Shown: positions 1 to 64,000 of the stretch, in pieces
How the letters are laid out: each line of letters starts with the position of its first letter
Position numbering within the stretch: position 1 is the stretch's first letter
Sequence record: PV357171.2
Reading direction: 5' to 3' (one strand)
Origin: a phage
Length of the DNA stretch: 64,000 nucleotides
Notes under the pieces: generated by a model
Told to the model about the DNA's origin: nothing
Databases searched by the model: none
Seen by the model: only the letters and a program-made list of their open reading frames with translations
Translations under genes and position numbers: made by a program

Positions 1-323
1 AAACAACTATTAATAACTTGATTGTTAATGGTGATGGTGCTACTAATGCTGTAACCGCAATTACTGTTAAATCTGCTGGTGATGCTACTACAGTAAACAA
101 CTCGGCTACTCTTCAAATGAGTGTTGAAGTTACTCCTCCTTCCGCAAAGAATAAGGAAGTTACTTGGGCTATCACCGCCGGTGATGCAGCCACAATTGAT
201 CCAGAATCTGGCCTATTAACTGCGGACACCACTAAAACTGGTGAAGTAACTGTAGAAGCTACTGCTAAAGATGGTTCTGGAGTTAAAGGTACTAAACAGA
301 TTACTGTAGCAGCAGGTGGCTAA
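1..323 (+). CDS. tail tube protein, C-terminal Ig-like (Big_2-type) domain; 5' end lies upstream of window
   Basis: Frame open back to window start; Thr/Ala/Val-rich beta-strand pattern typical of bacterial Ig-like domains; position just upstream of chaperones and tape measure gene. Confidence 0.55.
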   Translation, partial: TTINNLIVNGDGATNAVTAITVKSAGDATTVNNSATLQMSVEVTPPSAKNKEVTWAITAGDAATIDPESGLLTADTTKTGEVTVEATAKDGSGVKGTKQITVAAGG

Positions 324-327
324 TTAA

Positions 328-1227
328 ATGTACTACTCTCTAATGAGAGAGTCAAAAGTTATAGTTGAGTATGATGGTAGGGCATTTCATTTTGATGCCC
401 TATCAAACTATGATATACAGACTTCCTACGAGGAATTCAAGACTCTTCGTAGGACTGTTCATCGTAGAACTAACTATGCAGACTCTATTATAAATGCTCA
501 AACCCCCTCTTCTATCTCTCTAGCAGTAAATTTCAGTAATACTCTTACTGAGGCTAACTTCTTTGAATGGTTAGGTTTTGATAGAAAAGGTAATACTTTC
601 TTACTCCCGCTATATAGTAGTAATATTGAACCTATTATGTTCAATATCTATATAGTAAATAAAGATAATAACTGTGTATATTTTGAAAACTGTTATGTAT
701 CTACAGTAGATTTTTCTTTAGATAAGAACATACCAATTCTTAATGTTGGTATTGAGTCTGGGAAATTCTCAGAAGTATCTACGTATAGAGAAGCAGCTTC
801 TATTATACAGGGTGAAGTAATGTCTTACAGCCCAGTAATAGCTTCTACTAATGGCAGCATCTTACCCGGTCTTATTTCTGCCTCTTTATCTTTCCAGCAG
901 CAGTGCTCCTGGAGAGAGGATAAGAGTGTTTTTGATATAAATAAAATTTATAATAATAAAAGAGCCTATGTAACTGAAATGAATGCTTCGGCAACCATTT
1001 CTCTGTACTACTTAAAACGTTTTGCAGGAGATATGGTTTATAATATAGAACCGGAGACAGATGTACCTTTAATGATAAGAAATAATAATATTTCTATAGA
1101 TTTTCCTTCAGCACGTATTACAAAACGCCTAGAGTTCTCAGATGTGTATAGAGTTGAGTGGGATATTATACCTATTGCTTCTTCAGACCCAGTGAGAATA
1201 GATTTCTTTGGAGAAATTAAAAAATGA
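328..1227 (+). CDS. putative tail structural protein (p140-like position)
   Basis: 299-aa ORF between tail tube and chaperone-like genes; call is by synteny only. Confidence 0.4.
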   Translation: MYYSLMRESKVIVEYDGRAFHFDALSNYDIQTSYEEFKTLRRTVHRRTNYADSIINAQTPSSISLAVNFSNTLTEANFFEWLGFDRKGNTFLLPLYSSNIEPIMFNIYIVNKDNNCVYFENCYVSTVDFSLDKNIPILNVGIESGKFSEVSTYREAASIIQGEVMSYSPVIASTNGSILPGLISASLSFQQQCSWREDKSVFDINKIYNNKRAYVTEMNASATISLYYLKRFAGDMVYNIEPETDVPLMIRNNNISIDFPSARITKRLEFSDVYRVEWDIIPIASSDPVRIDFFGEIKK

Positions 1228-1628
1228 TTAATTTAAAAGATATTACTCTTGATACTCGTACTATTACTCTTTCCTACCCAGGTATGCCGAACTTTAAACT
1301 AGAACTTAACTATATGTCTCGTGCTACCTCTAAACGTGTTATTTCTTCTGCTAAACGCGATGAATGGGTTAATGGTACTTTGGTTCAGGTACAGGATGAT
1401 GATAAGTTCATTGAAGCCTTTGTTGACGCAGCTATTAAAGGTTGGACTGGTTTGACTGTAGGTGACGTTGAAAAACTGATGCTGATTGAAACAGACGCTG
1501 ATCCTGCTACTGAAGTTCCATTTAGTCGTGATAATGCTGTAATGCTTATGCAGAACTCTGCTGCGTTTGATTCTTGGATCAACCAGACAGTGTTCCATTT
1601 AGACACTTTTCGTAGCTCAAAAGCGTAA
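1224..1628 (+). CDS. putative tail assembly chaperone
   Basis: 134-aa ORF, start overlaps upstream stop (ATGA), sits just upstream of tape measure gene. Confidence 0.4.
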   Translation: MINLKDITLDTRTITLSYPGMPNFKLELNYMSRATSKRVISSAKRDEWVNGTLVQVQDDDKFIEAFVDAAIKGWTGLTVGDVEKLMLIETDADPATEVPFSRDNAVMLMQNSAAFDSWINQTVFHLDTFRSSKA

Positions 1629-1689
1629 AGAATTACTAGATGCTGTTGCTGACTTTGCTGATAAATGTATTAAAAGCTCAGCATCTAAA

Positions 1690-2058
1690 ATGACTAAACA
1701 ACAATATTTAATACTTTGTGAATCAATGGGTATAGAACCTGATCCTAAGGCTATGCCTGTTGAACTTGAAGACTTTCCACCTATTGTAGCTATTAGTATG
1801 AATATTTATAATAGTCTAGTTGACTGTTTCATACCTGGCGACTTTCCTATATTTATAGGTAAAGACAAGGCTGCTTTAGGTGTTTTATTCGATATTTATG
1901 GGATTACTGATCCCATAGAAAAAGAATTTGTTCTACACATTATCAATATATTTGATTCTAAAGCTGTAGACGCTGCACGTAAACGTGCTGAGAAGCATAA
2001 GCCGCAAAACGGTAGAATACCTAACGTTAAGCCACATGCTAAATCTCGAGCACGGTAA
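1690..2058 (+). CDS. putative tail assembly chaperone
   Basis: 122-aa ORF directly upstream of tape measure gene, followed by terminator hairpin. Confidence 0.4.
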   Translation: MTKQQYLILCESMGIEPDPKAMPVELEDFPPIVAISMNIYNSLVDCFIPGDFPIFIGKDKAALGVLFDIYGITDPIEKEFVLHIINIFDSKAVDAARKRAEKHKPQNGRIPNVKPHAKSRAR

Positions 2059-2093
2059 AAGTTTCCTCCAATGGGCGTTCCACGATGAGGCTT

Positions 2094-2124
2094 GGCTCTG
2101 GGTGATTTGCCCAGAGCCTTTTTT
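2094..2124 (+). terminator. rho-independent terminator
   Basis: 9-bp stem GGCTCTGGG / CCCAGAGCC, 7-nt loop, then TTTTTT. Confidence 0.7.
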
Positions 2125-2141
2125 ATTGGGAAAAATAAAAT

Positions 2142-5100
2142 ATGACTGATAAGCTAATACGAGAATTACTAATAGACGTTAAACAGAAGGGGGCAACCCG
2201 TACTGCAAAGTCTATTGAAAACGTATCTGATGCATTAGAGAACGCTGCTGCTGCTTCTGAACTAACAAATGAACAGTTAGGTAAAATGCCCAAAACTCTA
2301 TACTCCATTGAGAGGGCAGCAGATAGAGCAGCGAAAAGTCTTACTAAAATGCAAGCTAGCAGAGGTATGCTTAGTATTACTAAATCTATTAATGATATAG
2401 GAGCTAAGTTAGATGATCTCGCTATTACAATGATTGAAGTAGCAGATAAATTAGAAATCGGATTTGATGGAGTTTCTAGATCTGTTAAAACAATGGGCAA
2501 TGATGTTGCAGCTGCAACAGAGAAAGTTCAAGATAGGCTGTATGATACTAATAGAGCCTTAGGTGGTACAGCTAGAGGTTTTAATGATACTACTGGTGCC
2601 GCTGGTAGAGCTTCTAGAGCTATCGGTAATACCTCTGGCTCAGCACGCGGTGCAACTCGTGATTTCGCGGCAATGGCTAAGATAGGGGGTGGTTTACCTA
2701 TCCTGTATGCTGCAATTGCATCTAATATATTTGTTCTTCAGTCCGCTTTTGAGGGCCTAAAAGTAGGTGATCAATTAAACAGACTGGAACATTTTGGCAC
2801 TATCGTTGGGACTATAACGGGTACACCAGTACAGACGTTAGCTCTGGCACTACAAAACGCTACTAACGGTGCTGTATCCTTTGAAGAAGCTATGAGACAA
2901 GCGTCTTCTGCTTCAGCTTATGGATTTGATAGTAAACAATTAGAACAGTTCGGACTAGTAGCCCGTCGTGCTGCTGCTGTTCTTGGTGTTGACATGACCG
3001 ACGCACTTAACCGTGTAATTAAAGGCGTATCTAAGCAAGAAATAGAACTTCTAGACGAACTTGGTGTTACTATTCGCCTTAACGATGCGTATGCAAATTA
3101 TGTTAAACAGCTAAATGCTACCAGTACAGGCATTAAATATACTGTAGATAGCCTGACTACCTACCAGAGACAACAAGCATATGCAAATGAAGTTATAGCA
3201 GAATCTACTAGACGTTTCGGATACCTAGATGATGCTCTTAAGTCAACTTCTTGGGAGCTATTTGCTGCTAATGCTAACTCTGCCCTAAGAAGCCTACAAC
3301 AAAGCGCAGCAACATACTTAACCCCTGTTGTAGACACCATCAATGCTTTCTTATATCAAACTAAATCTTCTCAGATGAGGATTTCCGCAATGGCACGCAG
3401 TGCCTCTGCTAAAACCACTCCTACTGAAAATGTTACGGCTCTCATAGAAAACGCTGTAGGTGCACAAGAAGATCTAGATACTTACCTTAAAGAAAGTGAT
3501 GCTCGTGTTAAGAAAGCTCAAGAGATTAAACAGCAGTTAGATGATCTCAAGGCAAAACAAGCTGTTACTGCTCCAGTAGCTAACGCACTTACTGCTGTGG
3601 GCATTGGAGGCGATGAAAGTAATAAATTAGTAGTACAACTTACTAATGAACTGGCTCGTCAAAACCAAGAAATAGCAGAACGCGCTAAAACCGAAAAAGT
3701 TCTCAAACAAGCAGTGGAAGATACTGGGCAAGCCTTACTGCGTAATAGTAATCTAGCTAAGCAATTAGGAGCCAATATGCAGTATGCTGCCACTGCTATT
3801 CCTGGAGAGACCGGGGTATTTAAGATTGATCCTAATAATCTTAAAGCGGCTGCAGAGGTACAGAAGAACTATGACCAGCTAAAGAAAAGCTCTAGTGATA
3901 CTGCAAATAATATAAAAATGGCAGCTACTAACATTACCACTGCCAAAAAAGCATCAGGTGACTTAGTTAGCATTATAAAAGCAGTAGGAGATACTGCTAA
4001 GGTAACAGGGCAAAATACAGATACTCTAGTTAAAAATCTGAATCTAGGCTTTGAAAATCTAGATCAAATGAAGGCTGCGCAGAAAGGTCTATCAGAATAT
4101 GTAACTGCTATGGATAAGAATGAGCAGAATGCACTGGAAGTAGCTAAACGTAAAGACGAGGTTTATAACCAGACTAAAGACAAAGCTAAAGCGGAGGCAG
4201 CAGCTAGAGAGGTGCTACTACGTCAGCAACAGGAACAGCTCACAGCAGCAAAAGCACTACTGGCTGTTAATCCAAACGATCCAGAGGCTCTAAAGCAGGT
4301 AGCTAAGATAGAAACAGAGATTCTTAATACTAAAGCTCAGGGATTTGAGAACGCTAAGAAAACTAAAGATCTGACAGATAAAATTCTTGGTGTAGATCGT
4401 GAGATAGCTCTCCTGAATGACCGCACTATGACGAGTACTCAGTATCGTCTAGCACAATTAAGGCTAGAGCTACAATTAGAGCAGGAAAAAACGGAATTAT
4501 ATTCTAAACAAGCGGATGGCCAAGCTAAAGCAGAACAGTCTAGACGTGCCCAAGCACAAATAAGTAGAGAACTGTGGGAAGCAGAGAAACAAGCTACTGC
4601 CTCGCATGTGTCAGCTCTCATGGATGCCTTAGAAGTTAACCAAACTCAGAGAAATGTCACTGGTCAATCCCAGATTCTTACTGAAAGGTTATCCATTCTG
4701 CAACAACAGCTGGAGTTGTCTAAAGGTAATACTGAAGAAGAAATTAAATATCGTAATGAGATTTATAAAACTTCAGCAGCCTTAGAACAGCTTAAAAAGC
4801 AAAGAGAGAGTCAGATGCAGCAACAGGTAGGATCTTCATTAGGTGCTGTGTACACTCCTACAACTGGTCTATCTGGGGCAGATAAAGATTTTGCTGATAT
4901 GCAGAATAAGATGGCTTCTTATGACCAGGCTATTTCTAAGCTGTCTGAGTTAAATTCCGAAGCAACAGCTGTAGGTCAAAGCCTTGGTAATTTAACTAAT
5001 GCTATGATTCATTTCTCACGGGGATCTCTAGATACTACGTCTATGATTGCGGCAGGTATGCAAGCTGTATCTTCCGTAATTCAGTATAGTACTAGCCAGC

Positions 5101-5801
5101 AGGTAAGTGCTATTGATGCAGCTATTGCAGCAGAGCAAAAACGTGATGGTAAATCCGAGGAGTCTAAAGCTAAACTCAAGAAACTGGAAGCGGAAAAGGT
5201 TAAGATCCAGCAGGATGCAGCTAAGAAGCAAATCATTATTCAGACGGCAGTAGCAGTAATGCAAGCGGCAACAGCTGTACCATACCCGTTCTCTATTCCT
5301 TTGATGGTGGCGGCAGGTTTGGCAGGTGCGTTGTCTCTTGCTCAAGCATCTTCTGCATCGAGTATGTCAAGTATTGCTGATTCTGGAGCGGATACAACAA
5401 GTTATTTAACCTTAGGAGAGCGTCAAAAGAATATAGATGTGTCCATGTCTGCTAATGCAGGTGAACTATCTTATATCCGAGGCGATAAAGGAATAGGCGG
5501 TGCTAACTCTTTCGTTCCTCGTGCTGAGGGTGGTAATATGTACCCAGGGGTTAGTTACCAAATGGGTGAACATGGTACAGAAGTAGTTACCCCTATGGTT
5601 CCTATGAAAGCTACACCTAATGATGAGCTAAAAACCTCATCTAACTCAACTTCAGGAAGACCTATCATCTTGAATATTAGTGCTATGGATGCTGCAAGTT
5701 TCAGAGAGTTTGCTTCTAGTAATAGTAGTGCTCTAAGAGACGCAGTAGAATTAGCTCTGAATGAGAACGGTGCTAGTCTGAAAACATTAGGAAATTCTTA
5801 A
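2142..5801 (+). CDS. tail tape measure protein (pb2-like, 1219 aa)
   Basis: Very long Ala/Gln/Lys-rich coiled-coil ORF with hydrophobic segment and C-terminal Gly-rich region; length matches T5 pb2. Confidence 0.85.
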   Translation: MTDKLIRELLIDVKQKGATRTAKSIENVSDALENAAAASELTNEQLGKMPKTLYSIERAADRAAKSLTKMQASRGMLSITKSINDIGAKLDDLAITMIEVADKLEIGFDGVSRSVKTMGNDVAAATEKVQDRLYDTNRALGGTARGFNDTTGAAGRASRAIGNTSGSARGATRDFAAMAKIGGGLPILYAAIASNIFVLQSAFEGLKVGDQLNRLEHFGTIVGTITGTPVQTLALALQNATNGAVSFEEAMRQASSASAYGFDSKQLEQFGLVARRAAAVLGVDMTDALNRVIKGVSKQEIELLDELGVTIRLNDAYANYVKQLNATSTGIKYTVDSLTTYQRQQAYANEVIAESTRRFGYLDDALKSTSWELFAANANSALRSLQQSAATYLTPVVDTINAFLYQTKSSQMRISAMARSASAKTTPTENVTALIENAVGAQEDLDTYLKESDARVKKAQEIKQQLDDLKAKQAVTAPVANALTAVGIGGDESNKLVVQLTNELARQNQEIAERAKTEKVLKQAVEDTGQALLRNSNLAKQLGANMQYAATAIPGETGVFKIDPNNLKAAAEVQKNYDQLKKSSSDTANNIKMAATNITTAKKASGDLVSIIKAVGDTAKVTGQNTDTLVKNLNLGFENLDQMKAAQKGLSEYVTAMDKNEQNALEVAKRKDEVYNQTKDKAKAEAAAREVLLRQQQEQLTAAKALLAVNPNDPEALKQVAKIETEILNTKAQGFENAKKTKDLTDKILGVDREIALLNDRTMTSTQYRLAQLRLELQLEQEKTELYSKQADGQAKAEQSRRAQAQISRELWEAEKQATASHVSALMDALEVNQTQRNVTGQSQILTERLSILQQQLELSKGNTEEEIKYRNEIYKTSAALEQLKKQRESQMQQQVGSSLGAVYTPTTGLSGADKDFADMQNKMASYDQAISKLSELNSEATAVGQSLGNLTNAMIHFSRGSLDTTSMIAAGMQAVSSVIQYSTSQQVSAIDAAIAAEQKRDGKSEESKAKLKKLEAEKVKIQQDAAKKQIIIQTAVAVMQAATAVPYPFSIPLMVAAGLAGALSLAQASSASSMSSIADSGADTTSYLTLGERQKNIDVSMSANAGELSYIRGDKGIGGANSFVPRAEGGNMYPGVSYQMGEHGTEVVTPMVPMKATPNDELKTSSNSTSGRPIILNISAMDAASFREFASSNSSALRDAVELALNENGASLKTLGNS

Positions 5802-5808
5802 AACTGGA

Positions 5809-5835
5809 GGAGGACTTTGAGTCCTCCTTTTCTTT
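5809..5835 (+). terminator. rho-independent terminator after tape measure gene
   Basis: Stem GGAGGAC / GTCCTCC, loop TTTGA, then T-run. Confidence 0.65.
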
Positions 5836-5854
5836 ATGGAAAAATAAAAATTTC

Positions 5855-5883
5855 TTGATAAAATTTTCTAATACTATTATAAT
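5855..5883 (+). promoter_or_regulatory. sigma70-like promoter (TTGATA, 17 bp, TATAAT)
   Basis: Near-consensus -35 and -10 hexamers with 17-bp spacer upstream of Dit gene. Confidence 0.5.
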
Positions 5884-5910
5884 ATTGTTATTAAAGAGGA
5901 GAAATTAACT

Positions 5911-6525
5911 ATGAGATTACCAGACCCATACACGAATCCAGAACTTTCAGGCTTAGGATTCGAAAGTGTTAACCTGATTGATAATGACCCAGTAATTCGT
6001 GATGAGTTACCAAATGGTAAAGTTAACGAAGTTAAGGTATCTGCTCAATACTGGGGTATAAATATTTCTTATCCAGAATTATTTCCAGATGAATATAGTG
6101 TTCTAGATGCTTTTATTCTAGAATACAAAAGGACTGGTGGTTATATAGATGTTATATTACCCCAATACGAAGCTTTTAGAGTTAGAGGTAATACTAGTCT
6201 AGTAAATATACCTGCTGGACAGAAGGGTTCTAATATAACTATGGATACAAAAGGGCTTCTTACAGGTACTCCAAAACCGGGGGATCTATTTAAGCTGTCT
6301 AGCCACCCAAAAGTATATAAAATAACATCATTTAACAAATCAGGTAATACATGGTCTATAAACTTATACCCTGATTTATTTATAACTACTACTGGAGCGG
6401 AGAAGCCAGTATTCAATGGAATACTATTTAGAACAAAACTCATGAATGGTGATGCTTTTGGATCTACACTAAATAATAACGGAACATACTCCAACATCTC
6501 ATTAAATTTACGGGAAAGTCTATGA
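5911..6525 (+). CDS. distal tail protein Dit (pb9-like, 204 aa)
   Basis: 204-aa ORF immediately after tape measure gene; canonical Dit position and size. Confidence 0.6.
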   Translation: MRLPDPYTNPELSGLGFESVNLIDNDPVIRDELPNGKVNEVKVSAQYWGINISYPELFPDEYSVLDAFILEYKRTGGYIDVILPQYEAFRVRGNTSLVNIPAGQKGSNITMDTKGLLTGTPKPGDLFKLSSHPKVYKITSFNKSGNTWSINLYPDLFITTTGAEKPVFNGILFRTKLMNGDAFGSTLNNNGTYSNISLNLRESL

Positions 6526-9371
6526 AAAAAATATTAGATAGTGCTAGAAACTACTTAAAAAATAATAGCAGAATAAAAACTGCTAGTCTAATTTCTCTAG
6601 AATTACCCGGCTCTACTGGTACTAGTACTGCTTTTATTTACTTAACTGACTATTTTAGAGATGTACTATATAATGGTATTTTGTACCAGGCCGGTAAAGT
6701 TAAGTCTATTAGCACACATAAACAAAATAGAGATTTATCTATTGGCAGCCTATCTTTTACTATTACAGGTACAGCGCAGGATGAAGTACTGAAATTAGTG
6801 CAGAATGGTGTGTCTTTTTTAGATAGATTAGTATCAATTCACCAAGCAATTATTACAGAAGATGGTTCTATTTTACCTGTAGACCCAGACACAAATGGGC
6901 CTTTATTATACTTTAGAGGTAGAATTACTGGTGGAGGTATTAAGGATAATATTAGCACTTCGGGAGTTGGAACCTCCACAATTACTTGGAATTGTTCTAA
7001 CCAATTCTATGATTTTGATAGGGTTAATGGTAGATTTACTGATGATGCTTCTCATAGAGGGCTTGAAGTTGTAGCAGGGCAATTAGTTCCATCTAACGGG
7101 GCTAAAAGACTTGAGTATCAAGAAGATTATGGGTTCTTTCATGCCAATAAAAGTATCTCTATTCTAGCAAAATATCAGGTACAGGAAGAAAGATACAAGC
7201 TAAAGTCTAAGAAAAAGCTATTTGGCCTATCTAGAAGTTATAGTCTTAAAAAGTATTATGAGACTGTTACTAAAGAAGTAGATATAGATTTTAACCTTGC
7301 TGCTAAGTATCTACCAGTAGTTTATGGTGTACAGAAAATACCGGGAATACCTATTTTTGCGGATACGGAATTACACAATCCTAATATAGTTTACGTAGTA
7401 TATGCTTTTGCTGAAGGAGAGATAGACGGTTTTCTTGACTTTTCCTTTGGGGATAACCCTATGATTTGTATGGACTCTAATGATAGCTCTGCTAGAACCT
7501 GTTTCGGTGTTAAAAAAGTAGCCGGAGACACCATGCAAAGAATAGCATCAGGAACACCTTCTAGTAGTCCTTCCGTGCATGGGCAGGAGTATAAGTATAA
7601 TGATGGGAATGGTGACATAAGAATTTGGACGTATCATGGAAAACCTGACCAAACGGCTTCTGAAGTACTAGTAGATATAGCTAAAGAACGTGGGTTCTAC
7701 CTTCAGAATATGAATGGCAATGGACCGGAGTACTGGGATGCTAGGTATAAACTACTAGATACTGCATACGCAGTGGTGCGCTTCACTATTAATGAAAATA
7801 GGACTGAGATTCCTGAAGTTAGTGCTGAAATTCAAGGTAAAAAAGTAAAAGTCTATCATTCTGATGGTAGAGTAACTGCTAATAGTACTAGTTTAAATGG
7901 TATTTGGCAAACACTTGATTACTTAACCTCTGATAGATATGGCGCTAATATTACCATTGATCAGTTCCCCCTTCAGCAATTAATACAGGAAGCAGATATT
8001 TTAGATATTATAGATGAATCCTATCAGGTATCTTGGCAGCCATATTGGAGATACGTTGGGTGGACTGATCCACTAGCAGAAAATAGACAAATAGTACAAA
8101 TGAATACTATTCTGGATACATCTGAATCAGTATTTAAAAATGTGCAAGGTTTGTTAGAGTCCTATGGTGGGGCTATTAACAATTTATCTGGCCAGTATAG
8201 GGTTACTGTAGAAAAATACTCTAATACTCCATTAGAGATTAATTTTCTAGACACTTACGGTGATTTGGAGCTATCTGATACTACCGGTAGAAATAAATTC
8301 AACTCAGTTCAAGCATCTATTGTGGATCCCGCCCTTAGCTGGAAAACTAATTCCATTACCTTCTATAATTCCAAGTATAAGGAACAGGACAAAAACCTGG
8401 ATAAAAAACTACAATTATCTTTTGCAAATATAACTAACTACTATACTGCTAGAAGTTTTGCAGACAGAGAACTTAAGAAATCTAGGTATTCTAGAACCCT
8501 CTCATTCTCTTTACCATATCAATTCATTGGTATTGAGCCTAACGATGCTATTGCATTTACATACGACCGTTACGGATGGGATAAGAAGTACTTTTTAGTA
8601 GATGAAGTAGAAAACTCTAGAGAAGGAAAGATAAATGTTACTCTACAGGAATATGGTGAAGATGTATTTATCAACTCTGATCAAGTAGATAATAGTGGTA
8701 ATGATATACCAGATATTAGTAACAACGTTCTTCCTCCTAGGGATTTTAAATATACTCCTACACCCGGTGGTTTAGTTGGTTCTATAGGAAAAAATGGTGA
8801 GTTATCTTGGCTTCCAAGCTTAACTAATAACGTAGTTTATTATTCTATCGTACATTCCGGTCATGCTGAGCCTTATACTGTGCAGCAACTAGAAACAAAT
8901 CCCAATGAACGCATGATCCAAGAGATAATTGGAGAGCCTGCAGGCTTAGCGATATTTGAAATAAGAGCTGTGGATATAAACGGTAGAAGAAGTTCTCCAG
9001 TAACATTATCTATAGAACTTAACTCTGCTAAAAACCTAAGTGTAGTATCTAATTTTAGGGTAACTAATACGGCTTCCGGGGATGTAACTGAATTTGTAGG
9101 CCCAGATGTAAAACTAGCTTGGGATAGGATACCGGAAGAAGATATAATAGAAAGTATATTCTATACTCTGGAAATCTATGATTCCCAGAATAGAATGCTA
9201 AGAAGTGTACGTATTGAAAATCAGTATACTTATGACTATTTATTAATGTATAATAAGGCAGATTTTGCTCTTCATAACAGTGATGCTCTAGGAATCAATA
9301 GAAAACTATATTTTCGTATTAGAGCAGAAGGAGATGATGGGGAACAGTCTGTGGAGTGGGCATCCATTTAA
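6522..9371 (+). CDS. baseplate hub / Tal-like protein (pb3-like, 949 aa)
   Basis: 949-aa ORF following Dit, start overlaps Dit stop; synteny and size match T5 pb3. Confidence 0.6.
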   Translation: MKKILDSARNYLKNNSRIKTASLISLELPGSTGTSTAFIYLTDYFRDVLYNGILYQAGKVKSISTHKQNRDLSIGSLSFTITGTAQDEVLKLVQNGVSFLDRLVSIHQAIITEDGSILPVDPDTNGPLLYFRGRITGGGIKDNISTSGVGTSTITWNCSNQFYDFDRVNGRFTDDASHRGLEVVAGQLVPSNGAKRLEYQEDYGFFHANKSISILAKYQVQEERYKLKSKKKLFGLSRSYSLKKYYETVTKEVDIDFNLAAKYLPVVYGVQKIPGIPIFADTELHNPNIVYVVYAFAEGEIDGFLDFSFGDNPMICMDSNDSSARTCFGVKKVAGDTMQRIASGTPSSSPSVHGQEYKYNDGNGDIRIWTYHGKPDQTASEVLVDIAKERGFYLQNMNGNGPEYWDARYKLLDTAYAVVRFTINENRTEIPEVSAEIQGKKVKVYHSDGRVTANSTSLNGIWQTLDYLTSDRYGANITIDQFPLQQLIQEADILDIIDESYQVSWQPYWRYVGWTDPLAENRQIVQMNTILDTSESVFKNVQGLLESYGGAINNLSGQYRVTVEKYSNTPLEINFLDTYGDLELSDTTGRNKFNSVQASIVDPALSWKTNSITFYNSKYKEQDKNLDKKLQLSFANITNYYTARSFADRELKKSRYSRTLSFSLPYQFIGIEPNDAIAFTYDRYGWDKKYFLVDEVENSREGKINVTLQEYGEDVFINSDQVDNSGNDIPDISNNVLPPRDFKYTPTPGGLVGSIGKNGELSWLPSLTNNVVYYSIVHSGHAEPYTVQQLETNPNERMIQEIIGEPAGLAIFEIRAVDINGRRSSPVTLSIELNSAKNLSVVSNFRVTNTASGDVTEFVGPDVKLAWDRIPEEDIIESIFYTLEIYDSQNRMLRSVRIENQYTYDYLLMYNKADFALHNSDALGINRKLYFRIRAEGDDGEQSVEWASI

Positions 9372-11428
9372 TGATTTCGAATAATGCACCAGCCAAAATG
9401 GTCTTAAATAGTATAATGACTGGATATACAATGGCATATGTCCAGCACTCTATATATACTGACTATGACGTTATTGGTAGATCTTTTTGGTTAAAAACAG
9501 GGGAAAGTATAGATAGACGTGATTATACTGGTATAGATACTTTCTTCGTAATGATTAATAACCTGACCCCTTCAACCTCTTACGAGATTCAAGGGGCTTT
9601 TTATGATTCTATTATAGACTCTGAGCTATTAGAGGCTAAGATCGGTATAAATTTATCTAATAAAACTACCTTTAGTACTAAGAGAAAACCTACTATTACT
9701 GCTGCTCGATCAGAAGCAGATCCAGTAGATGTGGGTGTTGGTGCTCCAATAGTAGTTATAGAAACTACGGGAGAAGCTAGTTATTGTACTATTGAGCTAA
9801 AGAGTACTCAACCTTCAAATAGCCCGTGGGTAAAGCATTATATAGGTCCACTATCCCCCACTATTAGATTTGGTGGTGTTCCTGTTGGGGATTACAAAGT
9901 ACGCATATCAGGGCAAGTTACTATGCCTGATGGTGTAACGGTAGACTCCTCTGGGTACTTTGAATTTTCCAAAGTTCTTACTGTAGAATATAACTTTGTA
10001 CCTCCTACTGCTCCTAATAACATTACCTTCAAAGCTGCAAGAATAGCGGATGGTAAAGAGAGATATGACCTTCGTGTACAGTGGGAGTGGAATAGGGGAT
10101 CTGGAGCCAATGTTCGAGAATTTGTCGTTTCTTATATAGATTCCACAGAATTTGCAAGAACTGGATGGACTAAAGCTCAAAAAATTAACGTAGGTGCTGC
10201 ACAAGCGGCAACTATTATATCGTTCCCGTGGAAAATTGAGCATAAATTTAAAGTCTCCTCTATAGCGTGGGGGCCAGATGCTCAAGATGTAACAGATTCT
10301 GTAGTACAGACTTTTATACTAAATGAGGATACCCCTCTTGATAATAGTTTTGTTAATGAAACTGGTATAGAAGTAAACTATGCGTATATTAAAGGTAAGA
10401 TTAAAGATGGCTCCACGTGGAAGCAAACATTTTTAATCGATGCTACTACTGGTGCTATTAATATAGGTCTTCTAGATGCTGAAGGAAAAGCACCAATATC
10501 TTTTGATCCGATTAAAAAGATAGTTAACGTTGATGGTAGTGTTATAACTAAAACTATCAATGCTGCTAACTTTGTAATGACCAATCTAACTGGCCAAGAT
10601 AACCCTGCAATCTATACTCAAGGTAAAACTTGGGGGGATACAAAATCTGGTATCTGGATGGGAATGGATAACACTTCTGCTAAGCCAAAGCTAGATATAG
10701 GTAATGCTACTCAGTGGATACGCTATGATGGCGATGTGCTACGTATTTCTAGTGGAGTTGTTATTGGAACTCCTAATGGTGATGTAGATATTGGTACTGG
10801 GATGCAGGGTAAGCAAACAGTATTTGTTTATAAGTTAGCAACATCTCTACCCGCTAAACCACTAGAACAAGATTATCCGCCTCCTGGTTGGTCAAAAACT
10901 CCACCTAATCGTACAGATATGACACAAAATATCTATGCGACTACTGGTACACTTGATCCAGTTACTAACAAACTTCTTGAAGGTACTAGCTGGTCTGATG
11001 TAGTTCAATGGAGCGGTACTGAAGGTACTATTGGTGCAGATGGTCAAAGGGGTCCTGGCATGTATTCCTTAGGTATTCCAGGTCTTGGTGGTTGGGATGA
11101 TGGGCAAGCTAATACCTTCTTCCAGAATAACTTTGGTAGTCCACCCGTTAGATATGATGTATTGACTGAGTTTAATAGTAATGCTCCGCAATCTGCATTT
11201 ACTCGTCAATGGAATGGTTCCGGTTGGGTTAATCCAGCAATGGTACTGCATGGCGATATGATAGTTAACGGTACGGTAACCGCCAGTAAGATTGTAGCAA
11301 ATAATGCCTTCTTATCTCAGATCGGTGTTAACGTTATTTATGATAGAAACGCTGCATTATCTGATAATCCGGAAGCCTATTACAGAATGAAGATAGACCT
11401 GCAAAACGGGTACATCCATATAAGGTAA
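9356..11428 (+). CDS. tail tip central fibre protein (pb4-like, 690 aa)
   Basis: 690-aa ORF following hub gene; synteny with T5 pb4. Confidence 0.5.
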   Translation: MGIHLMISNNAPAKMVLNSIMTGYTMAYVQHSIYTDYDVIGRSFWLKTGESIDRRDYTGIDTFFVMINNLTPSTSYEIQGAFYDSIIDSELLEAKIGINLSNKTTFSTKRKPTITAARSEADPVDVGVGAPIVVIETTGEASYCTIELKSTQPSNSPWVKHYIGPLSPTIRFGGVPVGDYKVRISGQVTMPDGVTVDSSGYFEFSKVLTVEYNFVPPTAPNNITFKAARIADGKERYDLRVQWEWNRGSGANVREFVVSYIDSTEFARTGWTKAQKINVGAAQAATIISFPWKIEHKFKVSSIAWGPDAQDVTDSVVQTFILNEDTPLDNSFVNETGIEVNYAYIKGKIKDGSTWKQTFLIDATTGAINIGLLDAEGKAPISFDPIKKIVNVDGSVITKTINAANFVMTNLTGQDNPAIYTQGKTWGDTKSGIWMGMDNTSAKPKLDIGNATQWIRYDGDVLRISSGVVIGTPNGDVDIGTGMQGKQTVFVYKLATSLPAKPLEQDYPPPGWSKTPPNRTDMTQNIYATTGTLDPVTNKLLEGTSWSDVVQWSGTEGTIGADGQRGPGMYSLGIPGLGGWDDGQANTFFQNNFGSPPVRYDVLTEFNSNAPQSAFTRQWNGSGWVNPAMVLHGDMIVNGTVTASKIVANNAFLSQIGVNVIYDRNAALSDNPEAYYRMKIDLQNGYIHIR

Positions 11429-11431
11429 ATA

Positions 11432-11854
11432 ATGAGTACTGAAAATAGAGTTATAGACTTAGTAATAGATGAGAAAGTACCATATGGTTTAATGATGCAG
11501 TTCTTAGATGTTGATGATAGTACTTATCCACCTACAAGTACCCCTGTTAACTTAACTGGGTATTCTCTAAGGGGTACTATAAAAAATAGCCTAGATGAGA
11601 ATGCGGAGATATTGGCATCCTTTACTACTAATATTATTGATGCTGCTCAAGGGGCTGTAGCTATAAGTTTACCAGTAGAATCTGTGGAGAATATAGGAGC
11701 TAAAGCATCTAAAGATAGAGATAAATATAATCCTCGTCAGCGATTCGCAGGATACTATGATATAATTATGACTAGAGATGTTATAGGATCTGCAATTAGC
11801 TCCTTTCGTATAATGGAGGGTAAAGTATTTATCAGTGATGGGGTAACTAAATAA
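11432..11854 (+). CDS. collar protein (p132-like, 140 aa)
   Basis: 140-aa ORF immediately upstream of tail-fibre gene. Confidence 0.45.
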
Positions 11855-14202
11855 TGGCAGTAACTACTAAGATTATTGTACAACAGATACTAAATATTGA
11901 TGATACTAAAGCTACTGCTAGTAAATTTCCTAGATATACAGTAACTCTTGGTAACTCTATTAGCTCTATTACTGCAAGTGAGTTAGTATCATCTATTGAG
12001 GCCGCAGCTAAGTCTGCTGCAGCTGCAAAAGACTCTGAAATAGCTGCTAAGACTTCAGAGCTTAATGCTAAGAACTCTGAACAGGAAGCTGCTATTTCTG
12101 CTGGAGCTTCTGAAGCCTCTGCCACTCAGTCCGCTACATCTGCTACTCAATCTGCAGAATCAGCGGATAGATCTGCAGAATCAGCCGCAGCAGCTAAAGT
12201 ATCAGAGACTAATGCGAAAGCTAGTGAAACTAAAGCTAAAACATCCGAGACTAATGCAAAAGCCTCAGAAACTAATGCAAAGTCTAGTGAAACCAAAGCT
12301 AAAACCTCGGAAACTAATGCTAAAACTAGTGAAACCAACGCTGCTGCTTCCGCTGCTGCTGCAAAAATTAGTGAGACTAATGCTAAGACTAGTGAGACTA
12401 ATGCTGCTGAGTCTGCTGCGTCTGCTGCCGATTCTAAAGGTTTTAGGGATGAAGCAGAAACATTTGCTGCACAAGCGGCTGCCTCTGCTGCGGCTGCTAA
12501 AGTATCCGAGACTAAGGCAAAAACATCAGAAACTAATGCAAAGTCTAGCGAAACTAAAGCTAAGGCTAGTGAAACAAATGCTGCTAGTTCTGCAACTTCA
12601 GCTAGTCAATCAGTAACCACTATTCAAGGTCTAAAATCTGACGTTGAGGAATTAAAATCTGATACTCAAACCATAAAGAATAGTGCTGTAACTGAGACAA
12701 CAGCTTTAAAAAATCAAGCGGCTACTTCTGCAACTAATGCTGCTGCATCTGCTACTGAAGCGGGAAAACAAGCTACTAATGCTGCTAATAGTGCTAATAG
12801 TGCTAAAACTGAGGCTGACCGTTCAAAAACTGAAGCTGATCGTGCTAAAGCTGAGGCAGATAGATCTGAAGCCGCTATTAATGATACTCCTGAGCTGCAG
12901 CCGTTACCTGATGTATGGATACCTTTTAATGACTCCTTAGATATGATTACCGGCTTCTCACCTAGCTATAAAAAGATTATAATTGGTGACGATGAAATTA
13001 CAATGCCTGGTGACAAGATTGTTAAGTTTAAACGTGCATCAACTGCGACATATATTAATAAATCCGGCGTTTTCACTGTTGCGGGAATTGATGAACCACG
13101 TTTTGAACGTGATGGTCTGCTTATTGAGGGGCAAAGAACAAACTATATTCTTAACTCCCTTACTGTTTCTAAATGGGGTGCATCTTCGTGGTTGACAATC
13201 TCATCAAGCGGAGTTGATAGCTTTGGTTTTACATATGGCCGATTTGATGTTCAGTCTAGTAATGTTGGAAGCACAACATCCGGTAATATTGCTGTGGCTC
13301 CTTCACCAAGAGCTTTTGACGTTACTGGTGATGAGAAGTATTGCACTATATCTTGCCGATGCAAATGTGAATCAGACATAGATATTCGATGCAGACTCCG
13401 ATTTGAGAACTACGACGGGACTGCCACATCCTTCATTGGCGATGCGTACATGAATATGCAGACTTTAGATATAACAACTACAGGTGGAGCAGCAGGTAGA
13501 ATTACAGCTAAAGCGGTCAAGGATAATGCTACAGGATGGATATTTTTTGAAGCGACAATAAAAGCACTAGATACCGAAAATATGATTGGTGGCCAAGTTC
13601 AGATAGCACCATCTCAAAGAGTTGGATCTTTTGCAGATGGCGATCATATTATTGTTGCAACGCCGCAATTTGAAGGTGGGGCGACTGCATCGTCATTCAT
13701 CATATCTGATACAGTTGCAGCGACAAGGGCTAGCGATATGGTGACAGTGCCAATTAAAAACAATCTTTATAGCTTACCTTTTACGGTTCTTTGTGAGGTA
13801 CATAAGAATTGGTACAAAACACCGAATGCAGCACCGCGAGTTTTTGATACTGCAGGTCATCAAACTGGAGCAGCAATCATTCTTGGATTTGGTTCTTCAA
13901 CAAATTACGATGGGTTTCCATATTGCGATATTGGTGGGTCTAACCGACGTGTTAACGAAAACGCATCGCTTGAAAAAATGGTTATGGGGATGCGTGTGAA
14001 AGAAGATCAGATGACATGTGCGATAAGTAATGGGCGTATATCTAGTGAGACAAAGACAACTTGGACTTATATTCAAAGCTCTGCAACCATTCGTATAGGT
14101 GGTCAGACAACAACAGGGCAGCGTCATTTATTCGGGCATGTCAGAAATTTTCGAGTATGGCATAAAGCATTGACTGACCGTGAATTGAAGGAGTCGGTAT
14201 GA
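11854..14202 (+). CDS. L-shaped tail fibre protein (LtfA-like, 782 aa)
   Basis: Long N-terminal Ala-rich region with tandem heptad repeats SETNAK(A/T/S) and TEADR repeats; C-terminal globular domain; tail-fibre locus. Confidence 0.65.
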   Translation: MAVTTKIIVQQILNIDDTKATASKFPRYTVTLGNSISSITASELVSSIEAAAKSAAAAKDSEIAAKTSELNAKNSEQEAAISAGASEASATQSATSATQSAESADRSAESAAAAKVSETNAKASETKAKTSETNAKASETNAKSSETKAKTSETNAKTSETNAAASAAAAKISETNAKTSETNAAESAASAADSKGFRDEAETFAAQAAASAAAAKVSETKAKTSETNAKSSETKAKASETNAASSATSASQSVTTIQGLKSDVEELKSDTQTIKNSAVTETTALKNQAATSATNAAASATEAGKQATNAANSANSAKTEADRSKTEADRAKAEADRSEAAINDTPELQPLPDVWIPFNDSLDMITGFSPSYKKIIIGDDEITMPGDKIVKFKRASTATYINKSGVFTVAGIDEPRFERDGLLIEGQRTNYILNSLTVSKWGASSWLTISSSGVDSFGFTYGRFDVQSSNVGSTTSGNIAVAPSPRAFDVTGDEKYCTISCRCKCESDIDIRCRLRFENYDGTATSFIGDAYMNMQTLDITTTGGAAGRITAKAVKDNATGWIFFEATIKALDTENMIGGQVQIAPSQRVGSFADGDHIIVATPQFEGGATASSFIISDTVAATRASDMVTVPIKNNLYSLPFTVLCEVHKNWYKTPNAAPRVFDTAGHQTGAAIILGFGSSTNYDGFPYCDIGGSNRRVNENASLEKMVMGMRVKEDQMTCAISNGRISSETKTTWTYIQSSATIRIGGQTTTGQRHLFGHVRNFRVWHKALTDRELKESV
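12186..12600 (+). repeat. imperfect 21-bp tandem repeats inside tail-fibre gene
   Basis: Repeated units of the form AGTGAAACTAATGCTAAAGCT and variants visible directly; in-frame heptad repeats. Confidence 0.7.
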
Positions 14203-14474
14203 AAGACTTAACTATGAAATTTAAGGACAAGAAAGCATTTGAGGATTTTCTTGTGGTTATTGATTGGGAAGGTAATGAAACTTTGCAAAATCAAATAATA
14301 CTTGATGTTATCGGATATACTTATACACAAACTGGTGGCTCAGAGGAAGAGCCCATATATACCCAGAATGGGGGATATTATGTGAACGTAAGGGTTATTG
14401 ATGATTCAATTGACTTCACTCAATACAGTGATCATAGTGTTATTCTTGAACAGTCTCTTAGAGAGTGGGCATAA
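14199..14474 (+). CDS. hypothetical protein
   Basis: 91-aa ORF, ATG overlaps ltfA stop (ATGA). Confidence 0.4.
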   Translation: MKDLTMKFKDKKAFEDFLVVIDWEGNETLQNQIILDVIGYTYTQTGGSEEEPIYTQNGGYYVNVRVIDDSIDFTQYSDHSVILEQSLREWA

Positions 14475-14483
14475 GGTTTTATA

Positions 14484-14648
14484 ATGGTAACTAAAACAGT
14501 AATTCCTACGGATATTACAAAACTTAAAAATGAGTCACTTAATAAAAATAATAACCTGAGTGACTTAGCAGACCGTGCAGCAGCCTGGCTAAATGTGCGT
14601 CCTATTGGGTCCACCCCTCTTGCGGGGGATCCTGTTGGGGGACTATGA
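14484..14648 (+). other. out-of-frame N-terminal segment of second tail-fibre gene; frame break at G5 run 14637-14641
   Basis: ATG at 14484 after AAGG; 54-codon ORF stops at 14646-14648; removing one G from the run fuses it in frame with the 14593..16227 ORF. Confidence 0.6.
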
Positions 14649-16227
14649 TGCCGCAACTAAACGTTGGGTAGAGAATAAGATTAACACTGGTACAGTTGGA
14701 CCCACTATGAATGGTGTTATGAACTACGGTGTTGGTGATTTCCACCTTCGAGATAGCCGTGCATACATTCAACCATACGAGGTGGTTTCTGATGGGCAGC
14801 TCCTTAATAGGGCTGACTGGCCGGAGCTTTGGTCTTACGCTCAAATGGTGGGGGCAATTAGTGATGCAAAATGGTTAGCAGATCCACATGAGAGAGGCAA
14901 ATACTCAGTTGGTGATGGTCGAACAACCTTCCGTGTTCCTGATCGAAATGGTGTTCAATCTGGCTCCTTTAAAGGTCTTTTTGGACGTGGTGATAGTGGG
15001 GTAACTTCTAACCTCGGTAGAACGAATGAGTCTTCTGCTCCTAACTTAACTGCCTACTTCAGAACCGTAACTGATACGTCAATTATTGAAAATGATGCTG
15101 CAAGTGGTGCTGGATACCCATCCGAGGCATACCAAAAATATGCTCGGCTAAGCGCTATTAAAGAAGAGGCTGCACTAGAAATATACCCACGTAGATGGAA
15201 CTTTGATGCTTCTCGCCAATCTAGTGTATATGGGCGTTATGGTAATACAGATGAGATTACACCTAATAACTTCACCGGTGTATGGGTAATCCGGGCGTCT
15301 GGTGGTTTCGTTGCAGCAAATACATCTTGGAGTGTTATTAACGGCGATGCGACCAGACCAACAGACAGCACAAGAGTTGAATCAGGGAAAGTAAGCGTAG
15401 AATATAAGATTGGAACGGCTATTGAGGCGCAGGGTAAAGTCTATACTGCTGCAACAATGGGCGGGACATATTCTACCCAGCTCTCTGTTAAAAATGCCAC
15501 TACGGGTAAAGAGAAAGATATCAGCGTCACAGAAGATGGTGATCTGTGGTCTGACCGCTTTAAGGGTAGATTTGGCACCCGTATGGCTTGGAGTCAGACC
15601 GGCTGGGTCTATGGCACATTTTCCCAAGCCAACCAAGCCATCGGTAACGACTACAGTTTCTACAGTATTCTTAGCGGCTCCCAAAGTTCAAGCTCGGGCT
15701 ATAAAACTCATACCCATATTGGTCAAATCCATAATGACAATGGTTCATTTGCTGATAGCTGCTGGCATGTTGCAGGTGATGATGATAATAAATATGGTGT
15801 ACGTTTAAAAATTCAGCCTAATAATAATAGTATTTATTTCTATTCTTGGTGGCCTAATGGTGCAGCAACCTATACTTTGCAATTAAATGCTATATCTGAT
15901 TCTCGCTTAAAGCATGATATTAAGGCTATAGATGCAACTAAATCCATCGAAATATTAAAAGGATTGGAATTCCAATCCTTTGTATATAATAACGATGAAA
16001 AATCTCGTATCCGACGTGGGGTTATTGCTCAGCAAGTAGAGACTATAGAACCACTTTATGTAAAAACTAGAAGATTTTATAATAATGATGGGGTAGAGCA
16101 AGAACAGAAGGAATTAGATACGACTCCAATGCTTCTTGACACTATGCATGTCGTGCAAGAACTTATAAAACGGATTGAATCTTTGGAAGAAGAACTCAAG
16201 CAATTAAGAGCAAACCTAGTGCAATAA
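14593..16227 (+). CDS. L-shaped tail fibre protein (LtfB-like) with C-terminal S74 intramolecular chaperone domain
   Basis: C-terminal NAISDSRLKHDIKAID motif and coiled-coil tail typical of autoproteolytic chaperone domains of phage fibres; true N-terminus probably at 14484 in another frame. Confidence 0.75.
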   Translation: MCVLLGPPLLRGILLGDYDAATKRWVENKINTGTVGPTMNGVMNYGVGDFHLRDSRAYIQPYEVVSDGQLLNRADWPELWSYAQMVGAISDAKWLADPHERGKYSVGDGRTTFRVPDRNGVQSGSFKGLFGRGDSGVTSNLGRTNESSAPNLTAYFRTVTDTSIIENDAASGAGYPSEAYQKYARLSAIKEEAALEIYPRRWNFDASRQSSVYGRYGNTDEITPNNFTGVWVIRASGGFVAANTSWSVINGDATRPTDSTRVESGKVSVEYKIGTAIEAQGKVYTAATMGGTYSTQLSVKNATTGKEKDISVTEDGDLWSDRFKGRFGTRMAWSQTGWVYGTFSQANQAIGNDYSFYSILSGSQSSSSGYKTHTHIGQIHNDNGSFADSCWHVAGDDDNKYGVRLKIQPNNNSIYFYSWWPNGAATYTLQLNAISDSRLKHDIKAIDATKSIEILKGLEFQSFVYNNDEKSRIRRGVIAQQVETIEPLYVKTRRFYNNDGVEQEQKELDTTPMLLDTMHVVQELIKRIESLEEELKQLRANLVQ

Positions 16228-16237
16228 TGTAAGAAAA

Positions 16238-16270
16238 CCCCAGTGGATTTTGTCCACTGGGGTTTATTAT
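16238..16270. terminator. bidirectional terminator between convergent late and early transcription units
   Basis: 10-bp stem CCCCAGTGGA / TCCACTGGGG, loop TTTTG, flanked by A-run upstream and T-run downstream. Confidence 0.75.
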
Positions 16271-16286
16271 TTATTTGATATGTAGA

Positions 16287-16733
16287 TTATTTATTTCCCG
16301 AACTTCCAAACCCGCCTTCACCACGATCAGTTTCCCCTAGTTCATCAACAATTTCAAAATTATGTGTTGAGTAGTGTGGTACTACTACCAACTGACAAAG
16401 TCTTTCAAAATTCTCCAGAGTTTGCATTTCAGAACCGTAATTATAGAGGTTCATCTTAATAGTACCACGATAGTCTGAGTCGATCACCCCTGCGGTGTTT
16501 GCGATCATCAGATGACGCTTACCTAAAGAGCTGCGAGGAACTACCAAACCGAACCAACCTCGCGGAATTTCTACCGCGACACCGGTGTCAATCATTAAGG
16601 ATTTGCCTGGTGCAATAGCACGTAAATCTGCAGCAGGGTTAGTACCAAAGAATGCTCGCAGATCCATACCTGCGGCATCTTCGGAACCAATCTTAGGCAT
16701 ACAATCTGGATGAGTTAATTTAATTTTAATCAT
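16287..16733 (-). CDS. dut: dUTP pyrophosphatase (dUTPase)
   Basis: 148 aa; motifs RSSLG and GVIDSDYRG characteristic of trimeric dUTPases. Confidence 0.85.
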   Translation of the reverse strand: MIKIKLTHPDCMPKIGSEDAAGMDLRAFFGTNPAADLRAIAPGKSLMIDTGVAVEIPRGWFGLVVPRSSLGKRHLMIANTAGVIDSDYRGTIKMNLYNYGSEMQTLENFERLCQLVVVPHYSTHNFEIVDELGETDRGEGGFGSSGNK

Positions 16734-17605
16734 TGTTCTGCAATCTCCAAAATATCTTTTGTAAACTTATCTAATACATCTTGACCTACAGCAGCAATAG
16801 CGTCCACACAGTAGGTAGGTAAATCAACTAAAATTAGGTTTCGATAAAGCAATTCTTCCGAAGCATTTAAATTCTGTATATATTTCTGTTTTCCAGGTAG
16901 TGGAAGCTGATCAATAATATCCAGAACGTTACCAAATTCACGAATAATATTATATCCGCGTTTTGCCCCAATACCTTCAACACCTCGGATATTATCCCCT
17001 AAATCACCCATAATTGCTTTCAGAGAGATAAACTGCTCTACATCGTCAACATTATGATGCTCGTACATATCACGAAGATGATATTCACGATGTGTTGTGA
17101 AAGAGAAGCGAGAAACTTTATCAGTTAATAAAGTATCCCAGTCACCATCGGTAGAAATTAGCCAAACATGATCATATAGATGCCCAATCAACTTAACAAT
17201 ATAAGCTGCCATATCATCTGCTTCTACGCCACGAATAGTGAAGGTTGGGAATGTAGTTTCACATAGTTCGAAAGCATCTTTCAAATACTCGAAGAACTGC
17301 TCATCTAACGCTTTCTCCTCTTCCGTACGCTGAGAGTATTTCTCATCTCGATTCCCTTTATACTCAGGGAGATGCTCTAAGCGGAATGCAGACTTCCCTT
17401 TATCTCCTAAAACTATTGTAGTTCTAGCGGAATAAGATTTTGCTAGAGACTGAATAGTGGAAACATAACTTGAGGCAAATGGTTTTTTACTATTGTTATG
17501 TTTGAAGCGAAAGCCTAAGTTAGTTCCATCGACAATCATTAGGTTACGACGGGAAGCCATTTCAGCTTCCTCTTCTTCAATAAATTTTCCCCAGGATTTA
17601 CTCAT
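16730..17605 (-). CDS. flap endonuclease / 5'-3' exonuclease (T5 D15-like, 291 aa)
   Basis: 291 aa; acidic metal-binding clusters and helix-3-turn-helix region of the FEN family; size identical to T5 FEN. Confidence 0.8.
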   Translation of the reverse strand: MSKSWGKFIEEEEAEMASRRNLMIVDGTNLGFRFKHNNSKKPFASSYVSTIQSLAKSYSARTTIVLGDKGKSAFRLEHLPEYKGNRDEKYSQRTEEEKALDEQFFEYLKDAFELCETTFPTFTIRGVEADDMAAYIVKLIGHLYDHVWLISTDGDWDTLLTDKVSRFSFTTHREYHLRDMYEHHNVDDVEQFISLKAIMGDLGDNIRGVEGIGAKRGYNIIREFGNVLDIIDQLPLPGKQKYIQNLNASEELLYRNLILVDLPTYCVDAIAAVGQDVLDKFTKDILEIAEQ

Positions 17606-18087
17606 TATTTAATTAAGTCCTCAACAGATGCATGATGTAGCCACGGCTCAAATAAACCAATTACGATTTCCATGTCTTTCTTATTTAACACCATATGGGT
17701 ACGACTCATTAAGTTGTCAACCATCGGGTCTGAGCTATCCAAAGCTATTAACCACTGTCCTCTGTCTTTTTTGAATATTAATGCAGGTTTGGAGTTCATC
17801 TGCTCACCTTCACGTGAGCACTGCTGCCACCACTTCTCTAGGGTGGATTCACCAACATTAAATAAATTACTTGATAATGCGTCGTCTTTATAATGTTTTA
17901 CTTCAAAACAGTACTTACTGATTTTGCCTGTTTGTGGTGGAAGGTAGATGTCACCTTTCAGTCCGTGGCTCTGGCCAAAAGCACCAGAGCCAGGCACTCT
18001 CTCCCACTCTAGCTTTGTTCGCTCTCTAAGAATATCTCTTACTTGATACTCAGCTCTTTTTCCTTTTTCTCTACTATCTACAGCCAT
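17605..18087 (-). CDS. hypothetical protein, possible PD-(D/E)xK nuclease fold
   Basis: 160 aa; D..E.K-like spacing (GDIYLP...FEVKHYK); weak call. Confidence 0.4.
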   Translation of the reverse strand: MAVDSREKGKRAEYQVRDILRERTKLEWERVPGSGAFGQSHGLKGDIYLPPQTGKISKYCFEVKHYKDDALSSNLFNVGESTLEKWWQQCSREGEQMNSKPALIFKKDRGQWLIALDSSDPMVDNLMSRTHMVLNKKDMEIVIGLFEPWLHHASVEDLIK

Positions 18088-18578
18088 TATTCCTCTGGGA
18101 AATTTAATACTGCGAAATCTCCGAAGTATTCTTTTGCTTTAATATCATAGGCTTTTGCCGCAATTTCTTCAGTTGGGTAGCTACCAATATACTCAGTTTT
18201 TCTGCTGAAAGGATTGCCAATTCTAGCGATATAGCTCCTACCATTAAAATGGACTCCTCTAACTGTATTTGGGCTAGACCTATTAGCCATATTCTGGGAT
18301 CTAGAACAGTCTCTCAGATTTTCTATTCTATTATTACTAACATCTCTATCTATATGGTCTATTTCCTTTGGCCAATAATTATTGAACATAAAAAATATCA
18401 GTCTATGAACATACTCTTGCCTCTGGAACAAAGTAACCCTTAGATACCCGGCCTTATTAGGAGTACCTGCAGGTACTCCTGCCTTCATCCTACCCCTAGT
18501 CTGCTTATTTATTAGCAGTCCATCCCTATAATTATATCTATTCCAAAGGTATTCTACAGTAACTCTTGGATCAGCCAT
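18087..18578 (-). CDS. HNH homing endonuclease
   Basis: Motif YL..HRL.F........IDH.D....N...NLR......N shared with five other ORFs in this window. Confidence 0.7.
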   Translation of the reverse strand: MADPRVTVEYLWNRYNYRDGLLINKQTRGRMKAGVPAGTPNKAGYLRVTLFQRQEYVHRLIFFMFNNYWPKEIDHIDRDVSNNRIENLRDCSRSQNMANRSSPNTVRGVHFNGRSYIARIGNPFSRKTEYIGSYPTEEIAAKAYDIKAKEYFGDFAVLNFPEE

Positions 18579-18581
18579 GTT

Positions 18582-20420
18582 TTATTCTAAGTAGGAAAAT
18601 CCTTCTGCATCTTTTTTGACAGTAATCTTATGGGCTAATGGATGCGTATGCCCATGAGAAACAATGATAGAATTCAGACTATCTTCCTCATTTAATAATT
18701 CAACGAGAGTATCAAGTCCTTTCGTATCAATAAAGCTAATAACTTCGTCAAGGAACAGAAGATTAATATTAACTTTACTAATAGATGTTAACAGCATTCT
18801 AATAGCTAACAGAGTTGCTAGGTTAATTCTACTCTGCTGACCAGTAGAGCAGTTCTCCATGCTGGTACGGTTTCCGTCATTGAAGATTACTACTTGTAAT
18901 TTAGTTTCATCAAGTTCAAATCCAAGTGCGAACTTACCACCAGTCATAATAGAAAGATATTTATTAATCAATTCCTCAAATACTTTCACACTATGTTCTA
19001 GTTTATATCCTACCAGATTTTTCAATGCAGCGATCAGAATATCAAGATCAGCAACAGCTTCTGATACTCCATCCAGTTTGGACGTTATCTCAGACATTTC
19101 TGCCTCAGCTTTCTCAATCTGTTCTAATTTCGCTTTATATTTTGCATTGGCTAATTCGACATTTGCATTATGCTCTTTGGCAATTGCAACTTTAGAACGT
19201 CCATCAGCGATTTCCTGTTCTAATTGTCGGATTTGCACCTGTAGGATTTGCACATTGAGTTCTTCAAAAGAAGCGTCACTCATTGAATTTTTGAACTCGT
19301 CTCTAGCTGCTACTGCCTTATCTAAAGCATCTTTAGCTCTAGTATACACAGTGTACTCGACTTGTTCTTTCTTCAACTGCTCCAATGTAGCTTCAAGAGA
19401 TTGTTTCTCTTTAAACATAGGATCATATTCTGTTCTAGCCATATCCATTGCTTTTTGAGCAGCAGTTGTATCAAGATGCGTACCACAAGTAGGACATTCA
19501 GTATTTGAAGCCTCTTGCTTAAACTTCTGATAACGTTTCTTGACTTCTCCCGCACGTGAGGTAACAATCGTTAAGTCACGCGTAACACTTGAGATCTCTT
19601 CAGATTGGTCAGTGGGCGCAGGCAAATTTTTGAAAGGCTCGAAAGATTGTTCGGCAACTTGTACAGCTTTGTCCAAATTACGCAATTTAGTAATATTAGC
19701 CTCTTGAGACTTGGCTAATGCCGCCTTAATTTTCGATTCAGTAAGTTCTTGCGCTAATGGTTCTTCATCAAACTCGGGCACTTCTACTGGTTCTTGCAAA
19801 GTTCCCAAGTTATTCTTTCCATTAAGGATTTTCGTAATTACAGCCATTTGGCCCTGCAAATTATTTAAGGTATTTGCTATTTCTTTACGGTCAGCCTTAA
19901 TAGTTTCCGACATTTCTTTGTACTGTTCTTGGTTGAACAAGTTAACAAGAAAAGCCTTACGTGTTGCATCTGTTGCTTTTAGAAAGTCTAGATTGGAACC
20001 CACTGATTGATAAATTAGTTTGGTGAATGTTTGGAAGTCACCGCCCATAATCTCCTCAATCCTCTTGTATGTTTGGGTTGCCGTGTGCCCACTAATATCT
20101 TCCCCATTCTTAATAAGAGTTACTTTAGCAGTTGACTTAACTACTTTATGCAATTCATACTCATCTTCATCTTTTGAGAAGTAAGCGTGCATATCATACT
20201 CTTTTTTCGGAGAAGACCAAGAGAACAGAGCATCTTTCTTAATACCACGTGAGTTCTTATTATAGAACAGCTCTTCTATAACCGTGGCGATGGTAGATTT
20301 CCCTAGCCCATTGCCACCAATTAGTTGAGTAACTGGATTCTTATCGAAATGAATTACGATGTCCTTACCGTAAGACATAACGTTACTAAATTTTAGTGTC
20401 TTAATTGTAATCTTTGACAT
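18582..20420 (-). CDS. SbcC/Rad50-like recombination ATPase (D13-like)
   Basis: Walker A GGNGLGKS, long coiled coil with CPTCG zinc hook, C-terminal signature and D-loop; start moved to ATG at 20420 (ORF track start at 20501 is GTG). Confidence 0.7.
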   Translation of the reverse strand: MSKITIKTLKFSNVMSYGKDIVIHFDKNPVTQLIGGNGLGKSTIATVIEELFYNKNSRGIKKDALFSWSSPKKEYDMHAYFSKDEDEYELHKVVKSTAKVTLIKNGEDISGHTATQTYKRIEEIMGGDFQTFTKLIYQSVGSNLDFLKATDATRKAFLVNLFNQEQYKEMSETIKADRKEIANTLNNLQGQMAVITKILNGKNNLGTLQEPVEVPEFDEEPLAQELTESKIKAALAKSQEANITKLRNLDKAVQVAEQSFEPFKNLPAPTDQSEEISSVTRDLTIVTSRAGEVKKRYQKFKQEASNTECPTCGTHLDTTAAQKAMDMARTEYDPMFKEKQSLEATLEQLKKEQVEYTVYTRAKDALDKAVAARDEFKNSMSDASFEELNVQILQVQIRQLEQEIADGRSKVAIAKEHNANVELANAKYKAKLEQIEKAEAEMSEITSKLDGVSEAVADLDILIAALKNLVGYKLEHSVKVFEELINKYLSIMTGGKFALGFELDETKLQVVIFNDGNRTSMENCSTGQQSRINLATLLAIRMLLTSISKVNINLLFLDEVISFIDTKGLDTLVELLNEEDSLNSIIVSHGHTHPLAHKITVKKDAEGFSYLE

Positions 20421-21378
20421 ATTTCGCAGCTCTAGCCAAGATTCTATCAATGTCGCCTTGAGATAGCTTCTCGACTTCACGAAAGTAAAGTTCAAGTTCA
20501 CCTAGCATATCAAGATCAACAAGATTTAACTTAGCATCTTTAGTAACTCGATGGTTAATCTTCTTATCTAATAAATCAGAGTCTTTGATAGACTTTAATT
20601 GAACAACGTCACCAGTAACTTCATAGACTACACGATCATAATCACTAGGTTCCATCTCTTCACCAGCTCCGATTGTTTTACGAATCAGTTGTGGCAAATC
20701 ACCAAGTTCAATCCACTCTACTTTTAATGTATCGGTATCAATGATAAAGCAACCATTTGTACCTTTTGTGCGTTCTCTATGGAACGATGTAGTTAATGGA
20801 GACCCTGGGTAGAGGAGTCTAGTAGATCCGATAGTCTGGCTATTAGTATAAGAATGTAAATCGCCAGCAATTACAGTATCATAACAGTTGTACTTAGTTA
20901 GATCAATTTCTGGTTTTACATGTGGAGGGATTTCACCACGAACATGCGTGAAACATAGTTTTGATTCAGATGGTTTCCACTTAGACTTATGGATTTCATC
21001 ATATGGAACAATATCAAATTCAGGGGAACGATATGGTTTGGTAATTACTTCCCACTTACCACTCGTTACTTTATTAATAACTCCTGCATAATGATATAAA
21101 CATGAAATGGTTTTAGTTAACATTTCATGATTTCCAGTAAAGATTTTGCCTGGGTGGTCAAGTCTTGACATGAACTGTTCAAGCAGTTCTATTTCTTCTG
21201 ACGACGGGTCGGCAACATCAAGTATATCACCACCAGCAATATGAAGATCACAGTTATGATTATGGAATATATCATTTAACCGTTCTCCTAGCATTAGGAA
21301 GCGACGCTTCTGCCATTCCTTTGGAACTTTATCTTGTCCTAGTTTGATATGATGATCAGCACTAAATAATATTCTCAT
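20401..21378 (-). CDS. SbcD/Mre11-like nuclease (D12-like)
   Basis: N-terminal calcineurin-like phosphoesterase motifs (DHH, GNHE); paired with SbcC-like gene. Confidence 0.7.
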   Translation of the reverse strand: MRILFSADHHIKLGQDKVPKEWQKRRFLMLGERLNDIFHNHNCDLHIAGGDILDVADPSSEEIELLEQFMSRLDHPGKIFTGNHEMLTKTISCLYHYAGVINKVTSGKWEVITKPYRSPEFDIVPYDEIHKSKWKPSESKLCFTHVRGEIPPHVKPEIDLTKYNCYDTVIAGDLHSYTNSQTIGSTRLLYPGSPLTTSFHRERTKGTNGCFIIDTDTLKVEWIELGDLPQLIRKTIGAGEEMEPSDYDRVVYEVTGDVVQLKSIKDSDLLDKKINHRVTKDAKLNLVDLDMLGELELYFREVEKLSQGDIDRILARAAKYVKDYN

Positions 21379-21383
21379 TGGTT

Positions 21384-21406
21384 AAAAAGAAAGGGGCCGA
21401 AGCCCC
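21384..21406 (-). terminator. tetraloop hairpin terminator on minus strand
   Basis: GGGGC-UUCG-GCCCC on the minus-strand RNA followed by U-run, between two minus-strand genes. Confidence 0.5.
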
Positions 21407-21414
21407 TCTATTTA

Positions 21415-22188
21415 TTAGTCGTCCAGATCGCTTGCAGCTTCTGTGTCAATACCTTTCTGGGAGCCTGCATTGCTATTACCAGATTTGGCATCATCATCTT
21501 TATTCTCACGACCCTCCATGAAGGCTAGAATTGCTTCTTTCTGCTCTTCATAGGTAGGGACCGGATAGGTTTGTTCCAGAGAAGGAACTTTTTCGAACTT
21601 AATGATGTCGCCATCTTCGTCACACATAGCTTCACCGATCAGATCTACATCCGCAGCATATTGCTTAGATTCCGCACTGTTAGGATCTTGCAACTTAATC
21701 TGGAACTGCATAGCAGCAATCTGCTGTACATCATACTCAGTATCGAAACCTTTACCTTTTTTCTCGATAGAAATATCAATATCAAACGGAGTTGCCAGGC
21801 TCAACTGCTTCATGATAGACTGGATGCCTTTCAGAATAGTAGCCTTGACTTCCATTACTTTCAGTTTGTTATCAGAACGGTCAATAACAAAAGCGATATA
21901 GTTTTTCTTCGGTTTCAGCGGAACACGATTACCATCTTTATCCAGCTCTTTCTCGAAGAAGCCCATCTCATGAACCGGATCAGCTTTACCACGAACAAAG
22001 CTCTCTTTGTCACGGTTAAAACGGAGACATTCGAAAGGAGCTACGCTACCCTCTTTATTAGTCAGCCAATAGACATAACGTGGAAGAACACCAGAAACGA
22101 TACGAACACGAGTGATACCGTTGTTGAACTTCAGGAATTCGATTTTATCGTTAGAACCGCCAGTAGTTTCGCCCCAAGACTTAGCCAT
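21415..22188 (-). CDS. hypothetical protein; possible ssDNA-binding protein
   Basis: 257 aa with strongly acidic C-terminal tail (…ASDLDD) as seen in phage SSBs; inference only. Confidence 0.35.
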   Translation of the reverse strand: MAKSWGETTGGSNDKIEFLKFNNGITRVRIVSGVLPRYVYWLTNKEGSVAPFECLRFNRDKESFVRGKADPVHEMGFFEKELDKDGNRVPLKPKKNYIAFVIDRSDNKLKVMEVKATILKGIQSIMKQLSLATPFDIDISIEKKGKGFDTEYDVQQIAAMQFQIKLQDPNSAESKQYAADVDLIGEAMCDEDGDIIKFEKVPSLEQTYPVPTYEEQKEAILAFMEGRENKDDDAKSGNSNAGSQKGIDTEAASDLDD

Positions 22189-22465
22189 ATTTTATTTCCT
22201 CTTTAAAGATTAATTTCGATTTGTTAATTGCGATTAGTGGGTTAGTGTCGATTACTAAACGTGGTATCCATACTGGAACATATTGCATGTCCAAGCTAGG
22301 ATCGTTTGTAAACTTGTATTCGGCATAATTTCGTAGACTTAAAATTCCTAGATATTCTGCCAGTTGTCTATTAGACAATTTATTTGGATTATCAACTATC
22401 GTTGATTCATTCAAAATGAATGAGGAACCTACCAATAATTGGTGAGCATCAGGCTCTGTAAGCAT
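22181..22465 (-). CDS. hypothetical protein
   Basis: 94-aa ORF downstream of two tandem early promoters. Confidence 0.4.
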   Translation of the reverse strand: MLTEPDAHQLLVGSSFILNESTIVDNPNKLSNRQLAEYLGILSLRNYAEYKFTNDPSLDMQYVPVWIPRLVIDTNPLIAINKSKLIFKEEIKYG

Positions 22466-22572
22466 TCTTTTGAATAGCTTAATAATTAGGTCGGAATTTC
22501 CTCTAGCTAGTAAGTATAGCTTTTCATAATCGAAGAATTTAATTTTTGTTTTCTCCTCGAATTTATGTATAT

Positions 22573-22602
22573 ATTATACTAGATTTCGAGAGAATTTAGC
22601 AA
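22573..22602 (-). promoter_or_regulatory. early promoter (TTGCTA, 18 bp, TATAAT)
   Basis: Reverse complement gives TTGCTAAAT...TATAATATATACATAAATT matching the window-wide early promoter consensus. Confidence 0.65.
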
Positions 22603-22673
22603 CTAAAATTTTTATTTTTCTGCTTCGGACTTTCTTATCAATCCGAAACTTTCTCTCTCAAATTTATGTATAT

Positions 22674-22702
22674 ATTATACATCATTTATGAGCTGTTGCC
22701 AA
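22674..22702 (-). promoter_or_regulatory. early promoter, second copy (TTGGCA, 17 bp, TATAAT), overlapping 3' end of helicase gene
   Basis: Same -10 and downstream ATAAATTTGAGAGAG cassette about 100 bp upstream of the first copy. Confidence 0.55.
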
Positions 22703-24038
22703 ATGCAATTTTAGCTAATTGAACTGCTTTCTCCGGAGTCATGGTAATAGTTTTCCACCCGTTGTTACGATATACTGCCATACGTCCAGAAGCCTGTCTT
22801 AGTCCAGTACCACCTTTCATAATTAGATCTACAACAATAGGGTCGAGTTTACCCTCGACAATACGTTGAACACGTCCTGCAAGCTGTTCAATAAGAGATT
22901 CATTATTAATAAGACTTCCCATTATTAAACAAGATAGCTCATTAAGGGAAATACCTTCAGAGAAGATACTCTGAGCTGCTGCAAGTACACAAGGTCCACC
23001 TTTTGCTATATCTTCCTGGATTTTTAATCGGTCATCCAAGTGGGTTGCCCCTATAATTTCATATGTTGTAACACCACGCTGTGTAAGAGCTTCTAGTACT
23101 GTTTGGATTAACTCTGTTCTATCACTTACAATGAGTACTTTATGTCCCATATTCACGTATAAATGTGCCAGGTTTATAATGGTCTCTCGATATTCAGGAT
23201 GGTTGTACACATCATTAGCACGTAACGCCCATGGTACGTTTTGGTTTCCTGATAATTCAACAGGCACGGAGTACCTATGGATTGTAGGTGCAACAGTATT
23301 ATTAACCGGCGGACTAAATATCTTATATCCAAAGAAATCTTTGAACATAACTTGTAGACCATCTTTACGTTTTAATGTTCCAGATAGTCCAATCTTATAG
23401 CGAGCACATGATATTTCTAGGAAGTTAGTGAAAGTTGTAGCCACACAATGGTGAACTTCATCAACTATAACAGTACCGAATACTTTAGAAAGATTATTCG
23501 CATGTTTATTCACTGTTTGAATATTACTGACCACAATTGGTGGATCAATATTGTATTTCCCAGAACCTATGATACCCGGTTCAAACCCAAACCATTTACG
23601 AACTTCTGCCGCCCACATTTCACGAATAGATGTGTTAGTACAAATTACTAAAGTTTTCTGGCCAAATTTATACGCAAGTGCAAGGGCTAGGATAGTTTTA
23701 CCAAATCCAGGTTTACCATTAATAATACAGGTATCATCGCATTCTTCGTATATTGGAAGCTGATCTTCTTCACGCAGTTTGAACTTAGGTTTTGGTATAT
23801 CTACCGGAGCTAGTGTGCGTTTATCAACTAATTCGTATTTTACTCCTTTAGCATCTAGTAAGTCTAGACGTGTAATAGGAATCCACTTAATCTCTTTGGC
23901 AACAACACCACTATTCTTATACATAATAGGGTATTTACTAGTCATTGTCTCAATGTGATAAGTAGTTTGCTTACTACAATAATCCCAAAGTTCATCATCG
24001 GGCTTGAAATAGGCTTTATTAGATATAACAACCTTCAT
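22686..24038 (-). CDS. SF2 DNA helicase (D10-like, 450 aa)
   Basis: Walker A GKPGFGKT, DEVH box (VIVDEVHH), helicase C-terminal motifs. Confidence 0.7.
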   Translation of the reverse strand: MKVVISNKAYFKPDDELWDYCSKQTTYHIETMTSKYPIMYKNSGVVAKEIKWIPITRLDLLDAKGVKYELVDKRTLAPVDIPKPKFKLREEDQLPIYEECDDTCIINGKPGFGKTILALALAYKFGQKTLVICTNTSIREMWAAEVRKWFGFEPGIIGSGKYNIDPPIVVSNIQTVNKHANNLSKVFGTVIVDEVHHCVATTFTNFLEISCARYKIGLSGTLKRKDGLQVMFKDFFGYKIFSPPVNNTVAPTIHRYSVPVELSGNQNVPWALRANDVYNHPEYRETIINLAHLYVNMGHKVLIVSDRTELIQTVLEALTQRGVTTYEIIGATHLDDRLKIQEDIAKGGPCVLAAAQSIFSEGISLNELSCLIMGSLINNESLIEQLAGRVQRIVEGKLDPIVVDLIMKGGTGLRQASGRMAVYRNNGWKTITMTPEKAVQLAKIAFGNSS

Positions 24039-24532
24039 AATTTTATTCTAAGTCTAGGAATTTCAGGCTCCTCTTGATGGACTTGATAAATAACAGGGCT
24101 ATTATTTACCAGAATATAGCTTATATAAGCTGGAACATAGGATAATACAAATGGATAAGGGACTTTAGCCACATAGCATTGGTATTTTCCGTTATAAATT
24201 CTAGCTGAATGCAAAACTTTAGAGGTGACAACATCATAGAACGTAGTTTTCTTCCAGTTAATAAGATTTCCATCAGAATCTATAAATTGGCTACGCTTTG
24301 ACCCAACTAATTGAGACAACATTGATATTCTGCCCCTAATAGGATAGAGCTTGTAGGGTAATTCCTTCCGTTTCTCAAATAGAATAAGCCTACGTTGAGA
24401 AAACGTGCCAGGCAACTTCCTGTTATCTAGCACATATTTATTATACCTTGTTGTAATTACGGAATAATCACCTTCTTGCTCAATTGATACAAACGCCCGT
24501 AAAGCATATACGGGCAATTTGAAATCAAGCAC
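24035..24532 (-). CDS. hypothetical protein
   Basis: 165-aa ORF translationally coupled between polymerase and helicase genes. Confidence 0.4.
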   Translation of the reverse strand: MLDFKLPVYALRAFVSIEQEGDYSVITTRYNKYVLDNRKLPGTFSQRRLILFEKRKELPYKLYPIRGRISMLSQLVGSKRSQFIDSDGNLINWKKTTFYDVVTSKVLHSARIYNGKYQCYVAKVPYPFVLSYVPAYISYILVNNSPVIYQVHQEEPEIPRLRIKL

Positions 24533-27092
24533 CGAGAATCCTTCTCACGTTATCCAAATCTTTACATACAGCAATAAACTTATCATCCTTGTATTTGCTA
24601 TGATCTGGATGCTCTTTATCCATTGCAGCTAGTTTCTTATACTCGAATTCTGCATCAAGTAATACACCCTTGACATAACGAGTATATTCATCATCATCAA
24701 TACAAGCGATTGATGGATGCTGCTTCTTCATCTTACCACAGGAGTAGTCACGAGAACCTCCAGCCTCAGAATCAGAATCAATACCAATCGGACAGCCAGG
24801 AATACTGATACCACGGTCTTTCTGAATATTACGAATCAGGATTTCATTGTATTGGTCGATCAAATCCTCACGAACAATAGCAACTACGGAGTCATGAACC
24901 AGCATAACAATCTTCATCTCGTGTTCTAAGCCAAGAGAAATGATCTCATTATCTGCATCTACAGCACCTAAAAGGAGACTATCAGAAGAAGCAGACTGAA
25001 TGATTGCGTTAAATCCAGAACGAATTTCTTCACCCTGAACGCCACGGTCTTCGGAGTGGATATTATGCAGACGACGTTTACGACCAAAGTGACTATAGAT
25101 AAATCCATGATTCTTGATCTGATCGTGGCACTTATCAATCCAACGCTTAAGCTGTGGGAATTGACCAAAGTAAGTCTCAATGTACTCTTTAGCATCTGCA
25201 ACAGTACATTCAACAAACGGTTCCCCCGTTTTGGCTGCTTGTTCGAGCAATGCTTCGTTAACAGAATGTGCTACTTTAGCCGGGCCAGAACCGTACAAAA
25301 TACCAAAGGTAATTGCCTTAGCTGCCTGACGCAGAGCTGGGAACAGCTTCTTAACATCACGAGGTTCACATTGCAATTTAAATACCATGTGGGCGATGTT
25401 AGAGTGGAAGTCAGGGTATTTATCAGGTTCATTTCTCATGTTGATAAATACTTGTTGCATATTTCTATCACCAGATAGAACAGCAGCATAATAAACTTCC
25501 GCAGTTGTTAAGTCCCATGCGATTACACGGTATCCAGGTGGTGCAACTACACAACCCTTAATGATAGATTCATCACGAGGTAACTGTTGCAGGTTCAGTT
25601 TACCAGAAGAACTCAGACGACCAGAAGTAGTCATATGCTCATGGAAGCCAGTACGAATGCAACCATCAGCATCAATGCTCAGAAGAATCTTCTCAACGTA
25701 AGTAGAGATCAGCTTAGTCAGCTTACGAATCTCTAGTAGGGTCTTAGCAATTGGATGCTGCGTAGACAATTCGTTCAGAGCTTCTGCATCTGTAGAGTCC
25801 GCTCCAGTATCTGTCAATTTACCTGTTGGAGTTAACCCAACATAATCAAACAGAAGAACACGTAGCTGCTTAACAGAGTTTGGGTTAAACGCTTCGTTCT
25901 GGTCTTTCTCTAGCTGAACGACTTCTGGATAAGTATACAGTTTCTCACGAGCTTTATTCAGATTATGGGTTAACTGGTACTGAGCTTCTTTTAAACGATC
26001 AATAGAAATAGGTACACCACGATCCTCAACACGTTGCAGGAACACGCAACCAGGCATTAGAACATCATAATACAGACTGCAAAGTTTTTCATTCTTCTCA
26101 ATTTTTGGTAAGAAGAAGTTGTGCAAACGTATGGTGGCATCGGTATCTTTTGCAGCGTAAGGCCACATAATATCAAACGGAATTAAATCATAGGTGAAAT
26201 CTTCTTTCTTGATTTTATGTGCTTTGCAATAATCCTCCTTGAACTTATCTAGTTCAAAATCATAGTCACCCATATCGGTATACTTCATTGCTAGAGATTT
26301 CAAGCCATGAGTACCACGACGCTCATCTAGAACATAATGCTGCAACATTGTATCATGGAGCCTGCGTTCTTTATGTGCTTTATCAAAAGTAAGTCCCAGA
26401 TGGTACTTATAAAAGTGCATATCAAACTTCAGGTTGTGAAAAACAATAGTGTGGTTTTCACTATCCAGAATTTTCTGGAGATAATATACTGCAACCTCTG
26501 TGAGACAATCAGAATCGATATATACACCCTGATATTCTTGGTGAGACATAGAAACACCAAGCAGATAACCATCTCGACAGTATAGTGCTGAGGTTTCGGA
26601 GTCAAATGCTACAGGTCCGATAACCATATTATACACCATCTTGATATATTCTTCCGCCTCGTCAGGGTCAGTAATAGGACGGTAATCACCAGCTTTTGCA
26701 ATCTTCTCACGACCATTGATAATATCGTGGATATTCTCTACTGTTGCATCGAAAACTGGTTTCATTTCAGGTTTAAAGTGTAACTGGGCTGGGCTGATGC
26801 TCGCAATCCAGTTAGCATATCCATTATGCTCTACACGTTTACCAGTATAGTCACCAATGCCTTTCTTACCAGCAAAGTACAGGAAAGGTTCGGCACCTAC
26901 CAGTATAACAAAATCATAATCATTCGGATCAAATGGGTTTTCCGGAGTCCCGATAGTAATATGCTTTTTGAGCAAACGACCGGATAACTTCTCATTACAC
27001 ATATGGAATACATCAACTTCCTCGCCGTATAGCTGGAAATGTTTATCGTAACGAGTGTTATTTAGAGCTTTATCAACTACTGCGATTTTCAA
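24525..27092 (-). CDS. DNA polymerase, family A, with 3'-5' exonuclease domain (855 aa)
   Basis: Exo I motif FDSETSAL, polymerase motif B (K...FGILYGSG) and motif C (VHDS); start codon is TTG at 27092 preceded by GAGGA. Confidence 0.9.
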   Translation of the reverse strand: MKIAVVDKALNNTRYDKHFQLYGEEVDVFHMCNEKLSGRLLKKHITIGTPENPFDPNDYDFVILVGAEPFLYFAGKKGIGDYTGKRVEHNGYANWIASISPAQLHFKPEMKPVFDATVENIHDIINGREKIAKAGDYRPITDPDEAEEYIKMVYNMVIGPVAFDSETSALYCRDGYLLGVSMSHQEYQGVYIDSDCLTEVAVYYLQKILDSENHTIVFHNLKFDMHFYKYHLGLTFDKAHKERRLHDTMLQHYVLDERRGTHGLKSLAMKYTDMGDYDFELDKFKEDYCKAHKIKKEDFTYDLIPFDIMWPYAAKDTDATIRLHNFFLPKIEKNEKLCSLYYDVLMPGCVFLQRVEDRGVPISIDRLKEAQYQLTHNLNKAREKLYTYPEVVQLEKDQNEAFNPNSVKQLRVLLFDYVGLTPTGKLTDTGADSTDAEALNELSTQHPIAKTLLEIRKLTKLISTYVEKILLSIDADGCIRTGFHEHMTTSGRLSSSGKLNLQQLPRDESIIKGCVVAPPGYRVIAWDLTTAEVYYAAVLSGDRNMQQVFINMRNEPDKYPDFHSNIAHMVFKLQCEPRDVKKLFPALRQAAKAITFGILYGSGPAKVAHSVNEALLEQAAKTGEPFVECTVADAKEYIETYFGQFPQLKRWIDKCHDQIKNHGFIYSHFGRKRRLHNIHSEDRGVQGEEIRSGFNAIIQSASSDSLLLGAVDADNEIISLGLEHEMKIVMLVHDSVVAIVREDLIDQYNEILIRNIQKDRGISIPGCPIGIDSDSEAGGSRDYSCGKMKKQHPSIACIDDDEYTRYVKGVLLDAEFEYKKLAAMDKEHPDHSKYKDDKFIAVCKDLDNVRRILGA

Positions 27093-27153
27093 ATTTAATC
27101 TCCTCTTGGTAAGTAAGTATAACTTCAGTGTTTCTTCTCTAACTTACCAATAT

Positions 27154-27183
27154 ATTATACCAAATCTTTAAGCGATTCAGCAA
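27154..27183 (-). promoter_or_regulatory. early promoter upstream of DNA polymerase gene
   Basis: Reverse complement TTGCTGAAT, 18 bp, TATAATATATT. Confidence 0.65.
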
Positions 27184-28045
27184 CTAAAATTTCAATACGT
27201 TTTGCTAACATATCAATTTCATCTTTGTTTAAATCACCCGGATCTTTGCCTTCGGGCAGAAGAAAGTTAGCAACTACAGGTGTTAAACGCGTTTTTGTAC
27301 GAATTAACTTGGCCAATGCTTGTGCAGCTTTATTACCAGAAGCATCATTATCTAGTAAGATAACAACAACTTTTACACCGGCAATAATATAAGGACTGAA
27401 CTTATCTGCAATGTTATCCGAAGTAAACTGATGTGTACCAAAGCAGCAAGAAGCATAGTCTATACCATTATCCTCTAGGTTCAGCATATCAAAGATACCT
27501 TCAACTAGAATAAGAACTGGAGTATTATATCGTACAGGGAAAATCGGTGGTGAAACTTGTTTTGGTTTTACTAAGTATTTAGGAGGGGCAGAACTGTTTA
27601 TAGAACGACCCAAAAATAGGATATTGCGTCCAACAGCATCTGTGATTGGGAATACAATTCTGCCTTCCCAGTCTGCTTGATGTTGGAAAGCAAAATATTT
27701 CTTCAAGGTCTTAGAACTTATACCTCGGAAATCACCTTCGAAAAGGCAAGCAGATTCAGGAATTGCAAGATTCGTTGATCCATTCCTAATCTCTGAAATC
27801 TTTTTACGTACTTGCGATAGTCTTGGGGACTGTCGGTACTGAGTCTCATTAAAATAATGGTAAATGCTCGGTATACCTTTACCGAAGCCACAACTCAAGC
27901 AGTGCATAATACCTGTTTCAGGATCAATACGCAAACTTGGGTGTTTATCGTCATGATCTGGATTGAGACAACAGATGAGGATGTCCCCACCTGTGTCTTT
28001 ATATTCAATGCCTTTCAGATCAAGTAGTTCTGTTATTCTACTCAT
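27155..28045 (-). CDS. DNA primase (DnaG-like zinc-binding and Toprim domains)
   Basis: CxxH...C..C zinc ribbon (CLNPDHDDKHPS...HCLSCG) and Toprim EGxxD (LVEGIFDM). Confidence 0.75.
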   Translation of the reverse strand: MSRITELLDLKGIEYKDTGGDILICCLNPDHDDKHPSLRIDPETGIMHCLSCGFGKGIPSIYHYFNETQYRQSPRLSQVRKKISEIRNGSTNLAIPESACLFEGDFRGISSKTLKKYFAFQHQADWEGRIVFPITDAVGRNILFLGRSINSSAPPKYLVKPKQVSPPIFPVRYNTPVLILVEGIFDMLNLEDNGIDYASCCFGTHQFTSDNIADKFSPYIIAGVKVVVILLDNDASGNKAAQALAKLIRTKTRLTPVVANFLLPEGKDPGDLNKDEIDMLAKRIEILVAESLKDLV

Positions 28046-29565
28046 ATATCGCTGGCCTGTTCACCTGTTGAATTTTCAGCTTTGTCTTTCTTAGCACGTT
28101 TAGGTTGAGCCGGCTTATCCTTCTCAATAGGGATAACGAACTCAGCTTCCATTTGAGATATATCTTCCATTGCTAGGTTGGTAGTGTTATCCATCTGCAG
28201 GGTTTCCCAGTTCATCTTAGGCATAAACTTCACGCTATCAGAAGAACGGGTCTTAACGAAGTCAAACATAATAGCACCTTGACCATTATCAGCTTTTGCA
28301 GCATTAAGATTAGCAGCCATGTCTGCGGAATCAAGAATCCCCTTTGACATACGTGTTCTACCATCTTGATCGATCTGGTAAGGAGCTACTCCAGCCACGT
28401 TATGTTTCTGGCAGATGGATTTGAAAGATGAACTAACAACCATCTGTTCTTTCCAGTCATACATATCAATGGTCTTTGAATCTGGAAGTCTTGTTTGGTT
28501 AATATAGTCTAGAAGAGCTACAGTAACCTTATCACCATATTTAGCAACTAGTTTATTTAATTCTACGTCAACCGTCGTAATAGACAGTTCAGGATCGTAA
28601 ACGATGATCATAGGAGTGTGAAGCTCATAGCCTTCAAGGAGTTTACTTTCCATATCATAGAAGTCACTCATTTTAGCCATAGTGTATTGCTTAACGAAGT
28701 TATCGAAAAGCTCTTCACCACCATTAAACATTCTAGCCCTAGTTCTGGCTAATCTCAACAGAGCAGCACCTTCAAGAGTGTTATTACGCATTGCTAATGC
28801 AGATACTCCAGCTAACATAGCCAGATTACGTCTAAACACTTCGTGCTCTTTCATCTCAATTGAGAAATATGGAGCAATGTCTCCATTCAAATATTGCTGA
28901 ACCTGTATGTTTGAACAGATAATGGATTTACCAGTACCACGCCAACCACCAAGCAGTAACGTTTCTGTGCGAGCTAAACCAATTTGAGCGTCGAACTCAT
29001 TACAAATACCAAGAGCGATTAAGTTCAGTTTGGTATCTTCTTCTCTCTGGAAAATACGCATTGTGTCTGCGTTGAATACCTTTCCAGTATTCGTTACTTT
29101 CTCTTCTAATTTTAAGTGAAGGGAGGCAACTCGGTTGAGAATTTCTCCCTGATCCAGCATTGTTAAATCTTGAAGCACGTCTGTTTCTAGAAGCTTCAGG
29201 AATAAATCCTGTGTATATTCGGCCTCTAGGACTTCAAGTGCCTGTTCCATGCTAACTTCTGGAATTTGAGTGTTAGCTAAAACGACTAGAGCTTGAGAAA
29301 GGCGGGCGTTCCTATTAGCCTCAAGCATCAGTGCGTCAATGGATGGCATTGTGTTATATTTTTTATAATAATTCTGGACGGCTTGGTAAATTGAGGAGAA
29401 AGCGTCATTAAAATGATCTTTATGCAGTTTTGAGAATGTTTCCAATGCTATTTGCTTCTGTTCGGAAGCTAGAAGCATCTTCAACACTACAGCTTGCACG
29501 TTAAACAAGGTCATTCTCCTTTGCACGCTTTCGTGCCTTCTAAATGCAAAAAGGGGAAGGAGCAT
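28042..29565 (-). CDS. replicative DNA helicase (DnaB-like RecA-fold ATPase)
   Basis: Walker A GGWRGTGKS and Walker B-like hydrophobic-D motif; position beside primase. Confidence 0.6.
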   Translation of the reverse strand: MLLPLFAFRRHESVQRRMTLFNVQAVVLKMLLASEQKQIALETFSKLHKDHFNDAFSSIYQAVQNYYKKYNTMPSIDALMLEANRNARLSQALVVLANTQIPEVSMEQALEVLEAEYTQDLFLKLLETDVLQDLTMLDQGEILNRVASLHLKLEEKVTNTGKVFNADTMRIFQREEDTKLNLIALGICNEFDAQIGLARTETLLLGGWRGTGKSIICSNIQVQQYLNGDIAPYFSIEMKEHEVFRRNLAMLAGVSALAMRNNTLEGAALLRLARTRARMFNGGEELFDNFVKQYTMAKMSDFYDMESKLLEGYELHTPMIIVYDPELSITTVDVELNKLVAKYGDKVTVALLDYINQTRLPDSKTIDMYDWKEQMVVSSSFKSICQKHNVAGVAPYQIDQDGRTRMSKGILDSADMAANLNAAKADNGQGAIMFDFVKTRSSDSVKFMPKMNWETLQMDNTTNLAMEDISQMEAEFVIPIEKDKPAQPKRAKKDKAENSTGEQASDI

Positions 29566-29580
29566 AGCCCCCTCCCCTTA
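29548..29580 (-). terminator. hairpin terminator (minus strand)
   Basis: GGGGAGG..CCTTCCCC stem with bulge followed by T-run on minus strand. Confidence 0.45.
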
Positions 29581-29596
29581 GGTTTAATTTACCAGA

Positions 29597-30364
29597 TTAT
29601 TCAGCAGCCGCAGCTTTTGCATCCAGTTTAGCACGCTTAGCGGCACCATCATAGTCCTTAGCAACCAGACCACGACGAGACAGCATAGATTTAACACCGC
29701 GCTCAGATTTACCAGTTTTCTCAGCGATCTCAGCAACAGTCATGTTAACCAGATCCAGACCTTCTAACAGATCTTCACGAGTTTTAGCACTCGAGGTTTC
29801 CTGTACCGGCATAGCGGCGATACGACCTTCACGAAGCAGACTCAGAGCTTTACCACGGATCTGCTTGATATTACGACCGAAGTGAGCAGCGATAGCTTCA
29901 ATAGTAGCACCAGCAACAACCTGATTAACAAAATCAGTTTCTTCATCCGGAGTGAAGGAACGAACAGCAGCAGCTTTTTCAGTTGGTTTAACAGAAGCGG
30001 TCATTTCCAGACTCAGGATCTTACCCTGTACCTGCTTAGCACCGAACTGACCACCAGCTACAGCAGCAGCGATTTCAGCATAGGTATACTGACCAGCATG
30101 AGCGTTCAGGAAATCAACCAGTTCAGCTTCCTGCTCAGGAGTCCACGGAGATTTCTGCACTTCGTTAGCTTTCTGTACTTCAAAACCTTCTTTACGCAGT
30201 TTAGAGCCAACAGAGCGGGCAGTAACATCTTTGCCAGTTTCAGCAGCCAGTTCAGCAGCAATAGCAGCTACTTGTTCTTGAGAGATTACAGCAACACCCA
30301 GAGCAGTGGCTTTTGCTTTCAGAGACTCGGTTACACCTTCTACGTTCCAGTTCAGTTTAGACAT
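29597..30364 (-). CDS. putative DNA-binding protein (D5-like position)
   Basis: 255-aa Ala/Lys-rich ORF with internally repeated helix-rich segments; call by synteny. Confidence 0.4.
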   Translation of the reverse strand: MSKLNWNVEGVTESLKAKATALGVAVISQEQVAAIAAELAAETGKDVTARSVGSKLRKEGFEVQKANEVQKSPWTPEQEAELVDFLNAHAGQYTYAEIAAAVAGGQFGAKQVQGKILSLEMTASVKPTEKAAAVRSFTPDEETDFVNQVVAGATIEAIAAHFGRNIKQIRGKALSLLREGRIAAMPVQETSSAKTREDLLEGLDLVNMTVAEIAEKTGKSERGVKSMLSRRGLVAKDYDGAAKRAKLDAKAAAAE

Positions 30365-31136
30365 TATTATTTTTCTCCAATAGTTCTTTAATCGACAGGA
30401 TTTCTATCCCATTCGTTTCGGCTTTCTTATAAGATGAGGAAGAACGTTTTGATTCATCCTCACAGATCAGGTATTTGACGTCTTTGGTAACGGATTTCTT
30501 AACCGTATATCCTAGACCTTCTAAATAGTTTGTTGCATCCGTTCTATTTGCAAAATCTTGCAAAGATCCGGTAATACATACCGTTATTCCGTTTGGTTGG
30601 GCTACTAGACCATCAGTGATGATGACCTCAGCTTTAGCACCTTTAATACCAGTTGTGAATTTCCACGGTAATTCGATAACATCCTTGCCTTGTGGGGAAT
30701 TTAGCCAGGCTTTATAATTTTCTCCAGCCTTGCCGTCAGCCTTCACATCATGGAAGCTAGTGCAATTTTGGGATAATTTCTTTGCTGCAACCTCTCCGAT
30801 TAGAGGGATTCCTAAAGAACCGAGAACTGAACCAAAGTCAATGTCTCCGCGAACTTTAGTATTTAATTCGCTAATTAACTTAGCGGCAACCTTGCTACCC
30901 ACGGCTCTAACCAAATCTTCTTCGGTTAGGTAAAATAGTTCTGAAATCTTCGTCAGCTCCAGCTTCTCAATAGTTTTTGGACCAAAGCCCTTTAACTTCA
31001 TTTTTGAACAGAAGTTCTCAATTAACTTACTTGATTGCGCTGGACAGTTGGACTTATTCCGACAAAATAATTGTCCGTTGACAAGATCTAGCTTAGAACC
31101 ACAAGAGGGACATTGTGTTGGAATTTCGATTTTCAT
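30357..31136 (-). CDS. NAD-dependent DNA ligase, C-terminal subunit (Zn-finger and HhH domains)
   Basis: CPSCGSKL...FCRN...C Zn-finger typical of LigA plus helix-hairpin-helix region; ATG at 31136 one codon inside the TTG of the ORF track. Confidence 0.7.
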   Translation of the reverse strand: MKIEIPTQCPSCGSKLDLVNGQLFCRNKSNCPAQSSKLIENFCSKMKLKGFGPKTIEKLELTKISELFYLTEEDLVRAVGSKVAAKLISELNTKVRGDIDFGSVLGSLGIPLIGEVAAKKLSQNCTSFHDVKADGKAGENYKAWLNSPQGKDVIELPWKFTTGIKGAKAEVIITDGLVAQPNGITVCITGSLQDFANRTDATNYLEGLGYTVKKSVTKDVKYLICEDESKRSSSSYKKAETNGIEILSIKELLEKNNNV

Positions 31137-31166
31137 CAAATTTCTTCCTTATCAATTTATATAAAT

Positions 31167-31195
31167 ATTATAGCAAGTATTTAAGCATTTAGCAA
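31167..31195 (-). promoter_or_regulatory. early promoter for ligase C-terminal subunit
   Basis: Reverse complement TTGCTAAATGC, 17 bp, TATAATATTTATATAAATT. Confidence 0.65.
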
Positions 31196-31259
31196 CTACA
31201 ATTTTAACTAACTTTGCTTACCCTCGCCATAACTTTCTATCCCTCAACTGAATGATAAT

Positions 31260-31288
31260 AGTATATACCTAAGCGGCGAAAATGTCAA
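31260..31288 (-). promoter_or_regulatory. consensus sigma70 promoter (TTGACA, 17 bp, TATACT)
   Basis: Reverse complement TTGACATTTTCGCCGCTTAGGTATATACT in the spacer between the ligase halves. Confidence 0.5.
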
Positions 31289-31340
31289 TAACCACTTTAT
31301 AATTCCGATATGGTAGATGGGTAGCAAAGGGTTACATATA

Positions 31341-32315
31341 TTAATCGTATACTCGCTCTACTATGCACGGGATTACACCACCAGCACGAATCACTCGAAT
31401 CTGGCAACCGATCTCTAGATCAAGAGAGTTAATATAATCAACGTTATTAAGAGTCGCTTTAACAATTGTAGCGTCATCAATAATTACCGGTTCGAAATAT
31501 CCAACAGGAGTTACTTTACCAGAAGCCCCTACCTGCCACTCAACTTTGAGAAGAGTTGTAATTTCGCCTTCTTCATCTTGTTTAATTGCATAAGCACCGC
31601 GAGGATGTTTATTCGTCCAACCTTCACGGAAGAATTTATTGTTGTCATTAATACGAACAACTTTACCATCCGTTGGATACCAGTTGAAGTAGTTTTTAAT
31701 GTTCATTACAGTGATGAAATCTTCGTTAGCCAACCAAGACATATCATCTAAATAAGAACCTGTAATACCTACAGAATCTTCTGAACACTGAATACCATAA
31801 GCTACAAAGATTAATCCACCTTCCGCAATACGTTCGATGAAATCATCTTCTTCTTTTAAGTTAATAGCACCTGAAGCGTAGTTACGTTTGTTTTCTACTT
31901 CTTTAGTGATAAGAACTTCACCCGTGATTTGAGTTGGTACTTTTTGGGAAATCTTTTTCGGGATGTTCAGCAATCTAACGTTGCTTGTGACATCATTCCC
32001 TAGAATACCATTACCACGAGTTAACGCTTGAACAAACGTTCCGTCGATGTACAACAGAGAAATTGCGCAACCGTCTAGCTTATCAGTTTCTACGTCTTCA
32101 AGAGTAGTGAAGGGGGCTTTATCACCACGATCGAAGTAAACTTTTTGTAAAGAATACATACGATACAGATGTGGGATATCACCTTTCGGGCCGATAGCAT
32201 CTTCCGCCGTTGGGAAACGTTTTAACAGACGGTCATATTCTTCATCAGATATTAAAGACATACCCTGATAATATGCTTCTTGACAGCGTTTAATAAAGTC
32301 TTTTACATTAGTCAT
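31341..32315 (-). CDS. NAD-dependent DNA ligase, N-terminal adenylation/OB subunit
   Basis: KxDG adenylation motif (TDKLDGCAISL) and downstream nucleotidyltransferase motifs; ends with a stop before the Zn-finger part. Confidence 0.8.
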   Translation of the reverse strand: MTNVKDFIKRCQEAYYQGMSLISDEEYDRLLKRFPTAEDAIGPKGDIPHLYRMYSLQKVYFDRGDKAPFTTLEDVETDKLDGCAISLLYIDGTFVQALTRGNGILGNDVTSNVRLLNIPKKISQKVPTQITGEVLITKEVENKRNYASGAINLKEEDDFIERIAEGGLIFVAYGIQCSEDSVGITGSYLDDMSWLANEDFITVMNIKNYFNWYPTDGKVVRINDNNKFFREGWTNKHPRGAYAIKQDEEGEITTLLKVEWQVGASGKVTPVGYFEPVIIDDATIVKATLNNVDYINSLDLEIGCQIRVIRAGGVIPCIVERVYD

Positions 32316-32588
32316 TTATTCTGCCTCATAGTACGTGGGCTGTCTAGTGGACCCGTGCCATGTATAATTTTTGCAAAGATGCAAATATGTAGTTTTTACT
32401 AGCCTATCTGACAACGGAGAGTATATTTCAGCTGTTAATACTTCTTTTTCGTAATGAAGTGAAATCAGCTTATACCCACTTCTAGTTTTAGTATACTTTT
32501 CTCCATTAATCTTCTCCTCCCACATAAGTATAAGAGGCTGTCCGATACATGGGAAAGGTTTAAGTGTACTTATATTTATCTTTTTCAC
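32316..32588 (-). CDS. hypothetical protein
   Basis: 90-aa ORF with GTG start 8 nt after GAGAGG; own promoter. Confidence 0.4.
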   Translation of the reverse strand: MKKINISTLKPFPCIGQPLILMWEEKINGEKYTKTRSGYKLISLHYEKEVLTAEIYSPLSDRLVKTTYLHLCKNYTWHGSTRQPTYYEAE

Positions 32589-32618
32589 TTTGCAACCCTC
32601 TCATTAATTTATATAAAT

Positions 32619-32647
32619 ATTATATAACAAAACTGAGTTGAAAGCAA
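32619..32647 (-). promoter_or_regulatory. early promoter
   Basis: Reverse complement TTGCTT, 17 bp, TATAATATTTATATAAATT. Confidence 0.6.
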
Positions 32648-32660
32648 ATACATTTATAAA

Positions 32661-32689
32661 GAAAAAGCCAAGAACTAGGCATTCTTGGC
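32661..32689 (-). terminator. rho-independent terminator (minus strand)
   Basis: 8-bp stem GCCAAGAA / TTCTTGGC plus T-run on minus strand. Confidence 0.55.
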
Positions 32690-32983
32690 TTTGAGTTCTT
32701 CAGCTCGTTTCTGTACTTCATGTAAAACCTCAGATTCGCTAAGAATCTGTGTAAACGCATAGAAAAGCTGTGATGTTGTTTCTAGAGTGTAAGGAAAAGA
32801 GAAGCCAGATTTCGTTGGAAACCATTCATCATTAATATCAAGAAGCCAGTAACGAATACCCATGTATAGATTCCCACGAAATTCAGATACTGTTAATCTT
32901 ACTTGTTCTCCCTCCTTCTCCCAAAGTATGATGGACTGGTCATCAACGTGTCCTTCATAGTTTTGATTTACCTGTTCGCTCAT
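32675..32983 (-). CDS. hypothetical protein
   Basis: 102-aa ORF. Confidence 0.4.
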   Translation of the reverse strand: MSEQVNQNYEGHVDDQSIILWEKEGEQVRLTVSEFRGNLYMGIRYWLLDINDEWFPTKSGFSFPYTLETTSQLFYAFTQILSESEVLHEVQKRAEELKAKNA

Positions 32984-33033
32984 TTACATATCCCAAATAC
33001 ACAAAAAGCCCCATATAGGGGCTAATTGGTTTC

Positions 33034-33330
33034 TTATCGGCCTACTGGAGAAGCACGATCTAACTCTGATTGGAGGCTAGTCACACGACGGACTTTCTCG
33101 ACAGGAATAAAACGGAAGCTATCATTAGTGCGAGAGAAGACAAGGATTTCATCATCTTTCGCTTTACGAATACGTTCACGTTTAATACGCTCAGCTAGAT
33201 ATTTATCTTGGGCTGGGTCAAATTCCATCGTACCCTGAAGGTACGTGGTTCCTTTCTGACGAAGTTTCTCGTAATGAAGATAAAACTCACCAAATTTTTC
33301 ACATTGTGCGATAATTTCAGCTTTGGTCAT
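33034..33330 (-). CDS. hypothetical protein
   Basis: 98-aa ORF followed by GCCCC-ATATA-GGGGC hairpin terminator at 33003-33022. Confidence 0.4.
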   Translation of the reverse strand: MTKAEIIAQCEKFGEFYLHYEKLRQKGTTYLQGTMEFDPAQDKYLAERIKRERIRKAKDDEILVFSRTNDSFRFIPVEKVRRVTSLQSELDRASPVGR

Positions 33331-33366
33331 AACTGTGTTCCTTTTGTTGGTGGATTTATCTAAAAA

Positions 33367-33777
33367 TTACTTAGTGATAGCTCGGATTGCTTCTGCCAGA
33401 TGAGCAGCCGCTTTACCGGTCAGTTTGTCGATAATTGCATCATCCAGAAAATCTGGTGCTAAGCCAGCGTCAGAGAATGCTGCGCGAAGGTCGGCATGGG
33501 CTTGAGCTTTGGAGGTACGAGAACCACCGGAAGCTTTTTCTCCAGTAGATGCGCTAGATTTAGAAGTAGAACCAGCAGCTTTCTTGATATACAAACCTGC
33601 TTTAGTCAGCTTCATACGAAAACCGTTCGGAGTTACACCATTTTCCTGGGCAATTTCGCTAACAATTTCCATGCTAACACCCGGACGTTCATCCTCTGGG
33701 AATTGCTCCATACGAGCAACATATTCGGAAGACATTTTTTCAAACAGTTCATCAGTCCACTGAGTTGGAGTAGTCAT
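33367..33777 (-). CDS. hypothetical protein
   Basis: 136-aa ORF with own promoter. Confidence 0.4.
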   Translation of the reverse strand: MTTPTQWTDELFEKMSSEYVARMEQFPEDERPGVSMEIVSEIAQENGVTPNGFRMKLTKAGLYIKKAAGSTSKSSASTGEKASGGSRTSKAQAHADLRAAFSDAGLAPDFLDDAIIDKLTGKAAAHLAEAIRAITK

Positions 33778-33834
33778 ATTTTATATTTCCTTAATTAAGA
33801 ATTAAACAGAATAGTTCTTTCAAACTATGAGAAT

Positions 33835-33863
33835 ATTATATCAAGAATTATAGGATTAAGCAA
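33835..33863 (-). promoter_or_regulatory. early promoter
   Basis: Reverse complement TTGCTT, 17 bp, TATAAT. Confidence 0.6.
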
Positions 33864-33883
33864 CTGAAATTTTTCGGTAACTG

Positions 33884-34144
33884 CTACACATCTAGCTCAA
33901 CAATCTCCCAATCATCCGCTAGAGCTTCGTCTAGAGTTAATTCAACCTCTTCATCACTAGGCAGCAGCGTAGTATCTGAAGGCATCCACACATATTGGCG
34001 TACAGTATTGCTGTCTACATCAAATTTCAATAGTACAGTATACTCTTTATTATTTTCCCAGCTATCCCGCTGGAGATACTTTACATCTCCATCTTTAAGC
34101 AAGTCTGTTAGCTTACTCACGGCGTTTTCCTTTTTCTTTATCAA
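33884..34144 (-). CDS. hypothetical protein
   Basis: 86-aa acidic ORF. Confidence 0.35.
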   Translation of the reverse strand: MIKKKENAVSKLTDLLKDGDVKYLQRDSWENNKEYTVLLKFDVDSNTVRQYVWMPSDTTLLPSDEEVELTLDEALADDWEIVELDV

Positions 34145-34817
34145 GTTTCAGGGCAGCCTTAACAGCTTCGTTAATCAACGAAATTACTTCTTCCCGGGTC
34201 CATTTATACCCTAGAGATTTTACATCAACCCCCAGCTTTTCCAGATGTTTAACAGAGGCCAACTCGTAATTCATATAATGGACGTTCTGTTGTTTGCCTT
34301 CTGATAGGAGCCATACACGGTAACAACCAACAGGATTATCCATTGCTTTTTTGATTTCACCGATACACTGGTATCCAGGAACCCAAACAAGTTCACCAAC
34401 TGCAAATTCTTCTGCTACAGCATCATCAGGAATAATTGGAGGATTCAATGGATCTACAATATCGTTCAAACGAAGCAGAGCACCATATCGTTCCAGAACA
34501 GATTTAACCATTGCTACAGAGCGGTAATTACGATCGGCAATTTCTTCAAAAGAATCACCAGATAAATACTGCTCAATAACGTTAGCTAACTCAATACCTT
34601 CAATGAGTGTGCCACGTTTCTTTTTCTTCATTTCGGCAACTTGAATCTGGCGGTCTTGCCATTCTTCAATCATCCTTTCCATAGTTGGATTGGATGATAC
34701 GCCGAGCATTTCACATGCTGCTTTCTTAGTACCACCGTTCTCCAGATGCTCTATAACTTTTTTAAAGACTTCATCCGGGATTTCATGGATATGTTTCTTT
34801 CTGCGAGAACCAGCCAT
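34113..34817 (-). CDS. hypothetical protein with helix-turn-helix-like segment
   Basis: 234-aa ORF; ATG preceded by GAGGAG; C-terminal basic tail. Confidence 0.4.
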   Translation of the reverse strand: MAGSRRKKHIHEIPDEVFKKVIEHLENGGTKKAACEMLGVSSNPTMERMIEEWQDRQIQVAEMKKKKRGTLIEGIELANVIEQYLSGDSFEEIADRNYRSVAMVKSVLERYGALLRLNDIVDPLNPPIIPDDAVAEEFAVGELVWVPGYQCIGEIKKAMDNPVGCYRVWLLSEGKQQNVHYMNYELASVKHLEKLGVDVKSLGYKWTREEVISLINEAVKAALKLDKEKGKRRE

Positions 34818-34848
34818 ATTTAAACTCCTCTCTCAAATTTATGAATCT

Positions 34849-34877
34849 ATTATACAGAAAAATTTTCCTGAAAGCAA
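34849..34877 (-). promoter_or_regulatory. early promoter
   Basis: Reverse complement TTGCTT, 17 bp, TATAATAGATTCATAAATTTGAGAGAGGAG. Confidence 0.6.
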
Positions 34878-34885
34878 ATAAATTT

Positions 34886-35344
34886 TTAATTTGGATAGAG
34901 TTCGGACTTAAAATTAGCCCTAACTTTTTTAGCCTCTTCTATAGTATTGCACTGCTGGTACTTACGAATAGATCCTTTCTGCATTAGCACACAATATTTA
35001 TCGCCCCTCATGTAGATATTAGGCTCGCCCAACTTATTGTCTTTACGCACATTAATATTGTGCATTTGCTTAGATCTATTGGAGTCTTCTAAATTCTCTA
35101 TAAAGTTGCAATCTTTAATCCTGTTTTTGTGGTCTATCTCTTCTGGTATGTACCCCTTATGATATAAGAATACCAGCTGATGCTCTCCCCAGTGCCTACG
35201 CTTAAACCCTATTCTTATATACCCTTTATGTTTACCCCCGGCAAACTTACCTACTAGACTCTTCTGTCTTGTTTTCTTCCATTTAAGATGGCCTGTTTCA
35301 GGATCATACTCAAAAGCCTCTCTAACCTCTTCCTGTGTTATCAT
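34886..35344 (-). CDS. HNH homing endonuclease
   Basis: GYIRIGF...HQLVFLYHKGYIP..IDHKNRIKDCNFIENLE motif. Confidence 0.7.
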   Translation of the reverse strand: MITQEEVREAFEYDPETGHLKWKKTRQKSLVGKFAGGKHKGYIRIGFKRRHWGEHQLVFLYHKGYIPEEIDHKNRIKDCNFIENLEDSNRSKQMHNINVRKDNKLGEPNIYMRGDKYCVLMQKGSIRKYQQCNTIEEAKKVRANFKSELYPN

Positions 35345-35582
35345 TTTCTTTAATCAATTCTCCTAATTCTCTATAGATTTGATCTAACTCAAAAGATATA
35401 CGTAGTGATATGCTTTGCTTTCTCTGCTTTAGCAACCATGCGCCTATGCCATTTATGGATGCTAGTCTAGCAGGAACCACCCTACATAGCTTCTCCGAAG
35501 TATCATAAACAGGAACTTTGCGTTCTTTTACTGGAAACTTCCTTGTTTCCCATTTTTTATTCTTCACTGTCATTTCTAGCAC
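35322..35582 (-). CDS. hypothetical protein
   Basis: 86-aa ORF overlapping neighbours. Confidence 0.35.
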   Translation of the reverse strand: MLEMTVKNKKWETRKFPVKERKVPVYDTSEKLCRVVPARLASINGIGAWLLKQRKQSISLRISFELDQIYRELGELIKENDNTGRG

Positions 35583-38346
35583 CTAGCTCTGACATTGCTT
35601 CCTCGTGCATCTGACGTTCTTCCTCTGTCATGAATTTGAAAGGAATTGGCATACACTCGATTTTACAATAGGTTCTGTACCAGTCTACGATATTCTCCGT
35701 GTTCATATCTTTACCAATACCCATCATACCAAGATACATTCTAGCATATTTTGGGTTAGCACTCTGACCTGTTTTAAGGAAGAAATCTTTCTTCTTACCT
35801 TTCAGAGCTTCTATGAAAGGTTTGATAGTGACATTTGAACACTTCTTAATATCTTCCCAGAACATCTCATGCATCTTATGGAAGAATGCAGCTCGATCAT
35901 TCGGCTTATCTTTGATATATTGTTCAACATGCTCAACGGTTACATCTTTAATAGACTCCAGATGATAATAGCGAACAAGAAGTAGTTTAGCTTCATACGC
36001 ATCCGCATGACGTGGAGCACAATAATCAGGAGTTGAGTGCAGAATAGCTTTGATTCGCTCTTCTGTATACTCTTTACCAGCACCTTCAATAGTTCCCCAG
36101 CTTTCACTGAAAATATCAATAGTTGCACCCTGATCAAGTAAGTAATAACGTAAAGTACTAGTATAGTTCCTAGATTCCAGCTCCCTGCGACGTGCGTATA
36201 ATTGCTGTGCTAACTCCAGCCAACCCTCATCAATATTATATTGTTCAGAACCTGCGGAGAATCCACTAGTGGATTTATCAATAAAATAATAGATATTCTG
36301 AGCACCACGGTCGCGCCTGATTGCTTGGAAACGCATGTTTGGCGCTTGATTACTGGTTCTAGTAATAACAAATACGTTATCAAAATAGTTGAAGTCAACT
36401 CCACTCGTTACGGATGGACTACATAATAAGCAATCAATTTGTTGATCAATTAGCTCATTAGTTGTATAATCCAGAATACGTCGAATATCCACATCTGAGG
36501 TAGAGTTTGAATGGATTTCCTTAACTAACGCACCCGTATTACGACGCAGTGCCATACCCTTCTCATTCAGTTCATCCGGTCCACAGTCAGATACTAGGAT
36601 AGATTTTTCACCCATCTCTAGAGATGTCTGAAGTGCAACCCAAATACTGGATTCATCCGGGAACTCATAAGCATGAGCTTTTGATAGCATTTTACGGTGA
36701 TGATTATAGAATGCAACTGGTTTATCGAACTCAATCAAAGAACCATATGCTTCAATTGTTTCAGCACTAATATCACCATCTGATAGTATAATGATTTTTG
36801 CAGTTGCAAGAATATCACGAAGAACCTGAATACACTCACGACGTTGTTTAACAACCGGGGCGAATAATAGGTCATTCATTACTGCATCACATTCATCGAT
36901 AAAGATTGCATCAATTTGACCAATAAAACTCTTGAACTTATGCAAAGAGTGAATAGTTGTGGACATACGGTCAATAGCACCACGCTTAAAATTAAGCATA
37001 TCTACAGACTTATCATATTGTCCTGCACTAAATTTCTTGGCATTTGAAGACACCAGTGCTCTAGTATTGGTAATTGCTAAGAAATTACCTTTAATAACTC
37101 CTGAATCCAGCCAACGAACAACAGCCGTTGTTTTACCTGTGCCTAGACTTGCTTTTACAAAAGTCATATAGCCTTCTGGTGGTACAGTATTTAATTTCAA
37201 GAAGTTGTCGGTCTCTAGTGAATTAGTTTCTAGCTTTTTAAGTGGAATACCTTTTAAAATATCCGGTATATCACGTTTAGAATTATTAACAAACGCTTTC
37301 AGAGCCTGCTTACGACCGTTGTTAAAGTAATCTTGAATATTACGACTATTATCTTTAGTTGCAATATATTCTGATAAGGCTGGACGGATTTCTTTTTCTA
37401 GCCATGCGAAGTCAACACCATCCTCTAAAGCTCTGTGATAGAGTTTAGGTATGATACGTAGGTACACTCCATCCTCAGCTTCTTCTAGTTCGCTGATAGT
37501 TTCCTCTACTTTATCAGAGGCAGCTTTTTTACCTTTAATTTGATCGAGTAAAGAGTAAAACTCCTCTTTAAACTCACCTCTAGTTGTTTCATAATCAACT
37601 AGATTATTGGGTAAGTTTACCTTAGAACCCTTAACAAATACCAGACGTGAAGCACCCTCCGCTTTAAACGGATCTACTATACCATCATTAAATAACGGAT
37701 CTGCAAAATAATGGAGCTGTACGGAAGAGTAATAAGCTAAGTCGGCAATATCAAAGCCATACTTTTGTCTACTACTTTCGTTGATAGATGTAAATAAGAA
37801 TTTGATTTGACCCTGAGTCACTTTAATATTAGATTCTAGTATTAAGTGCATTCGGATACCTGGTTTTAGCCCGGCCGAAGACGATGCATGAGCGATAAAC
37901 CCTGCATCAAGAGGAAACATATCCTCACTAATACTATTTAACATTCTAATAATATGTCGAGCCATGCCAACAAGATCAAACTTGTTACAACCACCTGTAT
38001 CTACAATACCATCCACGTCCATTGCGATTATATGACTTGGGTTAGATACATTAAAGTTGCCCTTCTTACGTCGCACATTATTTTTAGGTGCAAGACATCG
38101 ACCTCGTACCGCAACGATATGAGGGTCAGACGTTAAACGTCTCATAAGAGGAAGCATTTCTACTAGGGTTTGAGGATCAACTTCATCAATTACATCAAAC
38201 TTGAAGGGCATTGAAGCTGGTTTACCTTCAGGATGCTTTGAGGAAAATCTTTTAGCAAAAAGATAATCTTCTGCTTTAACTTCTCGCCAATTACCTGTGG
38301 CTAAATCGCGATGAAATCCTGCATGACCTTGTAGGATTGAGAACAC
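35557..38346 (-). CDS. replication origin-binding-protein-like SF2 helicase/ATPase
   Basis: Walker A (ASLGTGKTTAV), DExx-like box (FIDECDA), about 930 aa; probable GTG start at 38346 seven nt after AGGAG (ORF track extends to 38424 with TTG). Confidence 0.55.
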   Translation of the reverse strand: MFSILQGHAGFHRDLATGNWREVKAEDYLFAKRFSSKHPEGKPASMPFKFDVIDEVDPQTLVEMLPLMRRLTSDPHIVAVRGRCLAPKNNVRRKKGNFNVSNPSHIIAMDVDGIVDTGGCNKFDLVGMARHIIRMLNSISEDMFPLDAGFIAHASSSAGLKPGIRMHLILESNIKVTQGQIKFLFTSINESSRQKYGFDIADLAYYSSVQLHYFADPLFNDGIVDPFKAEGASRLVFVKGSKVNLPNNLVDYETTRGEFKEEFYSLLDQIKGKKAASDKVEETISELEEAEDGVYLRIIPKLYHRALEDGVDFAWLEKEIRPALSEYIATKDNSRNIQDYFNNGRKQALKAFVNNSKRDIPDILKGIPLKKLETNSLETDNFLKLNTVPPEGYMTFVKASLGTGKTTAVVRWLDSGVIKGNFLAITNTRALVSSNAKKFSAGQYDKSVDMLNFKRGAIDRMSTTIHSLHKFKSFIGQIDAIFIDECDAVMNDLLFAPVVKQRRECIQVLRDILATAKIIILSDGDISAETIEAYGSLIEFDKPVAFYNHHRKMLSKAHAYEFPDESSIWVALQTSLEMGEKSILVSDCGPDELNEKGMALRRNTGALVKEIHSNSTSDVDIRRILDYTTNELIDQQIDCLLCSPSVTSGVDFNYFDNVFVITRTSNQAPNMRFQAIRRDRGAQNIYYFIDKSTSGFSAGSEQYNIDEGWLELAQQLYARRRELESRNYTSTLRYYLLDQGATIDIFSESWGTIEGAGKEYTEERIKAILHSTPDYCAPRHADAYEAKLLLVRYYHLESIKDVTVEHVEQYIKDKPNDRAAFFHKMHEMFWEDIKKCSNVTIKPFIEALKGKKKDFFLKTGQSANPKYARMYLGMMGIGKDMNTENIVDWYRTYCKIECMPIPFKFMTEEERQMHEEAMSELGARNDSEE

Positions 38347-38843
38347 AACAATACTCCTGTGTTGGAAATGAAATAAGTTTTCTTTAGGACTATTCAGAAA
38401 GAATAGAACAACTGTTACTGTCAATTTCTCAACAAATTAATCGCAAATACTGAAGTGGGGTGGCAACTTCCACTTTCACGCTACACTGCCGCTTCACTAT
38501 ACCGCACAAATCCTTGAGGATGGCCGCTAAGCCAGATTTGCTCACCTAATGCTTCATGTACTAGCTCATACTAGATGCAGTATACCTTACGTCATCACTT
38601 CTCAGAGTTTTTCACTCTTCCCGTCTCACTTCACAACCACCTCACACTAGGTTGCTTCGAGGCCTTACCAGGGTTCCTACGGGGTGTAGATCGCTAAGTA
38701 TTCTATTAACTATTTGTTTAAAAACTAACACGTAACAGTTAAAACAACCCTTAATGGGGCAGCCTAACTGTTCCGTATCGCGGATTGTAAACAAGAAAAA
38801 TTAGCAAAATCAGTTTTTACTAATGTCTCTCAATTATGGGAAT

Positions 38844-38873
38844 ATTATACTATAAAATAATACTCCCTTGCAA
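38844..38873 (-). promoter_or_regulatory. early promoter directing transcription into ORF-free region 38430-38836
   Basis: Reverse complement TTGCAA, 18 bp, TATAATATTCCCATAATTGAGAGA. Confidence 0.55.
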
Positions 38874-38881
38874 ATGAAATT

Positions 38882-39334
38882 TTACTGGATTGATTCCCTA
38901 CCGTATAATTGACCTCTAAACATCTTGGCCATAGAACATGCAACCTCATAGTTATCATATGTTCCTTTAACTATACGTTTACGGTTAATAGTAAATACTA
39001 CTTGCCAGTTCTTACTACCAGAAGGGTAAACATGCATTCCTTTCTTATACTTGATATTTCTTAGATTACCGGATACTGTCTGCTCTCTAAGATTTTCAAT
39101 ACGATCATCACCTTTTACAGTATTCACATGATCTACTAAATCAGGTAAGTATCCGTGATGCATTAAGAAGATAGCTCTGTGTCGGAGCATAGTTCTACTC
39201 CCTAGAGAAATACGGTAATAACCATTTCCCGTTGAAACACAACATTCCTTGCCTGCATTTCTTCCTGTAGTTCTAAATAATTTTCCATCTTCATATCGGA
39301 AATTATCTAAAAGTTCCTGTTGTGTGAGCGACAT
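38882..39334 (-). CDS. HNH homing endonuclease
   Basis: HNH motif (HRAIFLMHHGYLPDLVDHVN....DDRIENLRE); start at ATG 39334 after GGAGG. Confidence 0.65.
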   Translation of the reverse strand: MSLTQQELLDNFRYEDGKLFRTTGRNAGKECCVSTGNGYYRISLGSRTMLRHRAIFLMHHGYLPDLVDHVNTVKGDDRIENLREQTVSGNLRNIKYKKGMHVYPSGSKNWQVVFTINRKRIVKGTYDNYEVACSMAKMFRGQLYGRESIQ

Positions 39335-39473
39335 CTTTACCTCCAATACATATATTATTACATAATCCACCCAATTTGTCAATGACAATTTATTCATACT
39401 GTCAATTAACTGGAAAGATTATATAATAATCCGAGCCAAAATGACTCGGTAGTCAGAGTTCAGCTAATAAAAA

Positions 39474-39866
39474 TCATTCATCATTCAGACCTGGAACATA
39501 GATCCCAACATGGTTTAACTGTTCTTTAGCTTCTTTGAGAATATCTGGAGTGTACTCCCAAATATCATCTTCCACCTGTAAAAGATGGGGCGAACAACCA
39601 TCATCAGGCATACGACATATAGCCAAACCACGTGGATGGAACAAAGAGAAATTTAGGGCAACAATTAAACCCATAGCAGACAACTCATTCCAATCCAATT
39701 CCCATTCCCTAGCGTAGCCTGATAGGAAAACACCAATACAGGGATCGTCTATTTGCTGCTCCGGAAAAGTGAAGGAGGCTTGTCTTACCCCCAACCAACG
39801 TTGTAGCAGCTTCTCCGCACGCTTCACCAAACTAGGATCAATCTGACGCCAATATACTTGTTCCAT
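39474..39866 (-). CDS. hypothetical protein (paralog of adjacent ORF)
   Basis: Shares PCIG...W.EL.EMGL..ALN..LF.P block with 39876..40304. Confidence 0.45.
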   Translation of the reverse strand: MEQVYWRQIDPSLVKRAEKLLQRWLGVRQASFTFPEQQIDDPCIGVFLSGYAREWELDWNELSAMGLIVALNFSLFHPRGLAICRMPDDGCSPHLLQVEDDIWEYTPDILKEAKEQLNHVGIYVPGLNDE

Positions 39867-39875
39867 TCTGCCTCC

Positions 39876-40304
39876 TTAAGCAGTTAAATCTGGGATCATA
39901 TACCCGAAACGTCGAAGTTTCTGAATCCCCTCATTTACTTCTTCCGGTGAATAAGACCAACCATAACGTTCATTAACCTGAAAACCAGGAGATTCACTAG
40001 TTTTATAGTTAACAACTAGGCGATGCTTAGCAGGCATAAACAGCTTATAATTTAACGCAAAAACTAAGCCCATTTCATCTAACTCTTTCCAGCCTACAAT
40101 CTCTTCAAGACCCTCCTCTACCTGAACAATTAAACCAATACAGGGGGCCTCATCAATATCATCTTTAAAAGCAAAGGAGATTTCATTATTCTCACACCAT
40201 ATTTTCAAGGAGTTAATAGCCTCATTATACAGGCTAGCTGGGAGAGTACGCCAAAAGTTAATCAAAATTGGATTAGCTTCTTTAGAGAATACATTATTGA
40301 ACAT
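39876..40304 (-). CDS. hypothetical protein (paralog of adjacent ORF)
   Basis: Tandem paralog of 39474..39866. Confidence 0.45.
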   Translation of the reverse strand: MFNNVFSKEANPILINFWRTLPASLYNEAINSLKIWCENNEISFAFKDDIDEAPCIGLIVQVEEGLEEIVGWKELDEMGLVFALNYKLFMPAKHRLVVNYKTSESPGFQVNERYGWSYSPEEVNEGIQKLRRFGYMIPDLTA

Positions 40305-40306
40305 AT

Positions 40307-40813
40307 TTACACCTTAAATTGTTGTAAGGATTTACACATTTCAAGATCTGGGCTAAATTCTAGCATATAGCTAACAGCTTTTAAATCTTGAAGATTTATC
40401 CCAGTCCTACCGTTGACTATAACCGTTGGATACTGATACATCATAGCACCCGCATCATCAAGCACACACCAATGTTTGAGCTTATGCTTTTCAACGAAAC
40501 GAAGAACAGAATTACCCCTAGATAATCCACCCCCCGTAAAATCCGTTGTACCAAGAAAACGATCGATAAGACCTAATCCGGTCATAATCTGAACGTTCTC
40601 CATCTCATTTCTAACAGAGAACCAAGATGATACCCCAACAATCATTATCGGAGAAGGACGAATAAAATCCTGAAAAGCCTTGAGAAGCGGTTTGAAAACC
40701 CAGTCACTTCCAAAGAAAATCTTTTCATTATCAGGTGCATGATGGTGGGAGATGCTCGAATTGAGCACCCCATCAATATCTAGAAAAATAATTGGAGTAT
40801 TACTTATTTCCAT
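40307..40813 (-). CDS. HAD-superfamily phosphatase-like protein
   Basis: N-terminal motif I FLDIDGVLN (DxDGxL-type). Confidence 0.5.
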   Translation of the reverse strand: MEISNTPIIFLDIDGVLNSSISHHHAPDNEKIFFGSDWVFKPLLKAFQDFIRPSPIMIVGVSSWFSVRNEMENVQIMTGLGLIDRFLGTTDFTGGGLSRGNSVLRFVEKHKLKHWCVLDDAGAMMYQYPTVIVNGRTGINLQDLKAVSYMLEFSPDLEMCKSLQQFKV

Positions 40814-40982
40814 TTTTGTTCCTTTCTAAGAACGTATCATACTCAACCGTATCAACATATATGACGCCATAGTCATCGGATTTATAGTCCATTTCCCATA
40901 ACTCACATCGATAGCACCAACTACCATCTGCCCATACAAATATATCATCGGGATGTGTATATACAGATTTAACTATGGACAT
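40800..40982 (-). CDS. hypothetical protein
   Basis: 60-aa ORF overlapping neighbours. Confidence 0.3.
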   Translation of the reverse strand: MSIVKSVYTHPDDIFVWADGSWCYRCELWEMDYKSDDYGVIYVDTVEYDTFLERNKNGNK

Positions 40983-41805
40983 ATCTGTTTACCTTGCTTC
41001 TCGACACATAAGGTCTACCCTCTAAATGAGCTTCTACACGAGCAATAAAATCAGGATCACTGAAAGCATCTACCGCACCTTTACTCCAGTAAGGGATACC
41101 ACGTTCTTCCAGCTGGTACATCTCACTACGAGTCATACCTTGATAGCCCGGTTCTGCCGCTAGGCCACTATCATAGTAGTTAACAACCATAAGTTTCGCA
41201 GCAGTCAAATTAAGAACAGGAAATAATTCCCAGTAGAAGTTAATTACTTGGTTAGAGCAACCAACCACAATGATCATATCTTGACTGGTAATACCATCAA
41301 AAACATTATACATTTCTGCGTATGCAGGAGCATGTTCTCCAAAGAAGATTACATTAGGTTTAACCCATTTATAATCATCTGGATCAATAGAATTATACCC
41401 TACATCAATAATCCGTTTATTGCTACTATTGTAGCTATCAGCTACAACAACCTCTTTTAAATATCCGTGAATGTGCAGAATGTCACTATGTGGAACACCA
41501 GCACGCTCAATAAGGTCATCAACGTTGGTAGTCAAGTTTACTACTTGACCTGGGTATTGTTTATACCATTCACCAATACGCAAATGCGCAAGATTGGGTT
41601 CAACAGTTTTTAGCTCTTCACGACGCTTGTTGTAAAACATATGGGTTTTATGATAAAAATTACCACGAAAGGCATGAATATTACATACTTCTTCTAGATC
41701 ATAATCATCCCACAATGCTTTACCACTAGCAGTATCAGTACGGAAGGCTCGTACACCACTTTCAACGCTCAAACCTGCACCGCTAATAATAATTAATCTA
41801 CGCAC
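40969..41805 (-). CDS. Sir2-family (sirtuin-like) NAD-dependent protein
   Basis: GAGLSVESGVRAFR (sirtuin GAGIS..SGIP.FR), TTNVDDLIERAG, HIHG catalytic His, VIFFGE and VVGCS blocks; no Zn-ribbon cysteines. Confidence 0.65.
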   Translation of the reverse strand: MRRLIIISGAGLSVESGVRAFRTDTASGKALWDDYDLEEVCNIHAFRGNFYHKTHMFYNKRREELKTVEPNLAHLRIGEWYKQYPGQVVNLTTNVDDLIERAGVPHSDILHIHGYLKEVVVADSYNSSNKRIIDVGYNSIDPDDYKWVKPNVIFFGEHAPAYAEMYNVFDGITSQDMIIVVGCSNQVINFYWELFPVLNLTAAKLMVVNYYDSGLAAEPGYQGMTRSEMYQLEERGIPYWSKGAVDAFSDPDFIARVEAHLEGRPYVSRSKVNRYVHS

Positions 41806-41999
41806 TATACGATTCCTCGCTTAAATCCTTCGATAATATTTCGGAGTAAAATTGCTTCCTCCGGGCGTACCTTTTCTTGCTTAATAAGCATATCCAATCC
41901 AGCAATACAACTAGTTACACCAGCATTATAACCAGAGTTCCATTGCTCAATGAGCATGTTTTCTAGATTACTTTTTAGATTCTGATTCAAGAAGTCCAT
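41805..41999 (-). CDS. hypothetical protein
   Basis: 64-aa ORF. Confidence 0.3.
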   Translation of the reverse strand: MDFLNQNLKSNLENMLIEQWNSGYNAGVTSCIAGLDMLIKQEKVRPEEAILLRNIIEGFKRGIV

Positions 42000-42171
42000 A
42001 AAGTCTCTCCTCTAATTCCATAATACGATTTTCATAAGAGGCACGCAACTTTTCAATTGCCAGCGCACGCACTGTAACCTCATTAGAGTTAATAGCTAAT
42101 TGGGCCAGATCTTCTGTTTCCATACGTCCGTTGTAAATTAAGCGATATTTAAGATGTTTTACGTTTTTCAT
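41968..42171 (-). CDS. hypothetical protein
   Basis: 67-aa ORF. Confidence 0.3.
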   Translation of the reverse strand: MKNVKHLKYRLIYNGRMETEDLAQLAINSNEVTVRALAIEKLRASYENRIMELEERLYGLLESESKK

Positions 42172-42180
42172 TCTTGTTCC

Positions 42181-42462
42181 TTAGTTCTGTACTGTAAATT
42201 CATTCTTATCACAGTGAGCGTAATAATACCCATACATGCGATAAATTTTCACAGCCTTAGTAGACCCCTTCGATTCTTCATAATCAATCCAGAGCCACTT
42301 GTCTTTACCTACATAATGTACCCGAAACTTCTTAACTTTCTTATCATTCCATGTTGCAACAACACGACGATAATCAAATCCACCCAACCAATCTAGAGCC
42401 TTACGTTCTTCACTAGGCCCTCCAAGATGGGAGACATCTACTTTAGGAAGCAACTCGCTCAT
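42181..42462 (-). CDS. hypothetical protein
   Basis: 93-aa ORF with own promoter. Confidence 0.4.
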   Translation of the reverse strand: MSELLPKVDVSHLGGPSEERKALDWLGGFDYRRVVATWNDKKVKKFRVHYVGKDKWLWIDYEESKGSTKAVKIYRMYGYYYAHCDKNEFTVQN

Positions 42463-42490
42463 AGCTTTCTCCTCTCAAATTTATAAATCA

Positions 42491-42519
42491 ATTATACATA
42501 AATTTTTGGCTGAAAGCAA
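42491..42519 (-). promoter_or_regulatory. early promoter
   Basis: Reverse complement TTGCTT, 17 bp, TATAATTGATTTATAAATTTGAGAGGAG. Confidence 0.6.
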
Positions 42520-42520
42520 A

Positions 42521-42553
42521 TAAAATAAAAGCCAGGTCGACTAGCAACCTGGC
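42521..42553 (-). terminator. rho-independent terminator after nrdD (minus strand)
   Basis: Stem GCCAGGT / ACCTGGC followed by T-rich run on minus strand. Confidence 0.55.
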
Positions 42554-42561
42554 TGATTAGC

Positions 42562-44388
42562 TTACTTAAGATTTAAGTGTTTTACTCTACCAAGTACTTC
42601 TTTTTGTTTCCCAGAATTGAAAGGCCTACTGCCCGGGGATCCCAGGTACCCGCAAACCCTACGTGTAACCTCTATTTCTTCAGATCCACAACTCGGACAT
42701 ACAAACCCACGTTCAGAGGCAACAGATTCACCCATATACCCACAGTTGAAGCACTCATCAATTGGTATATTAACACCAATATAATGACTACATTCTAGTC
42801 CCTTATCTACTACGTATTCAAGAGCTTTATGGAACTTTTTCATTTGTGGTAGTTCCACAAACGATATATTACCACCATTAGCTATTTTGGTGAAATGAGC
42901 TTCATACTCAAATTTAGTATCCGGAGCTACCTTCTCCCTTACGTCCAAATGATGACTATTAGTGAGATAGCCTTTATCTGTTAGCCAAGAATACTCAGGG
43001 AACCTACGTTCCAGTAGTTTATTAAAGCGATTACATAGAGACTCACTAGGAGTAGCATACAAGCTAAACCCAAGATTAGTCTCATTAGCTTTAACTTCGC
43101 AACGATTTTTTAGGTGAGTAAGAACTTCCTCTGTAAATTCAATACAGTCCCTATGAGTCTGCGGTAAACTAAACATTATTTGGCACATCTCATAGACCCC
43201 AATATACCCAAGAGATACAGAAGATCTACCCTCAAAAATTGGCCATACATACTCTTCCCTATCTAAACGCACACCAAAACCACCGTGCATATAAAGAATA
43301 GGGGCTTGTTTAGCCTTCACTTTCTTAAGTCTATCCAAGAAAAAATCATGAGCTTCAAAAGCCTCATCCACATATTTGTCCAGAATATCCCAGAAATCTT
43401 CAAAAACCCCATCTGCCTCAGCAGCAACCATAGGTAGATTAATAGACACTACACCTAAATTATTGCGCCCTGCAATTTCTCCGGAGGGGATAGCAGATAA
43501 AAAGCTACGACAACCCATAGGGGCTTTAAAATCACCAGTAACAGCTATAACTTTCTCATAGCTTAAATAGTCTGGGTACATACGGGTAGCAGAACACTCA
43601 AGTGCTAGCTGTTTTATATCATAGTTAGGATCGCCTGGATTTTTATTTAACCCTTCTTTAACTGAGAATACTAGTTTAGGGAAGATAGGGGTTGACTCGG
43701 CAGCACCTAAACCTTTAATACGATTTTGGAGGATGGCTTTCTGAATCATCCTTTCCTCCCACTCCTGACCTAATCCAAAGCCAAGCGTAACAAAAGGGGT
43801 CTGCCCGTTAGAGTTAAATAATGAATTAGTTTCATACTCTAGAGCTTGGAATGCATCATAACACTCTTTTTCAGTAAGCTCAGTAGCATACACAGCAGCT
43901 TTTCTTTCATCCTTGAGCCAACGTAGCCCACGACCCAGATGTTTATTGTAAGACTTTCTGACATACGGGGCTAGAACCTCGTCGATACGATCAATAGAGG
44001 TACCACCATACTGAGCACCAGATACTTGGGCAATAATCTGAGCAGTGATTGCACATGCAGTAGTTATGGATTTAGGAGTTTCAATATTTGCATTACCGAT
44101 TTTAGTACCATTCTTCAGCATGCCCCCCAGATCTACTAAACAACAGTTGGTGTACCCTTGTGCTCTGTAGTCCATGTCATGAATGTGTATTTTACCTAGA
44201 TTATGCGCGTCTAACAGGTGTTTAGGTAATTCTTGCGATACTAAATACTTGTTAATTTCCCCAGCTAATAAGTCCCTTTGAGTATGGAACATCTCACTAG
44301 GCTTATTAGCATTATTATGTTGTAAGTCTTTATCCGCAGTTAGAGTGAGCAGACCTTTGCAATTTTCAATTAATTCATTCTCTGTCAT
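42562..44388 (-). CDS. nrdD: anaerobic ribonucleoside-triphosphate reductase (class III)
   Basis: C-terminal CxxC...CxxC zinc site (CFNC...CPSC) and glycyl-radical motif RVCGYLGS. Confidence 0.8.
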   Translation of the reverse strand: MTENELIENCKGLLTLTADKDLQHNNANKPSEMFHTQRDLLAGEINKYLVSQELPKHLLDAHNLGKIHIHDMDYRAQGYTNCCLVDLGGMLKNGTKIGNANIETPKSITTACAITAQIIAQVSGAQYGGTSIDRIDEVLAPYVRKSYNKHLGRGLRWLKDERKAAVYATELTEKECYDAFQALEYETNSLFNSNGQTPFVTLGFGLGQEWEERMIQKAILQNRIKGLGAAESTPIFPKLVFSVKEGLNKNPGDPNYDIKQLALECSATRMYPDYLSYEKVIAVTGDFKAPMGCRSFLSAIPSGEIAGRNNLGVVSINLPMVAAEADGVFEDFWDILDKYVDEAFEAHDFFLDRLKKVKAKQAPILYMHGGFGVRLDREEYVWPIFEGRSSVSLGYIGVYEMCQIMFSLPQTHRDCIEFTEEVLTHLKNRCEVKANETNLGFSLYATPSESLCNRFNKLLERRFPEYSWLTDKGYLTNSHHLDVREKVAPDTKFEYEAHFTKIANGGNISFVELPQMKKFHKALEYVVDKGLECSHYIGVNIPIDECFNCGYMGESVASERGFVCPSCGSEEIEVTRRVCGYLGSPGSRPFNSGKQKEVLGRVKHLNLK

Positions 44389-45046
44389 TGATTATTTCCT
44401 CGATAAACCTTGCTACTATTTCTGGCTCAATACTAAAAAATTCTGTAGCACCATCAAAATCTTTGTACTGACAATTATATTCCTTAAACTGTAAATGGGC
44501 CTCTCTTTCAATACGCATAGCTTTTGATCTATCTGAAAAGCTATATTCCTTAAATATTTTTAAATCATGTATGTTAGAAGAAGTTTTAATATCTCTGAGT
44601 CTATCTTTAGTTCTGCTAGACACCCCTATTTTGGTTCCCACACTACTTATTAAAATATATACGTTAGTAGGATAATTATCCTTCTCTAATAAACATATAG
44701 GACAACCAGAATTATGATTTCTAACACTATCAAGTGTAGACTCCCATCTATGATTATTCTCACAGCTGAACATAATTTTACTCTTAGAATTGATGTATTT
44801 ACCTTCCATCTTTATTCCACGAGCAGCTAAGGATTCATTTACCTCTTTAAGATCTAAAGTACGACTAGCACAATAAGGGCAACCTCTCCCACCTTTTACA
44901 TTATCTACTCTAGCCTCCCAGATATGTCCATTAGAGCACTTAAATACAGCATTGGATTTAGCTGATATATACGTGCTTAGCATAATTATTCCTCTGGGAG
45001 CAAGTGTTAAGTTCACATCTTCTGTAGTTATTTTCTTTCTTACCAT
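44375..45046 (-). CDS. T5orf172/GIY-YIG-like domain protein with N-terminal duplicated zinc ribbons
   Basis: Two C..H...C..C repeats, then NVYILISSVGTKIGVS..R block resembling the T5orf172 (GIY-YIG superfamily) domain. Confidence 0.5.
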   Translation of the reverse strand: MVRKKITTEDVNLTLAPRGIIMLSTYISAKSNAVFKCSNGHIWEARVDNVKGGRGCPYCASRTLDLKEVNESLAARGIKMEGKYINSKSKIMFSCENNHRWESTLDSVRNHNSGCPICLLEKDNYPTNVYILISSVGTKIGVSSRTKDRLRDIKTSSNIHDLKIFKEYSFSDRSKAMRIEREAHLQFKEYNCQYKDFDGATEFFSIEPEIVARFIEEIINDRE

Positions 45047-45067
45047 TAAATTCTCCTTAATTCACAT

Positions 45068-45096
45068 ATTATACACAATTCCACCCCATAAGTCAA
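45068..45096 (-). promoter_or_regulatory. consensus sigma70 promoter (TTGACT, 17 bp, TATAAT)
   Basis: Reverse complement TTGACTTATGGGGTGGAATTGTGTATAAT, then AAGGAG RBS. Confidence 0.6.
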
Positions 45097-45268
45097 CTAC
45101 ATTTTTCTAATACTATTTGACTTTTGATTTTTATCAATTTTTATTGATGCTATACAGCATAATATCTTTACATATAAATAAATGATTATCTAGTATCATA
45201 TTTTTACCTTTATAAGCAAGTAAATTTTTTACTTAAAAGCAATATCATAGGTTTATTTAAAATTATAC

Positions 45269-45297
45269 TTGCTTTTTGCTGTAAACCTTGTTATAAT
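45269..45297 (+). promoter_or_regulatory. early promoter (TTGCTT, 17 bp, TATAAT)
   Basis: Divergent promoter region between minus- and plus-strand early gene blocks. Confidence 0.6.
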
Positions 45298-45373
45298 ATA
45301 TTTGTAAGTTGATAAACAAGATCTCTTTGTTGATCCTCTGTTAGAAGCGAAGTACACTATAGGAGTGTTATTT

Positions 45374-46126
45374 ATGGGAAAAGCACGTCAAAAAAGAGAG
45401 AACCGCAATGGTTCAAGAAAGCGTGGCAACAAATATGAGAATAACGTAATTCAGGCTGATTTTTCTAATGATTACGCTAACCCAGTTGCTAAATCCCTAG
45501 TAGGTAAAAACCGCGAGCAAAAATCATATATCAATATGATCAAGAACAACACAGTGACTGTGGGTATCGGTGAGCCAGGTACTGGTAAAACCTTTATTCC
45601 GTCCGTTCTTGCAGCTCAGGAACTCGTAGACATTCACTCAGATATTGAGCAAGTGATTCTCGTACGTCCTAATGAACCTCTAGGTAAGTCTCTTGGTATG
45701 CTTCCTGGTGATCTGGCGGAAAAGCTAGAGCCTTGGTTAGAGCCAATAGCTGATGGTATGAAATGGGCCATCGGCGATCATGCCTATAAGGGATATGTCG
45801 AACGTCAGAAAATTAAATTTTTGGCTGTCGAACATGCTCGTGGCAGAACTTTCAACAACTCCTATGTAATTGTCGATGAAGCTCAGAATATTTCCGTTGA
45901 GGCAATGATTTGTCTCCTAACTCGTGTAGGGCAAGACTGCCGTTTAATTATCTGCGGAGATATAGCTCAGAAAGACATTAAAGGTGACTCAGGTCTAGCA
46001 CTCCTTATGGAAGTCTATGAGAAATATGAAAATGCCCCATTCTCAATGATCGAATTGATTGATAACGTTCGTTCTGTTGAGTCTAAAGCATTCTATGATA
46101 TTTTTAAAGATATGGGAAAGGTGTAA
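45374..46126 (+). CDS. phoH: PhoH-like ATPase
   Basis: Walker A GEPGTGKT and Walker B VIVDEAQN; ATG at 45374 after GGAG. Confidence 0.75.
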   Translation: MGKARQKRENRNGSRKRGNKYENNVIQADFSNDYANPVAKSLVGKNREQKSYINMIKNNTVTVGIGEPGTGKTFIPSVLAAQELVDIHSDIEQVILVRPNEPLGKSLGMLPGDLAEKLEPWLEPIADGMKWAIGDHAYKGYVERQKIKFLAVEHARGRTFNNSYVIVDEAQNISVEAMICLLTRVGQDCRLIICGDIAQKDIKGDSGLALLMEVYEKYENAPFSMIELIDNVRSVESKAFYDIFKDMGKV

Positions 46127-46127
46127 T

Positions 46128-46370
46128 ATGGGAAACGTCGTTCATCTGAGCCGTAAAACTAAAATACATCGTACTTCACTGAGTGCTGCTAATATGATTA
46201 CACGTAAGGAAGGGGAAGAAAGTCCTAAGACAGCCCTAGCGTGGAAAATTGTAACCTCAAATCCAAATAAACCATTCAATTATAACGAGCTGAGCACCTC
46301 TATAGATATTCTATTAAAAGAAGTAGCTAGAGCTAAAGTAATTGAACAAGCTAAAAAGCTAGACTGGTAA
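46128..46370 (+). CDS. hypothetical protein
   Basis: 80-aa ORF from ATG at 46128 overlapping phoH stop; ORF track extends upstream in same frame. Confidence 0.4.
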   Translation: MGNVVHLSRKTKIHRTSLSAANMITRKEGEESPKTALAWKIVTSNPNKPFNYNELSTSIDILLKEVARAKVIEQAKKLDW

Positions 46371-46379
46371 TATACAGGG

Positions 46380-46409
46380 CCTGGGTATGAAAATACTCGG
46401 GCCTTTTCT
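46380..46409 (+). terminator. rho-independent terminator with GAAA tetraloop
   Basis: 9-bp stem (two G-U pairs) CCTGGGTAT / ATACTCGGG, GAAA loop, then CCTTTTCT. Confidence 0.5.
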
Positions 46410-46424
46410 ATCAGAAAATTTTAT

Positions 46425-46453
46425 TTGCCTAATGACAGATAATAAAGTAGAAT
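46425..46453 (+). promoter_or_regulatory. candidate promoter (TTGCCT, 17 bp, TAGAAT) upstream of nrdA
   Basis: Hexamers with 17-bp spacer; weaker match than the main family. Confidence 0.35.
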
Positions 46454-46491
46454 ATTCCTTAAATCCTGATAACTATAAAAAGGAAAGCCAA

Positions 46492-48822
46492 ATGAGCCAT
46501 CGCATTGAAAAAGTAATTAAACGTGACGGTACTGTAGAAGACTTTGCTCCTGAAAAACTCAATGGTTGGGCAGAGTATGGTTGCAAAACAGTTGATGTAA
46601 GTTGGTCAGCCATTACTATGGCTGCTCAAAAAACTCTGCCTAAGGGGGTTGTAGATTCCGACACTCTGATGGACGCATTAATTAAAGCTGCTGAAAGTCT
46701 TATCAAAGATAACCCAGCATACGATGTGCCAGCAAAGGAATTACGTCTTGCGCAAATGCGTAAACGCCTTTACGACTCTTTCGAACCACCTTCTCTACGC
46801 TTCTTCCATGACCATATGGTTAGCGTAGGTGCATGGGAAGACATGAGTGCATGGATTACCGATGAGCAGTTCGAAGCTCTGAATCAGGTTATCGACCATG
46901 ATCGTGACCGTCTTTTTACTAGTGGTGGACTGAAACAGTTCTTTGATAAGTATTCCCGTCGTAACATAGCCACTGGTGAAATTTATGAAACTCCGCAGTT
47001 TGCCTACATGGGTATGGCAATGGCGATGTTATCTCAACCTAACTGGACAATTCTAGATGCAATCGACCTCTACAACGCAATGTCACTCCACAAAATCAAC
47101 GTTCCTACGCCGCCACTGGTTGGTCTGCGCTCTAGTGACCGTGGATTTGCTAGTTGCTGCCTCGTGGATTCCACTGACACGTTGGATTCAATCGACACCG
47201 CCGAGCACATCGTCTTCAAAATGGTCGCAGCCAGAGCGGGAATCGGGTATCATCTTGAAAGCCGATCAATTGCTGATCCGGTGCGAAATGGGGCATTCCC
47301 GCATTCCGGAAAACTGCCATATTATCGACACATTGACCGCTCAGTAAAGGCCAATACTCAGCAAACTCGTGGTGGTTCTGCCACAGTGTCTTATCCGTAC
47401 TTCGACCCTGAAATCATTCAATTGATGCAGGTTAAGCAACAACGTGCTACAGATGAGAATAAAATCGATAAGATGGATTATTCTCTGAGCTTCAACAATC
47501 TTTTGTTAAAACGTTATCTGAAAAATGAAGATATTACGCTAATGTCATACTTCTATGCTCCAGAAGTTCATGAAGCGTTTTATAGTGATGACGAGGCTAA
47601 ATTTGAAGAAATCTATGTGGCAGCGGAGAAACGTGTGGCATCTCTTACAAAGATCGACCATGAAGGAAAAACAGTTCCAGCAGCTCCTAAAGTCTCTGCA
47701 AAAGAAATCCTAGATACTTGGCTACGTATCCGAATGGAAACAGGACGTATGTATGCCCACCACATCGGGGAATCTAATCGTCACGGTAACTTCCTTGATC
47801 CGATCCGTATGACAAACCTTTGTGTTGAAATTACTCAGCCTACGCGCCCGTTCCACCACATTACAGAGTTGTATAAGACAAAAGAACAACTTGATCAAAT
47901 GAAGCCGGAGGATATTGGTGAAGTATCTCTGTGTAACTTAGGTGGTGTTGTACTTGGACGCATGGAATCTCTGGCTGAGTGGGAAAAAACTTGCTACATC
48001 CTCCTGAAATTCGTTGATACAATTATTGAAATTCAGGATTACCCATTCCCAACTATGGAATATACGGCTAAGAAACGTCGTAATGTTGGTATTGGTCTGA
48101 TGAACGCAGCAGGTGCAATGGCAGCAGAAGGTCTGGCTTACGAAGGTATTGAAGCACGTAACTGGATTCATCGTGAAGCTGAAAAATTGTCCTACTTCCT
48201 GCATAAAGCCTCTGTACGTCTAGCCAAAGAGCAAGGTGCATGTGAGTGGTTTGATCGTACTAAACCATCTAAAGGAATTCTGGTAATCGACACGTACAAG
48301 AAAACTGTTGATGAACTGGTATCCGTAGGTCTAGAAATGGATTGGGAGTCTCTGCGTGCAGATATTCTGAAATACGGTATGCGTAACTCTGTTCTGACTG
48401 CGCAGATGCCGGGAGAAAGTTCTTCCGTTCTATTAGGGGTTACTAACTCTATTGAACCACCTCGTAAGATTGTATCTATCAAGGGTAGTGCAGTGAATAA
48501 AGTAATTGCAATTGCTCCAGGTGCAACCGACTGGGAAACGTTAATGAGCTATAAACTGGCTTATGATATTGATCGCACTGAGTGGATCAAGTGGAATGCC
48601 GTTTACCAAAAATTCTTGAGTCAGTCATCAAGTTTCCAGATGTATTATGATTACTCTAAATTCGAGAATGAAATCATCCCTGGCCCAGTAGTAATTCGTG
48701 ATTTTATGACTGCGGTTAAGTATGGCATAAAAACCTGGTATTATGCTAACTTTAACACTGCGAATGGTGGAGGAGCTGGTGAGGAAGCAGCGGGTTGTGC
48801 TTCTGGTGGTTGCCAGTTATAA
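46492..48822 (+). CDS. nrdA: ribonucleoside-diphosphate reductase large subunit (class Ia)
   Basis: ATP-cone N-terminus, active-site NLCVEI, C-terminal Cys pair (CASGGC); ATG at 46492 after AAAGGAAAG. Confidence 0.85.
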   Translation: MSHRIEKVIKRDGTVEDFAPEKLNGWAEYGCKTVDVSWSAITMAAQKTLPKGVVDSDTLMDALIKAAESLIKDNPAYDVPAKELRLAQMRKRLYDSFEPPSLRFFHDHMVSVGAWEDMSAWITDEQFEALNQVIDHDRDRLFTSGGLKQFFDKYSRRNIATGEIYETPQFAYMGMAMAMLSQPNWTILDAIDLYNAMSLHKINVPTPPLVGLRSSDRGFASCCLVDSTDTLDSIDTAEHIVFKMVAARAGIGYHLESRSIADPVRNGAFPHSGKLPYYRHIDRSVKANTQQTRGGSATVSYPYFDPEIIQLMQVKQQRATDENKIDKMDYSLSFNNLLLKRYLKNEDITLMSYFYAPEVHEAFYSDDEAKFEEIYVAAEKRVASLTKIDHEGKTVPAAPKVSAKEILDTWLRIRMETGRMYAHHIGESNRHGNFLDPIRMTNLCVEITQPTRPFHHITELYKTKEQLDQMKPEDIGEVSLCNLGGVVLGRMESLAEWEKTCYILLKFVDTIIEIQDYPFPTMEYTAKKRRNVGIGLMNAAGAMAAEGLAYEGIEARNWIHREAEKLSYFLHKASVRLAKEQGACEWFDRTKPSKGILVIDTYKKTVDELVSVGLEMDWESLRADILKYGMRNSVLTAQMPGESSSVLLGVTNSIEPPRKIVSIKGSAVNKVIAIAPGATDWETLMSYKLAYDIDRTEWIKWNAVYQKFLSQSSSFQMYYDYSKFENEIIPGPVVIRDFMTAVKYGIKTWYYANFNTANGGGAGEEAAGCASGGCQL

Positions 48823-48830
48823 TAAAAACA

Positions 48831-48858
48831 AGGAGATCTTCGGGTCTCCTTTTTCTTT
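48831..48858 (+). terminator. rho-independent terminator with UUCG tetraloop
   Basis: AGGAGATC-TTCG-GGTCTCCT followed by TTTTCTTT. Confidence 0.7.
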
Positions 48859-48868
48859 GAAATTTTAC

Positions 48869-48897
48869 TTGCTAATCGCTACCTGATTTGCTATAAT
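48869..48897 (+). promoter_or_regulatory. early promoter for HNH gene between nrdA and nrdB
   Basis: TTGCTA, 17 bp, TATAAT. Confidence 0.6.
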
Positions 48898-48903
48898 ATC
48901 TAT

Positions 48904-49401
48904 ATGAAATTAACACAGAGTAGATTAAAAGAGCTAATCTCCTATGACCCTGAAACTGGCGAATTTACCTGGCTCCCAAGAAAAACTTTAGCAAAGCATT
49001 TATGGAATGCTAAAGCAGGAACCTACGATAAATTAGGGTATCTTCGTATAAAAGTTGAAGGAGTTCAATATTTAGCTCATCGCCTAGCCTTCTTGTATAT
49101 GACTGGAGAAATACCGGAAGGAAAAATCGACCATAAAGATACTAATCCGTCTAATTGTGCCTGGGATAATCTCCGTGAAGCCACGAGTTCTCAAAATTCT
49201 ATGAACTCGTGTGCAAGATCGGATAACCAGCTTGGAATGAAAAATATTCGTGTAAAAGGCACTTCATTTCAGGTTAGGATAGGCAAAGACGGCAAATCTT
49301 ATACAAAAACTTTTAAAACCCTAGAAGAAGCTATAGAATGGAGAGACACCAAACTACTAGAACTTCATGGGGACTTTGCAAACAACGGAGAAGCTAAATG
49401 A
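48904..49401 (+). CDS. HNH homing endonuclease inserted between nrdA and nrdB
   Basis: GYLRIKVEGVQYLAHRLAFLYMTGEIPEGKIDHKDTNPSNCAWDNLRE motif. Confidence 0.7.
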   Translation: MKLTQSRLKELISYDPETGEFTWLPRKTLAKHLWNAKAGTYDKLGYLRIKVEGVQYLAHRLAFLYMTGEIPEGKIDHKDTNPSNCAWDNLREATSSQNSMNSCARSDNQLGMKNIRVKGTSFQVRIGKDGKSYTKTFKTLEEAIEWRDTKLLELHGDFANNGEAK

Positions 49402-50543
49402 CTACTTTACTTAACTTAGAATGGGATCATACTAACGCTGACCTTTTCCTGGGAGATTCTCTTGGTATCGCAGACTATGTTCGTGTTGCTCATCCCGAGC
49501 TAGAACGACTCGCCCTACTGCAGAGGAGCCAGTTTTGGACTGAGACAGAAATCAGTTTAGAAGCTGATAAAAAGCAGTGGGGTAATCTCCCGCGTGAAAT
49601 TCAGGAAATTACACTCCTGAACTTAGCATGGCAAACTCAAACTGATTCCTTTATCAGTCGTGCTCCTGAAGCAGCTATTATGCCACTTGTAAGTCGCCCA
49701 GAATTGGAAGGTATGCTCAAGCAGTGGAGCTACTTCGAAGATCTGCATAGCCGTGCATATAGTAATATTATTCGTAATGTGCTGACTGATCCAGCAGAAT
49801 TTATTGATTCTGTAACCAAAAACCAGGAAGCATTCGCACGCATCGCTGATTCTGTTGAGCTATTTGATGAGCTATATCAGTTAGGTCAGTATTTCCTAGC
49901 AGTACGTGATCATCGTGGCGATAATACTTACCCAGAAACCGAGTTTCCTGAAGTTAAACGTGAAACTCAGGCTAAGCTATTAGACGCTTACTTTGCAATC
50001 TACGGTCTGGAAGCAATGCAGTTTTACGCATCCTTTGCATGTACCTTTGCATTAGCGGAGAACGATATTCTGCAAGGTATTGCTAAAAACCTGCAATTAA
50101 TCGCTAAAGATGAAGCTCTGCACACTCAGATGTCCAAAGCAATCATCCAGATTATGTTTCAGCAATTTGACAAAGATCTGGTAGATGAAGCAGTGGCTAA
50201 AGCACCAGCACAGCTCCTGAAAACTCTGAAAACTGAAATTGAATGGGGTCATTTCATTTTCAAAGGTCGTAGTCTGATTGGTTTAAATGCAGAACTTCTA
50301 GAAGAATATCTGTATTTTGTGGGACGTAATGCATTTATGCACATCGGTGTAGAATGGCCTAGTCATTTACCAGTAATCACCAAAAACCCTATTCCGTGGA
50401 TCATGAACTGGTTGGATACCACTTCTTTACAGCCTGCTCCACAAGAAATCCAGATTGGTGCAGCATATCGTGTAGGTCAAGTCACCGAAACCTCTACTGA
50501 TACTCTGAAAGATCTGGGTAATGAATTTGGAGATTTCTTATGA
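49398..50543 (+). CDS. nrdB: ribonucleoside-diphosphate reductase small subunit
   Basis: Di-iron ligand helices (E..H pairs) and C-terminal acidic tail; follows nrdA. Confidence 0.8.
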   Translation: MTTLLNLEWDHTNADLFLGDSLGIADYVRVAHPELERLALLQRSQFWTETEISLEADKKQWGNLPREIQEITLLNLAWQTQTDSFISRAPEAAIMPLVSRPELEGMLKQWSYFEDLHSRAYSNIIRNVLTDPAEFIDSVTKNQEAFARIADSVELFDELYQLGQYFLAVRDHRGDNTYPETEFPEVKRETQAKLLDAYFAIYGLEAMQFYASFACTFALAENDILQGIAKNLQLIAKDEALHTQMSKAIIQIMFQQFDKDLVDEAVAKAPAQLLKTLKTEIEWGHFIFKGRSLIGLNAELLEEYLYFVGRNAFMHIGVEWPSHLPVITKNPIPWIMNWLDTTSLQPAPQEIQIGAAYRVGQVTETSTDTLKDLGNEFGDFL

Positions 50544-51073
50544 TTACAGCAATGTATGCAGTTGGGCCGAATGGGGAGTTCGGCCTCCGCGGTAAACTTC
50601 CATGGGGTTCCTTCAAAGAAGAACTAGATGCTTTCTATTCTCAACTGGACGTGTTGAATCCAGATAACATCATCATTGGTGCGGGTACTTATTTAGCACT
50701 TCCAGAAGTTGTTCGGCAACGTATGATTGGAGAATCAGACCTCTTTATTCGTGCGGATCGTCCTCTGCCTGATGATATTAAACAGGGTATCTATACCCCA
50801 ATTTCAAAGATTGGGGATACATTACCTACATTCTTAAAAGATCAGCAAACAGTAGTTCTAGGCGGTGCAACATTACTGTACGAAATGTATATTCATGGGC
50901 ATATTGAAAGCGCTTTTGTATCCACAATCTTTAGTAATCAAAAACTAGAGGCAGATGTACATCTGGATAATACGATTCTAGATTACAACTATGAATCTAC
51001 TCGTTTAGTTTACGCAACTGGCGCAAACAGTGATAACAGCCTGCGATTTGTACAGGAATTGGTTACTTATTAA
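50540..51073 (+). CDS. dihydrofolate reductase
   Basis: N-terminal IxAM..N..IG...LPW motif of DHFR; 177 aa; beside thymidylate synthase. Confidence 0.7.
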
Positions 51074-51927
51074 TGGATCAGTATATCGAAGTTGGAAAAC
51101 GTATTCTATCAGAGGGTCAGTGGGTAACGAATCCCAGAACAGGGGTTCGTTGCCTCACCATTATTAACGCAGATTTTACTTTTAATGTAGGTGCAGGTGA
51201 ATTTCCACTTATTACTACCCGTAAGGCGTTTGCAAAACAAGCAATAATGGAAATGATTGGGTATCTACGTGGGTATGATTCAGCAGCACAATTCCGCGCT
51301 ATTGGTGTTAACACATGGAATGCTAATGCAAATGAAAACTTAGCTTGGCTAGACAATCCATACCGTAAAGGTGAGGATGATATGGGACGAGTCTATGGTG
51401 TTCAAGGACGTCAGTGGACTAATTCCGATGGTCTTATGTTTGACCAACTAGCCAAGATTTATCATAACCTGAAGAAGGGCATTGATGATCGTGGGGAAAT
51501 TCTAACGTTCTGGAATCCTGGAGAGTTCTCGAAAGGTTGCTTACGTCCATGTATGCACACTCATCAGTTCTCTATTTTGGGGGATACATTATACCTGAAC
51601 TCTTTCCAGAGATCTAATGACTTCCTGTTAGGCCAAGTATTTAACATGGTTCAGTGCTACACGCTTCTAGCATTAATGGCACAGATTACAGGCCTTAAAC
51701 CAGGGATTGCACGCCAGAAGATTATCAATCTTCATATCTATGAGGATCAGTATAATGTTTTGATGGAGCATAAGCAATTCGATCGTGAACCTTTTGCACC
51801 TCCTACTCTAGAAATCAACCCAAATATCCGAACTCTAGAGGATGTATTGACCTGGGTAAGCAAGGATGACTTTACTGTTCGTGGTTACGAGCACCACCCT
51901 GCTATTGCATATCCATTCACTGTGTAA
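51073..51927 (+). CDS. thyA: thymidylate synthase
   Basis: Active-site region [10 protein letters not shown] and conserved ThyA blocks; 284 aa, uninterrupted. Confidence 0.8.
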
Positions 51928-51944
51928 TTCAAATAAAATATTAC

Positions 51945-51973
51945 TTGCTTGATGTCTAAATTTATAATATAAT
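51945..51973 (+). promoter_or_regulatory. early promoter
   Basis: TTGCTT, 17 bp, TATAAT. Confidence 0.55.
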
Positions 51974-52006
51974 ATTTCCTATATGTATATTATAGGGGAT
52001 TTACTT

Positions 52007-52561
52007 ATGATTATAAAAGAAGGATGGACAAAAGAGTCCGCACGAGCTAGATTTATATACAACCCTGATACAGGGGAGATTTTTAACAGAGTAAATAGCG
52101 GACGTGCTAGAAAAGGAGAATTAGCCGGGTATATTGATAAATCTACGGGGTATGTTAGACTAGTATTATCTGGTAAAAGGATTAAAGGACATCAGCTAGC
52201 CTTCTTATATATGGAAGGCTATATACCTGATACCATAGACCATATTAATAGAATAAAATCAGATAATAAATGGACTAATCTAAGGGAATCATCGGCTCAA
52301 GAAAATGCTAGAAATATTAGGGCAAGAAGTAAATCGGGCTATTTAGGTGTTGGTTGGTATAAGCCAACCCAAAACTGGTGTGTTTATACTAAGGATAAAG
52401 ATGGAGTCCAAGTTAACGGAGGCTACTTTGCATACAAAGAACTAGAGTTAGCAGTTCAAAAGGCTAATGAACTTCGCTTACAGTTACATGGAGAAAACGC
52501 TGTTATAGAAGCTTTTGATTCCACAAAACCACTTCCCACATTAGAGGATCTTAATAAATGA
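52007..52561 (+). CDS. HNH homing endonuclease
   Basis: GYVRLVLSGKRIKGHQLAFLYMEGYIPDTIDHINRIKSDNKWTNLRE; ATG at 52007. Confidence 0.7.
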   Translation: MIIKEGWTKESARARFIYNPDTGEIFNRVNSGRARKGELAGYIDKSTGYVRLVLSGKRIKGHQLAFLYMEGYIPDTIDHINRIKSDNKWTNLRESSAQENARNIRARSKSGYLGVGWYKPTQNWCVYTKDKDGVQVNGGYFAYKELELAVQKANELRLQLHGENAVIEAFDSTKPLPTLEDLNK

Positions 52562-53037
52562 GTACATTCCACGTTTACACAGATGGTGCTTGTAAGTCTA
52601 ATCCGGGTTTAGGTGCTTGGGGATTTATTGTCTATGATGATAATGATGATCGTTTAGGTTCTAAATCTGGCTATAACCCTAAAACCACAAATAACGAGAT
52701 GGAACTCACGGCTATTGTAGAGGCTCTTCGCTGGTCTGTTAAAAAAGATAATAGACCAATTGCTATCTATACTGATTCTGCTTATTGCAAAAATGGTATG
52801 GAAAGTTGGATGTTTTCTTGGCAAAGGAAAGGCTGGAAGAAAGCAGATGGTGAAGTTCCTCTTAATCTAGAACTTTGGCAGGAAGCATTTAAATTAACAC
52901 AGCAGTATATCAACTTTCATAATACTAATCCTACCTTTATTAAGGTTAAAGGACATTCTGGTATTAGTGGTAATGAAGCTGTAGACGCCTTATGTAATAC
53001 AGTTATTACTGAAGCTGAAATGGCTGAGATGTTATAA
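52558..53037 (+). CDS. ribonuclease H
   Basis: YTDGAC...G.GAWG, TNNEMEL, YTDS motifs of RNase H1. Confidence 0.75.
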   Translation: MSTFHVYTDGACKSNPGLGAWGFIVYDDNDDRLGSKSGYNPKTTNNEMELTAIVEALRWSVKKDNRPIAIYTDSAYCKNGMESWMFSWQRKGWKKADGEVPLNLELWQEAFKLTQQYINFHNTNPTFIKVKGHSGISGNEAVDALCNTVITEAEMAEML

Positions 53038-53054
53038 ATAAATTAAAAATTTTC

Positions 53055-53083
53055 TTGCTTAAAGCCCTCTAATTTAGTATAAT
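53055..53083 (+). promoter_or_regulatory. early promoter with palindrome arm in its spacer
   Basis: TTGCTT, 17 bp, TATAAT; spacer AAAGCCCTC is the inverted repeat of GAGGGCTTT at 53102-53110. Confidence 0.6.
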
Positions 53084-53110
53084 ATTCGTATTGAAAGTGA
53101 GGAGGGCTTT

Positions 53111-53389
53111 ATGCGAATTTATAACTCAAATTCATTAGGATTTAAACCATTGAGAAAACGTGCACAATCACCTCGTCAAATAAGAAAGGCTAATATTGGT
53201 GAGCCAGAGACACGCCTTCCACCTCCTCCAGAACAACGTTTAGTTTATCTGGACGAAGAATTAGCTGAACGCGAAAGAAAAGCTCAAGAAGAGATTGAGC
53301 GTAAGAAAATGTGTACTGCTCCAGCGTATAATAAAGGGGCGTATCAATACGTCTCAGATGCCGAACAAGCTAAGATGGTTGGTAGATAA
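53111..53389 (+). CDS. hypothetical protein
   Basis: 92-aa ORF. Confidence 0.4.
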   Translation: MRIYNSNSLGFKPLRKRAQSPRQIRKANIGEPETRLPPPPEQRLVYLDEELAERERKAQEEIERKKMCTAPAYNKGAYQYVSDAEQAKMVGR

Positions 53390-53405
53390 TTTTTAAAAAA
53401 TTCAT

Positions 53406-53434
53406 TTGCTAAACGCTTCAAATTCTTGTATAAT
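53406..53434 (+). promoter_or_regulatory. early promoter
   Basis: TTGCTA, 17 bp, TATAATATACTTCATAAATT. Confidence 0.65.
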
Positions 53435-53472
53435 ATACTTCATAAATTGATAAACAAAAAGGAAAACAAATA

Positions 53473-53988
53473 ATGGCTAAGCAGAAAAACGCAAAAACTC
53501 AAGCAGCTCCGGCAGTTAAAACTTTCCCGAAGACTGAGGCTAATCGCAAAGCTCGGCTGGAACGTCACCTGCGTAAGCATCCTACCGATGCTCAGGCTGC
53601 GCAAGCACTGAATAATCCGGCTCCGATTCGTAAGAAGCCTAAAGCTAAAAATGCCACCCGTAAATCCTACAAAATGGTTATGTATGTAGAAAATTACGGC
53701 CACAAATCTGTCCCAGTTTCCCTGAGCTTCAACGCTGGAGCTGAATTGTTCTCTCGTAATGGTATGTCTATGAAAGACTATGAGAAGGCAGTTAACCAGA
53801 AGCGTAAACCAACAGCAGATGTATTGCGTGATACTCGTGGACAGTTTGGTTCTGTTAAGCCAAATATCTTTGGCGTAGAGTATAGTAAAGATAATGTTCG
53901 TGCTCTGTGTTACGGTGTAGGCATTAAGTTCACGGGTGATTCTGCTCGTAAATCTGCTAAACCAGCTCGTAAACGTAAAGCGAAGTAA
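53473..53988 (+). CDS. hypothetical basic protein
   Basis: 171-aa Lys/Arg/Ala-rich ORF. Confidence 0.4.
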   Translation: MAKQKNAKTQAAPAVKTFPKTEANRKARLERHLRKHPTDAQAAQALNNPAPIRKKPKAKNATRKSYKMVMYVENYGHKSVPVSLSFNAGAELFSRNGMSMKDYEKAVNQKRKPTADVLRDTRGQFGSVKPNIFGVEYSKDNVRALCYGVGIKFTGDSARKSAKPARKRKAK

Positions 53989-54052
53989 TAGATAAATAGG
54001 GGCAGAAGCCCCTACAATCTACTAATTCTCTAACTAATCAAGGATATTTTTT

Positions 54053-54268
54053 ATGTTCTCTAAGAAACCACGTTCCGTTACTGAAATCGTTGCTTCCTTT
54101 ACCACTATCACTGATGAGCTTCAAGCTCGTATTGAGGCTGATCAAAAAATTGCGGCGGATATTCAGAAACAGCAGGAAGAACTCGCTTTAAAGTTGGCTG
54201 AAACCAACAAGAGTGAAAAATCTGCCCAAACTATTATGGAAAATATTCTTAAACTGCTGGGCGAGTAA
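54053..54268 (+). CDS. hypothetical protein
   Basis: 71-aa ORF flanked by GGGGC-NNNN-GCCCC tetraloop hairpins. Confidence 0.35.
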   Translation: MFSKKPRSVTEIVASFTTITDELQARIEADQKIAADIQKQQEELALKLAETNKSEKSAQTIMENILKLLGE

Positions 54269-54310
54269 TTTAAGTTAGGGGGCGAAAGCCCCTCTTAGTT
54301 TGGAGAAACT

Positions 54311-54547
54311 ATGCGTAATTTTGTAGCAAAGAATGATTTTAACCGTGCTAGCACTCATAAGTCCGCTAGAGATTATACACGACTTTCTAGTCACGAGGTA
54401 ATGGATACCTGTTATGAAGAGCTGGAAGGTAGCTGGGATGAATGGCCCGACTTCTCTATGGAAGAGAACTGGGATGTCAGTGAGGATATGCTTCCTGGTT
54501 TTAAAGACCCCAAGAAGTGGGAGTCTATTAAAGAGACAGCTCTTTAA
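54311..54547 (+). CDS. hypothetical protein
   Basis: 78-aa acidic ORF. Confidence 0.35.
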   Translation: MRNFVAKNDFNRASTHKSARDYTRLSSHEVMDTCYEELEGSWDEWPDFSMEENWDVSEDMLPGFKDPKKWESIKETAL

Positions 54548-54575
54548 TAGTTTTCTACACAGTAAAGGATAAGTT

Positions 54576-55277
54576 ATGAAAGTAAAACCATTTGGTATGC
54601 TAGATATTGAATCTCTAGGAACTCCAGGAGATTGTGGTACTACTCATATCGTAATGCCTTCTTTCGCTTTTGTGGCTATGCATGGGGTTGATAAAGACCC
54701 TGATCTAGTATTTGTTACTTTGGATGTGCAGGATCAGCTTAATTCTGGTGCCAAAGTTACAGCATCTACTCTAGCATTCTGGATGGATCAAGCTAAAAAT
54801 AGCCCGTCTGCTATCCACATTATGGAAGCTATGAAGGAACGTAATCCAAAACTGATTGCCTTCCAAAATGGTAAACATCATTGCACTAATAAATTAGGCT
54901 CAAACTATGCTGCCTTCTCTATGGCTCAAAATATTATGGAGTTGGCTCTAGGCGAAAATGCTTTGTATTATGGCAATGGCCCAGAGTTTGATATGACTAT
55001 CTACTCTGCAAATACGTTCCATGCTGGAACCAATGAAGAGGTAGTTCCGTGGAAATTCTGGAATTTGGGCAATGTTCGATCTCTTCGTAATCTCTGGATG
55101 CAAGCTGGATACAGTTATAAGGCTCTAGAGACCGAAGGTATTAGCTGGGCAATAGCTAAAATGGAGAAGATGGACACTATTCGTTATGGGATATATCCGG
55201 TTAAGCACGACCCAGCATTCGATGCCTTAGTTGAGAGCTATTGTGTTGCGGCTATGATCGAAAAAATGAAAATTTGA
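54576..55277 (+). CDS. putative DEDDh-type 3'-5' exonuclease
   Basis: Exo I-like MLDIESLG near N-terminus and H-x4-D (HDPAFDA) near C-terminus. Confidence 0.4.
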   Translation: MKVKPFGMLDIESLGTPGDCGTTHIVMPSFAFVAMHGVDKDPDLVFVTLDVQDQLNSGAKVTASTLAFWMDQAKNSPSAIHIMEAMKERNPKLIAFQNGKHHCTNKLGSNYAAFSMAQNIMELALGENALYYGNGPEFDMTIYSANTFHAGTNEEVVPWKFWNLGNVRSLRNLWMQAGYSYKALETEGISWAIAKMEKMDTIRYGIYPVKHDPAFDALVESYCVAAMIEKMKI

Positions 55278-55278
55278 T

Positions 55279-55307
55279 TTGCTTCCGGCTCCAAAATTCT
55301 GTATAAT
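55279..55307 (+). promoter_or_regulatory. early promoter
   Basis: TTGCTT, 17 bp, TATAATATATTCATAAATTTGAGA. Confidence 0.65.
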
Positions 55308-55347
55308 ATATTCATAAATTTGAGAAAACAATAAAAGGAAAACAAAT

Positions 55348-55530
55348 ATGCCAGTATCTAAAAATGTTCGTAAAAATGGTAAGAAAGCTACTCGTAATCT
55401 GGGTATCCGTCGTATGGCTGAACGTCAATCAGGTATCCAGAAAATCTTTGATCTGTTAAATCGTGCTAATCCTAAAATTGATAACAGTAAAGATACTGTT
55501 CTGCGTACCTTACTGGCAATGGGTCTGTAA
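55348..55530 (+). CDS. hypothetical protein
   Basis: 60-aa basic ORF 20 nt after AAAGGAAAAC. Confidence 0.35.
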   Translation: MPVSKNVRKNGKKATRNLGIRRMAERQSGIQKIFDLLNRANPKIDNSKDTVLRTLLAMGL

Positions 55531-55582
55531 TAGACCAACTTTAAACAAATTCAAATCTTAAACTTCATATAAGGAAGAAACA

Positions 55583-56221
55583 ATGACTACTCGTATTTCT
55601 AAAACTCGCGATCTGGCAACTATCAAATCTCTGGAAGCTAAAATCCGTAAAGCTACTGAACAACAGCTTCTGATCGCTGTTGGTGAAGGTAAGGATAAAA
55701 ATAAGGTTGTAGTTGGCGCTGCAATCGAAGTAGACGATCTGTCTGCTCGTATTAAGGCAGATTTCCAATCTCTCCTAGATATGATGTCCCAGCGTGATCG
55801 TATCAAAGCTGCTCTGATTAAGAGCAATGCGGAAACAGTAGTTGAGATTGGTTCTCGTAAAATGACTGTTGCAGAAGCAATTGAAGCTAAGCGTTCTATG
55901 GAGCTTAAAGCTCAGTTGCTGGCTAATATGCGTAAGCAGTTCCATGCCGCTACGGTTAAGTTTAATACGCAGAAAGCACAGTTTGATGCTAAATATGAGC
56001 GTTTGCAGGATAGCATGGCTACCCGCGATAAGAAAACTTCCGAAGATGAAGTTAAAATGCAGCTCAACCTGCTGGAACTCAAGAATACTCCATTCTTGAT
56101 TGATCCGCTGGAGCTGGAGAAGCTGATCAAGCAGCACGACGAAGAATATCAGGACTTTGCAACTAATGTTGACTTTGTTCTGTCTGAGTCTAATGCCTCT
56201 ACTTTCATTGAAGTAGAGTAA
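55583..56221 (+). CDS. hypothetical protein
   Basis: 212-aa ORF. Confidence 0.4.
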   Translation: MTTRISKTRDLATIKSLEAKIRKATEQQLLIAVGEGKDKNKVVVGAAIEVDDLSARIKADFQSLLDMMSQRDRIKAALIKSNAETVVEIGSRKMTVAEAIEAKRSMELKAQLLANMRKQFHAATVKFNTQKAQFDAKYERLQDSMATRDKKTSEDEVKMQLNLLELKNTPFLIDPLELEKLIKQHDEEYQDFATNVDFVLSESNASTFIEVE

Positions 56222-56604
56222 TAATTTAAAAGCTAGTAAATCGGTAGACGAAAGCCCAAGCATCTTACCTCGCAGCAGCGGTTGAAATACGAGGTTAAAT
56301 AAGACCGCTGACCATACTATAAAGTATAATCTATTGGAGATTATGTTTATTACATCAGACATTTAATCTGACACGTAAAAACAAAGAGTCGTTGATATTA
56401 CCGACACAACTTCAAAGATCAACATTTAAGTATGAAAGCTGAAAAGTTTAAAGAACTCAAACTTCTAAACTTCTAAAGCTAAAAGATGCAAAGTATTCGT
56501 TGATGATTCAAACCCTAGATCAAAGGTACATGGCTCATAAGATATGGCCTGTGGCGCCTCTAGGCTGTTTATCGGTTTACTAGTTTCACAATTTAAAAAT
56601 GTAT

Positions 56605-56633
56605 TTGCTAATCTACTAAATTATATGTATAAT
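56605..56633 (+). promoter_or_regulatory. early promoter
   Basis: TTGCTA, 17 bp, TATAATATATTT. Confidence 0.65.
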
Positions 56634-56663
56634 ATATTTTTAAATTGATGAAACGAGGCTATT

Positions 56664-57485
56664 ATGGGTAAATTACAAAAACAAATACTACCACATATAG
56701 ATTATATTCGAGAAATTATAGAGTATAATCCTTATACTGGTAAATTATTTTATAAGCCTAATAAATACAAGAATAAAACTTGGCACACCCTATATGCTGG
56801 GAGAGAAATATGTAGTAAGAACTCTGATGGGTATATCAGAGTTAGTTTGCTCTTAGATAATAAACCCACAATTATTTATGGACACCGAATAGCGTGGTTG
56901 CTCCATTATGGTGAAGAGCCTCCTTATATGATCGACCATATAAATACCATACCGTGGGATAACAGAATTGTTAATCTAAGAGAGACAAATTTTAAGTTAA
57001 ATAGGATTAATACTAATAAAACCGTAGGTGTAGAACTCCTCCCCGAGGGTTTTGTGTATAGCATTACATTAGGTGGAAAGTTTTTCGTATCTCCTGGCTT
57101 CACCACTTTCGAACAAGCTAAAGGGGAAAGAGAAAAACTAGTAAATGGTTTATGTAATGCAGAAATTGGGAAGCAGACCAATATTCTAATAGACGATGTT
57201 AGAGATCTACCTGAAATGTCCATTATTTGTCGTACAGTTATAGGTGCGCTGGAACTATCAGATATGTTTAGTTTTACTGGTTCCTACCTATTTATGGACT
57301 CAGATCTAGGAGACCCAGAAGTACAAGGAAAAGACTTATTAGATTATATACTCTTTTTAGGTCAAAGACCTTTGAAAGTAGTTCTAGTAACATCCAACCC
57401 TGTTGACGCAGAGTACATGAGAGGTACTCTTACGTCTTATGGTTATCGAGAAAATCCCAATAGGTTAGAATATGACCTATTTTAA
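56664..57485 (+). CDS. HNH homing endonuclease with C-terminal extension
   Basis: GYIRVSLLLDNKPTIIYGHRIAWLLHYGEEPPYMIDHINTIPWDNRIVNLRE. Confidence 0.65.
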   Translation: MGKLQKQILPHIDYIREIIEYNPYTGKLFYKPNKYKNKTWHTLYAGREICSKNSDGYIRVSLLLDNKPTIIYGHRIAWLLHYGEEPPYMIDHINTIPWDNRIVNLRETNFKLNRINTNKTVGVELLPEGFVYSITLGGKFFVSPGFTTFEQAKGEREKLVNGLCNAEIGKQTNILIDDVRDLPEMSIICRTVIGALELSDMFSFTGSYLFMDSDLGDPEVQGKDLLDYILFLGQRPLKVVLVTSNPVDAEYMRGTLTSYGYRENPNRLEYDLF

Positions 57486-57497
57486 GGAGTAAAAAGA

Positions 57498-57947
57498 ATG
57501 AAGGCAGCTTTGCTTTTAGTAGCTGCCCTTACCTTCAGCTTTAGTAGTCAGGCATCGCACGATGCAAAAGAAATAGATTGCATTGCTAAAAATATCTATT
57601 TTGAAAGTCGTGGTGAGGGCATAAATGGAATGATGGCGATTGCACATGTTACTAAAAACCGTGTAAACTCCGGTAAATTCCCAGATTCCTACTGTAAAGT
57701 AGTATATCAGTCTACCCAGTTCTCTTGGGTATCTAAGAGACCAAAAGTTGATAAAACGGATGAGGCTTGGCAAACCGCTAAGAATTTAGCTAGAGTGATA
57801 TACTACGTTGATTTACCACAAGATCCAACACATGGAGCACTATACTTCCATAGTGGTAAAGATAAACCTTACTGGACAAAGAAGTTTAAGAAAACAACGA
57901 AGATTCAAGGCCATACGTTCTACAAGCCTGCGGTCACTAAAACTTAA
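57498..57947 (+). CDS. secreted SleB/CwlJ-like cell wall hydrolase
   Basis: Signal peptide MKAALLLVAALTFSFSSQA, then NIYFESRGEG...MMAIAHVTKNR block typical of the SleB/CwlJ (Hydrolase_2) family. Confidence 0.5.
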   Translation: MKAALLLVAALTFSFSSQASHDAKEIDCIAKNIYFESRGEGINGMMAIAHVTKNRVNSGKFPDSYCKVVYQSTQFSWVSKRPKVDKTDEAWQTAKNLARVIYYVDLPQDPTHGALYFHSGKDKPYWTKKFKKTTKIQGHTFYKPAVTKT

Positions 57948-57955
57948 AAATTTAT

Positions 57956-57984
57956 TTGCTTAAATACTTAAACTTCTGTATAAT
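57956..57984 (+). promoter_or_regulatory. early promoter
   Basis: TTGCTT, 17 bp, TATAATACTTTCATAAATTAATGAGAGGAAG. Confidence 0.65.
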
Positions 57985-58015
57985 ACTTTCATAAATTAAT
58001 GAGAGGAAGCGAAAT

Positions 58016-58186
58016 ATGAAGAACTTGATCGTCATTGGTGTTAACACTCGCGGTATTCGTACTACGAAAACTATTAAAACTTCTAACGTTGCTGAAATCA
58101 CTACGAACCCTAAAAAGTTTGATTTCGCCAAAGTCTCAGCAGTTATGACGGAGCAATCTTTTAACCAAGCGTTAGGACTGAAATAA
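58016..58186 (+). CDS. small hypothetical protein (56 aa), below ORF-track threshold
   Basis: ATG 7 nt after GAGAGGAAG and directly behind a family promoter; stop overlaps next ATG (TAATG). Confidence 0.45.
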   Translation: MKNLIVIGVNTRGIRTTKTIKTSNVAEITTNPKKFDFAKVSAVMTEQSFNQALGLK

Positions 58187-58629
58187 TGGAAGAGAATATT
58201 TTAGATGTTTTGCGTAGAGCTTTGCAGGATTCTAAGTTTAATGGTTCTGATAAAGAAGTCGCTAAAAGCTATCAGACCATAATCGGGGATCTTCAGCGTA
58301 TTGATAAAGATTTCATCACTTCTGAACAATTTGTGTCTTATCTCAAAGCTCAACTAAAAAGCATTAACCAGATGAAAGCTAAACTTCATGGTCAAGATCT
58401 TGATAGTTATAGCTTGCAGTCCGCTCAGTATGAATACATTCTAAATAAGTGGTTGCAGGAGTATCTGCCTCCTCAGTTATCTGATACTGAGATTCGTAAA
58501 TACTTTGCAGAATTAGTTAAGCTAAACCCTGGAATTACAAAAGGTATGCTGATGAAAGCGATTAAGGAAGAATTTCCTGGGCGTTATGATGGTGGTACTG
58601 CTGCTCAGATTGCTGGCGAATTTAATTAA
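58186..58629 (+). CDS. hypothetical protein
   Basis: 147-aa ORF. Confidence 0.45.
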   Translation: MEENILDVLRRALQDSKFNGSDKEVAKSYQTIIGDLQRIDKDFITSEQFVSYLKAQLKSINQMKAKLHGQDLDSYSLQSAQYEYILNKWLQEYLPPQLSDTEIRKYFAELVKLNPGITKGMLMKAIKEEFPGRYDGGTAAQIAGEFN

Positions 58630-58637
58630 AAATTTAC

Positions 58638-58666
58638 TTGCTAAATGCTTATAAATTCTGTATAAT
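58638..58666 (+). promoter_or_regulatory. early promoter driving ORF-free RNA region
   Basis: TTGCTA, 17 bp, TATAATATATTCATAAATT. Confidence 0.65.
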
Positions 58667-59463
58667 ATATTCATAAATTAGGGAACAGCGAGCCGATTAC
58701 GCTGAGTGCAGAATCCCAACCGGAGCGCATTGAATAGAGTCGGTGGGTTAGTTGTAAAACTAGTACACAGGGGGCGGCAATCCCGGTTAGTGGCTAGAAC
58801 GTGTAAAATGAGGCGTCTGAAACCTCTCCCCTAAACTCTTCTCTAATTTATAAATAGTGGGGTGTGGAAATCACTTATGTAGTAACACTGCCGTCCTAGT
58901 ATAATTGGTATTATCAAGCCGTAACTGGTGGAAGATGTAGGTTCGAATCCTACGGTCGGTAAGAACTGGATAACTGATGCTTTTAACGTAAAAGCTTCCG
59001 AGGTTAGTTGCGCACTGCCTAAACCACGCGGTAGTTGGTTCCAGACTAACCAACCAGTCTGCTGAATAGTTTTATTACGATTTAACTATGCCCAGGCTAA
59101 AGAAGAACTTTAGAAGGTATTCTAGGATAGTGAAGTTCTTTCTCCATATCGGAGTAGTTTTTCAAGCTATCCACAAAGTGGGAAATGCTGACATGAGAGA
59201 TGTCACTAATGGTGCACAATAGCACAGGTAATTCGCGATAACCCCTGTTGAGTAGCAGCAAAAGGCGGGAAGTCATGACCCCAAGCCTAACCGAGTCCTC
59301 AATATACCGCAGGACATAACCACTAAGTCCCCCTGACTTAAACTGGAAAATAATAGACGTTACTGTATTTTGTCTTGAAATACTTAATGAGTGAGACTTA
59401 TGACTCTCCCGGTATCGTCTGTATTTTTAAGAGTTTTTACGAGAGTTCTTAAAAATACTTAAA

Positions 59464-59535
59464 CGGGGTGTAGTCTAAGGGAGAGGCAGGAGTCTTCTAA
59501 ATTCCTTTATGCAGGTTCGAATCCTGTCACCTCGG
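59464..59535 (+). tRNA. tRNA-Arg (anticodon UCU)
   Basis: Hand-folded cloverleaf: acceptor CGGGGTG / CACCTCG, D-stem GTCT / AGGC, anticodon stem GGAGT / ATTCC with loop CTTCTAA, T-arm GCAGG-TTCGAAT-CCTGT, CCA encoded. Confidence 0.75.
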
Positions 59536-59572
59536 CCAATTTTATTAACTGTAGCTAAAACAAAGGAAATAT

Positions 59573-60520
59573 ATGTTTAATACTAAAAATATGAAAGAAC
59601 TGACTTCTGAGCAGAAAGTAATTCGTACTATTAAACGTTGGGGTATTGGTGCTGTAGTTGGTTTAGCAGGTTTAATCCTAGCTTTTAATTCATATACTGT
59701 TGTTCAAGACGGTACTGTTAAAACCCAGACTTTCCTGGGTAAAGTTGACCCTAGCCCAGTATTACCCGGCTTTCATATTGTAAATCCTTTTGCTTCTTTC
59801 GATACTTTTAGTACTAAAGATATTGCCCTAAAATTAGATAAACTTCAGGTTCCTAGCCAGGATAAGTTTAAATCCACTGTTGACCTGACTGTTATGTTGC
59901 AGTTTGATGGTTCTAAGGCACCAATTAACCGTATTAACGCAGGTACTCAGGATCAGGCGTTAGACAAGTATGTAACTGAAAAATTACTGTCTACTATTCG
60001 TGAGTTTGGTAAGTCTGTACCTAAAGCACAAGATTTGTTTGATGCTAAAATTCAGGCTCAATTGCAAACTGCAATTCAACAGGAAGTTGAAGAGTATGCA
60101 CGCCCATATGGTTACACAGTTAAGCAGGTATTCCTTCAGGATATTACTTTGCCACCGGTAATCATGGAACAGGTACAGAATACCAAAGTTCGTGAAGAGC
60201 AAGTTAATGCTGCGAAAGCTGAACTGGCCCGCGTTGAACAAGAAGCGCAGCAAAAGGTTAAACAAGCAGAAGCAGACCGTGAAGCTCGCAACAACCAAGC
60301 TATTGCTAATGAACGTGACGCAGATGCTAAACTGTACGCAGCTAAGAAAGAAGCTGAAGCTAACGCCGCATTGCAACGTACCATTACTCCTGAGATGATT
60401 CGCTGGAAGCAACTGGAAGTTGAAATGCTTCGTGCTGAAAAATACCAAGGTGGTGTACCGCAAACAGTAGTGGGAACTGGTTACGATGGCCAGATGATCA
60501 TGGATATGCGTAATAAGTAA
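59573..60520 (+). CDS. SPFH/band-7 (HflK/C-like) domain membrane protein
   Basis: N-terminal TM helix, then SPFH-type core and Ala/Glu/Gln-rich coiled coil; 315 aa. Confidence 0.5.
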   Translation: MFNTKNMKELTSEQKVIRTIKRWGIGAVVGLAGLILAFNSYTVVQDGTVKTQTFLGKVDPSPVLPGFHIVNPFASFDTFSTKDIALKLDKLQVPSQDKFKSTVDLTVMLQFDGSKAPINRINAGTQDQALDKYVTEKLLSTIREFGKSVPKAQDLFDAKIQAQLQTAIQQEVEEYARPYGYTVKQVFLQDITLPPVIMEQVQNTKVREEQVNAAKAELARVEQEAQQKVKQAEADREARNNQAIANERDADAKLYAAKKEAEANAALQRTITPEMIRWKQLEVEMLRAEKYQGGVPQTVVGTGYDGQMIMDMRNK

Positions 60521-60544
60521 TATCCGCATGTAATCTCTGAAGTA

Positions 60545-60582
60545 AGCCCTGTGTTCCCTGGAGAGCGCAGGGCTTTTCTGTA
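60545..60582 (+). terminator. rho-independent terminator
   Basis: Stem AGCCCTG / CAGGGCT with structured loop, then TTTTCTGTATTT. Confidence 0.55.
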
Positions 60583-60725
60583 TTTAAGGCAAAAGAAAAA
60601 GCCCATAAGTTATTCAACTAAGGTCTTTAGTATTTAATTCTTTAGAATCATATAATATTATTGCAGCAACAACGTGCTAACCTTAAGTGCCCTGCAATTT
60701 TCCTCTAAAAAGTTAAAAAATTCGA

Positions 60726-60754
60726 TTGCTTGAATGCTAAATTCTCTGTATAAT
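60726..60754 (+). promoter_or_regulatory. early promoter
   Basis: TTGCTT, 17 bp, TATAATATATTTATAAATTTGAGAGAGG. Confidence 0.65.
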
Positions 60755-60784
60755 ATATTTATAAATTTGAGAGAGGAATCAAAT

Positions 60785-61840
60785 ATGATTAAGACTGGTC
60801 TAGTAATTGGTAAGTTCGCACCATTAACGCGTGGTCATATTAACCTAATAAACACAGCAGCAACTATGTGTGAACGAGTTATTGTTGTAGTTAGTCATGA
60901 TAATCGTTGGCTGGATAAGCAGAACACACGTGATCAGGAAGTATTACAGTTAAAGAATCGACTTCGTTGGTTAGAACAAACTTACGCGGATATTGAGCAC
61001 ATTTCGGTAGAGTACATTATTGAAGATGATATTCCTGAATATCCGAATGGTTGGCCGGAATATGCTAGAATCCTTAATGAAAATTACGGACATTTGCCTG
61101 AGATCACCGTTTTCTCTAGCGAACTAGACTATGATGCAGAATATAAGAAATATCTGCCGAAGTTTGGTCATTATATTGTAGATTCTGATCGGACTCGTGT
61201 TCCAATCTCAGCTACAATGATTCGTAATGATCTTATGAAGTATTGGGAGTTTCTTCCTAGCTTAGTTCGTAAAGATTACGTGCGTAAGGTTGTAATCATT
61301 GGGACTGAAAGCTCGGGAAAGACTACTTTAACAAAATACCTTGCGAAGCTATACAACACTTCGTGGGTAGAAGAATATGGCCGAACGTATTGTGAAGTTG
61401 ATCTAGTTGGTAACGAAAATCTACTTACCAGTGAAGATTACAGTAAAATTGCGTTCAGACACAAAGAGCTAGAGTTTGAAGCAGAACGTACTGCAAATAA
61501 GATCATGTTTGTGGATACAAATGCTTTTATTACTGAGTTCTACCACAGACTTTATGAACATAGTAAGAACCCTGTGGTTACAGCAATTGCAAAAGTAGAA
61601 CATTACGATTTAGTAATTGTTCTAGCGCCTACTGTCAAGTGGGTAGATGATGATTTACGTATTAACTCCGATCGTTCAATTACTTCTGAACTGTTCGAGC
61701 AGATGAAGAAAGAATTTCCAAATCAGTTCCCTGAAGGGCGTACTGTTTACATCGACTCTCCGGACTACAAAGTTCGTATGGACGAAGCAGTAAACGCAGT
61801 AGACTGGCTGATTCATCACTTTAACGTTGGAGAGTTTTAA
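60785..61840 (+). CDS. nadR: NadR-like bifunctional NMN adenylyltransferase / ribosylnicotinamide kinase
   Basis: N-terminal GKFAPLTRGH (nucleotidyltransferase H/T-x-G-H) and C-terminal P-loop IGTESSGKTTL; ATG at 60785 after GAGAGG. Confidence 0.6.
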   Translation: MIKTGLVIGKFAPLTRGHINLINTAATMCERVIVVVSHDNRWLDKQNTRDQEVLQLKNRLRWLEQTYADIEHISVEYIIEDDIPEYPNGWPEYARILNENYGHLPEITVFSSELDYDAEYKKYLPKFGHYIVDSDRTRVPISATMIRNDLMKYWEFLPSLVRKDYVRKVVIIGTESSGKTTLTKYLAKLYNTSWVEEYGRTYCEVDLVGNENLLTSEDYSKIAFRHKELEFEAERTANKIMFVDTNAFITEFYHRLYEHSKNPVVTAIAKVEHYDLVIVLAPTVKWVDDDLRINSDRSITSELFEQMKKEFPNQFPEGRTVYIDSPDYKVRMDEAVNAVDWLIHHFNVGEF

Positions 61841-61841
61841 T

Positions 61842-62519
61842 ATGACTAACTATCTCGTAAATGACTTTAAAAACTGGAAACCTCTGGAATATCTGTGGCT
61901 GCTCATAGCGGTTGTCTTCATTAGTTTAGCAAACTATAATGGTACAGCTCTAGATTGGGCTACTGCAATAACCAATGTGGTTTGTGTTATTCTGGTTGCA
62001 AAAGGACGTGTTTCCAACTATATTTGGGGCTTAGTGGGTGTTCTTACATATGGTATTACAGCTTTAAACGCAGATCTTTATGGTAACGCTGCACTAAACC
62101 TGCTATACTACGTTCCTATGCAGTTTTATGGAATGTACTTATGGCATAAAAATAAACCAAGTAATCTGCCAGACGTTCCAACTAAGGTTCTGACTAAAGC
62201 TCAGGCTTTATTAACTCTTGGGATTCTAGCAGTAGCTACTCTAGGCTATGGCAGCTTCCTCGCTACCACAGCAGATCCGTTCCCAATGCTCGATGCATTT
62301 ACTGCGGTTGGTAGTGTAATTGCTATGTGGCTTATGGTCAAGCAGTATGCTGAACAATGGCTAATCTGGATTGCCATTAATATTGGTACTGTATACATTT
62401 GGTTTGTAACTGCTCAGTCTACAGGTGCTTCTTATGCAATCCTAGCAATGTGGCTGGTATTCTTTGGTAACTCTGTACTTGGAGCCTATAAAGGGTACTT
62501 TGTACGCGTTAACAAATAA
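61842..62519 (+). CDS. pnuC: PnuC-like nicotinamide riboside transporter
   Basis: About 226 aa, multiple predicted TM helices, Trp-rich motifs; immediately after NadR-like gene; ATG at 61842 after GGAGAG. Confidence 0.55.
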   Translation: MTNYLVNDFKNWKPLEYLWLLIAVVFISLANYNGTALDWATAITNVVCVILVAKGRVSNYIWGLVGVLTYGITALNADLYGNAALNLLYYVPMQFYGMYLWHKNKPSNLPDVPTKVLTKAQALLTLGILAVATLGYGSFLATTADPFPMLDAFTAVGSVIAMWLMVKQYAEQWLIWIAINIGTVYIWFVTAQSTGASYAILAMWLVFFGNSVLGAYKGYFVRVNK

Positions 62520-62526
62520 AATAGTT

Positions 62527-62552
62527 ATAGCCCTCAAAGCGAGGGCTATTAT
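62527..62552 (+). terminator. hairpin, terminator-like
   Basis: 9-bp stem ATAGCCCTC / GAGGGCTAT, loop AAAGC; weak U-run. Confidence 0.4.
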
Positions 62553-62566
62553 CCAGAAAATTTCAC

Positions 62567-62595
62567 TTGCTAAATGCCGAGATTTTCTGTATAAT
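62567..62595 (+). promoter_or_regulatory. early promoter driving tRNA pair
   Basis: TTGCTA, 17 bp, TATAATATATTTATAAATT. Confidence 0.65.
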
Positions 62596-62609
62596 ATATT
62601 TATAAATTC

Positions 62610-62701
62610 GGAAGATTAACCCTAATTGGTAAGGGAGCATCTTGCTAAGTTGCCAGTAGCTGTGGAAACACGGTGTATCGGTTCAAGTCCGATATCTTCC
62701 T
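62610..62701 (+). tRNA. type II tRNA, probably tRNA-Ser (anticodon GCU)
   Basis: Perfect 7-bp acceptor GGAAGAT / ATCTTCC, T-arm ATCGG-TTCAAGT-CCGAT, anticodon loop TTGCTAA, long variable arm with GAAA-capped stem, CCA encoded. Confidence 0.55.
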
Positions 62702-62709
62702 CCAAATTT

Positions 62710-62784
62710 GGTTCTCAAGCTCATTTGGTATGAGCCGTCGCCTCATAAGCGAAAGGTAGGTAGGTTCGAATCCTCCGGGAGCCA
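62710..62784 (+). tRNA. tRNA with CAU anticodon (Met, or Ile if lysidine-modified)
   Basis: Acceptor GGTTCTC / GGGAGCC (two G-U), D-stem GCTC / GAGC, anticodon loop CTCATAA, T-loop TTCGAAT, CCA encoded. Confidence 0.65.
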
Positions 62785-62804
62785 CCAGATAACTAGGAGA
62801 CTTT

Positions 62805-62993
62805 ATGTCACGCTTTCACGAAATTAAGCAAGAACTGGAAGAACTCGCCTGTCCTGAATGCTTTGGGACAGGTGAATGGAATGATGCTGAACCCGGGGAT
62901 ACGCGGTTTAACACTTACGTTTGCACTCACTGTGAAGGTACTGGTGTAAACCCTCTTTACACTATTTCTCTTTTTGTAGGGGTTGCTAAATAA
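62805..62993 (+). CDS. small zinc-ribbon protein
   Basis: 62 aa with CPEC...CTHC. Confidence 0.4.
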   Translation: MSRFHEIKQELEELACPECFGTGEWNDAEPGDTRFNTYVCTHCEGTGVNPLYTISLFVGVAK

Positions 62994-62999
62994 TGCACT

Positions 63000-63347
63000 T
63001 TGAAGATGATGAAAAAAGAAGCGTTCTACACTGTCCCAGCAATTAATCTGCTCGGTACTGTACTATTTCAGATTAAGTTCTACCTGCGAGACGACTACAC
63101 TGAAGTGGTAAACGCTATTGTACCTGAGTTCTTCGTAAATAATTTCCAAAAGGACTTTAAGTTCTTTATTGATGATGTTTACGATGGTGTGGTTGATCCG
63201 GCAGTAGCTCCAGCTATATACAATGTATTTAATTCTCTGCCAGATCTAGATTTTGATCTAGGACTTATTGAGTCTGGTGAGATTATCTGGGCACTTAATG
63301 TTCCAGTGACTGGATTCCCTGGTTGGCTGCAAGGTTACGAACTCTAA
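63000..63347 (+). CDS. hypothetical protein
   Basis: 115-aa ORF. Confidence 0.4.
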   Translation: MKMMKKEAFYTVPAINLLGTVLFQIKFYLRDDYTEVVNAIVPEFFVNNFQKDFKFFIDDVYDGVVDPAVAPAIYNVFNSLPDLDFDLGLIESGEIIWALNVPVTGFPGWLQGYEL

Positions 63348-63355
63348 CAAAATTT

Positions 63356-63438
63356 GGATCTGTGGTGGAATTGGCAATACACACCATGCTTAAAACGTGG
63401 CGCTTAAATGATTGAGGGTTCGAGCCCCTCCAGATCCA
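63356..63438 (+). tRNA. type II tRNA-Leu (anticodon UAA)
   Basis: Perfect 7-bp acceptor GGATCTG / CAGATCC, anticodon stem CCATG / CGTGG with loop CTTAAAA, T-arm GAGGG-TTCGAGC-CCCTC, CCA encoded. Confidence 0.75.
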
Positions 63439-63457
63439 CCAAATTAAGGAAGTAAAA

Positions 63458-63580
63458 ATGAAATCTATTAAGAAAGCACTGCGTAAATTTATGTATTGTC
63501 GTTTTCATAGCATCAAGGCTTCAACTAATGGTACTACTTACGATCGCTATGATCCTAAGTTTGGCTTACATTCTAAATAA
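63458..63580 (+). CDS. small hypothetical protein (40 aa), below ORF-track threshold
   Basis: ATG 6 nt after AAGGAAG directly after tRNA-Leu. Confidence 0.3.
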   Translation: MKSIKKALRKFMYCRFHSIKASTNGTTYDRYDPKFGLHSK

Positions 63581-63593
63581 CTGGAGAAAACAA

Positions 63594-63800
63594 ATGGCTA
63601 ATCCTGAAATTACGGCACAACGCTTTATGCTGAAAGGAATTATTGCTGAAGCAGGCATGACAGAAGAAGTTGCAGATTTTCAAAAGCAATTCCTCAATAT
63701 TCTCACTCAAGCCAAAGAGCTAGGAGAGAAAGAACATGGCGCGGCTATTATGGCAATCACATTGGTTGGGCTTGATCTGGCTGAAGAATCAGGAGTTTAA
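63594..63800 (+). CDS. hypothetical protein
   Basis: 68-aa ORF from ATG at 63594 after GGAGA; ORF track extends upstream across a hydrophobic stretch. Confidence 0.4.
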   Translation: MANPEITAQRFMLKGIIAEAGMTEEVADFQKQFLNILTQAKELGEKEHGAAIMAITLVGLDLAEESGV

Positions 63801-63830
63801 CTCCTCCAAGCAGAAATTTTAAAAATGTAC

Positions 63831-63860
63831 TTGCTTTTTACTTAAGATTTCTGCTATAAT
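63831..63860 (+). promoter_or_regulatory. early promoter
   Basis: TTGCTT, 18 bp, TATAAT. Confidence 0.6.
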
Positions 63861-63889
63861 AGTTATATAAGTTGATGAGAGGAATCAGA

Positions 63890-64000
63890 ATGTTAAAACG
63901 TTTTGCAGCAACTGGTATTGAAAGCTCAGTATGTAAATCCTGGGGTGGTTGGGAAGGTGAGATCGAGTGGCTTTATTTCTACAATGTAGAACTTCTTCCA
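63890..64000 (+). CDS. hypothetical protein, 3' end beyond window
   Basis: ATG 8 nt after GAGAGGAATC; ORF open to window end. Confidence 0.4.
   Translation, partial: MLKRFAATGIESSVCKSWGGWEGEIEWLYFYNVELLP

Follow-up and report, generated by a model that had tools for sequence, protein, structure and literature searches.

The window analysed here (the whole stretch of 64,000 nt from sequence record PV357171.2) belongs to a T5-like phage (Demerecviridae), and it carries, with a probability that we put at about 0.93, a T5-like two-subunit NAD+-dependent DNA ligase, whose LigA and LigB chains are encoded by two genes separated by a spacer that holds the promoters PK28b and PK28a. The features of this locus are the following:

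32315..31341, minus strand: ligA, 324-aa ORF with the stop codon TAA at 31343-31341
31340..31137, minus strand: ligA-ligB spacer, 204 nt, non-coding
31260..31288, minus strand: upstream promoter (T5 P-K 28b), TTGACA-17-TATACT, 11/12 consensus matches
31167..31195, minus strand: downstream promoter (T5 P-K 28a), TTGCTA-17-TATAAT, 10/12 matches, extended -10 TG
31136 (ATG)..30357, minus strand: ligB, ORF of 259 aa, or of 260 aa from a TTG at 31139
29597..30364, minus strand: D5 DNA-binding protein gene, an ORF with orthologue annotation in T5 and T5_ev212

The ORFs end and restart where a preliminary description of this DNA had placed them (31341 and 31136), and the spacer, given there as about 200 bp, measures exactly 204 nt. 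An AAGGAAG ribosome-binding site lies upstream of ligB, and the stop of ligB is overlapped by 8 nt by the start of D5, the next gene in the same direction. Comparison of the ORFs with the annotations of T5 and T5_ev212 showed the same neighbourhood, consisting of a transcriptional regulator, ligA, ligB, D5, the D6 DnaB-like helicase, and primase. The T5 genes ligA/ligB (T5.116/T5.117; AAU05253/AAU05254; NC_005859) are orthologous to those of the window and share their order and neighbours, the amino-acid identity being 87.6% for LigA and 98.5% for LigB. Compared with T5, the ligA described here is a divergent allele, with ~70-87% nucleotide identity over codons 1-250, for which the top hit in the phage collection reached 93%. 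Moreover, a 90-aa ORF precedes ligA here, whereas in T5 a promoter is found directly upstream of this gene.

From the domain content, LigA is predicted to be the catalytic part of the enzyme (domain Ia, adenylation/nucleotidyltransferase domain and OB fold), and LigB its DNA-binding part (Zn finger, HhH and BRCT). In LigA, Pfam recognised PF01653 DNA_ligase_aden (83 bits; cut-off 27) and PF03120 DNA_ligase_OB (78.8 bits; cut-off 32.9), and the KxDG motif reads DKLDG, its lysine K79 aligning with K115 of E. coli LigA. In LigB, BRCT scored 35.1 bits (cut-off 21.3) and HHH_2, with 24.4 bits, stayed under its cut-off of 27, while the N-terminal zinc finger CxxC...CxxxxxC corresponds to C9/C12/C25/C31, all four being invariant across 7 lineages. 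Pfam and alignment thus agree with the initial assignment of the first ORF as the adenylation/OB part with KxDG and of the second as the Zn-finger/HhH part. For domain Ia, AYYQGMSLISDEEYDRL aligns with YRYYVLADPEISDAEYDRL of Thermus filiformis and with EIPDAEYDRL of E. coli in weak phmmer segments (3.1 and -2.6 bits), and the same weak alignment would put LigA Y15, Y16, D24, Y27 and D28 at NMN-binding positions. In domain Ia of E. coli LigA, the NMN-binding residues Y22, H23, D32, Y35 and D36 give NAD+ specificity.

The break point was located by alignment to a single-chain enzyme, as had been proposed at the outset. Residues 79-138 and 213-321 of LigA align to residues 115-178 and 282-390 of E. 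coli LigA (2owo), and residues 3-122 and 179-253 of LigB to its residues 402-529 and 596-666; this puts the cut between the OB fold and the Zn finger, in the linker that joins them (E. coli ~393/402), and, being placed exactly there, it leaves no domain damaged or missing. The domains do not lie on one polypeptide, given the stop after the OB fold, the 204-nt gap and the separate start of ligB. Since both ORFs align end to end with E. coli LigA, the locus encodes, as first described, a naturally split form of an NAD-dependent ligase that is normally made as one chain. Single-chain LigA (E. coli 2owo; Klebsiella jumbo phage Miami) shares with the ligase described here the succession of adenylation, OB, Zn finger, HhH and BRCT domains, probably with Ia in front, as well as the catalytic lysine and the zinc-binding cysteines, at ~25-30% identity, but its single polypeptide measures 671 aa in E. 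coli and 634 aa in Miami, whereas two chains of 324 and 259 aa are encoded here; the adenylation domain is also shorter here, covering positions 7-119 of the 253 of the Pfam model.

The ligase of Providencia phages PR1/PSTCR5, for which two structures have been deposited (PDB 9hu3 and 9i5i), is split at the identical place and shows ~55% amino-acid identity to the ligase of the window, the matches extending over the full length (LigA vs 9hu3_A, E = 5e-104; LigB vs 9hu3_B, E = 4e-80). Each entry comprises one chain named "DNA ligase (NAD(+))" and one named "DNA ligase subunit B", the latter being 100% identical to the protein of phages PR1 and PSTCR5. Our literature search found no paper on the 9hu3/9i5i structure or on a T5 ligase assay.

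In one genome, a broken gene would resemble a 204-nt interruption of a single-chain enzyme, and the split could then be read as a sequencing or assembly artefact, or as a decaying gene broken by insertion in a phage that uses the host LigA. To this reading we give practically no weight, and the comparative data rule it out, in that (i) the arrangement in two genes is found in 473 phage records that match the region, where the annotation is mostly that of subunits A and B of a ligase, and in 80 IMG/VR contigs, from unrelated samples, (ii) all annotated loci (12/12; gaps of 192-1051 nt) and all IMG/VR loci (80/80; 38-100% identity, gaps of 55-1359 nt) are split, with LigA ending at residue 319-324 and LigB starting separately in each of the IMG/VR loci, and the break lies at the same residue in the 92/92 loci compared, (iii) the 120 best LigB homologues of a 5.8-billion-protein set are 190-263 aa long and likewise split, (iv) neither ORF is disrupted anywhere, both having a start and a ribosome-binding site of their own, and the catalytic and zinc-binding residues are kept, (v) substitutions are mainly synonymous (74 synonymous ligA codon differences vs T5, against 40 that are not), and (vi) for a homologous pair, two chains were expressed and their structure solved. 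Purifying selection acts on both genes. The 80 IMG/VR loci, the 12 annotated loci and the top 120 LigB homologues included no unsplit close relative, and single-chain LigA was seen solely in distant proteins, namely those of jumbo phage Miami and of a contig that looks bacterial and is listed under the name "Acinetobacter phage MD-2021a". The spacer is thus no artefact, and the downstream ORF, since LigB aligns to LigA, is ligase-derived; the earlier suggestion that the split is a T5 feature and not new also agrees with the ligA/ligB annotation of T5 and with the 473 matching records.

A single chain could in principle still be made if the spacer were removed or bypassed, whether by a self-splicing intron, translational bypassing, stop-codon read-through or split-intein trans-splicing. 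Phages with introns (T4 td/nrdB) and with bypassing (T4 gene 60) offer precedent, and ligB is in frame with ligA here, as 204 nt make 68 codons. The spacer, however, contains on reading six stops in the ligA frame, and the frame relation between the two genes is not kept, since the T5 spacer measures 202 nt and gaps elsewhere 55-1359 nt; in Vibrio phages and in Salmonella phage SP3 entire unrelated genes occupy the gap. A search of Rfam with positions 30900..31600 (E up to 10) returned chance-level matches, all far below the gathering scores (best E = 0.57), in line with the initial view of a spacer devoid of intron-like features, and RNAalifold on seven lineages gave zero pairs and hence no consensus leader structure. 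Intein halves would find no space, as the two ORFs follow each other contiguously along E. coli LigA (393/402) and there are no extra terminal residues, and PDB 9hu3/9i5i show two separate chains. We therefore regard this route to a single chain as having a negligible chance. Taken together, the comparisons show that the split is of old date and has become fixed in this lineage of phages, and that it is neither an artefact, nor a pseudogene, nor an intron.

The two promoters seen in the spacer by the preliminary description, one TTGACA-17-TATACT and one of a family type, coincide with those annotated in the RefSeq record of T5 (NC_005859) as "promoter P-K 28b" (66366-66440) and "promoter P-K 28a" (66459-66533). 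Between the window and T5, the ligA-ligB spacer shows 99.5% identity, and from ~-80 of P28b to the ligB ATG all bases are the same as in T5. P28a is a T5 early promoter of the family type with an A-rich stretch upstream, and its form TTGCTn-17/18-TATAAT was shared by ~20 other promoter-like sites in the window in a scripted scan. A generic promoter scan of the region showed no overall enrichment (7 sites found vs 8.1 expected), and its top-scoring sites were P28b and P28a. That these two exceed chance is supported by their top scores, by the keeping of their position at ~50% ligase protein identity, and by the coinciding T5 annotation. By sequence, P28b and P28a are the classical sigma-70 early promoters PK28b and PK28a of T5, to which the T5 annotation and the literature would assign their activity; according to PMC7472727, 19 T5 promoters were defined by in vitro transcription (Gentz and Bujard 1985). 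The same paper gives an oligonucleotide that spans -12..+2 of N25, and by analogy with it transcription from P28b would start near 31253, giving a leader of ~117 nt, and that from P28a near 31160, giving a leader of ~24 nt.

At least one promoter was found at the ligA/ligB junction in every relative examined. In phages of E. coli, Klebsiella, Proteus, Providencia and Vibrio, the tandem pair keeps its position at ~-152 and ~-59 from the ligB ATG, the P28b position (~-152) being kept in six lineages and the P28a position (~-59) in all lineages compared; the spacing of ~94 bp within the pair is kept across Demerecviridae lineages with ~50% identical proteins. PR1/PSTCR5 have tandem promoters at ~-154 and ~-58, akin to the pair described here, while environmental relatives that are further removed have one promoter, in a gap of 55-118 nt.

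In the window, our scan detected no terminator-like site after ligA, and ligB is for this reason probably also co-transcribed with ligA; the PR1 record, in contrast, annotates a terminator right after ligA. Transcription from PK28b and PK28a would add to this, running into ligB, D5, the DnaB-like helicase and primase, and since the promoters stand at the head of this whole row they are not a ligB-specific device. The idea of a separate transcriptional input to the C-terminal half thus holds as regards the promoters before ligB, but not as an input to ligB only, since the promoters would serve the whole replication row and read-through from ligA is probable.

The leader fold was considered separately. 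It gave z = -4.3 in the window vs -0.3 to -2.3 in the other lineages, and 6 of the 23 strict TTGnnn-17/18-TATAAT sites of the window (same-geometry segments, P28a counted) reached z <= -3.4. A conserved leader hairpin was therefore rejected: like-geometry sites also fold strongly, the other lineages fold more weakly, and the hairpin is not exceptional, so that we claim no function for it. Within the T5 group, the fold of the P28b leader extends over the sequence of the P28a promoter.

A further reading holds that the junction is more than a gene boundary, being either a conserved promoter-pair regulatory module for ligB-D5-helicase-primase, possibly acting through promoter occlusion or RNA processing, or a homing-endonuclease landing site, in which case an ancient insertion of such an endonuclease could have created the split; we consider it unlikely, at roughly one chance in eight. 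Genes do occur in the gap elsewhere, and added genes enter it solely upstream of the promoters. Vibrio phage AG74 has a DprA-like gene there, with close homologues in L047, L048 and L050, and Salmonella phage SP3 a GIY-YIG endonuclease gene, which bears no sign that an endonuclease caused the split. The gap ORFs of Proteus phage M4H10_20 and Vibrio phage 234P1 gave neither a Pfam nor a PHROG match, and that of TrudiRoth gave no Pfam match. Phage genes in pieces are known from the T4 topoisomerase (gp39/gp60) and from Aeromonas phage Aeh1, where nrdA is split by the mobE homing endonuclease. As in the T5-type ligase, a normally one-chain enzyme is there specified by two adjacent genes, whose products reassemble as LigA and LigB would, and the junction can, as in Aeh1, host a free-standing homing endonuclease, of which the GIY-YIG gene of SP3 is the T5-type case. 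Unlike in T4 and Aeh1, however, the T5-type split is a fixed trait of an entire family of phages, and most junctions hold promoters and not an endonuclease.

As to function, the solved homologue (~55% identical) and the biochemistry of single-chain LigA suggest roles for the two subunits. LigA would take AMP from NAD+ onto K79 and pass it to the 5' phosphate at the nick; LigB, made as a separate polypeptide, would join LigA non-covalently, and the two would rebuild around nicked DNA the C-shaped clamp of single-chain LigA. A different view has them working independently, LigA as a minimal ligase and LigB as a DNA-binding/BRCT scaffold of the replisome. This would account for LigB's own promoters and for its grouping with D5, helicase and primase: ligB heads the replication gene row with two dedicated promoters, so that ligA:ligB expression need not be one to one, and the distance between the genes can exceed 1 kb with other genes in between. 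It is also in keeping with the identity to T5 (85% for the ligA allele, 97% for ligB), which indicates that the two genes recombined independently. Against it, ligA and ligB occur together and in constant order in every genome examined, both chains were deposited in the same PDB entries (9hu3, 9i5i), and no variation was seen here in the zinc-finger cysteines, which in single-chain LigA connect OB with HhH. In addition, domain deletions of E. coli LigA by the Shuman laboratory reportedly showed that HhH is needed for nick sealing and that fragments without the C-terminal domains only self-adenylate. Independent action of the two proteins hence appears very improbable, and we retain the two-subunit ligase.

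Overall, the split ligase and its promoter pair are real but already described, the spacer promoters being the classical PK28b/PK28a of T5: the split ligase of T5 has been annotated since genome sequencing, the promoters are named in the reference record, and the structure of a two-chain homologue has been solved. What the comparative data add is that the cut is fixed in all relatives examined and that each of the junctions has one promoter or more. The locus is a clean natural case of an enzyme of several domains that is cut at a linker between them and probably put together again from two polypeptides, and may inform studies of early transcription in T5 or the engineering of split ligases.

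The two ligase open reading frames, their domains and both promoters of the spacer were re-found where the preliminary description had placed them, as follows:

32315..31341, minus strand: ligA ORF, 324 aa, stop TAA at 31343-31341
31288..31260, minus strand: upstream promoter P28b, TTGACA-17-TATACT (promoter scan)
31195..31167, minus strand: downstream promoter P28a, TTGCTA-17-TATAAT with a TG extension (promoter scan)
31136 (ATG)..30357, minus strand: ligB ORF, 259 aa; TTG at 31139

In Pfam, the first ORF matched the adenylation domain of NAD-dependent ligases (83 bits) and the OB fold of DNA ligases (78.8 bits), and its KxDG motif reads DKLDG (lysine K79); the second, which starts with a four-cysteine zinc finger (CPSCGS...FCRNKSNC), matched a BRCT domain (35.1 bits) and, weakly, HhH. 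The break point was placed by phmmer comparison of both proteins with PDB sequences, using single-chain E. coli LigA (2owo). LigA residues 79-138 and 213-321 correspond to E. coli 115-178 and 282-390, and LigB residues 3-122 and 179-253 to 402-529 and 596-666. Since the LigA C-terminus lies only three residues beyond position 321, the cut falls at about 393|402 in E. coli numbering, which by these alignments is the linker between OB fold and zinc finger. The proposed split of a normally single-chain enzyme is thereby borne out, and no domain is missing from the pair. For the domain Ia signature of LigA, AYYQGMSLISDEEYDRL, there is a weak alignment with the NMN-binding helix of LigA from Thermus and E. 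coli, which is compatible with NAD+ dependence.

The 2.3-kb ligase region matched 473 phage records, nearly all of them T5-like phages of Salmonella, Escherichia and Klebsiella. Phage T5_ev212 and RefSeq T5 (NC_005859) have this gene pair, ligA (T5.116) and ligB (T5.117), between the same neighbours as in the window (transcriptional regulator, ligA, ligB, the DNA-binding protein gene D5, the DnaB-like helicase gene D6 and primase). Within the T5 spacer, which is 99.5% identical to that of the window and shows no base change from upstream of P28b through the ligB ATG, two regulatory features are annotated, "promoter P-K 28b" (NC_005859 66366-66440) and "promoter P-K 28a" (66459-66533). The genes are also listed in PMC3632103 (ligA AAU05253, ligB AAU05254), annotation as a two-subunit ligase is routine in the literature, and 19 T5 promoters were defined by in vitro transcription (Gentz and Bujard 1985, as cited in a passage of PMC7472727). 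Both the split and the dual promoter have therefore already been described: what the window encodes is the NAD-dependent DNA ligase in two subunits known from T5-type phages, its genes separated by the likewise known early promoters PK28b and PK28a. For the split, the preliminary description had suspected as much.

In all twelve annotated loci compared (T5, T5_ev212, MET_P1_179_112, DaisyDussoix, BD13, TrudiRoth, phiR2-01, a Klebsiella phage, a Proteus phage, Providencia PR1 and two Vibrio lineages), ligA and ligB are separate, with gaps of 192-1051 nt. Scanning IMG/VR with a LigB alignment yielded 80 further loci (38-100% identity); in every one the LigA-type ORF stops at query residue 319-324 and LigB begins at a start codon of its own after a gap of 55-1359 nt. 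Even the environmental relatives from metagenome contigs, with LigB identities of 38-48%, keep the split. Among LigB homologues in a 5.8-billion-protein collection, the best 120 of 590 are all 190-263 aa long, and such single-chain NAD ligases as the phage collection contains are related only distantly (25-29% identity), for example those of jumbo phage Miami and of one bacterial-looking contig. As the genes are separate in every locus compared, the split is fixed in all T5-type relatives examined, which rules out an assembly artefact of the spacer, one of two cases that had been named as fatal to the description, as well as a recent pseudogene. The ligA codon differences between window and T5 are mostly synonymous (74 versus 40).

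In the PDB, LigA is matched best by chain A of the two-chain entries 9hu3 and 9i5i, a "DNA ligase (NAD(+))" of 339 aa (E = 5e-104), and LigB by their chain B, a "DNA ligase subunit B" of 248 aa (E = 4e-80). The latter shows 100% identity with LigB of two relatives of T5, Providencia phages PR1 and PSTCR5, and hence a homologous pair has already been made and its structure determined with both chains together; our literature search found no accompanying publication. At about 55% identity, LigA and LigB of the window phage would be expected to assemble likewise. A single product restored by read-through, bypassing, splicing or inteins is excluded by the stop codons in the ligA frame (six in the spacer), the variable length and content of the gap, the contiguous LigA alignment and the two-chain entries. 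The alignment to E. coli LigA leaves no surplus residues able to serve as intein halves, and an Rfam search of the spacer gave nothing near threshold, in agreement with the earlier remark that it lacks intron-like features.

The two promoter-like sites of the 204-nt spacer recur at near-constant distances from the ligB ATG in all cultured Demerecviridae lineages examined, the upstream site as TTGAC(A/G)-17-TATA(C/A)T at -151 to -155 and the downstream site as TTGCnn-17/18-TGnTATAAT at -58 to -60, although the flanking proteins share just about 50% identity. More distant environmental relatives mostly have gaps of 55-118 nt, and in most of these the scan matched just one promoter, as a rule some -50 to -70 from the ligB ATG; a few relatives carry large inserts instead. 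The P28a type recurs about 20 times in the window (A-rich upstream stretch, TTGCTn, 17-18 nt, TATAAT, ATATT..ATAAATTGA, ribosome-binding site). These stereotyped T5 early promoter copies, with the tail ATATT..ATAAATTGAG, lie on both strands, for example at 34877, 33863 and 32647 (minus) and at 53406 and 58638 (plus), and include counterparts of T5 PN25 (34877) and PN26 (33863). At 34877 the copy includes TATAATAGATTCAT, which a passage of PMC7472727 quotes as positions -12..+2 of N25. P28b has the consensus TTGACA and is devoid of the family features of the P28a type. The direction of transcription diverges at about 45.1-45.3 kb of the window.

The P28b leader (31167-31253, minus strand) contains a Shine-Dalgarno-like GAGGGA and, after it, an 8-codon mini-ORF (ATG at 31231, MARVSKVS). 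It folds at -29.4 kcal/mol (z = -4.3) into a long hairpin in which this upstream segment pairs, using G-U pairs, with the -35 and -10 sequences of P28a. At about this position, the inverted repeats of other lineages differ (perfect 10-bp in Proteus, perfect 12-bp in Vibrio AG74). Because leader folds in other lineages are weak (z = -0.3 to -2.3), RNAalifold found no structure shared across lineages, and segments of the same geometry reach z <= -3.4 at 6 of the window's 23 strict promoter-like sites, P28a included, the hairpin is left unexplained and not counted as a feature.

The end of ligB and the beginning of D5 share 8 nt, and ligB is the head of a transcription unit running into D5, helicase and primase. 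As no terminator-like site was found by scan in the window's spacer, transcripts begun at 32647, the promoter ahead of ligA, probably extend through ligB as well.

Codons 1-250 of ligA (31550-32315) share only about 70-87% nucleotide identity with T5, MET_P1, DaisyDussoix and BD13, against 95-100% for the final 200 nt of ligA, for spacer and ligB, and for the genes that flank the pair; the closest ligA in the phage collection reached 93%. Judged from these identities, the patch is a mosaic, the ligA and ligB alleles having been swapped independently. The site directly upstream of ligA is a variable slot: in the window, a 90-aa ORF (32316-32588, minus strand; phrog_35018, of unknown function) abuts the ligA start (TAA then ATG), T5 instead has a promoter there, and DaisyDussoix, BD13 and TrudiRoth have other small ORFs. 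The ligB homologues of Klebsiella phage vB_Kpn_3 (MZ079855, L015 2738-3507) and Salmonella phage STWB21 (P0066) go by the names "tail tape measure protein" and "tail completion protein" in the public records, evident mis-annotations.

Extra sequence, wherever the junction has any, follows the ligA stop and precedes the upstream promoter, so that the promoter or promoters directly before ligB are the constant element of the junction.

Genes and ORFs in the ligA-ligB gap of other phages and contigs
Vibrio phage AG74: DprA-like gene and 113-aa ORF
Vibrio phage 234P1: 98-aa ORF
Proteus phage M4H10_20: 55-aa ORF
Escherichia phage TrudiRoth (L003 2803-2997): unannotated ORF, ~64 aa
Salmonella phage SP3 (L041 1699-2340 = NC_048001 64022-64660), between ligA and P28b: GIY-YIG endonuclease gene, 213 aa
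IMG/VR contig L053: radical-SAM-like 303-aa ORF, large insert
IMG/VR contig L084: 270-aa ORF, large insert; HTH and NUMOD-like Pfam hits, sub-threshold only

The ATG of the SP3 endonuclease gene (Pfam 26.1 bits, cut-off 22.6) overlaps the ligA stop, and the gene occurs in no more than two distinct phages of the collection; NC_048001 lists "NAD-dependent DNA ligase" features under it, seemingly a mislabel. The TrudiRoth ORF starts at the same ATGAATAG overlap with the ligA stop, has the MNS start and an SxMLE stretch in common with the SP3 gene, and may be what a deletion has left of a homing endonuclease. What might be new, at most, is that the geometry of the tandem promoters is conserved family-wide and that the junction serves as an insertion slot, occupied in one case by a homing endonuclease.

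Follow-up and report, generated by a model that had tools for sequence, protein, structure and literature searches.

Comparative evidence for a large structured RNA between an early promoter and the D2 helicase gene of T5-like phages

The DNA analysed here, referred to as the window, is a stretch of 64,000 nucleotides (sequence record PV357171.2) from a T5-like phage (Tequintavirus). The region under study and its flanks are 99.2% identical to Escherichia phage vB_EcoS_MM-1, and 447 phage records match. Along the minus strand, an HNH_3 ORF (39397-38882) is followed by a promoter, a gene-free stretch and the D2 gene, which starts at GTG 38346 (Table 1). The HNH_3 ORF is missing from T5 and Eps7. 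The interval from the promoter to the D2 start comprises about 490 nt of minus strand without a conserved ORF, and public records either leave it unannotated or assign spurious short hypothetical proteins to it. The D2 product (929 aa) is usually annotated as 'replication origin binding protein' and matches herpesvirus origin-binding-protein (UL9-type) structures in the PDB. Its biochemistry as the bipolar helicase of T5 has been described (PMC3632103). A preliminary description of this DNA had proposed GTG 38346 as the start of the gene, and this choice agrees with an AGGAG at 38358-38354 and with the start annotated in vB_EcoS_MM-1. The region had also been called comparatively GC-rich, and indeed its GC content is 0.43-0.48 at 38400-38700 compared to about 0.38 in the flanking genes. 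The value for 38700-39000 is 0.30, and the AT-richest part of the locus consists of the promoter and the first hairpin (P1) of the RNA described below.

A promoter scan identified the promoter as a sigma-70-type T5 early promoter, from which transcription would start near 38837. It is followed by CATAATTGAGAGA as a downstream element, just as the preliminary description had reported. The promoter belongs to a family marked by a downstream TTGAGAG element; the pattern TATAAT-N6-14-TGAGAG was observed in five copies in the window, against 0.24 expected. At three other sites of this family that we checked, an ORF starts 10-13 nt past the element in two cases and about 190 nt past it in one. For the promoter at 38844-38873, the next gene start is that of D2, about 480 nt past the downstream element, and a scan of the sequence between promoter and D2 found no terminator-like site. 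The -10 box and the GAGAGA following it are kept in all T5-like, Sugarland, L030 and Eos loci (L030 denotes a lineage among the collected loci).

The earlier statement that no ORF follows the promoter also stands. The longest minus-strand ORFs are of 50 aa (TTG start) and 38 aa (GTG start), and both are broken by stops in the T5/Eps7-type variant (B allele), in Sugarland and in L030. On the sense strand, stop-free stretches reach at most 39-62 codons and are not conserved. A protein-coding gene was therefore rejected, as both candidate ORFs are interrupted in relatives and no ORF is conserved. Homologous phages thus carry no conserved coding gene at this place, and the region itself is conserved.

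Table 1. Features of the locus between the HNH_3 ORF and D2 (window coordinates; RNA nucleotide 1 corresponds to position 38838)
Feature	Position	Strand	RNA nt	Description
HNH_3 homing-endonuclease ORF	38882..39397	-		Just 5' of the promoter, outside the RNA element
Sigma-70-type T5 early promoter	38844..38873	-		TTGCAA-18-TATAAT; promoter scan
-35 box	38873-38868	-		TTGCAA; spacer of 18 nt to the -10 box
-10 box	38849-38844	-		TATAAT
P1, 5' hairpin	38792..38832	-	7-47	GAGAGA.CAUUAGUAAAA-loop-UUUUGCUAAU.UUUUCU
P2, second 5' hairpin	38744..38788	-	51-95	Holds the conserved AUACRGAACAGUYNGGCUGC
Closing stem P3, 5' arm	38708..38741	-	98-131	Partner 38409-38443
Closing stem P3, 3' arm	38409..38443	-	396-430	Same support as the 5' arm
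Multibranch core	38444..38707	-		About 265 nt; A and B alleles, helices retained
Core hairpin	38506..38541	-		Covarying stem capped by invariant mini-hairpin GGCUUAGCGGCC (GGCU-UAGC-GGCC)
Hairpin of helix 18	38452..38477	-		GAAAGUGG-AAGUUGCCACC-CCACUUC
3' hairpin	38390..38406	-	433-449	CUAUUC-UUUCU-GAAUAG
RBS hairpin	38342..38363	-	476-497	AACACAG-GAGUAUUG-UUGUGUU; helix 20
D2, UL9-like SF2 bipolar helicase	35557..38346	-		Pfam Herpes_ori_bp, E = 3.4e-7; PHROG 3712

Alignment of the window with AKFV33 and Eps7 revealed a marked pattern of conservation downstream of the promoter. The first ~150 nt are near-invariant, the middle ~300 nt have diverged with equal length around a conserved GGCTTAGCGGCC island, and the final ~50 nt are again conserved. 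The same three-way alignment contains a compensatory change that links sites 313 nt apart (AACTGTTAC...GTAACAGTT versus AACTATTAC...GTAATAGTT). A comparison with the flanking genes, which the preliminary description had suggested, gave identities to T5 (per 100 nt) of 96-98% for the upstream genes, 96% for the 5' module (P1 and P2), 48-57% for the core and 77-95% for D2. The low value of the core indicates that it has effectively been replaced among close relatives, while its helices and its length have stayed in register.

To evaluate the pairing we collected 33 loci from IMG/VR and several more from GenBank phages. With eight representatives, RNAalifold predicted 97 pairs, of which 40 were compensatory. 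The main alignment consisted of 30 sequences (28 of them distinct) and included both T5-like alleles, Sugarland-like phages and L030. It yielded 127 pairs in 20 helices, and 94.8% of these positions were paired across the alignment, compared to 37-47% in slid controls in which the 3' partners had been shifted by 1-3 columns. Changes on both sides of a pair were seen for 52 pairs among the 28 distinct sequences, versus 14-19 in the slid controls. The covariation score was 0.304 (0.05-0.08 in the slid controls), and the observed values were reached in none of 500 shuffles. It should be underlined that the fold was predicted from the same alignment that was used for scoring, but the compensatory excess over the slid controls is still large. 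Comparative folding across T5-like genomes, proposed earlier as a check on the region, has thus turned out in favour of a structured element.

The data also show on which strand the structure is formed. The paired cells of the alignment contained 566 G·U but only 37 A·C combinations, an asymmetry which implies that the fold belongs to the D2-sense strand. RNAalifold likewise gave a better fold for the sense than for the antisense orientation (-155 versus -127 kcal/mol; 127 versus 112 pairs), and the single-sequence minimum-free-energy z-score was -2.8 for the minus strand and -1.5 for the plus strand. The direction of the promoter agrees with the folding strand. The G·U to A·C asymmetry, the better sense fold and the promoter direction together point to selection on the D2-sense RNA, not on a DNA cruciform. 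We hold with high confidence that the stretch is the template of a large structured RNA of about 490 nt, which is found throughout the T5 family.

The RNA begins with a 5' module composed of P1 and P2, whose sequence is near-invariant (95-96% identity to T5 and Eps7-type phages). P1 contributes 19 pairs, 98.5% paired and with five compensatory changes, as illustrated by UUAGUAAAA/UUUUGCUAA versus UUAGACAA/UUGUCUAA in L030; P2 contributes 16 pairs that are 98.6% paired. A 98-nt insertion between P1 and P2 is optional and tolerated. The module is followed by the closing stem P3, which is AU-rich, nearly continuous and about 32 bp long. P3 (helices 3-5) holds 27 pairs of which 12 are compensatory (e.g. 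AACUGUUAC/GUAACAGUU versus AACUAUUAC/GUAAUAGUU), and it was recovered in separate RNAalifold runs on the A group and on the B group. In addition, an exact inverted repeat (I5) links 38410-38418 with 38732-38740.

P3 encloses the multibranch core, which is G-rich and C-poor (90 G versus 54 C). Compensation within alleles is evident here in the changes CUACAC/GUGUAG to CUGCGU/GCGCAG, AGAGU/ACUCU to GGAGU/ACUCC and GUGG/CCAC to GGGG/CCCC. The core hairpin (helix 15) has eight pairs, 99.6% paired, of which seven are compensatory, and its mini-hairpin includes the motif CUUAGCGG at 38531-38524. In the hairpin of helix 18, the loop GUUGCCACCCC is common to the A type, Sugarland and L030. Covariation in the 3' hairpin downstream of P3 is seen as CUAUC/GAUAG in Sugarland, CCAUC/GAUGG in Eos and CUUUCC/GGAAAG in L030. 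When the A and B alleles were folded separately, the layout was identical. A scan for pseudoknots and tertiary pairs produced no convincing candidate outside the nested helices.

These results permit a more precise reading of the short inverted repeats that had been pointed out in the region. The repeats are real, but not all of them pair as had been supposed. The AGUGG-AAGUUGCCACC-CCACU local stem (AGTGG/CCACT in DNA) is backed by covariation. The supposed partnering of TAACTGTTAC (38741-38732) with nearby AACAGTTA, in contrast, did not hold, since TAACTGTTAC covaries with the distant GTAACAGTT (38418-38410) instead. The corresponding local hairpin AACAGUUA/UAACUGUU is lost in the B allele, where it has a C·A mismatch, and in Sugarland, and it is the distal pairing that covaries.

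The 3' end of the structure reaches the translation signals of D2. They sit in the RBS hairpin, which is conserved: the Shine-Dalgarno (SD) sequence AGGAG (38358-38354) runs from the upper 5' arm into the loop, and the 3' arm contains the GTG codon (38346-38344). Sugarland has AUG as its start codon and U in place of C at the pairing position upstream (AACAU/AUGUU), so that the start codon covaries with its partner. The pyrimidine tracts of P1 and of the 3' hairpin are able to pair with the D2 SD. A long-range pairing of the 5' module with the SD was rejected, as its score was no better than that of other leader windows.

Among the Demerecviridae lineages examined, the RNA goes together with D2 and the genes further upstream vary. 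The interval ahead of D2 is ORF-poor and 500-850 nt long in 12 of the 13 lineages, among them Sugarland, Eos, L030, Proteus, Providencia and several genera of Vibrio phages. The exception is L067, a metagenomic lineage (D2 49% identical to that of Proteus phage PL1) in which the gap is just 370 nt, AU-rich and weakly folding. The leaders of Proteus PL1 and Providencia PR1/PSTCR5 cannot be aligned with that of T5, and their minimum-free-energy folds have a closing stem of 20-27 bp spanning 320-328 nt. CUUAGCGG occurs as a single sense-strand copy per locus in T5-like, Sugarland, L030, Proteus and Providencia phages, and its relative position in the domain is 0.63-0.64 both in PL1 and in the window. 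The Eos leader has the motif as well, and it adds compensation in the stem that surrounds it and in the 3' hairpin. One locus (L034) joins a B-type core to an A-type 3' flank, a mosaic which indicates that the modules recombine. Proteus PL1 has a perfect second promoter between the RNA and D2.

The Vibrio phages follow the same plan, with pre-D2 gaps of 666-841 nt, a promoter, a 5' module of ~110-160 nt (88-99% conserved) and at least three core alleles that cannot be aligned. For Wyman, KIT04 and VPT02, the 3' 390 nt gave 17 compensatory pairs versus 0-7 in the slid controls. For homology between the Vibrio and the enterobacterial RNAs there is no more than a hint, namely a hairpin with a GAAA loop that both have ahead of GAGA...CGUAG. 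Single-sequence minimum-free-energy z-scores of the distant homologues were mixed (-3.6 to +1.2). A scan of IMG/VR with the pattern CTTAGCGG-N48-68-CCACCCC returned at least 120 matches, mostly on unrelated contigs, and this pattern is too unspecific.

With regard to known families, the covariance-model search that had been recommended found no Rfam 15 family for the region, for the whole window or for the leaders of 10 homologous loci. The families covered comprised riboswitches, group I/II introns, RNase P, tmRNA, 6S, ROOL, GOLLD, HEARO, C4/CI and Y RNA, among others. At E <= 10 the region matched two C/D snoRNA models and one miRNA precursor, all three below threshold, and the whole window gave tRNAs alone. 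ARAGORN detected neither tRNA nor tmRNA. A group I intron was rejected, since the element begins at the promoter and has no upstream exon, and since there is no match to Rfam Intron_gpI. Over 7-9 nt, CUUAGCGG is similar to the D-loop of tRNA, to a piece of 5S rRNA and to the branch site of retron Ec86, which we take to be chance matches. A literature search turned up neither a description of this RNA nor a T5 transcript map that covers the locus, and no transcript, 5'/3'-end or processing data for the region. The RNA is previously undescribed and unannotated; it would form a new family, though one whose general kind is known.

The preliminary description had left three options for the region, which might produce a structured ncRNA, serve as a long regulatory leader or contain a replication origin. 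The structured RNA is upheld by compensation, by the G·U excess and by its occurrence in several genera, and the leader position by the lack of a terminator-like site before D2 and by the hairpin that holds the SD and the start. A classical DNA origin, on the other hand, finds no support, as neither iterons nor a cluster of DnaA boxes nor a skew switch occur at the locus. We consider it probable, with some reservation, that the structured RNA, as a leader or as an ncRNA, is coupled to D2 in its function. As a tentative mechanism, drawn by analogy with known early phage leaders, the RNA may be an RNase III-processed, cis-acting regulator of D2. The leader would be made early in infection by host RNA polymerase, and host RNase III may then cut P3, a step predicted from the length of the stem alone. 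E. coli RNase III cleaves such stems in the lambda N leader, in T7 early RNAs and in rRNA precursors. Cleavage at P3 would free the core as a discrete RNA and split the conserved 5' module from the D2 message, and this separation could set the level of D2 translation from a weak, hairpin-embedded GTG. The conserved loops and the 5' module are probable protein-recognition sites; the protein that binds them could be D2 itself, another early protein or RNA polymerase.

In the lambda N leader and T7 early RNA, processing of the stem tunes translation. The present RNA resembles these systems in that an early transcript from a strong promoter carries a conserved 5' cis-acting module, and in that a long double-stranded stem lies just 5' of the RBS of a key early gene. 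With about 20 bp or more of double strand ahead of a gene start as the yardstick for early-transcript stems of this type, P3 qualifies at ~32 bp in both the A and the B allele, and so do the 20-27 bp stems of the Proteus and Providencia phages. The RNA differs from those systems in that the stem encloses a conserved multibranch core of ~265 nt and has no sequence or Rfam similarity to those leaders, and its cleavage is a prediction. The core (larger still in the Vibrio phages) far exceeds the needs of a translational operator, which counts against a cis-acting regulator, and the proposed reading is likewise weakened by the short, weakly folding gap of L067, by the second promoter of PL1 and by the unexceptional score of the pairing between the 5' module and the SD.

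In an alternative that we regard as unlikely, though not negligibly so, the excised core would act in trans on some factor of the host or the phage, for example to counter a defence, either as a stable ornate RNA comparable to ROOL and GOLLD or as a decoy or sponge; its place ahead of D2 would then only secure early and strong expression. The second promoter of PL1 allows D2 of this phage to be expressed without the leader and thereby favours such an independent function, as do the strong early promoter of the RNA itself, the tolerated insertion between P1 and P2, and a closing stem that resembles rRNA processing stems. Fast turnover of sequence with preserved structure and an invariant loop motif is also what an arms race would leave behind. 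Yet phages as far apart as those of Escherichia and Vibrio (D2 identity 38-46%) have retained the linkage to D2 despite changing upstream genes, which a purely trans-acting RNA hardly explains, and no terminator-like site marks a 3' end. Far less credible, and in our judgement very improbable, is that the region is what a decaying gene has left, or else a mobile insertion bounded by terminal inverted repeats, and that its pairings are by-products. Its discrete core alleles, the inverted repeats at its borders, the adjoining HNH endonuclease cassette and a 25-nt imperfect direct repeat flanking the element would fit such an origin. The internal helices covary in register both between and within alleles, however, and the G·U versus A·C asymmetry reflects selection on one strand. 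Moreover, length, motif position and architecture are kept in at least five lineages with unrelated stem sequences, no ORF remnant is conserved, and a search for similarity to the leader in E. coli genomes and plasmids found none.

It is also conceivable, but rather improbable, that the locus is an RNA-dependent origin, where the transcript forms a persistent RNA-DNA hybrid or RNP beside the D2 gene and thus primes synthesis or opens the duplex. ColE1 RNA II, T4 oriF/oriG and the T7 origin transcripts are models for such a process, and initiator genes commonly adjoin their origins. The family-wide linkage of the RNA to a UL9-like helicase gene agrees with this, as do the G-rich, C-poor core and the mid-genome position of the locus (57-58 kb of 118 kb in MM-1); a 1976 EM study reportedly placed first-round initiation of T5 near the centre of the genome. 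The literature search found no sequence-level map of the T5 origin, and discrete, fast-changing core alleles would suit a determinant of replicon specificity. Against it, the locus has no iterons, DnaA boxes or special AT-rich unwinding element: direct repeats at the locus do not go past short two-copy matches, and a DnaA-like box occurs just once, with one mismatch, within D2. GC skew tracks gene orientation, and its change in magnitude at the locus has the wrong sign for an origin. The strand bias of Recombitron editing, furthermore, suggests dominant unidirectional replication of T5 from one genome end (PMC10055335). An iteron-, DnaA-box- or UL9-type DNA origin was rejected, there being no repeated boxes, no AT-rich unwinding element and no skew switch. 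The more specific proposal that the excised core and D2 form the RNA part of replication initiation (as an R-loop origin or an initiator RNP), with the alleles setting replicon specificity among co-infecting T5-like phages, is doubtful to the same degree.

Comparison with further systems places the RNA in context. Like ColE1 RNA II and the transcripts of T4 oriF/oriG and the T7 primary origin, it is promoter-driven, structured, G-rich, ~500 nt long and located beside replication functions; it differs from them in that it has no antisense partner and runs on into mRNA, and no hybrid-forming element or RNase H site is known for it. With ROOL and GOLLD it shares the character of a phage-borne, multi-helix RNA of several hundred nucleotides with covariation support, but it has no Rfam match, is not beside tRNA genes, has a faster-evolving core, and lies within a 5' leader tied to one protein gene. 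As in rRNA precursors, the flanks pair over ~30 bp and could direct excision, a likeness that is architectural only, the RNA being unrelated to rRNA. With respect to herpesvirus oriS/oriL and UL9, the gene beside the RNA encodes the only phage homologue family of UL9. The herpes origins have short palindromes and repeated UL9 boxes around an AT-rich centre, whereas the present locus has no repeated boxes and the selected structure is a strand-specific RNA.

T5 is a classic model phage with hundreds of sequenced relatives, many of which are under consideration for therapy or biocontrol. Within the replication module of these phages, a covariation-supported RNA of ~490 nt has been overlooked. 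With its near-invariant 5' module and a fast-changing core of constant fold, it is a candidate family for RNA databases, and it offers a handle on the control of the essential D2 helicase, on the start of T5 replication and on early RNA processing. RNA-dependent initiation, if true, would place the long-unmapped origin of T5 and define a new mode of initiation.

Within the ~490-nt structured leader RNA that precedes D2, the UL9-like SF2 helicase gene, the two 5' hairpins P1 and P2 are separated by an extra 98 nt in the IMG/VR T5-like contigs L013 (positions 1000-1200), L028 and L035. This insertion is bordered by a direct repeat, TTTTTCTT, and closed on itself by an 8-bp stem, and its fold was nothing unusual (z = +0.3). 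Its carriers include phages of both core alleles, A and B, and across IMG/VR it occupies a single site, between P1 and P2 only, which corresponds to about position 38792 of the window. In Proteus phage vB_PMC-PL1, ~290 more non-coding nucleotides lie 3' of the closing stem (L005:1710-2000). These contain a second GCCUUAGCC motif with surroundings similar to those of the first copy, a resemblance that may reflect a partial domain duplication. The ribosome-binding site of PL1 D2 is directly preceded by a perfect TTGACA-18-TATAAT promoter.

The RNA-D2 unit of the window is flanked on both sides by HNH_3 homing-endonuclease ORFs (see the table). T5 and Eps7 lack the upstream ORF, which gives the RNA promoter a changed -35/spacer sequence. 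The window also contains an imperfect direct repeat of 25 nt (76% identity), with ATTTCATTTCCAACACAGGAGTATT just 5' of the D2 start (38350-38374) resembling ATTTCATTTGCAAGGGAGTATTATT in the promoter -35 region (38856-38880); this repeat could be due to chance or could be a scar left by insertion of the HNH cassette. Farther upstream lies a gene for a protein with HAD_SAK_2, the HAD domain of the 'Swiss Army Knife' RNA-repair proteins, together with two DUF7415 genes, and in relatives Sir2-like genes are found beyond these.

Features in the window and in a Vibrio phage
Feature	Position	Strand	Remark
HNH_3 homing-endonuclease ORF	38882-39397	-	upstream flank of RNA-D2 unit
HNH_3 homing-endonuclease ORF	34886-35344	-	other flank of RNA-D2 unit
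Two DUF7415 genes and HAD_SAK_2 gene	39474-40813	-	upstream of HNH ORF
TATAAT...TTTGAGAG promoter	22655-22679	-	another member of the family
GUUGAAACRCYGAGAYACGUAG copies	L202:1335-1365 and 1570-1600

With regard to replication, the plus-strand GC skew in the minus-strand gene block (16000-45000) is about -0.05 to -0.15 below ~34 kb and about -0.16 to -0.23 from 34 to 45 kb, whereas the skew change expected if replication started bidirectionally at the D2 locus is of opposite sign.

About 190 nt lie between the other TATAAT...TTTGAGAG promoter and the start, at 22465, of the first ORF that follows it on the minus strand and reaches 30 aa; a second long leader may lie downstream of this promoter. 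The RNAs of Vibrio phages Wyman, VPT02 and KIT04 (L202, L203 and L204) contain two copies of GUUGAAACRCYGAGAYACGUAG, to which AGAGUGAAAAACUCUGAGAAGUGAUGACGUAAGG of the T5 A-type core is similar. The motif may represent a module common to the whole family.

Follow-up and report, generated by a model that had tools for sequence, protein, structure and literature searches.

Two small genes lie side by side in the early region of a T5-type phage, within a 64,000-nucleotide stretch of DNA (sequence record PV357171.2; hereafter the window). Are they true duplicates, how old is the duplication, and what do the two proteins do? A sequence-only reading of the locus had proposed an old duplication that preserved a common core in otherwise diverged proteins, and had taken the pair for fast-evolving host-interaction factors.

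Two genes that close an early operon

Both open reading frames have the positions and lengths given in that reading (130 and 142 codons), and both are on the minus strand. They stand in a T5-type early region and, as it had also proposed, beside HAD-like and Sir2-like genes. In the order of the operon, the features are as follows.

40969..41805, minus strand: Sir2-like gene (Pfam SIR2, E = 8e-25; phrog_2162, E = 5e-121), further upstream in the same gene string
40307..40813, minus strand: HAD-family phosphatase gene (HAD_SAK_2, Pfam E = 7e-20), orthologue of T5p103
39876..40304, minus strand: 142-aa DUF7415 gene, orthologue of T5p104/T5.106; the upstream, diverged paralogue
39871..39875, minus strand: Shine–Dalgarno sequence GGAGG, read from the sequence, in the 9 nt that separate the 142-aa gene's stop codon from the ATG of the 130-aa gene
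39474..39866, minus strand: 130-aa DUF7415 gene, orthologue of T5p105/T5.107; the downstream, canonical paralogue
39431..39449, minus strand: terminator-like hairpin with an 8-bp stem, 25 nt past the stop codon of the 130-aa gene

The phosphatase gene is the upstream neighbor in the same operon, and 2 nt separate its stop codon from the start of the 142-aa gene. The hairpin probably marks the end of the operon; a terminator is annotated at the equivalent position in Klebsiella phage Sugarland. Spacing between the 142-aa and 130-aa genes is annotated identically in T5, Eps7 and phiR2-01, the last of which also carries a ribosome-binding-site feature. The two genes are translationally coupled and close an early operon that also encodes the Sir2-like protein and the phosphatase. 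In the wider window, the pair is located between nrdD and the gene for the D2 helicase, which is annotated as origin-binding. A search for RNA families in the region found none. The proteins share this position with their T5 counterparts and are 91% (142-aa protein, to T5p104) and 95% (130-aa protein, to T5p105) identical to them in amino acid sequence, which identifies the pair as the Tequintavirus orthologues of T5p104 and T5p105 (T5.106 and T5.107).

Full-length paralogues from an old duplication

The 142-aa and 130-aa proteins are 31% identical over 124 residues (BLASTP with composition-based statistics, E = 3e-18). Their Smith–Waterman score of 150 compares with 27.7 ± 4.7 in 2,000 shuffles (z = 26), so the similarity goes beyond composition; a purely compositional likeness, which would have undone the proposed paralogy, is not what we found. 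The motif that had been noticed in both proteins, PCIG...W.EL..MGL..ALN..LF.P, is indeed common to them. The picture of a conserved core in a diverged remainder holds for that motif but not for the rest, since the likeness spans the full length: it holds between the two N-terminal halves (z = 13) and between the two C-terminal halves (z = 18). The two proteins are therefore full-length paralogues and true duplicates. No nucleotide-level repeat was found between the two genes and no DNA repeat in the region, which fits an old duplication.

The pair is present in 526 phage records, at 1,039 places, and is kept in about 520 Demerecviridae genomes that include the Klebsiella Sugarlandvirus; the duplication is therefore old, as the sequence-only reading had it. 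In Klebsiella phage Sugarland, the diverged copy (gp118) is followed by the canonical copy (gp117), in the order seen in the window. A neighbor-joining tree places gp118 with the p104 clade and gp117 on the canonical side, together with the p105 clade and gp086 of Pectobacterium phage DU_PP_V, a phage with one canonical copy only. The duplication thus predates the split between Markadamsvirinae and Sugarlandvirus. Phage DT57C retains the pair despite the loss of most of the Sir2 gene and of the entire HAD gene.

Both copies are under purifying selection. In the informative comparisons across related phages, dN/dS is 0.07–0.13 for the 142-aa gene and about 0.06–0.23 for the 130-aa gene; values so far below 1 indicate constraint on both genes and no arms race. 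The proposal of fast evolution survives in one respect, in that the pair diverges more quickly than its neighbors at the amino acid level (72–75% identity to Eps7, versus 91% for HAD and D2), but these dN/dS values speak against it. The core signature of the 130-aa protein is nearly invariant in phages of Aeromonas, Pseudomonas, Vibrio and enterobacteria. Together with the purifying dN/dS and the nucleotide, nucleic-acid and replication contexts described below, this makes fast-evolving host-interaction factors a poor description of the pair.

The DUF7415 module

Both proteins belong to Pfam family DUF7415 (PF24187), with scores of 123.1 bits (142 aa) and 108.2 bits (130 aa) against a gathering score of 27 bits. 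They also belong to phrog_2502, to which the 130-aa protein aligns over residues 1–129 (profile positions 4–134, E = 7.6e-61) and the 142-aa protein over residues 11–142 (profile positions 2–134, E = 1.2e-61). Nothing sets them apart from other members, and the locus contains no new element: the T5 genes have been listed as hypothetical proteins since the genome was annotated and are now catalogued under DUF7415 and phrog_2502. NCBIfam returned no match for either protein. Matches of the profile, in multiple stretches, to P0055, P0093 and other giant repeat proteins were discarded as Ig-like or low-complexity artefacts.

Hundreds of DUF7415 proteins of 62–100 aa consist of the domain alone. 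From 60 diverse sequences of this single-domain kind, we built a canonical profile of 59 columns, which yields the family signature DWNxLSxxGL..IN..LHPxGLA..R..GxS..DGxWxY, with near-invariant sites W7, N8, S11, G14, L15, N20, H25, P26, G28, L29, A30, R33, G38, S40, D48, W51 and Y53. Measured against this profile, Pfam or both, three modules can be delimited in the window.

39552..39701, minus strand: canonical DUF7415 module of the 130-aa protein, residues 56–105 (84.6 bits to the canonical profile)
39960..40100, minus strand: C-terminal DUF7415 module of the 142-aa protein, residues 69–115 (52 bits to Pfam DUF7415)
40101..40265, minus strand: N-terminal module of the 142-aa protein, residues 14–68, comprising a tryptophan, a helix and three strands (71.8 bits to Pfam DUF7415 when scored alone)

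The canonical module of the 130-aa protein reads DWNELSAMGLIVALNFSLFHPRGLAICR...GCSP...DDIWEY and keeps every near-invariant residue of the family. The C-terminal module of the 142-aa protein is a diverged version of the signature (37.7 bits to the canonical profile): it retains only W7, G14, L15, N20, P26, S40, W51 and Y53, and its replacements (N to K/R, S to D/E, H to M, G to K/N, L to H, A to R and R to V/I) are fixed in its clade. The C-terminal module is the domain that Pfam defines as DUF7415. Its signature is common to the C-terminal module of the 130-aa protein and to the single-domain proteins of P2-, lambda- and T4-like phages (for example, phiCTX orf7, Aeh1p318 and PKO111_081), which are likewise early and acidic. 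The T5-type proteins differ from these in being longer (about 130–160 aa), with an additional family-specific N-terminal module and a C-terminal helix, and in occurring in tandem, a canonical copy paired with a diverged one.

Structure prediction, which had been suggested as a check on the pair, gave two confident AF2 models with a common topology. The 130-aa model (pLDDT 91.7, pTM 0.85) and the 142-aa model (pLDDT 87.7, pTM 0.81; residues 1–11 disordered) follow the same predicted alpha/beta order of strand, helix, three strands, two helices, two strands and helix. The PDB contains no detectable relative of this predicted architecture: when both models were run against it with Foldseek, no match had E < 0.28 or TM > 0.32, and PDB sequence searches with the 142-aa protein and the 60-sequence domain profile returned only noise. 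A fold search of BFVD retrieved DUF7415 proteins only. Among the Foldseek matches discarded at TM ≤ 0.32 were GAF domains and class I chaperones of type III secretion systems (CesT, ExsC and STM2138). The chaperones, which resemble the 130-aa model in size, acidity and their order of alpha, three beta, alpha, two beta, alpha, were its top matches and were non-significant (E 0.56–1.5, TM 0.22–0.27, rmsd 13–15 Å). With no superposition, sequence similarity or secretion-system context, we regard this as a resemblance only.

Both proteins are small and acidic, with a pI of about 4.6. Across the family, two-module proteins have a net charge of −8 to −14 and a pI of 4.2–4.7, and single-domain proteins have a median pI of 4.85. 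Gly, Pro, Asn and Ser make up most of the conserved residues, which lie mostly at helix caps and turns. Because the domain spans only about 55 residues, most of the conserved ones in such positions, DUF7415 is most likely not an enzyme.

Possible roles of the pair

We found no paper that mentions DUF7415, T5p103–105 or T5.105–107; the supplement of the CRISPRi-ART screen of T5 has nothing on these genes, and a 2026 deletion study of T5 dealt with pre-early genes only. Clues to function come from the company that the domain keeps elsewhere. DUF7415 is fused to dATP/dGTP pyrophosphohydrolase (PF04447; two proteins), to thymidylate kinase, to an Rv2179c-like 3'-5' exoribonuclease (E = 2e-61) and to DUF3850/ASCH, and further fusions join it to Cox, DUF551 and a ClpX zinc finger. 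Non-T5 loci in IMG/VR, 58 in all, include six exonuclease fusions, six ASCH fusions, 13 fusions to a phrog_24212 N-terminal domain and 24 stand-alone genes; these loci are skewed toward related P2-like prophages, so the counts do not represent independent events. A MazG-like identity for the N-terminal domain of the 185-aa fusion class (phrog_24212), suggested by an EExGE-type motif, was unsupported by Pfam, PHROGs and PDB sequences. Two of the fused domains also occur as separate neighboring genes. An RNase_T-family exonuclease is the preceding called gene, about 400 bp upstream of DUF7415, in an Enterobacter prophage. DUF3850, the second gene downstream of DUF7415 in Aeromonas prophages, forms a fusion with it in a P2 isolate; the exonuclease and DUF3850 thus form Rosetta-stone pairs with it.

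Gene neighborhoods add to these links. Jiaodavirus has DUF7415 between nrdD and nrdG, GAP161 has it two genes downstream of nudE, and in Aeromonas phage Aeh1 it is part of a td / HAD / nrdA.1 / denA / rnlA string, where a homologue of the HAD gene in the window shares its operon. Proximity of this kind is weak evidence in T4- and T5-like early regions, because those regions are rich in nucleotide-metabolism genes. In P2-like prophages, the domain comes directly after replication gene A, among DNA methyltransferase and PAPS-reductase genes, and it is directly downstream of gpA in 22 of the 58 IMG/VR loci. Contexts outside nucleotide metabolism (between terminase subunits, in the head/tail gene gap of phiCTX and near ParM in a plasmid-like prophage) look like 'moron' insertion slots. 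Those contexts of DUF7415 that are informative suggest a place in replication modules and in the metabolism of nucleotides and nucleic acids.

Our best guess, held with low to moderate confidence, is that the pair serves nucleotide or nucleic-acid metabolism as a binding module that is not itself an enzyme. DUF7415 would dock onto phage nucleotide and nucleic-acid enzymes, or deliver a ligand or partner to them, in early infection, and might serve there in dNTP supply, in DNA modification or in nucleic-acid processing linked to replication. The two copies would be subfunctionalised and most likely cooperate, plausibly as a hetero-oligomer, for which co-retention, fixed gene order and translational coupling make up the whole of the evidence. 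The ancestral contact would fall to the canonical module of the 130-aa protein, with the diverged 142-aa copy in the role of adaptor or modulator. Taken whole, with a subfunctionalised, cooperating pair built on a binding module for phage nucleotide and nucleic-acid enzymes, this is the explanation that we put forward, tentatively, as the best available. A comparison can be made with the ATP-cone, the four-helix bundle with a hairpin that serves as an accessory regulatory module of ribonucleotide reductases, and with NrdR. Like DUF7415, these are small and mobile modules that occur alone or fused to nucleotide-metabolising enzymes, including in ribonucleotide-reductase operons, and they are non-catalytic. 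The likeness involves no sequence or fold relationship and no such Pfam match.

It is possible, though rather unlikely, that the proteins serve instead in anti-defence or host takeover, as small early binders that inhibit a conserved host protein such as a restriction or immunity component, with the duplication broadening or tuning their targets. That they are early, small and acidic (pI 4.2–4.7) would suit such a role, as would the amino acid divergence of the pair relative to the neighboring enzymes; the moron-like scatter of single-domain relatives over insertion slots in unrelated operons would too, and the methyltransferase genes around DUF7415 in P2-like prophages are typical anti-restriction territory. 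However, dN/dS well below 1 and the lack of a hypervariable surface do not fit this role, and a signature that is near-invariant over very different hosts argues for a conserved partner or ligand. Repeated fusion to nucleotide and nucleic-acid hydrolases and kinases is unexpected for a stand-alone inhibitor, and the PADLOC defence-system library gave no matches at E ≤ 1.

We consider it doubtful that DUF7415 serves generically in oligomerisation or as a scaffold and has no specific ligand, which would make the T5 proteins covalent pseudo-dimers acting as structural adaptors. The idea draws on the Pfam model, which matches each half of both proteins when scored alone (51–72 bits), and on the AF2 models, in which the N- and C-terminal halves are alike in their order of tryptophan, helix and beta-hairpin. 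Conserved residues that are mostly turn-forming and fusion partners that are commonly dimeric enzymes would also be in keeping with it. Direct tests did not confirm homology between the halves, or with it a possible internal duplication of DUF7415 within each protein (N-terminal half against C-terminal half or canonical profile by hhalign, best P about 0.016, probability 3%; pairwise shuffle z ≤ 1), and a lone dimerisation tag would give the hundreds of 62–100-aa stand-alone proteins no reason to be conserved.

Still less probable is a DNA-binding regulator of replication or transcription that acts close to P2 gene A or to D2, the helicase annotated as origin-binding. The position of the window genes directly upstream of the D2 gene, the frequent placement behind gpA and the single fusion to the Cox regulator are compatible with it, and the 'S..GL...IN' segment might be read as helix-turn-helix-like. 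The strongly negative charge and low pI noted above are unfavorable to DNA binding, and neither Pfam nor NCBIfam found a helix-turn-helix or other DNA-binding family, nor did the fold searches match any DNA-binding protein. Finally, the names on some GenBank records, 'tail tube protein' for the 130-aa protein and 'exonuclease' for the 142-aa protein, are almost certainly wrong, given that Pfam, PHROG, NCBIfam, PDB-sequence and fold searches (PDB and BFVD) support neither a tail tube nor a nuclease family and that the genes occupy an early operon far from the structural genes; the second name is best explained by transfer from the fusion proteins of other phages, in which the Rv2179c-like exonuclease is a separate domain attached to DUF7415.

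DUF7415 is a family with no assigned function or solved structure that occurs in well over a thousand phage and prophage genomes. To its catalogue entry, this analysis adds a predicted fold with no solved-structure relative, a conserved 55-residue signature, the canonical and diverged pair of T5-like phages, and repeated links to 3'-5' exoribonuclease, ASCH, NTP pyrophosphohydrolase, thymidylate kinase, NrdD/NrdG and replication initiators; it also corrects two misleading database names. Because T5 genetics is available, T5.106 and T5.107 offer a tractable entry to the function of the family. The most specific form of our proposal, which we think unlikely as it stands, is that DUF7415 is an unrecognised fold acting as a sensor or adaptor for a nucleotide, a modified nucleotide or a nucleic acid, with T5.107 and T5.106 forming a heterodimer of canonical domain and pseudo-domain. 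If true, phages would plug DUF7415 into hydrolases, kinases and ribonucleotide-reductase operons, and the T5.107/T5.106 heterodimer would link the replication machinery with dNTP supply or with nucleic-acid processing in early infection.

Paralogous genes at the end of an operon

The two adjacent minus-strand ORFs picked out by the sequence-only reading are present and encode proteins of 142 and 130 residues, the counterparts of T5p104 and T5p105 of phage T5 (T5.106 and T5.107 in other numbering). BLASTP with compositional adjustment aligns the two proteins at 31% identity over 124 residues (E 3e-18), and their Smith–Waterman score lies 26 SD above 2000 shuffles, so the similarity is not compositional only. 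Shuffle tests gave z = 13 for N-half against N-half and z = 18 for C-half against C-half, with cross comparisons of N- and C-halves between the two proteins at noise level. Because both halves match, the paralogy is full length, rather than a conserved core in otherwise diverged sequence as originally proposed.

The 3.1 kb around the pair share 95% identity with Escherichia phage JLBYU40 and 92–96% with many further Tequintavirus genomes. In transcriptional order, the minus strand carries a T5orf172-type endonuclease-like ORF, nrdD, three small ORFs, the Sir2-like gene, a 60-aa ORF, the HAD phosphatase gene, the 142-aa ORF, the 130-aa ORF, an HNH endonuclease gene and the D2 helicase gene, the last labelled as replication-origin binding in the annotation of related phages. 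In T5, the block holding the pair belongs to the early class. The HAD stop codon and the ATG of the 142-aa gene are 2 nt apart; the stop of the 142-aa gene is followed by GGAGG and, 4 nt on, by the ATG of the 130-aa gene.

39876–40304, minus strand: 142-aa ORF (T5p104 orthologue)
39474–39866, minus strand: 130-aa ORF (T5p105 orthologue)
39449–39431, minus strand: terminator-like hairpin past the 130-aa stop
39382–39354, minus strand: promoter-like site of the HNH ORF (sigma-70-like, 11/12, near-consensus)
38882–39397, minus strand: HNH homing-endonuclease ORF (Pfam HNH_3, phrog_99), after the 130-aa gene and before the D2 helicase gene

Given this spacing, the GGAGG, the hairpin and the separate promoter-like site of the HNH gene, the pair is predicted to form the translationally coupled end of the operon. 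The HNH ORF occurs in JLBYU40 and 8sent1748; because it is missing from that spot in T5, Eps7 and DT57C, it looks like a mobile insertion outside the DUF7415 unit.

The D2 helicase ORF called mechanically at 35557–38424 (minus strand, TTG start, 955 aa) probably has its true start internally, since annotated orthologues are 929 aa long and 929 codons align from window position 38346. Overlapping the 5' end of nrdD (42562–44388, minus strand) is a 223-aa ORF (44375–45046, minus strand) in which a treble-clef zinc finger (DUF4379) and a CapR homology domain occur together with a T5orf172/MUG113 (GIY-YIG-like) domain. The nrdD product is 99% identical to that of DT57C and only ~61% identical to those of JLBYU40, Eps7 and phiR2-01; two very different nrdD alleles thus circulate among otherwise ~95% identical phages, possibly swapped together with the endonuclease. 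The C-terminal half of the HAD_SAK_2 phosphatase (40307–40813, minus strand) matches phrog_18062, which PHROGs labels 'Sir2', and the consequent RefSeq name, 'Sir2 (NAD-dependent deacetylase)', looks like a propagated annotation error. Four tRNA genes at 59464–63441 (plus strand; Arg-tct, Ser-gct, Met-cat and Leu-taa) are part of the T5-type tRNA cluster.

The DUF7415 family and its predicted fold

The identity of the two genes is clear. Both proteins match Pfam DUF7415 (PF24187) well above its cut-off of 27 bits (108 bits for the 130-aa protein, 123 bits for the 142-aa protein) and match phrog_2502, which holds the two-module T5-type members, end to end; NCBIfam and PADLOC gave no match for either. 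As near-identical counterparts of long-deposited T5-group genes, with an existing Pfam DUF and PHROG, they are already known as objects, and a literature search found no paper mentioning the family or these genes. The GenBank names 'tail tube protein' and 'exonuclease' are without support, the latter probably inherited from exonuclease–DUF7415 fusion proteins.

A word-indexed search recovered T5-like relatives only, and 155 matches came from an exhaustive profile search across 1.84 billion representative proteins. About 20 of these span both modules at full length; almost all of the rest cover only profile positions ~55–115, as a single 55-residue domain with the signature (I)DWNxLSxxGL(I)x(R)INxE(I)LHPxGLAxxRxPxTGxSxGxLVxxDGxWxY. 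Across 134 sequences, N20 (numbered on the 59-column single-domain profile) is invariant, and G14, S40, G28, L15, H25, G38, P26, A30 and S11 are kept in 90–99%. A profile search of a 5.8-billion-protein set found 418 proteins, the best 120 of which are all single-domain (62–102 aa) and come from Aeromonas, Enterobacter, Citrobacter, Photobacterium and metagenomes. Pfam marks two DUF7415 stretches in each of our proteins, halves scored alone reach 51–72 bits, and the order of predicted elements (W, helix(es), beta-hairpin) is alike in both halves. Profile and shuffle tests did not confirm that the halves are homologous: the best colinear hhalign alignment of the N-half profile with the C-half or canonical profile had P = 0.016 and a probability of 3%, and N-half against C-half gave pairwise z ≤ 1; the Pfam seed itself may hold both kinds of segment.

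Structure prediction with AlphaFold2 yielded confident models of both proteins (142 aa: pLDDT 87.7, pTM 0.81, residues 1–11 disordered; 130 aa: pLDDT 91.7, pTM 0.85), which share one element order: strand, helix, three strands, two helices, two strands, helix. This common fold has no relative in the PDB: Foldseek found nothing better than E 0.28 or 0.56 (TM ≤ 0.32 for both models), and profile and sequence searches of PDB sequences were empty. A fold search of BFVD matched DUF7415 proteins only. Type III secretion chaperones, the top non-significant Foldseek matches to the 130-aa model, share its topology on paper but do not superpose on it (TM 0.22–0.27).

Divergence and age of the pair

Nei–Gojobori estimates against six relatives gave dN/dS of 0.07–0.13 for the 142-aa gene and, where dS was informative, 0.06–0.23 for the 130-aa gene, with one noisy value of 0.47 at dS = 0.05. 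Both genes are under purifying selection, which does not fit the proposed fast-evolving host-interaction factors; the proteins do change more quickly than those encoded next to them (75% and 72% identical to Eps7, where HAD and D2 each reach 91% and Sir2 84%). The variable parts are the N-module and an indel-bearing loop, and the C-module and C-terminal helix are 78–84% conserved within each clade. The C-module of the 130-aa protein reaches 84.6 bits on a profile built from 60 diverse single-domain members and keeps all signature residues; that of the 142-aa protein reaches 37.7 bits. Signature positions fixed as N, S, H, G, L, A and R in the T5p105 clade are fixed in the T5p104 clade for K/R, D/E, M, K/N, H, R and V/I. 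These are differences fixed between two conserved clades, not decay, which points to functional divergence of a retained pair with one canonical and one diverged copy.

The 142-aa protein has tblastn matches at 1039 places in 526 phage records, two copies in almost every record, spanning Tequintavirus, Epseptimavirus (~75%), Yersinia phage phiR2-01 (67%) and Klebsiella Sugarlandvirus (34% identity). In Sugarland, the upstream gp118 is of the diverged type and the downstream gp117 of the canonical type; a neighbour-joining tree groups gp118 with the T5p104 clade and places gp117 on the canonical side, alongside the T5p105 clade and gp086 of Pectobacterium phage DU_PP_V (Mccorquodalevirinae), which has one copy, canonical. 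On the evidence of these types, the tree and the single copy in DU_PP_V, we place the duplication before the Markadamsvirinae/Sugarlandvirus split. An old duplication, as first suggested, also agrees with a repeat search of the region, which found no nucleotide-level repeat left between the two genes.

DT57C has lost the whole HAD gene and the greater part of Sir2 but keeps both paralogues. In some relatives the Sir2-like gene is decaying, with a 90-aa remnant in DT57C (locus L022, 4226–4498), where the HAD gene is missing, and a split into two CDS in Eps7 (locus L020, 2865–3679); the DUF7415 pair is intact in both.

Fusions, neighbourhoods and possible role

Elsewhere, DUF7415 is recurrently linked physically to nucleotide and nucleic-acid enzymes and to replication modules. 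Fusions found in the exhaustive search join it to dATP/dGTP pyrophosphohydrolase PF04447 (n = 2), thymidylate kinase, DUF3850/ASCH (n = 2) and, in one case each, Cox, DUF551, PGDYG and a ClpX zinc finger. Among 58 non-T5-like IMG/VR loci, 24 have a stand-alone gene, the fusion partner is the unannotated N-domain phrog_24212 in 13, an Rv2179c-like 3'-5' exoribonuclease (Pfam E 2e-61) in 6 and DUF3850/ASCH in another 6, and 9 have other extensions; as these loci are mostly related P2-like prophages, the counts are not independent events. Two partners, the exonuclease and DUF3850, also occur as separate nearby genes: in an Enterobacter prophage, an RNase_T-family exonuclease gene lies ~400 bp upstream with no called gene in between, and in Aeromonas prophages DUF3850 lies two genes downstream, its product matching the N-terminal portion of a P2 isolate's fusion protein at 49% identity.

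P2-like loci in which DUF7415 either has a separate gene for an RNase_T-family exonuclease or DUF3850/ASCH nearby or shares a polypeptide with an Rv2179c-like exonuclease or DUF3850/ASCH domain include L016 (5021–6198), L013 (6001–6934), L008 (2743–3195) and, from IMG/VR, L053, L057–L059, L064 and L069. A recurrent 185-aa class (L076, L081, L082, L086, L096 and L100 in IMG/VR) has the phrog_24212 N-terminal domain with an EExGE-like motif followed by DUF7415, and its gene lies directly after P2-type replication gene A and before that of a 233-aa protein with a DPPY motif; searches of Pfam, PHROGs and PDB sequences identified neither this N-domain nor the 233-aa protein.

In Jiaodavirus (T4-like Klebsiella phages), a 72-aa DUF7415 gene sits between nrdD and nrdG, and in GAP161 one lies two genes downstream of nudE. 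In Aeh1, DUF7415 closes the string frd, td, a HAD_SAK_2 homologue, nrdA.1, denA, rnlA, so that two unrelated phage groups have the HAD family and DUF7415 in one operon. In P2-like prophages, the DUF7415 gene comes after replication gene A (22 of the 58 loci), with DNA methyltransferase and PAPS-reductase genes around it. Other contexts are different or uninformative: between the terminase subunits (small and large), flanked by P2 L-like and X-like genes in phiCTX, near rIIA/rIIB and near ParM.

At ~55 residues, and with conservation falling mainly on Gly, Pro, Asn and Ser in helix caps and turns, DUF7415 would be a small binding module without catalytic activity. The two T5 copies most likely work jointly, with the ancestral contact made by the canonical one, and would serve nucleotide supply or replication-linked nucleic-acid processing; we hold this reading tentatively, at somewhat less than an even chance. 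Small size, the acidity of both proteins (pI 4.6–4.7, net charge −8 to −10) and a moron-like scatter would also fit an anti-defence or host-takeover inhibitor, which we consider less likely, and we give lesser weight to a pure oligomerization domain or a DNA-binding regulator. What the analysis contributes is a sharper and testable picture of a phage domain that is abundant yet uncharacterized.
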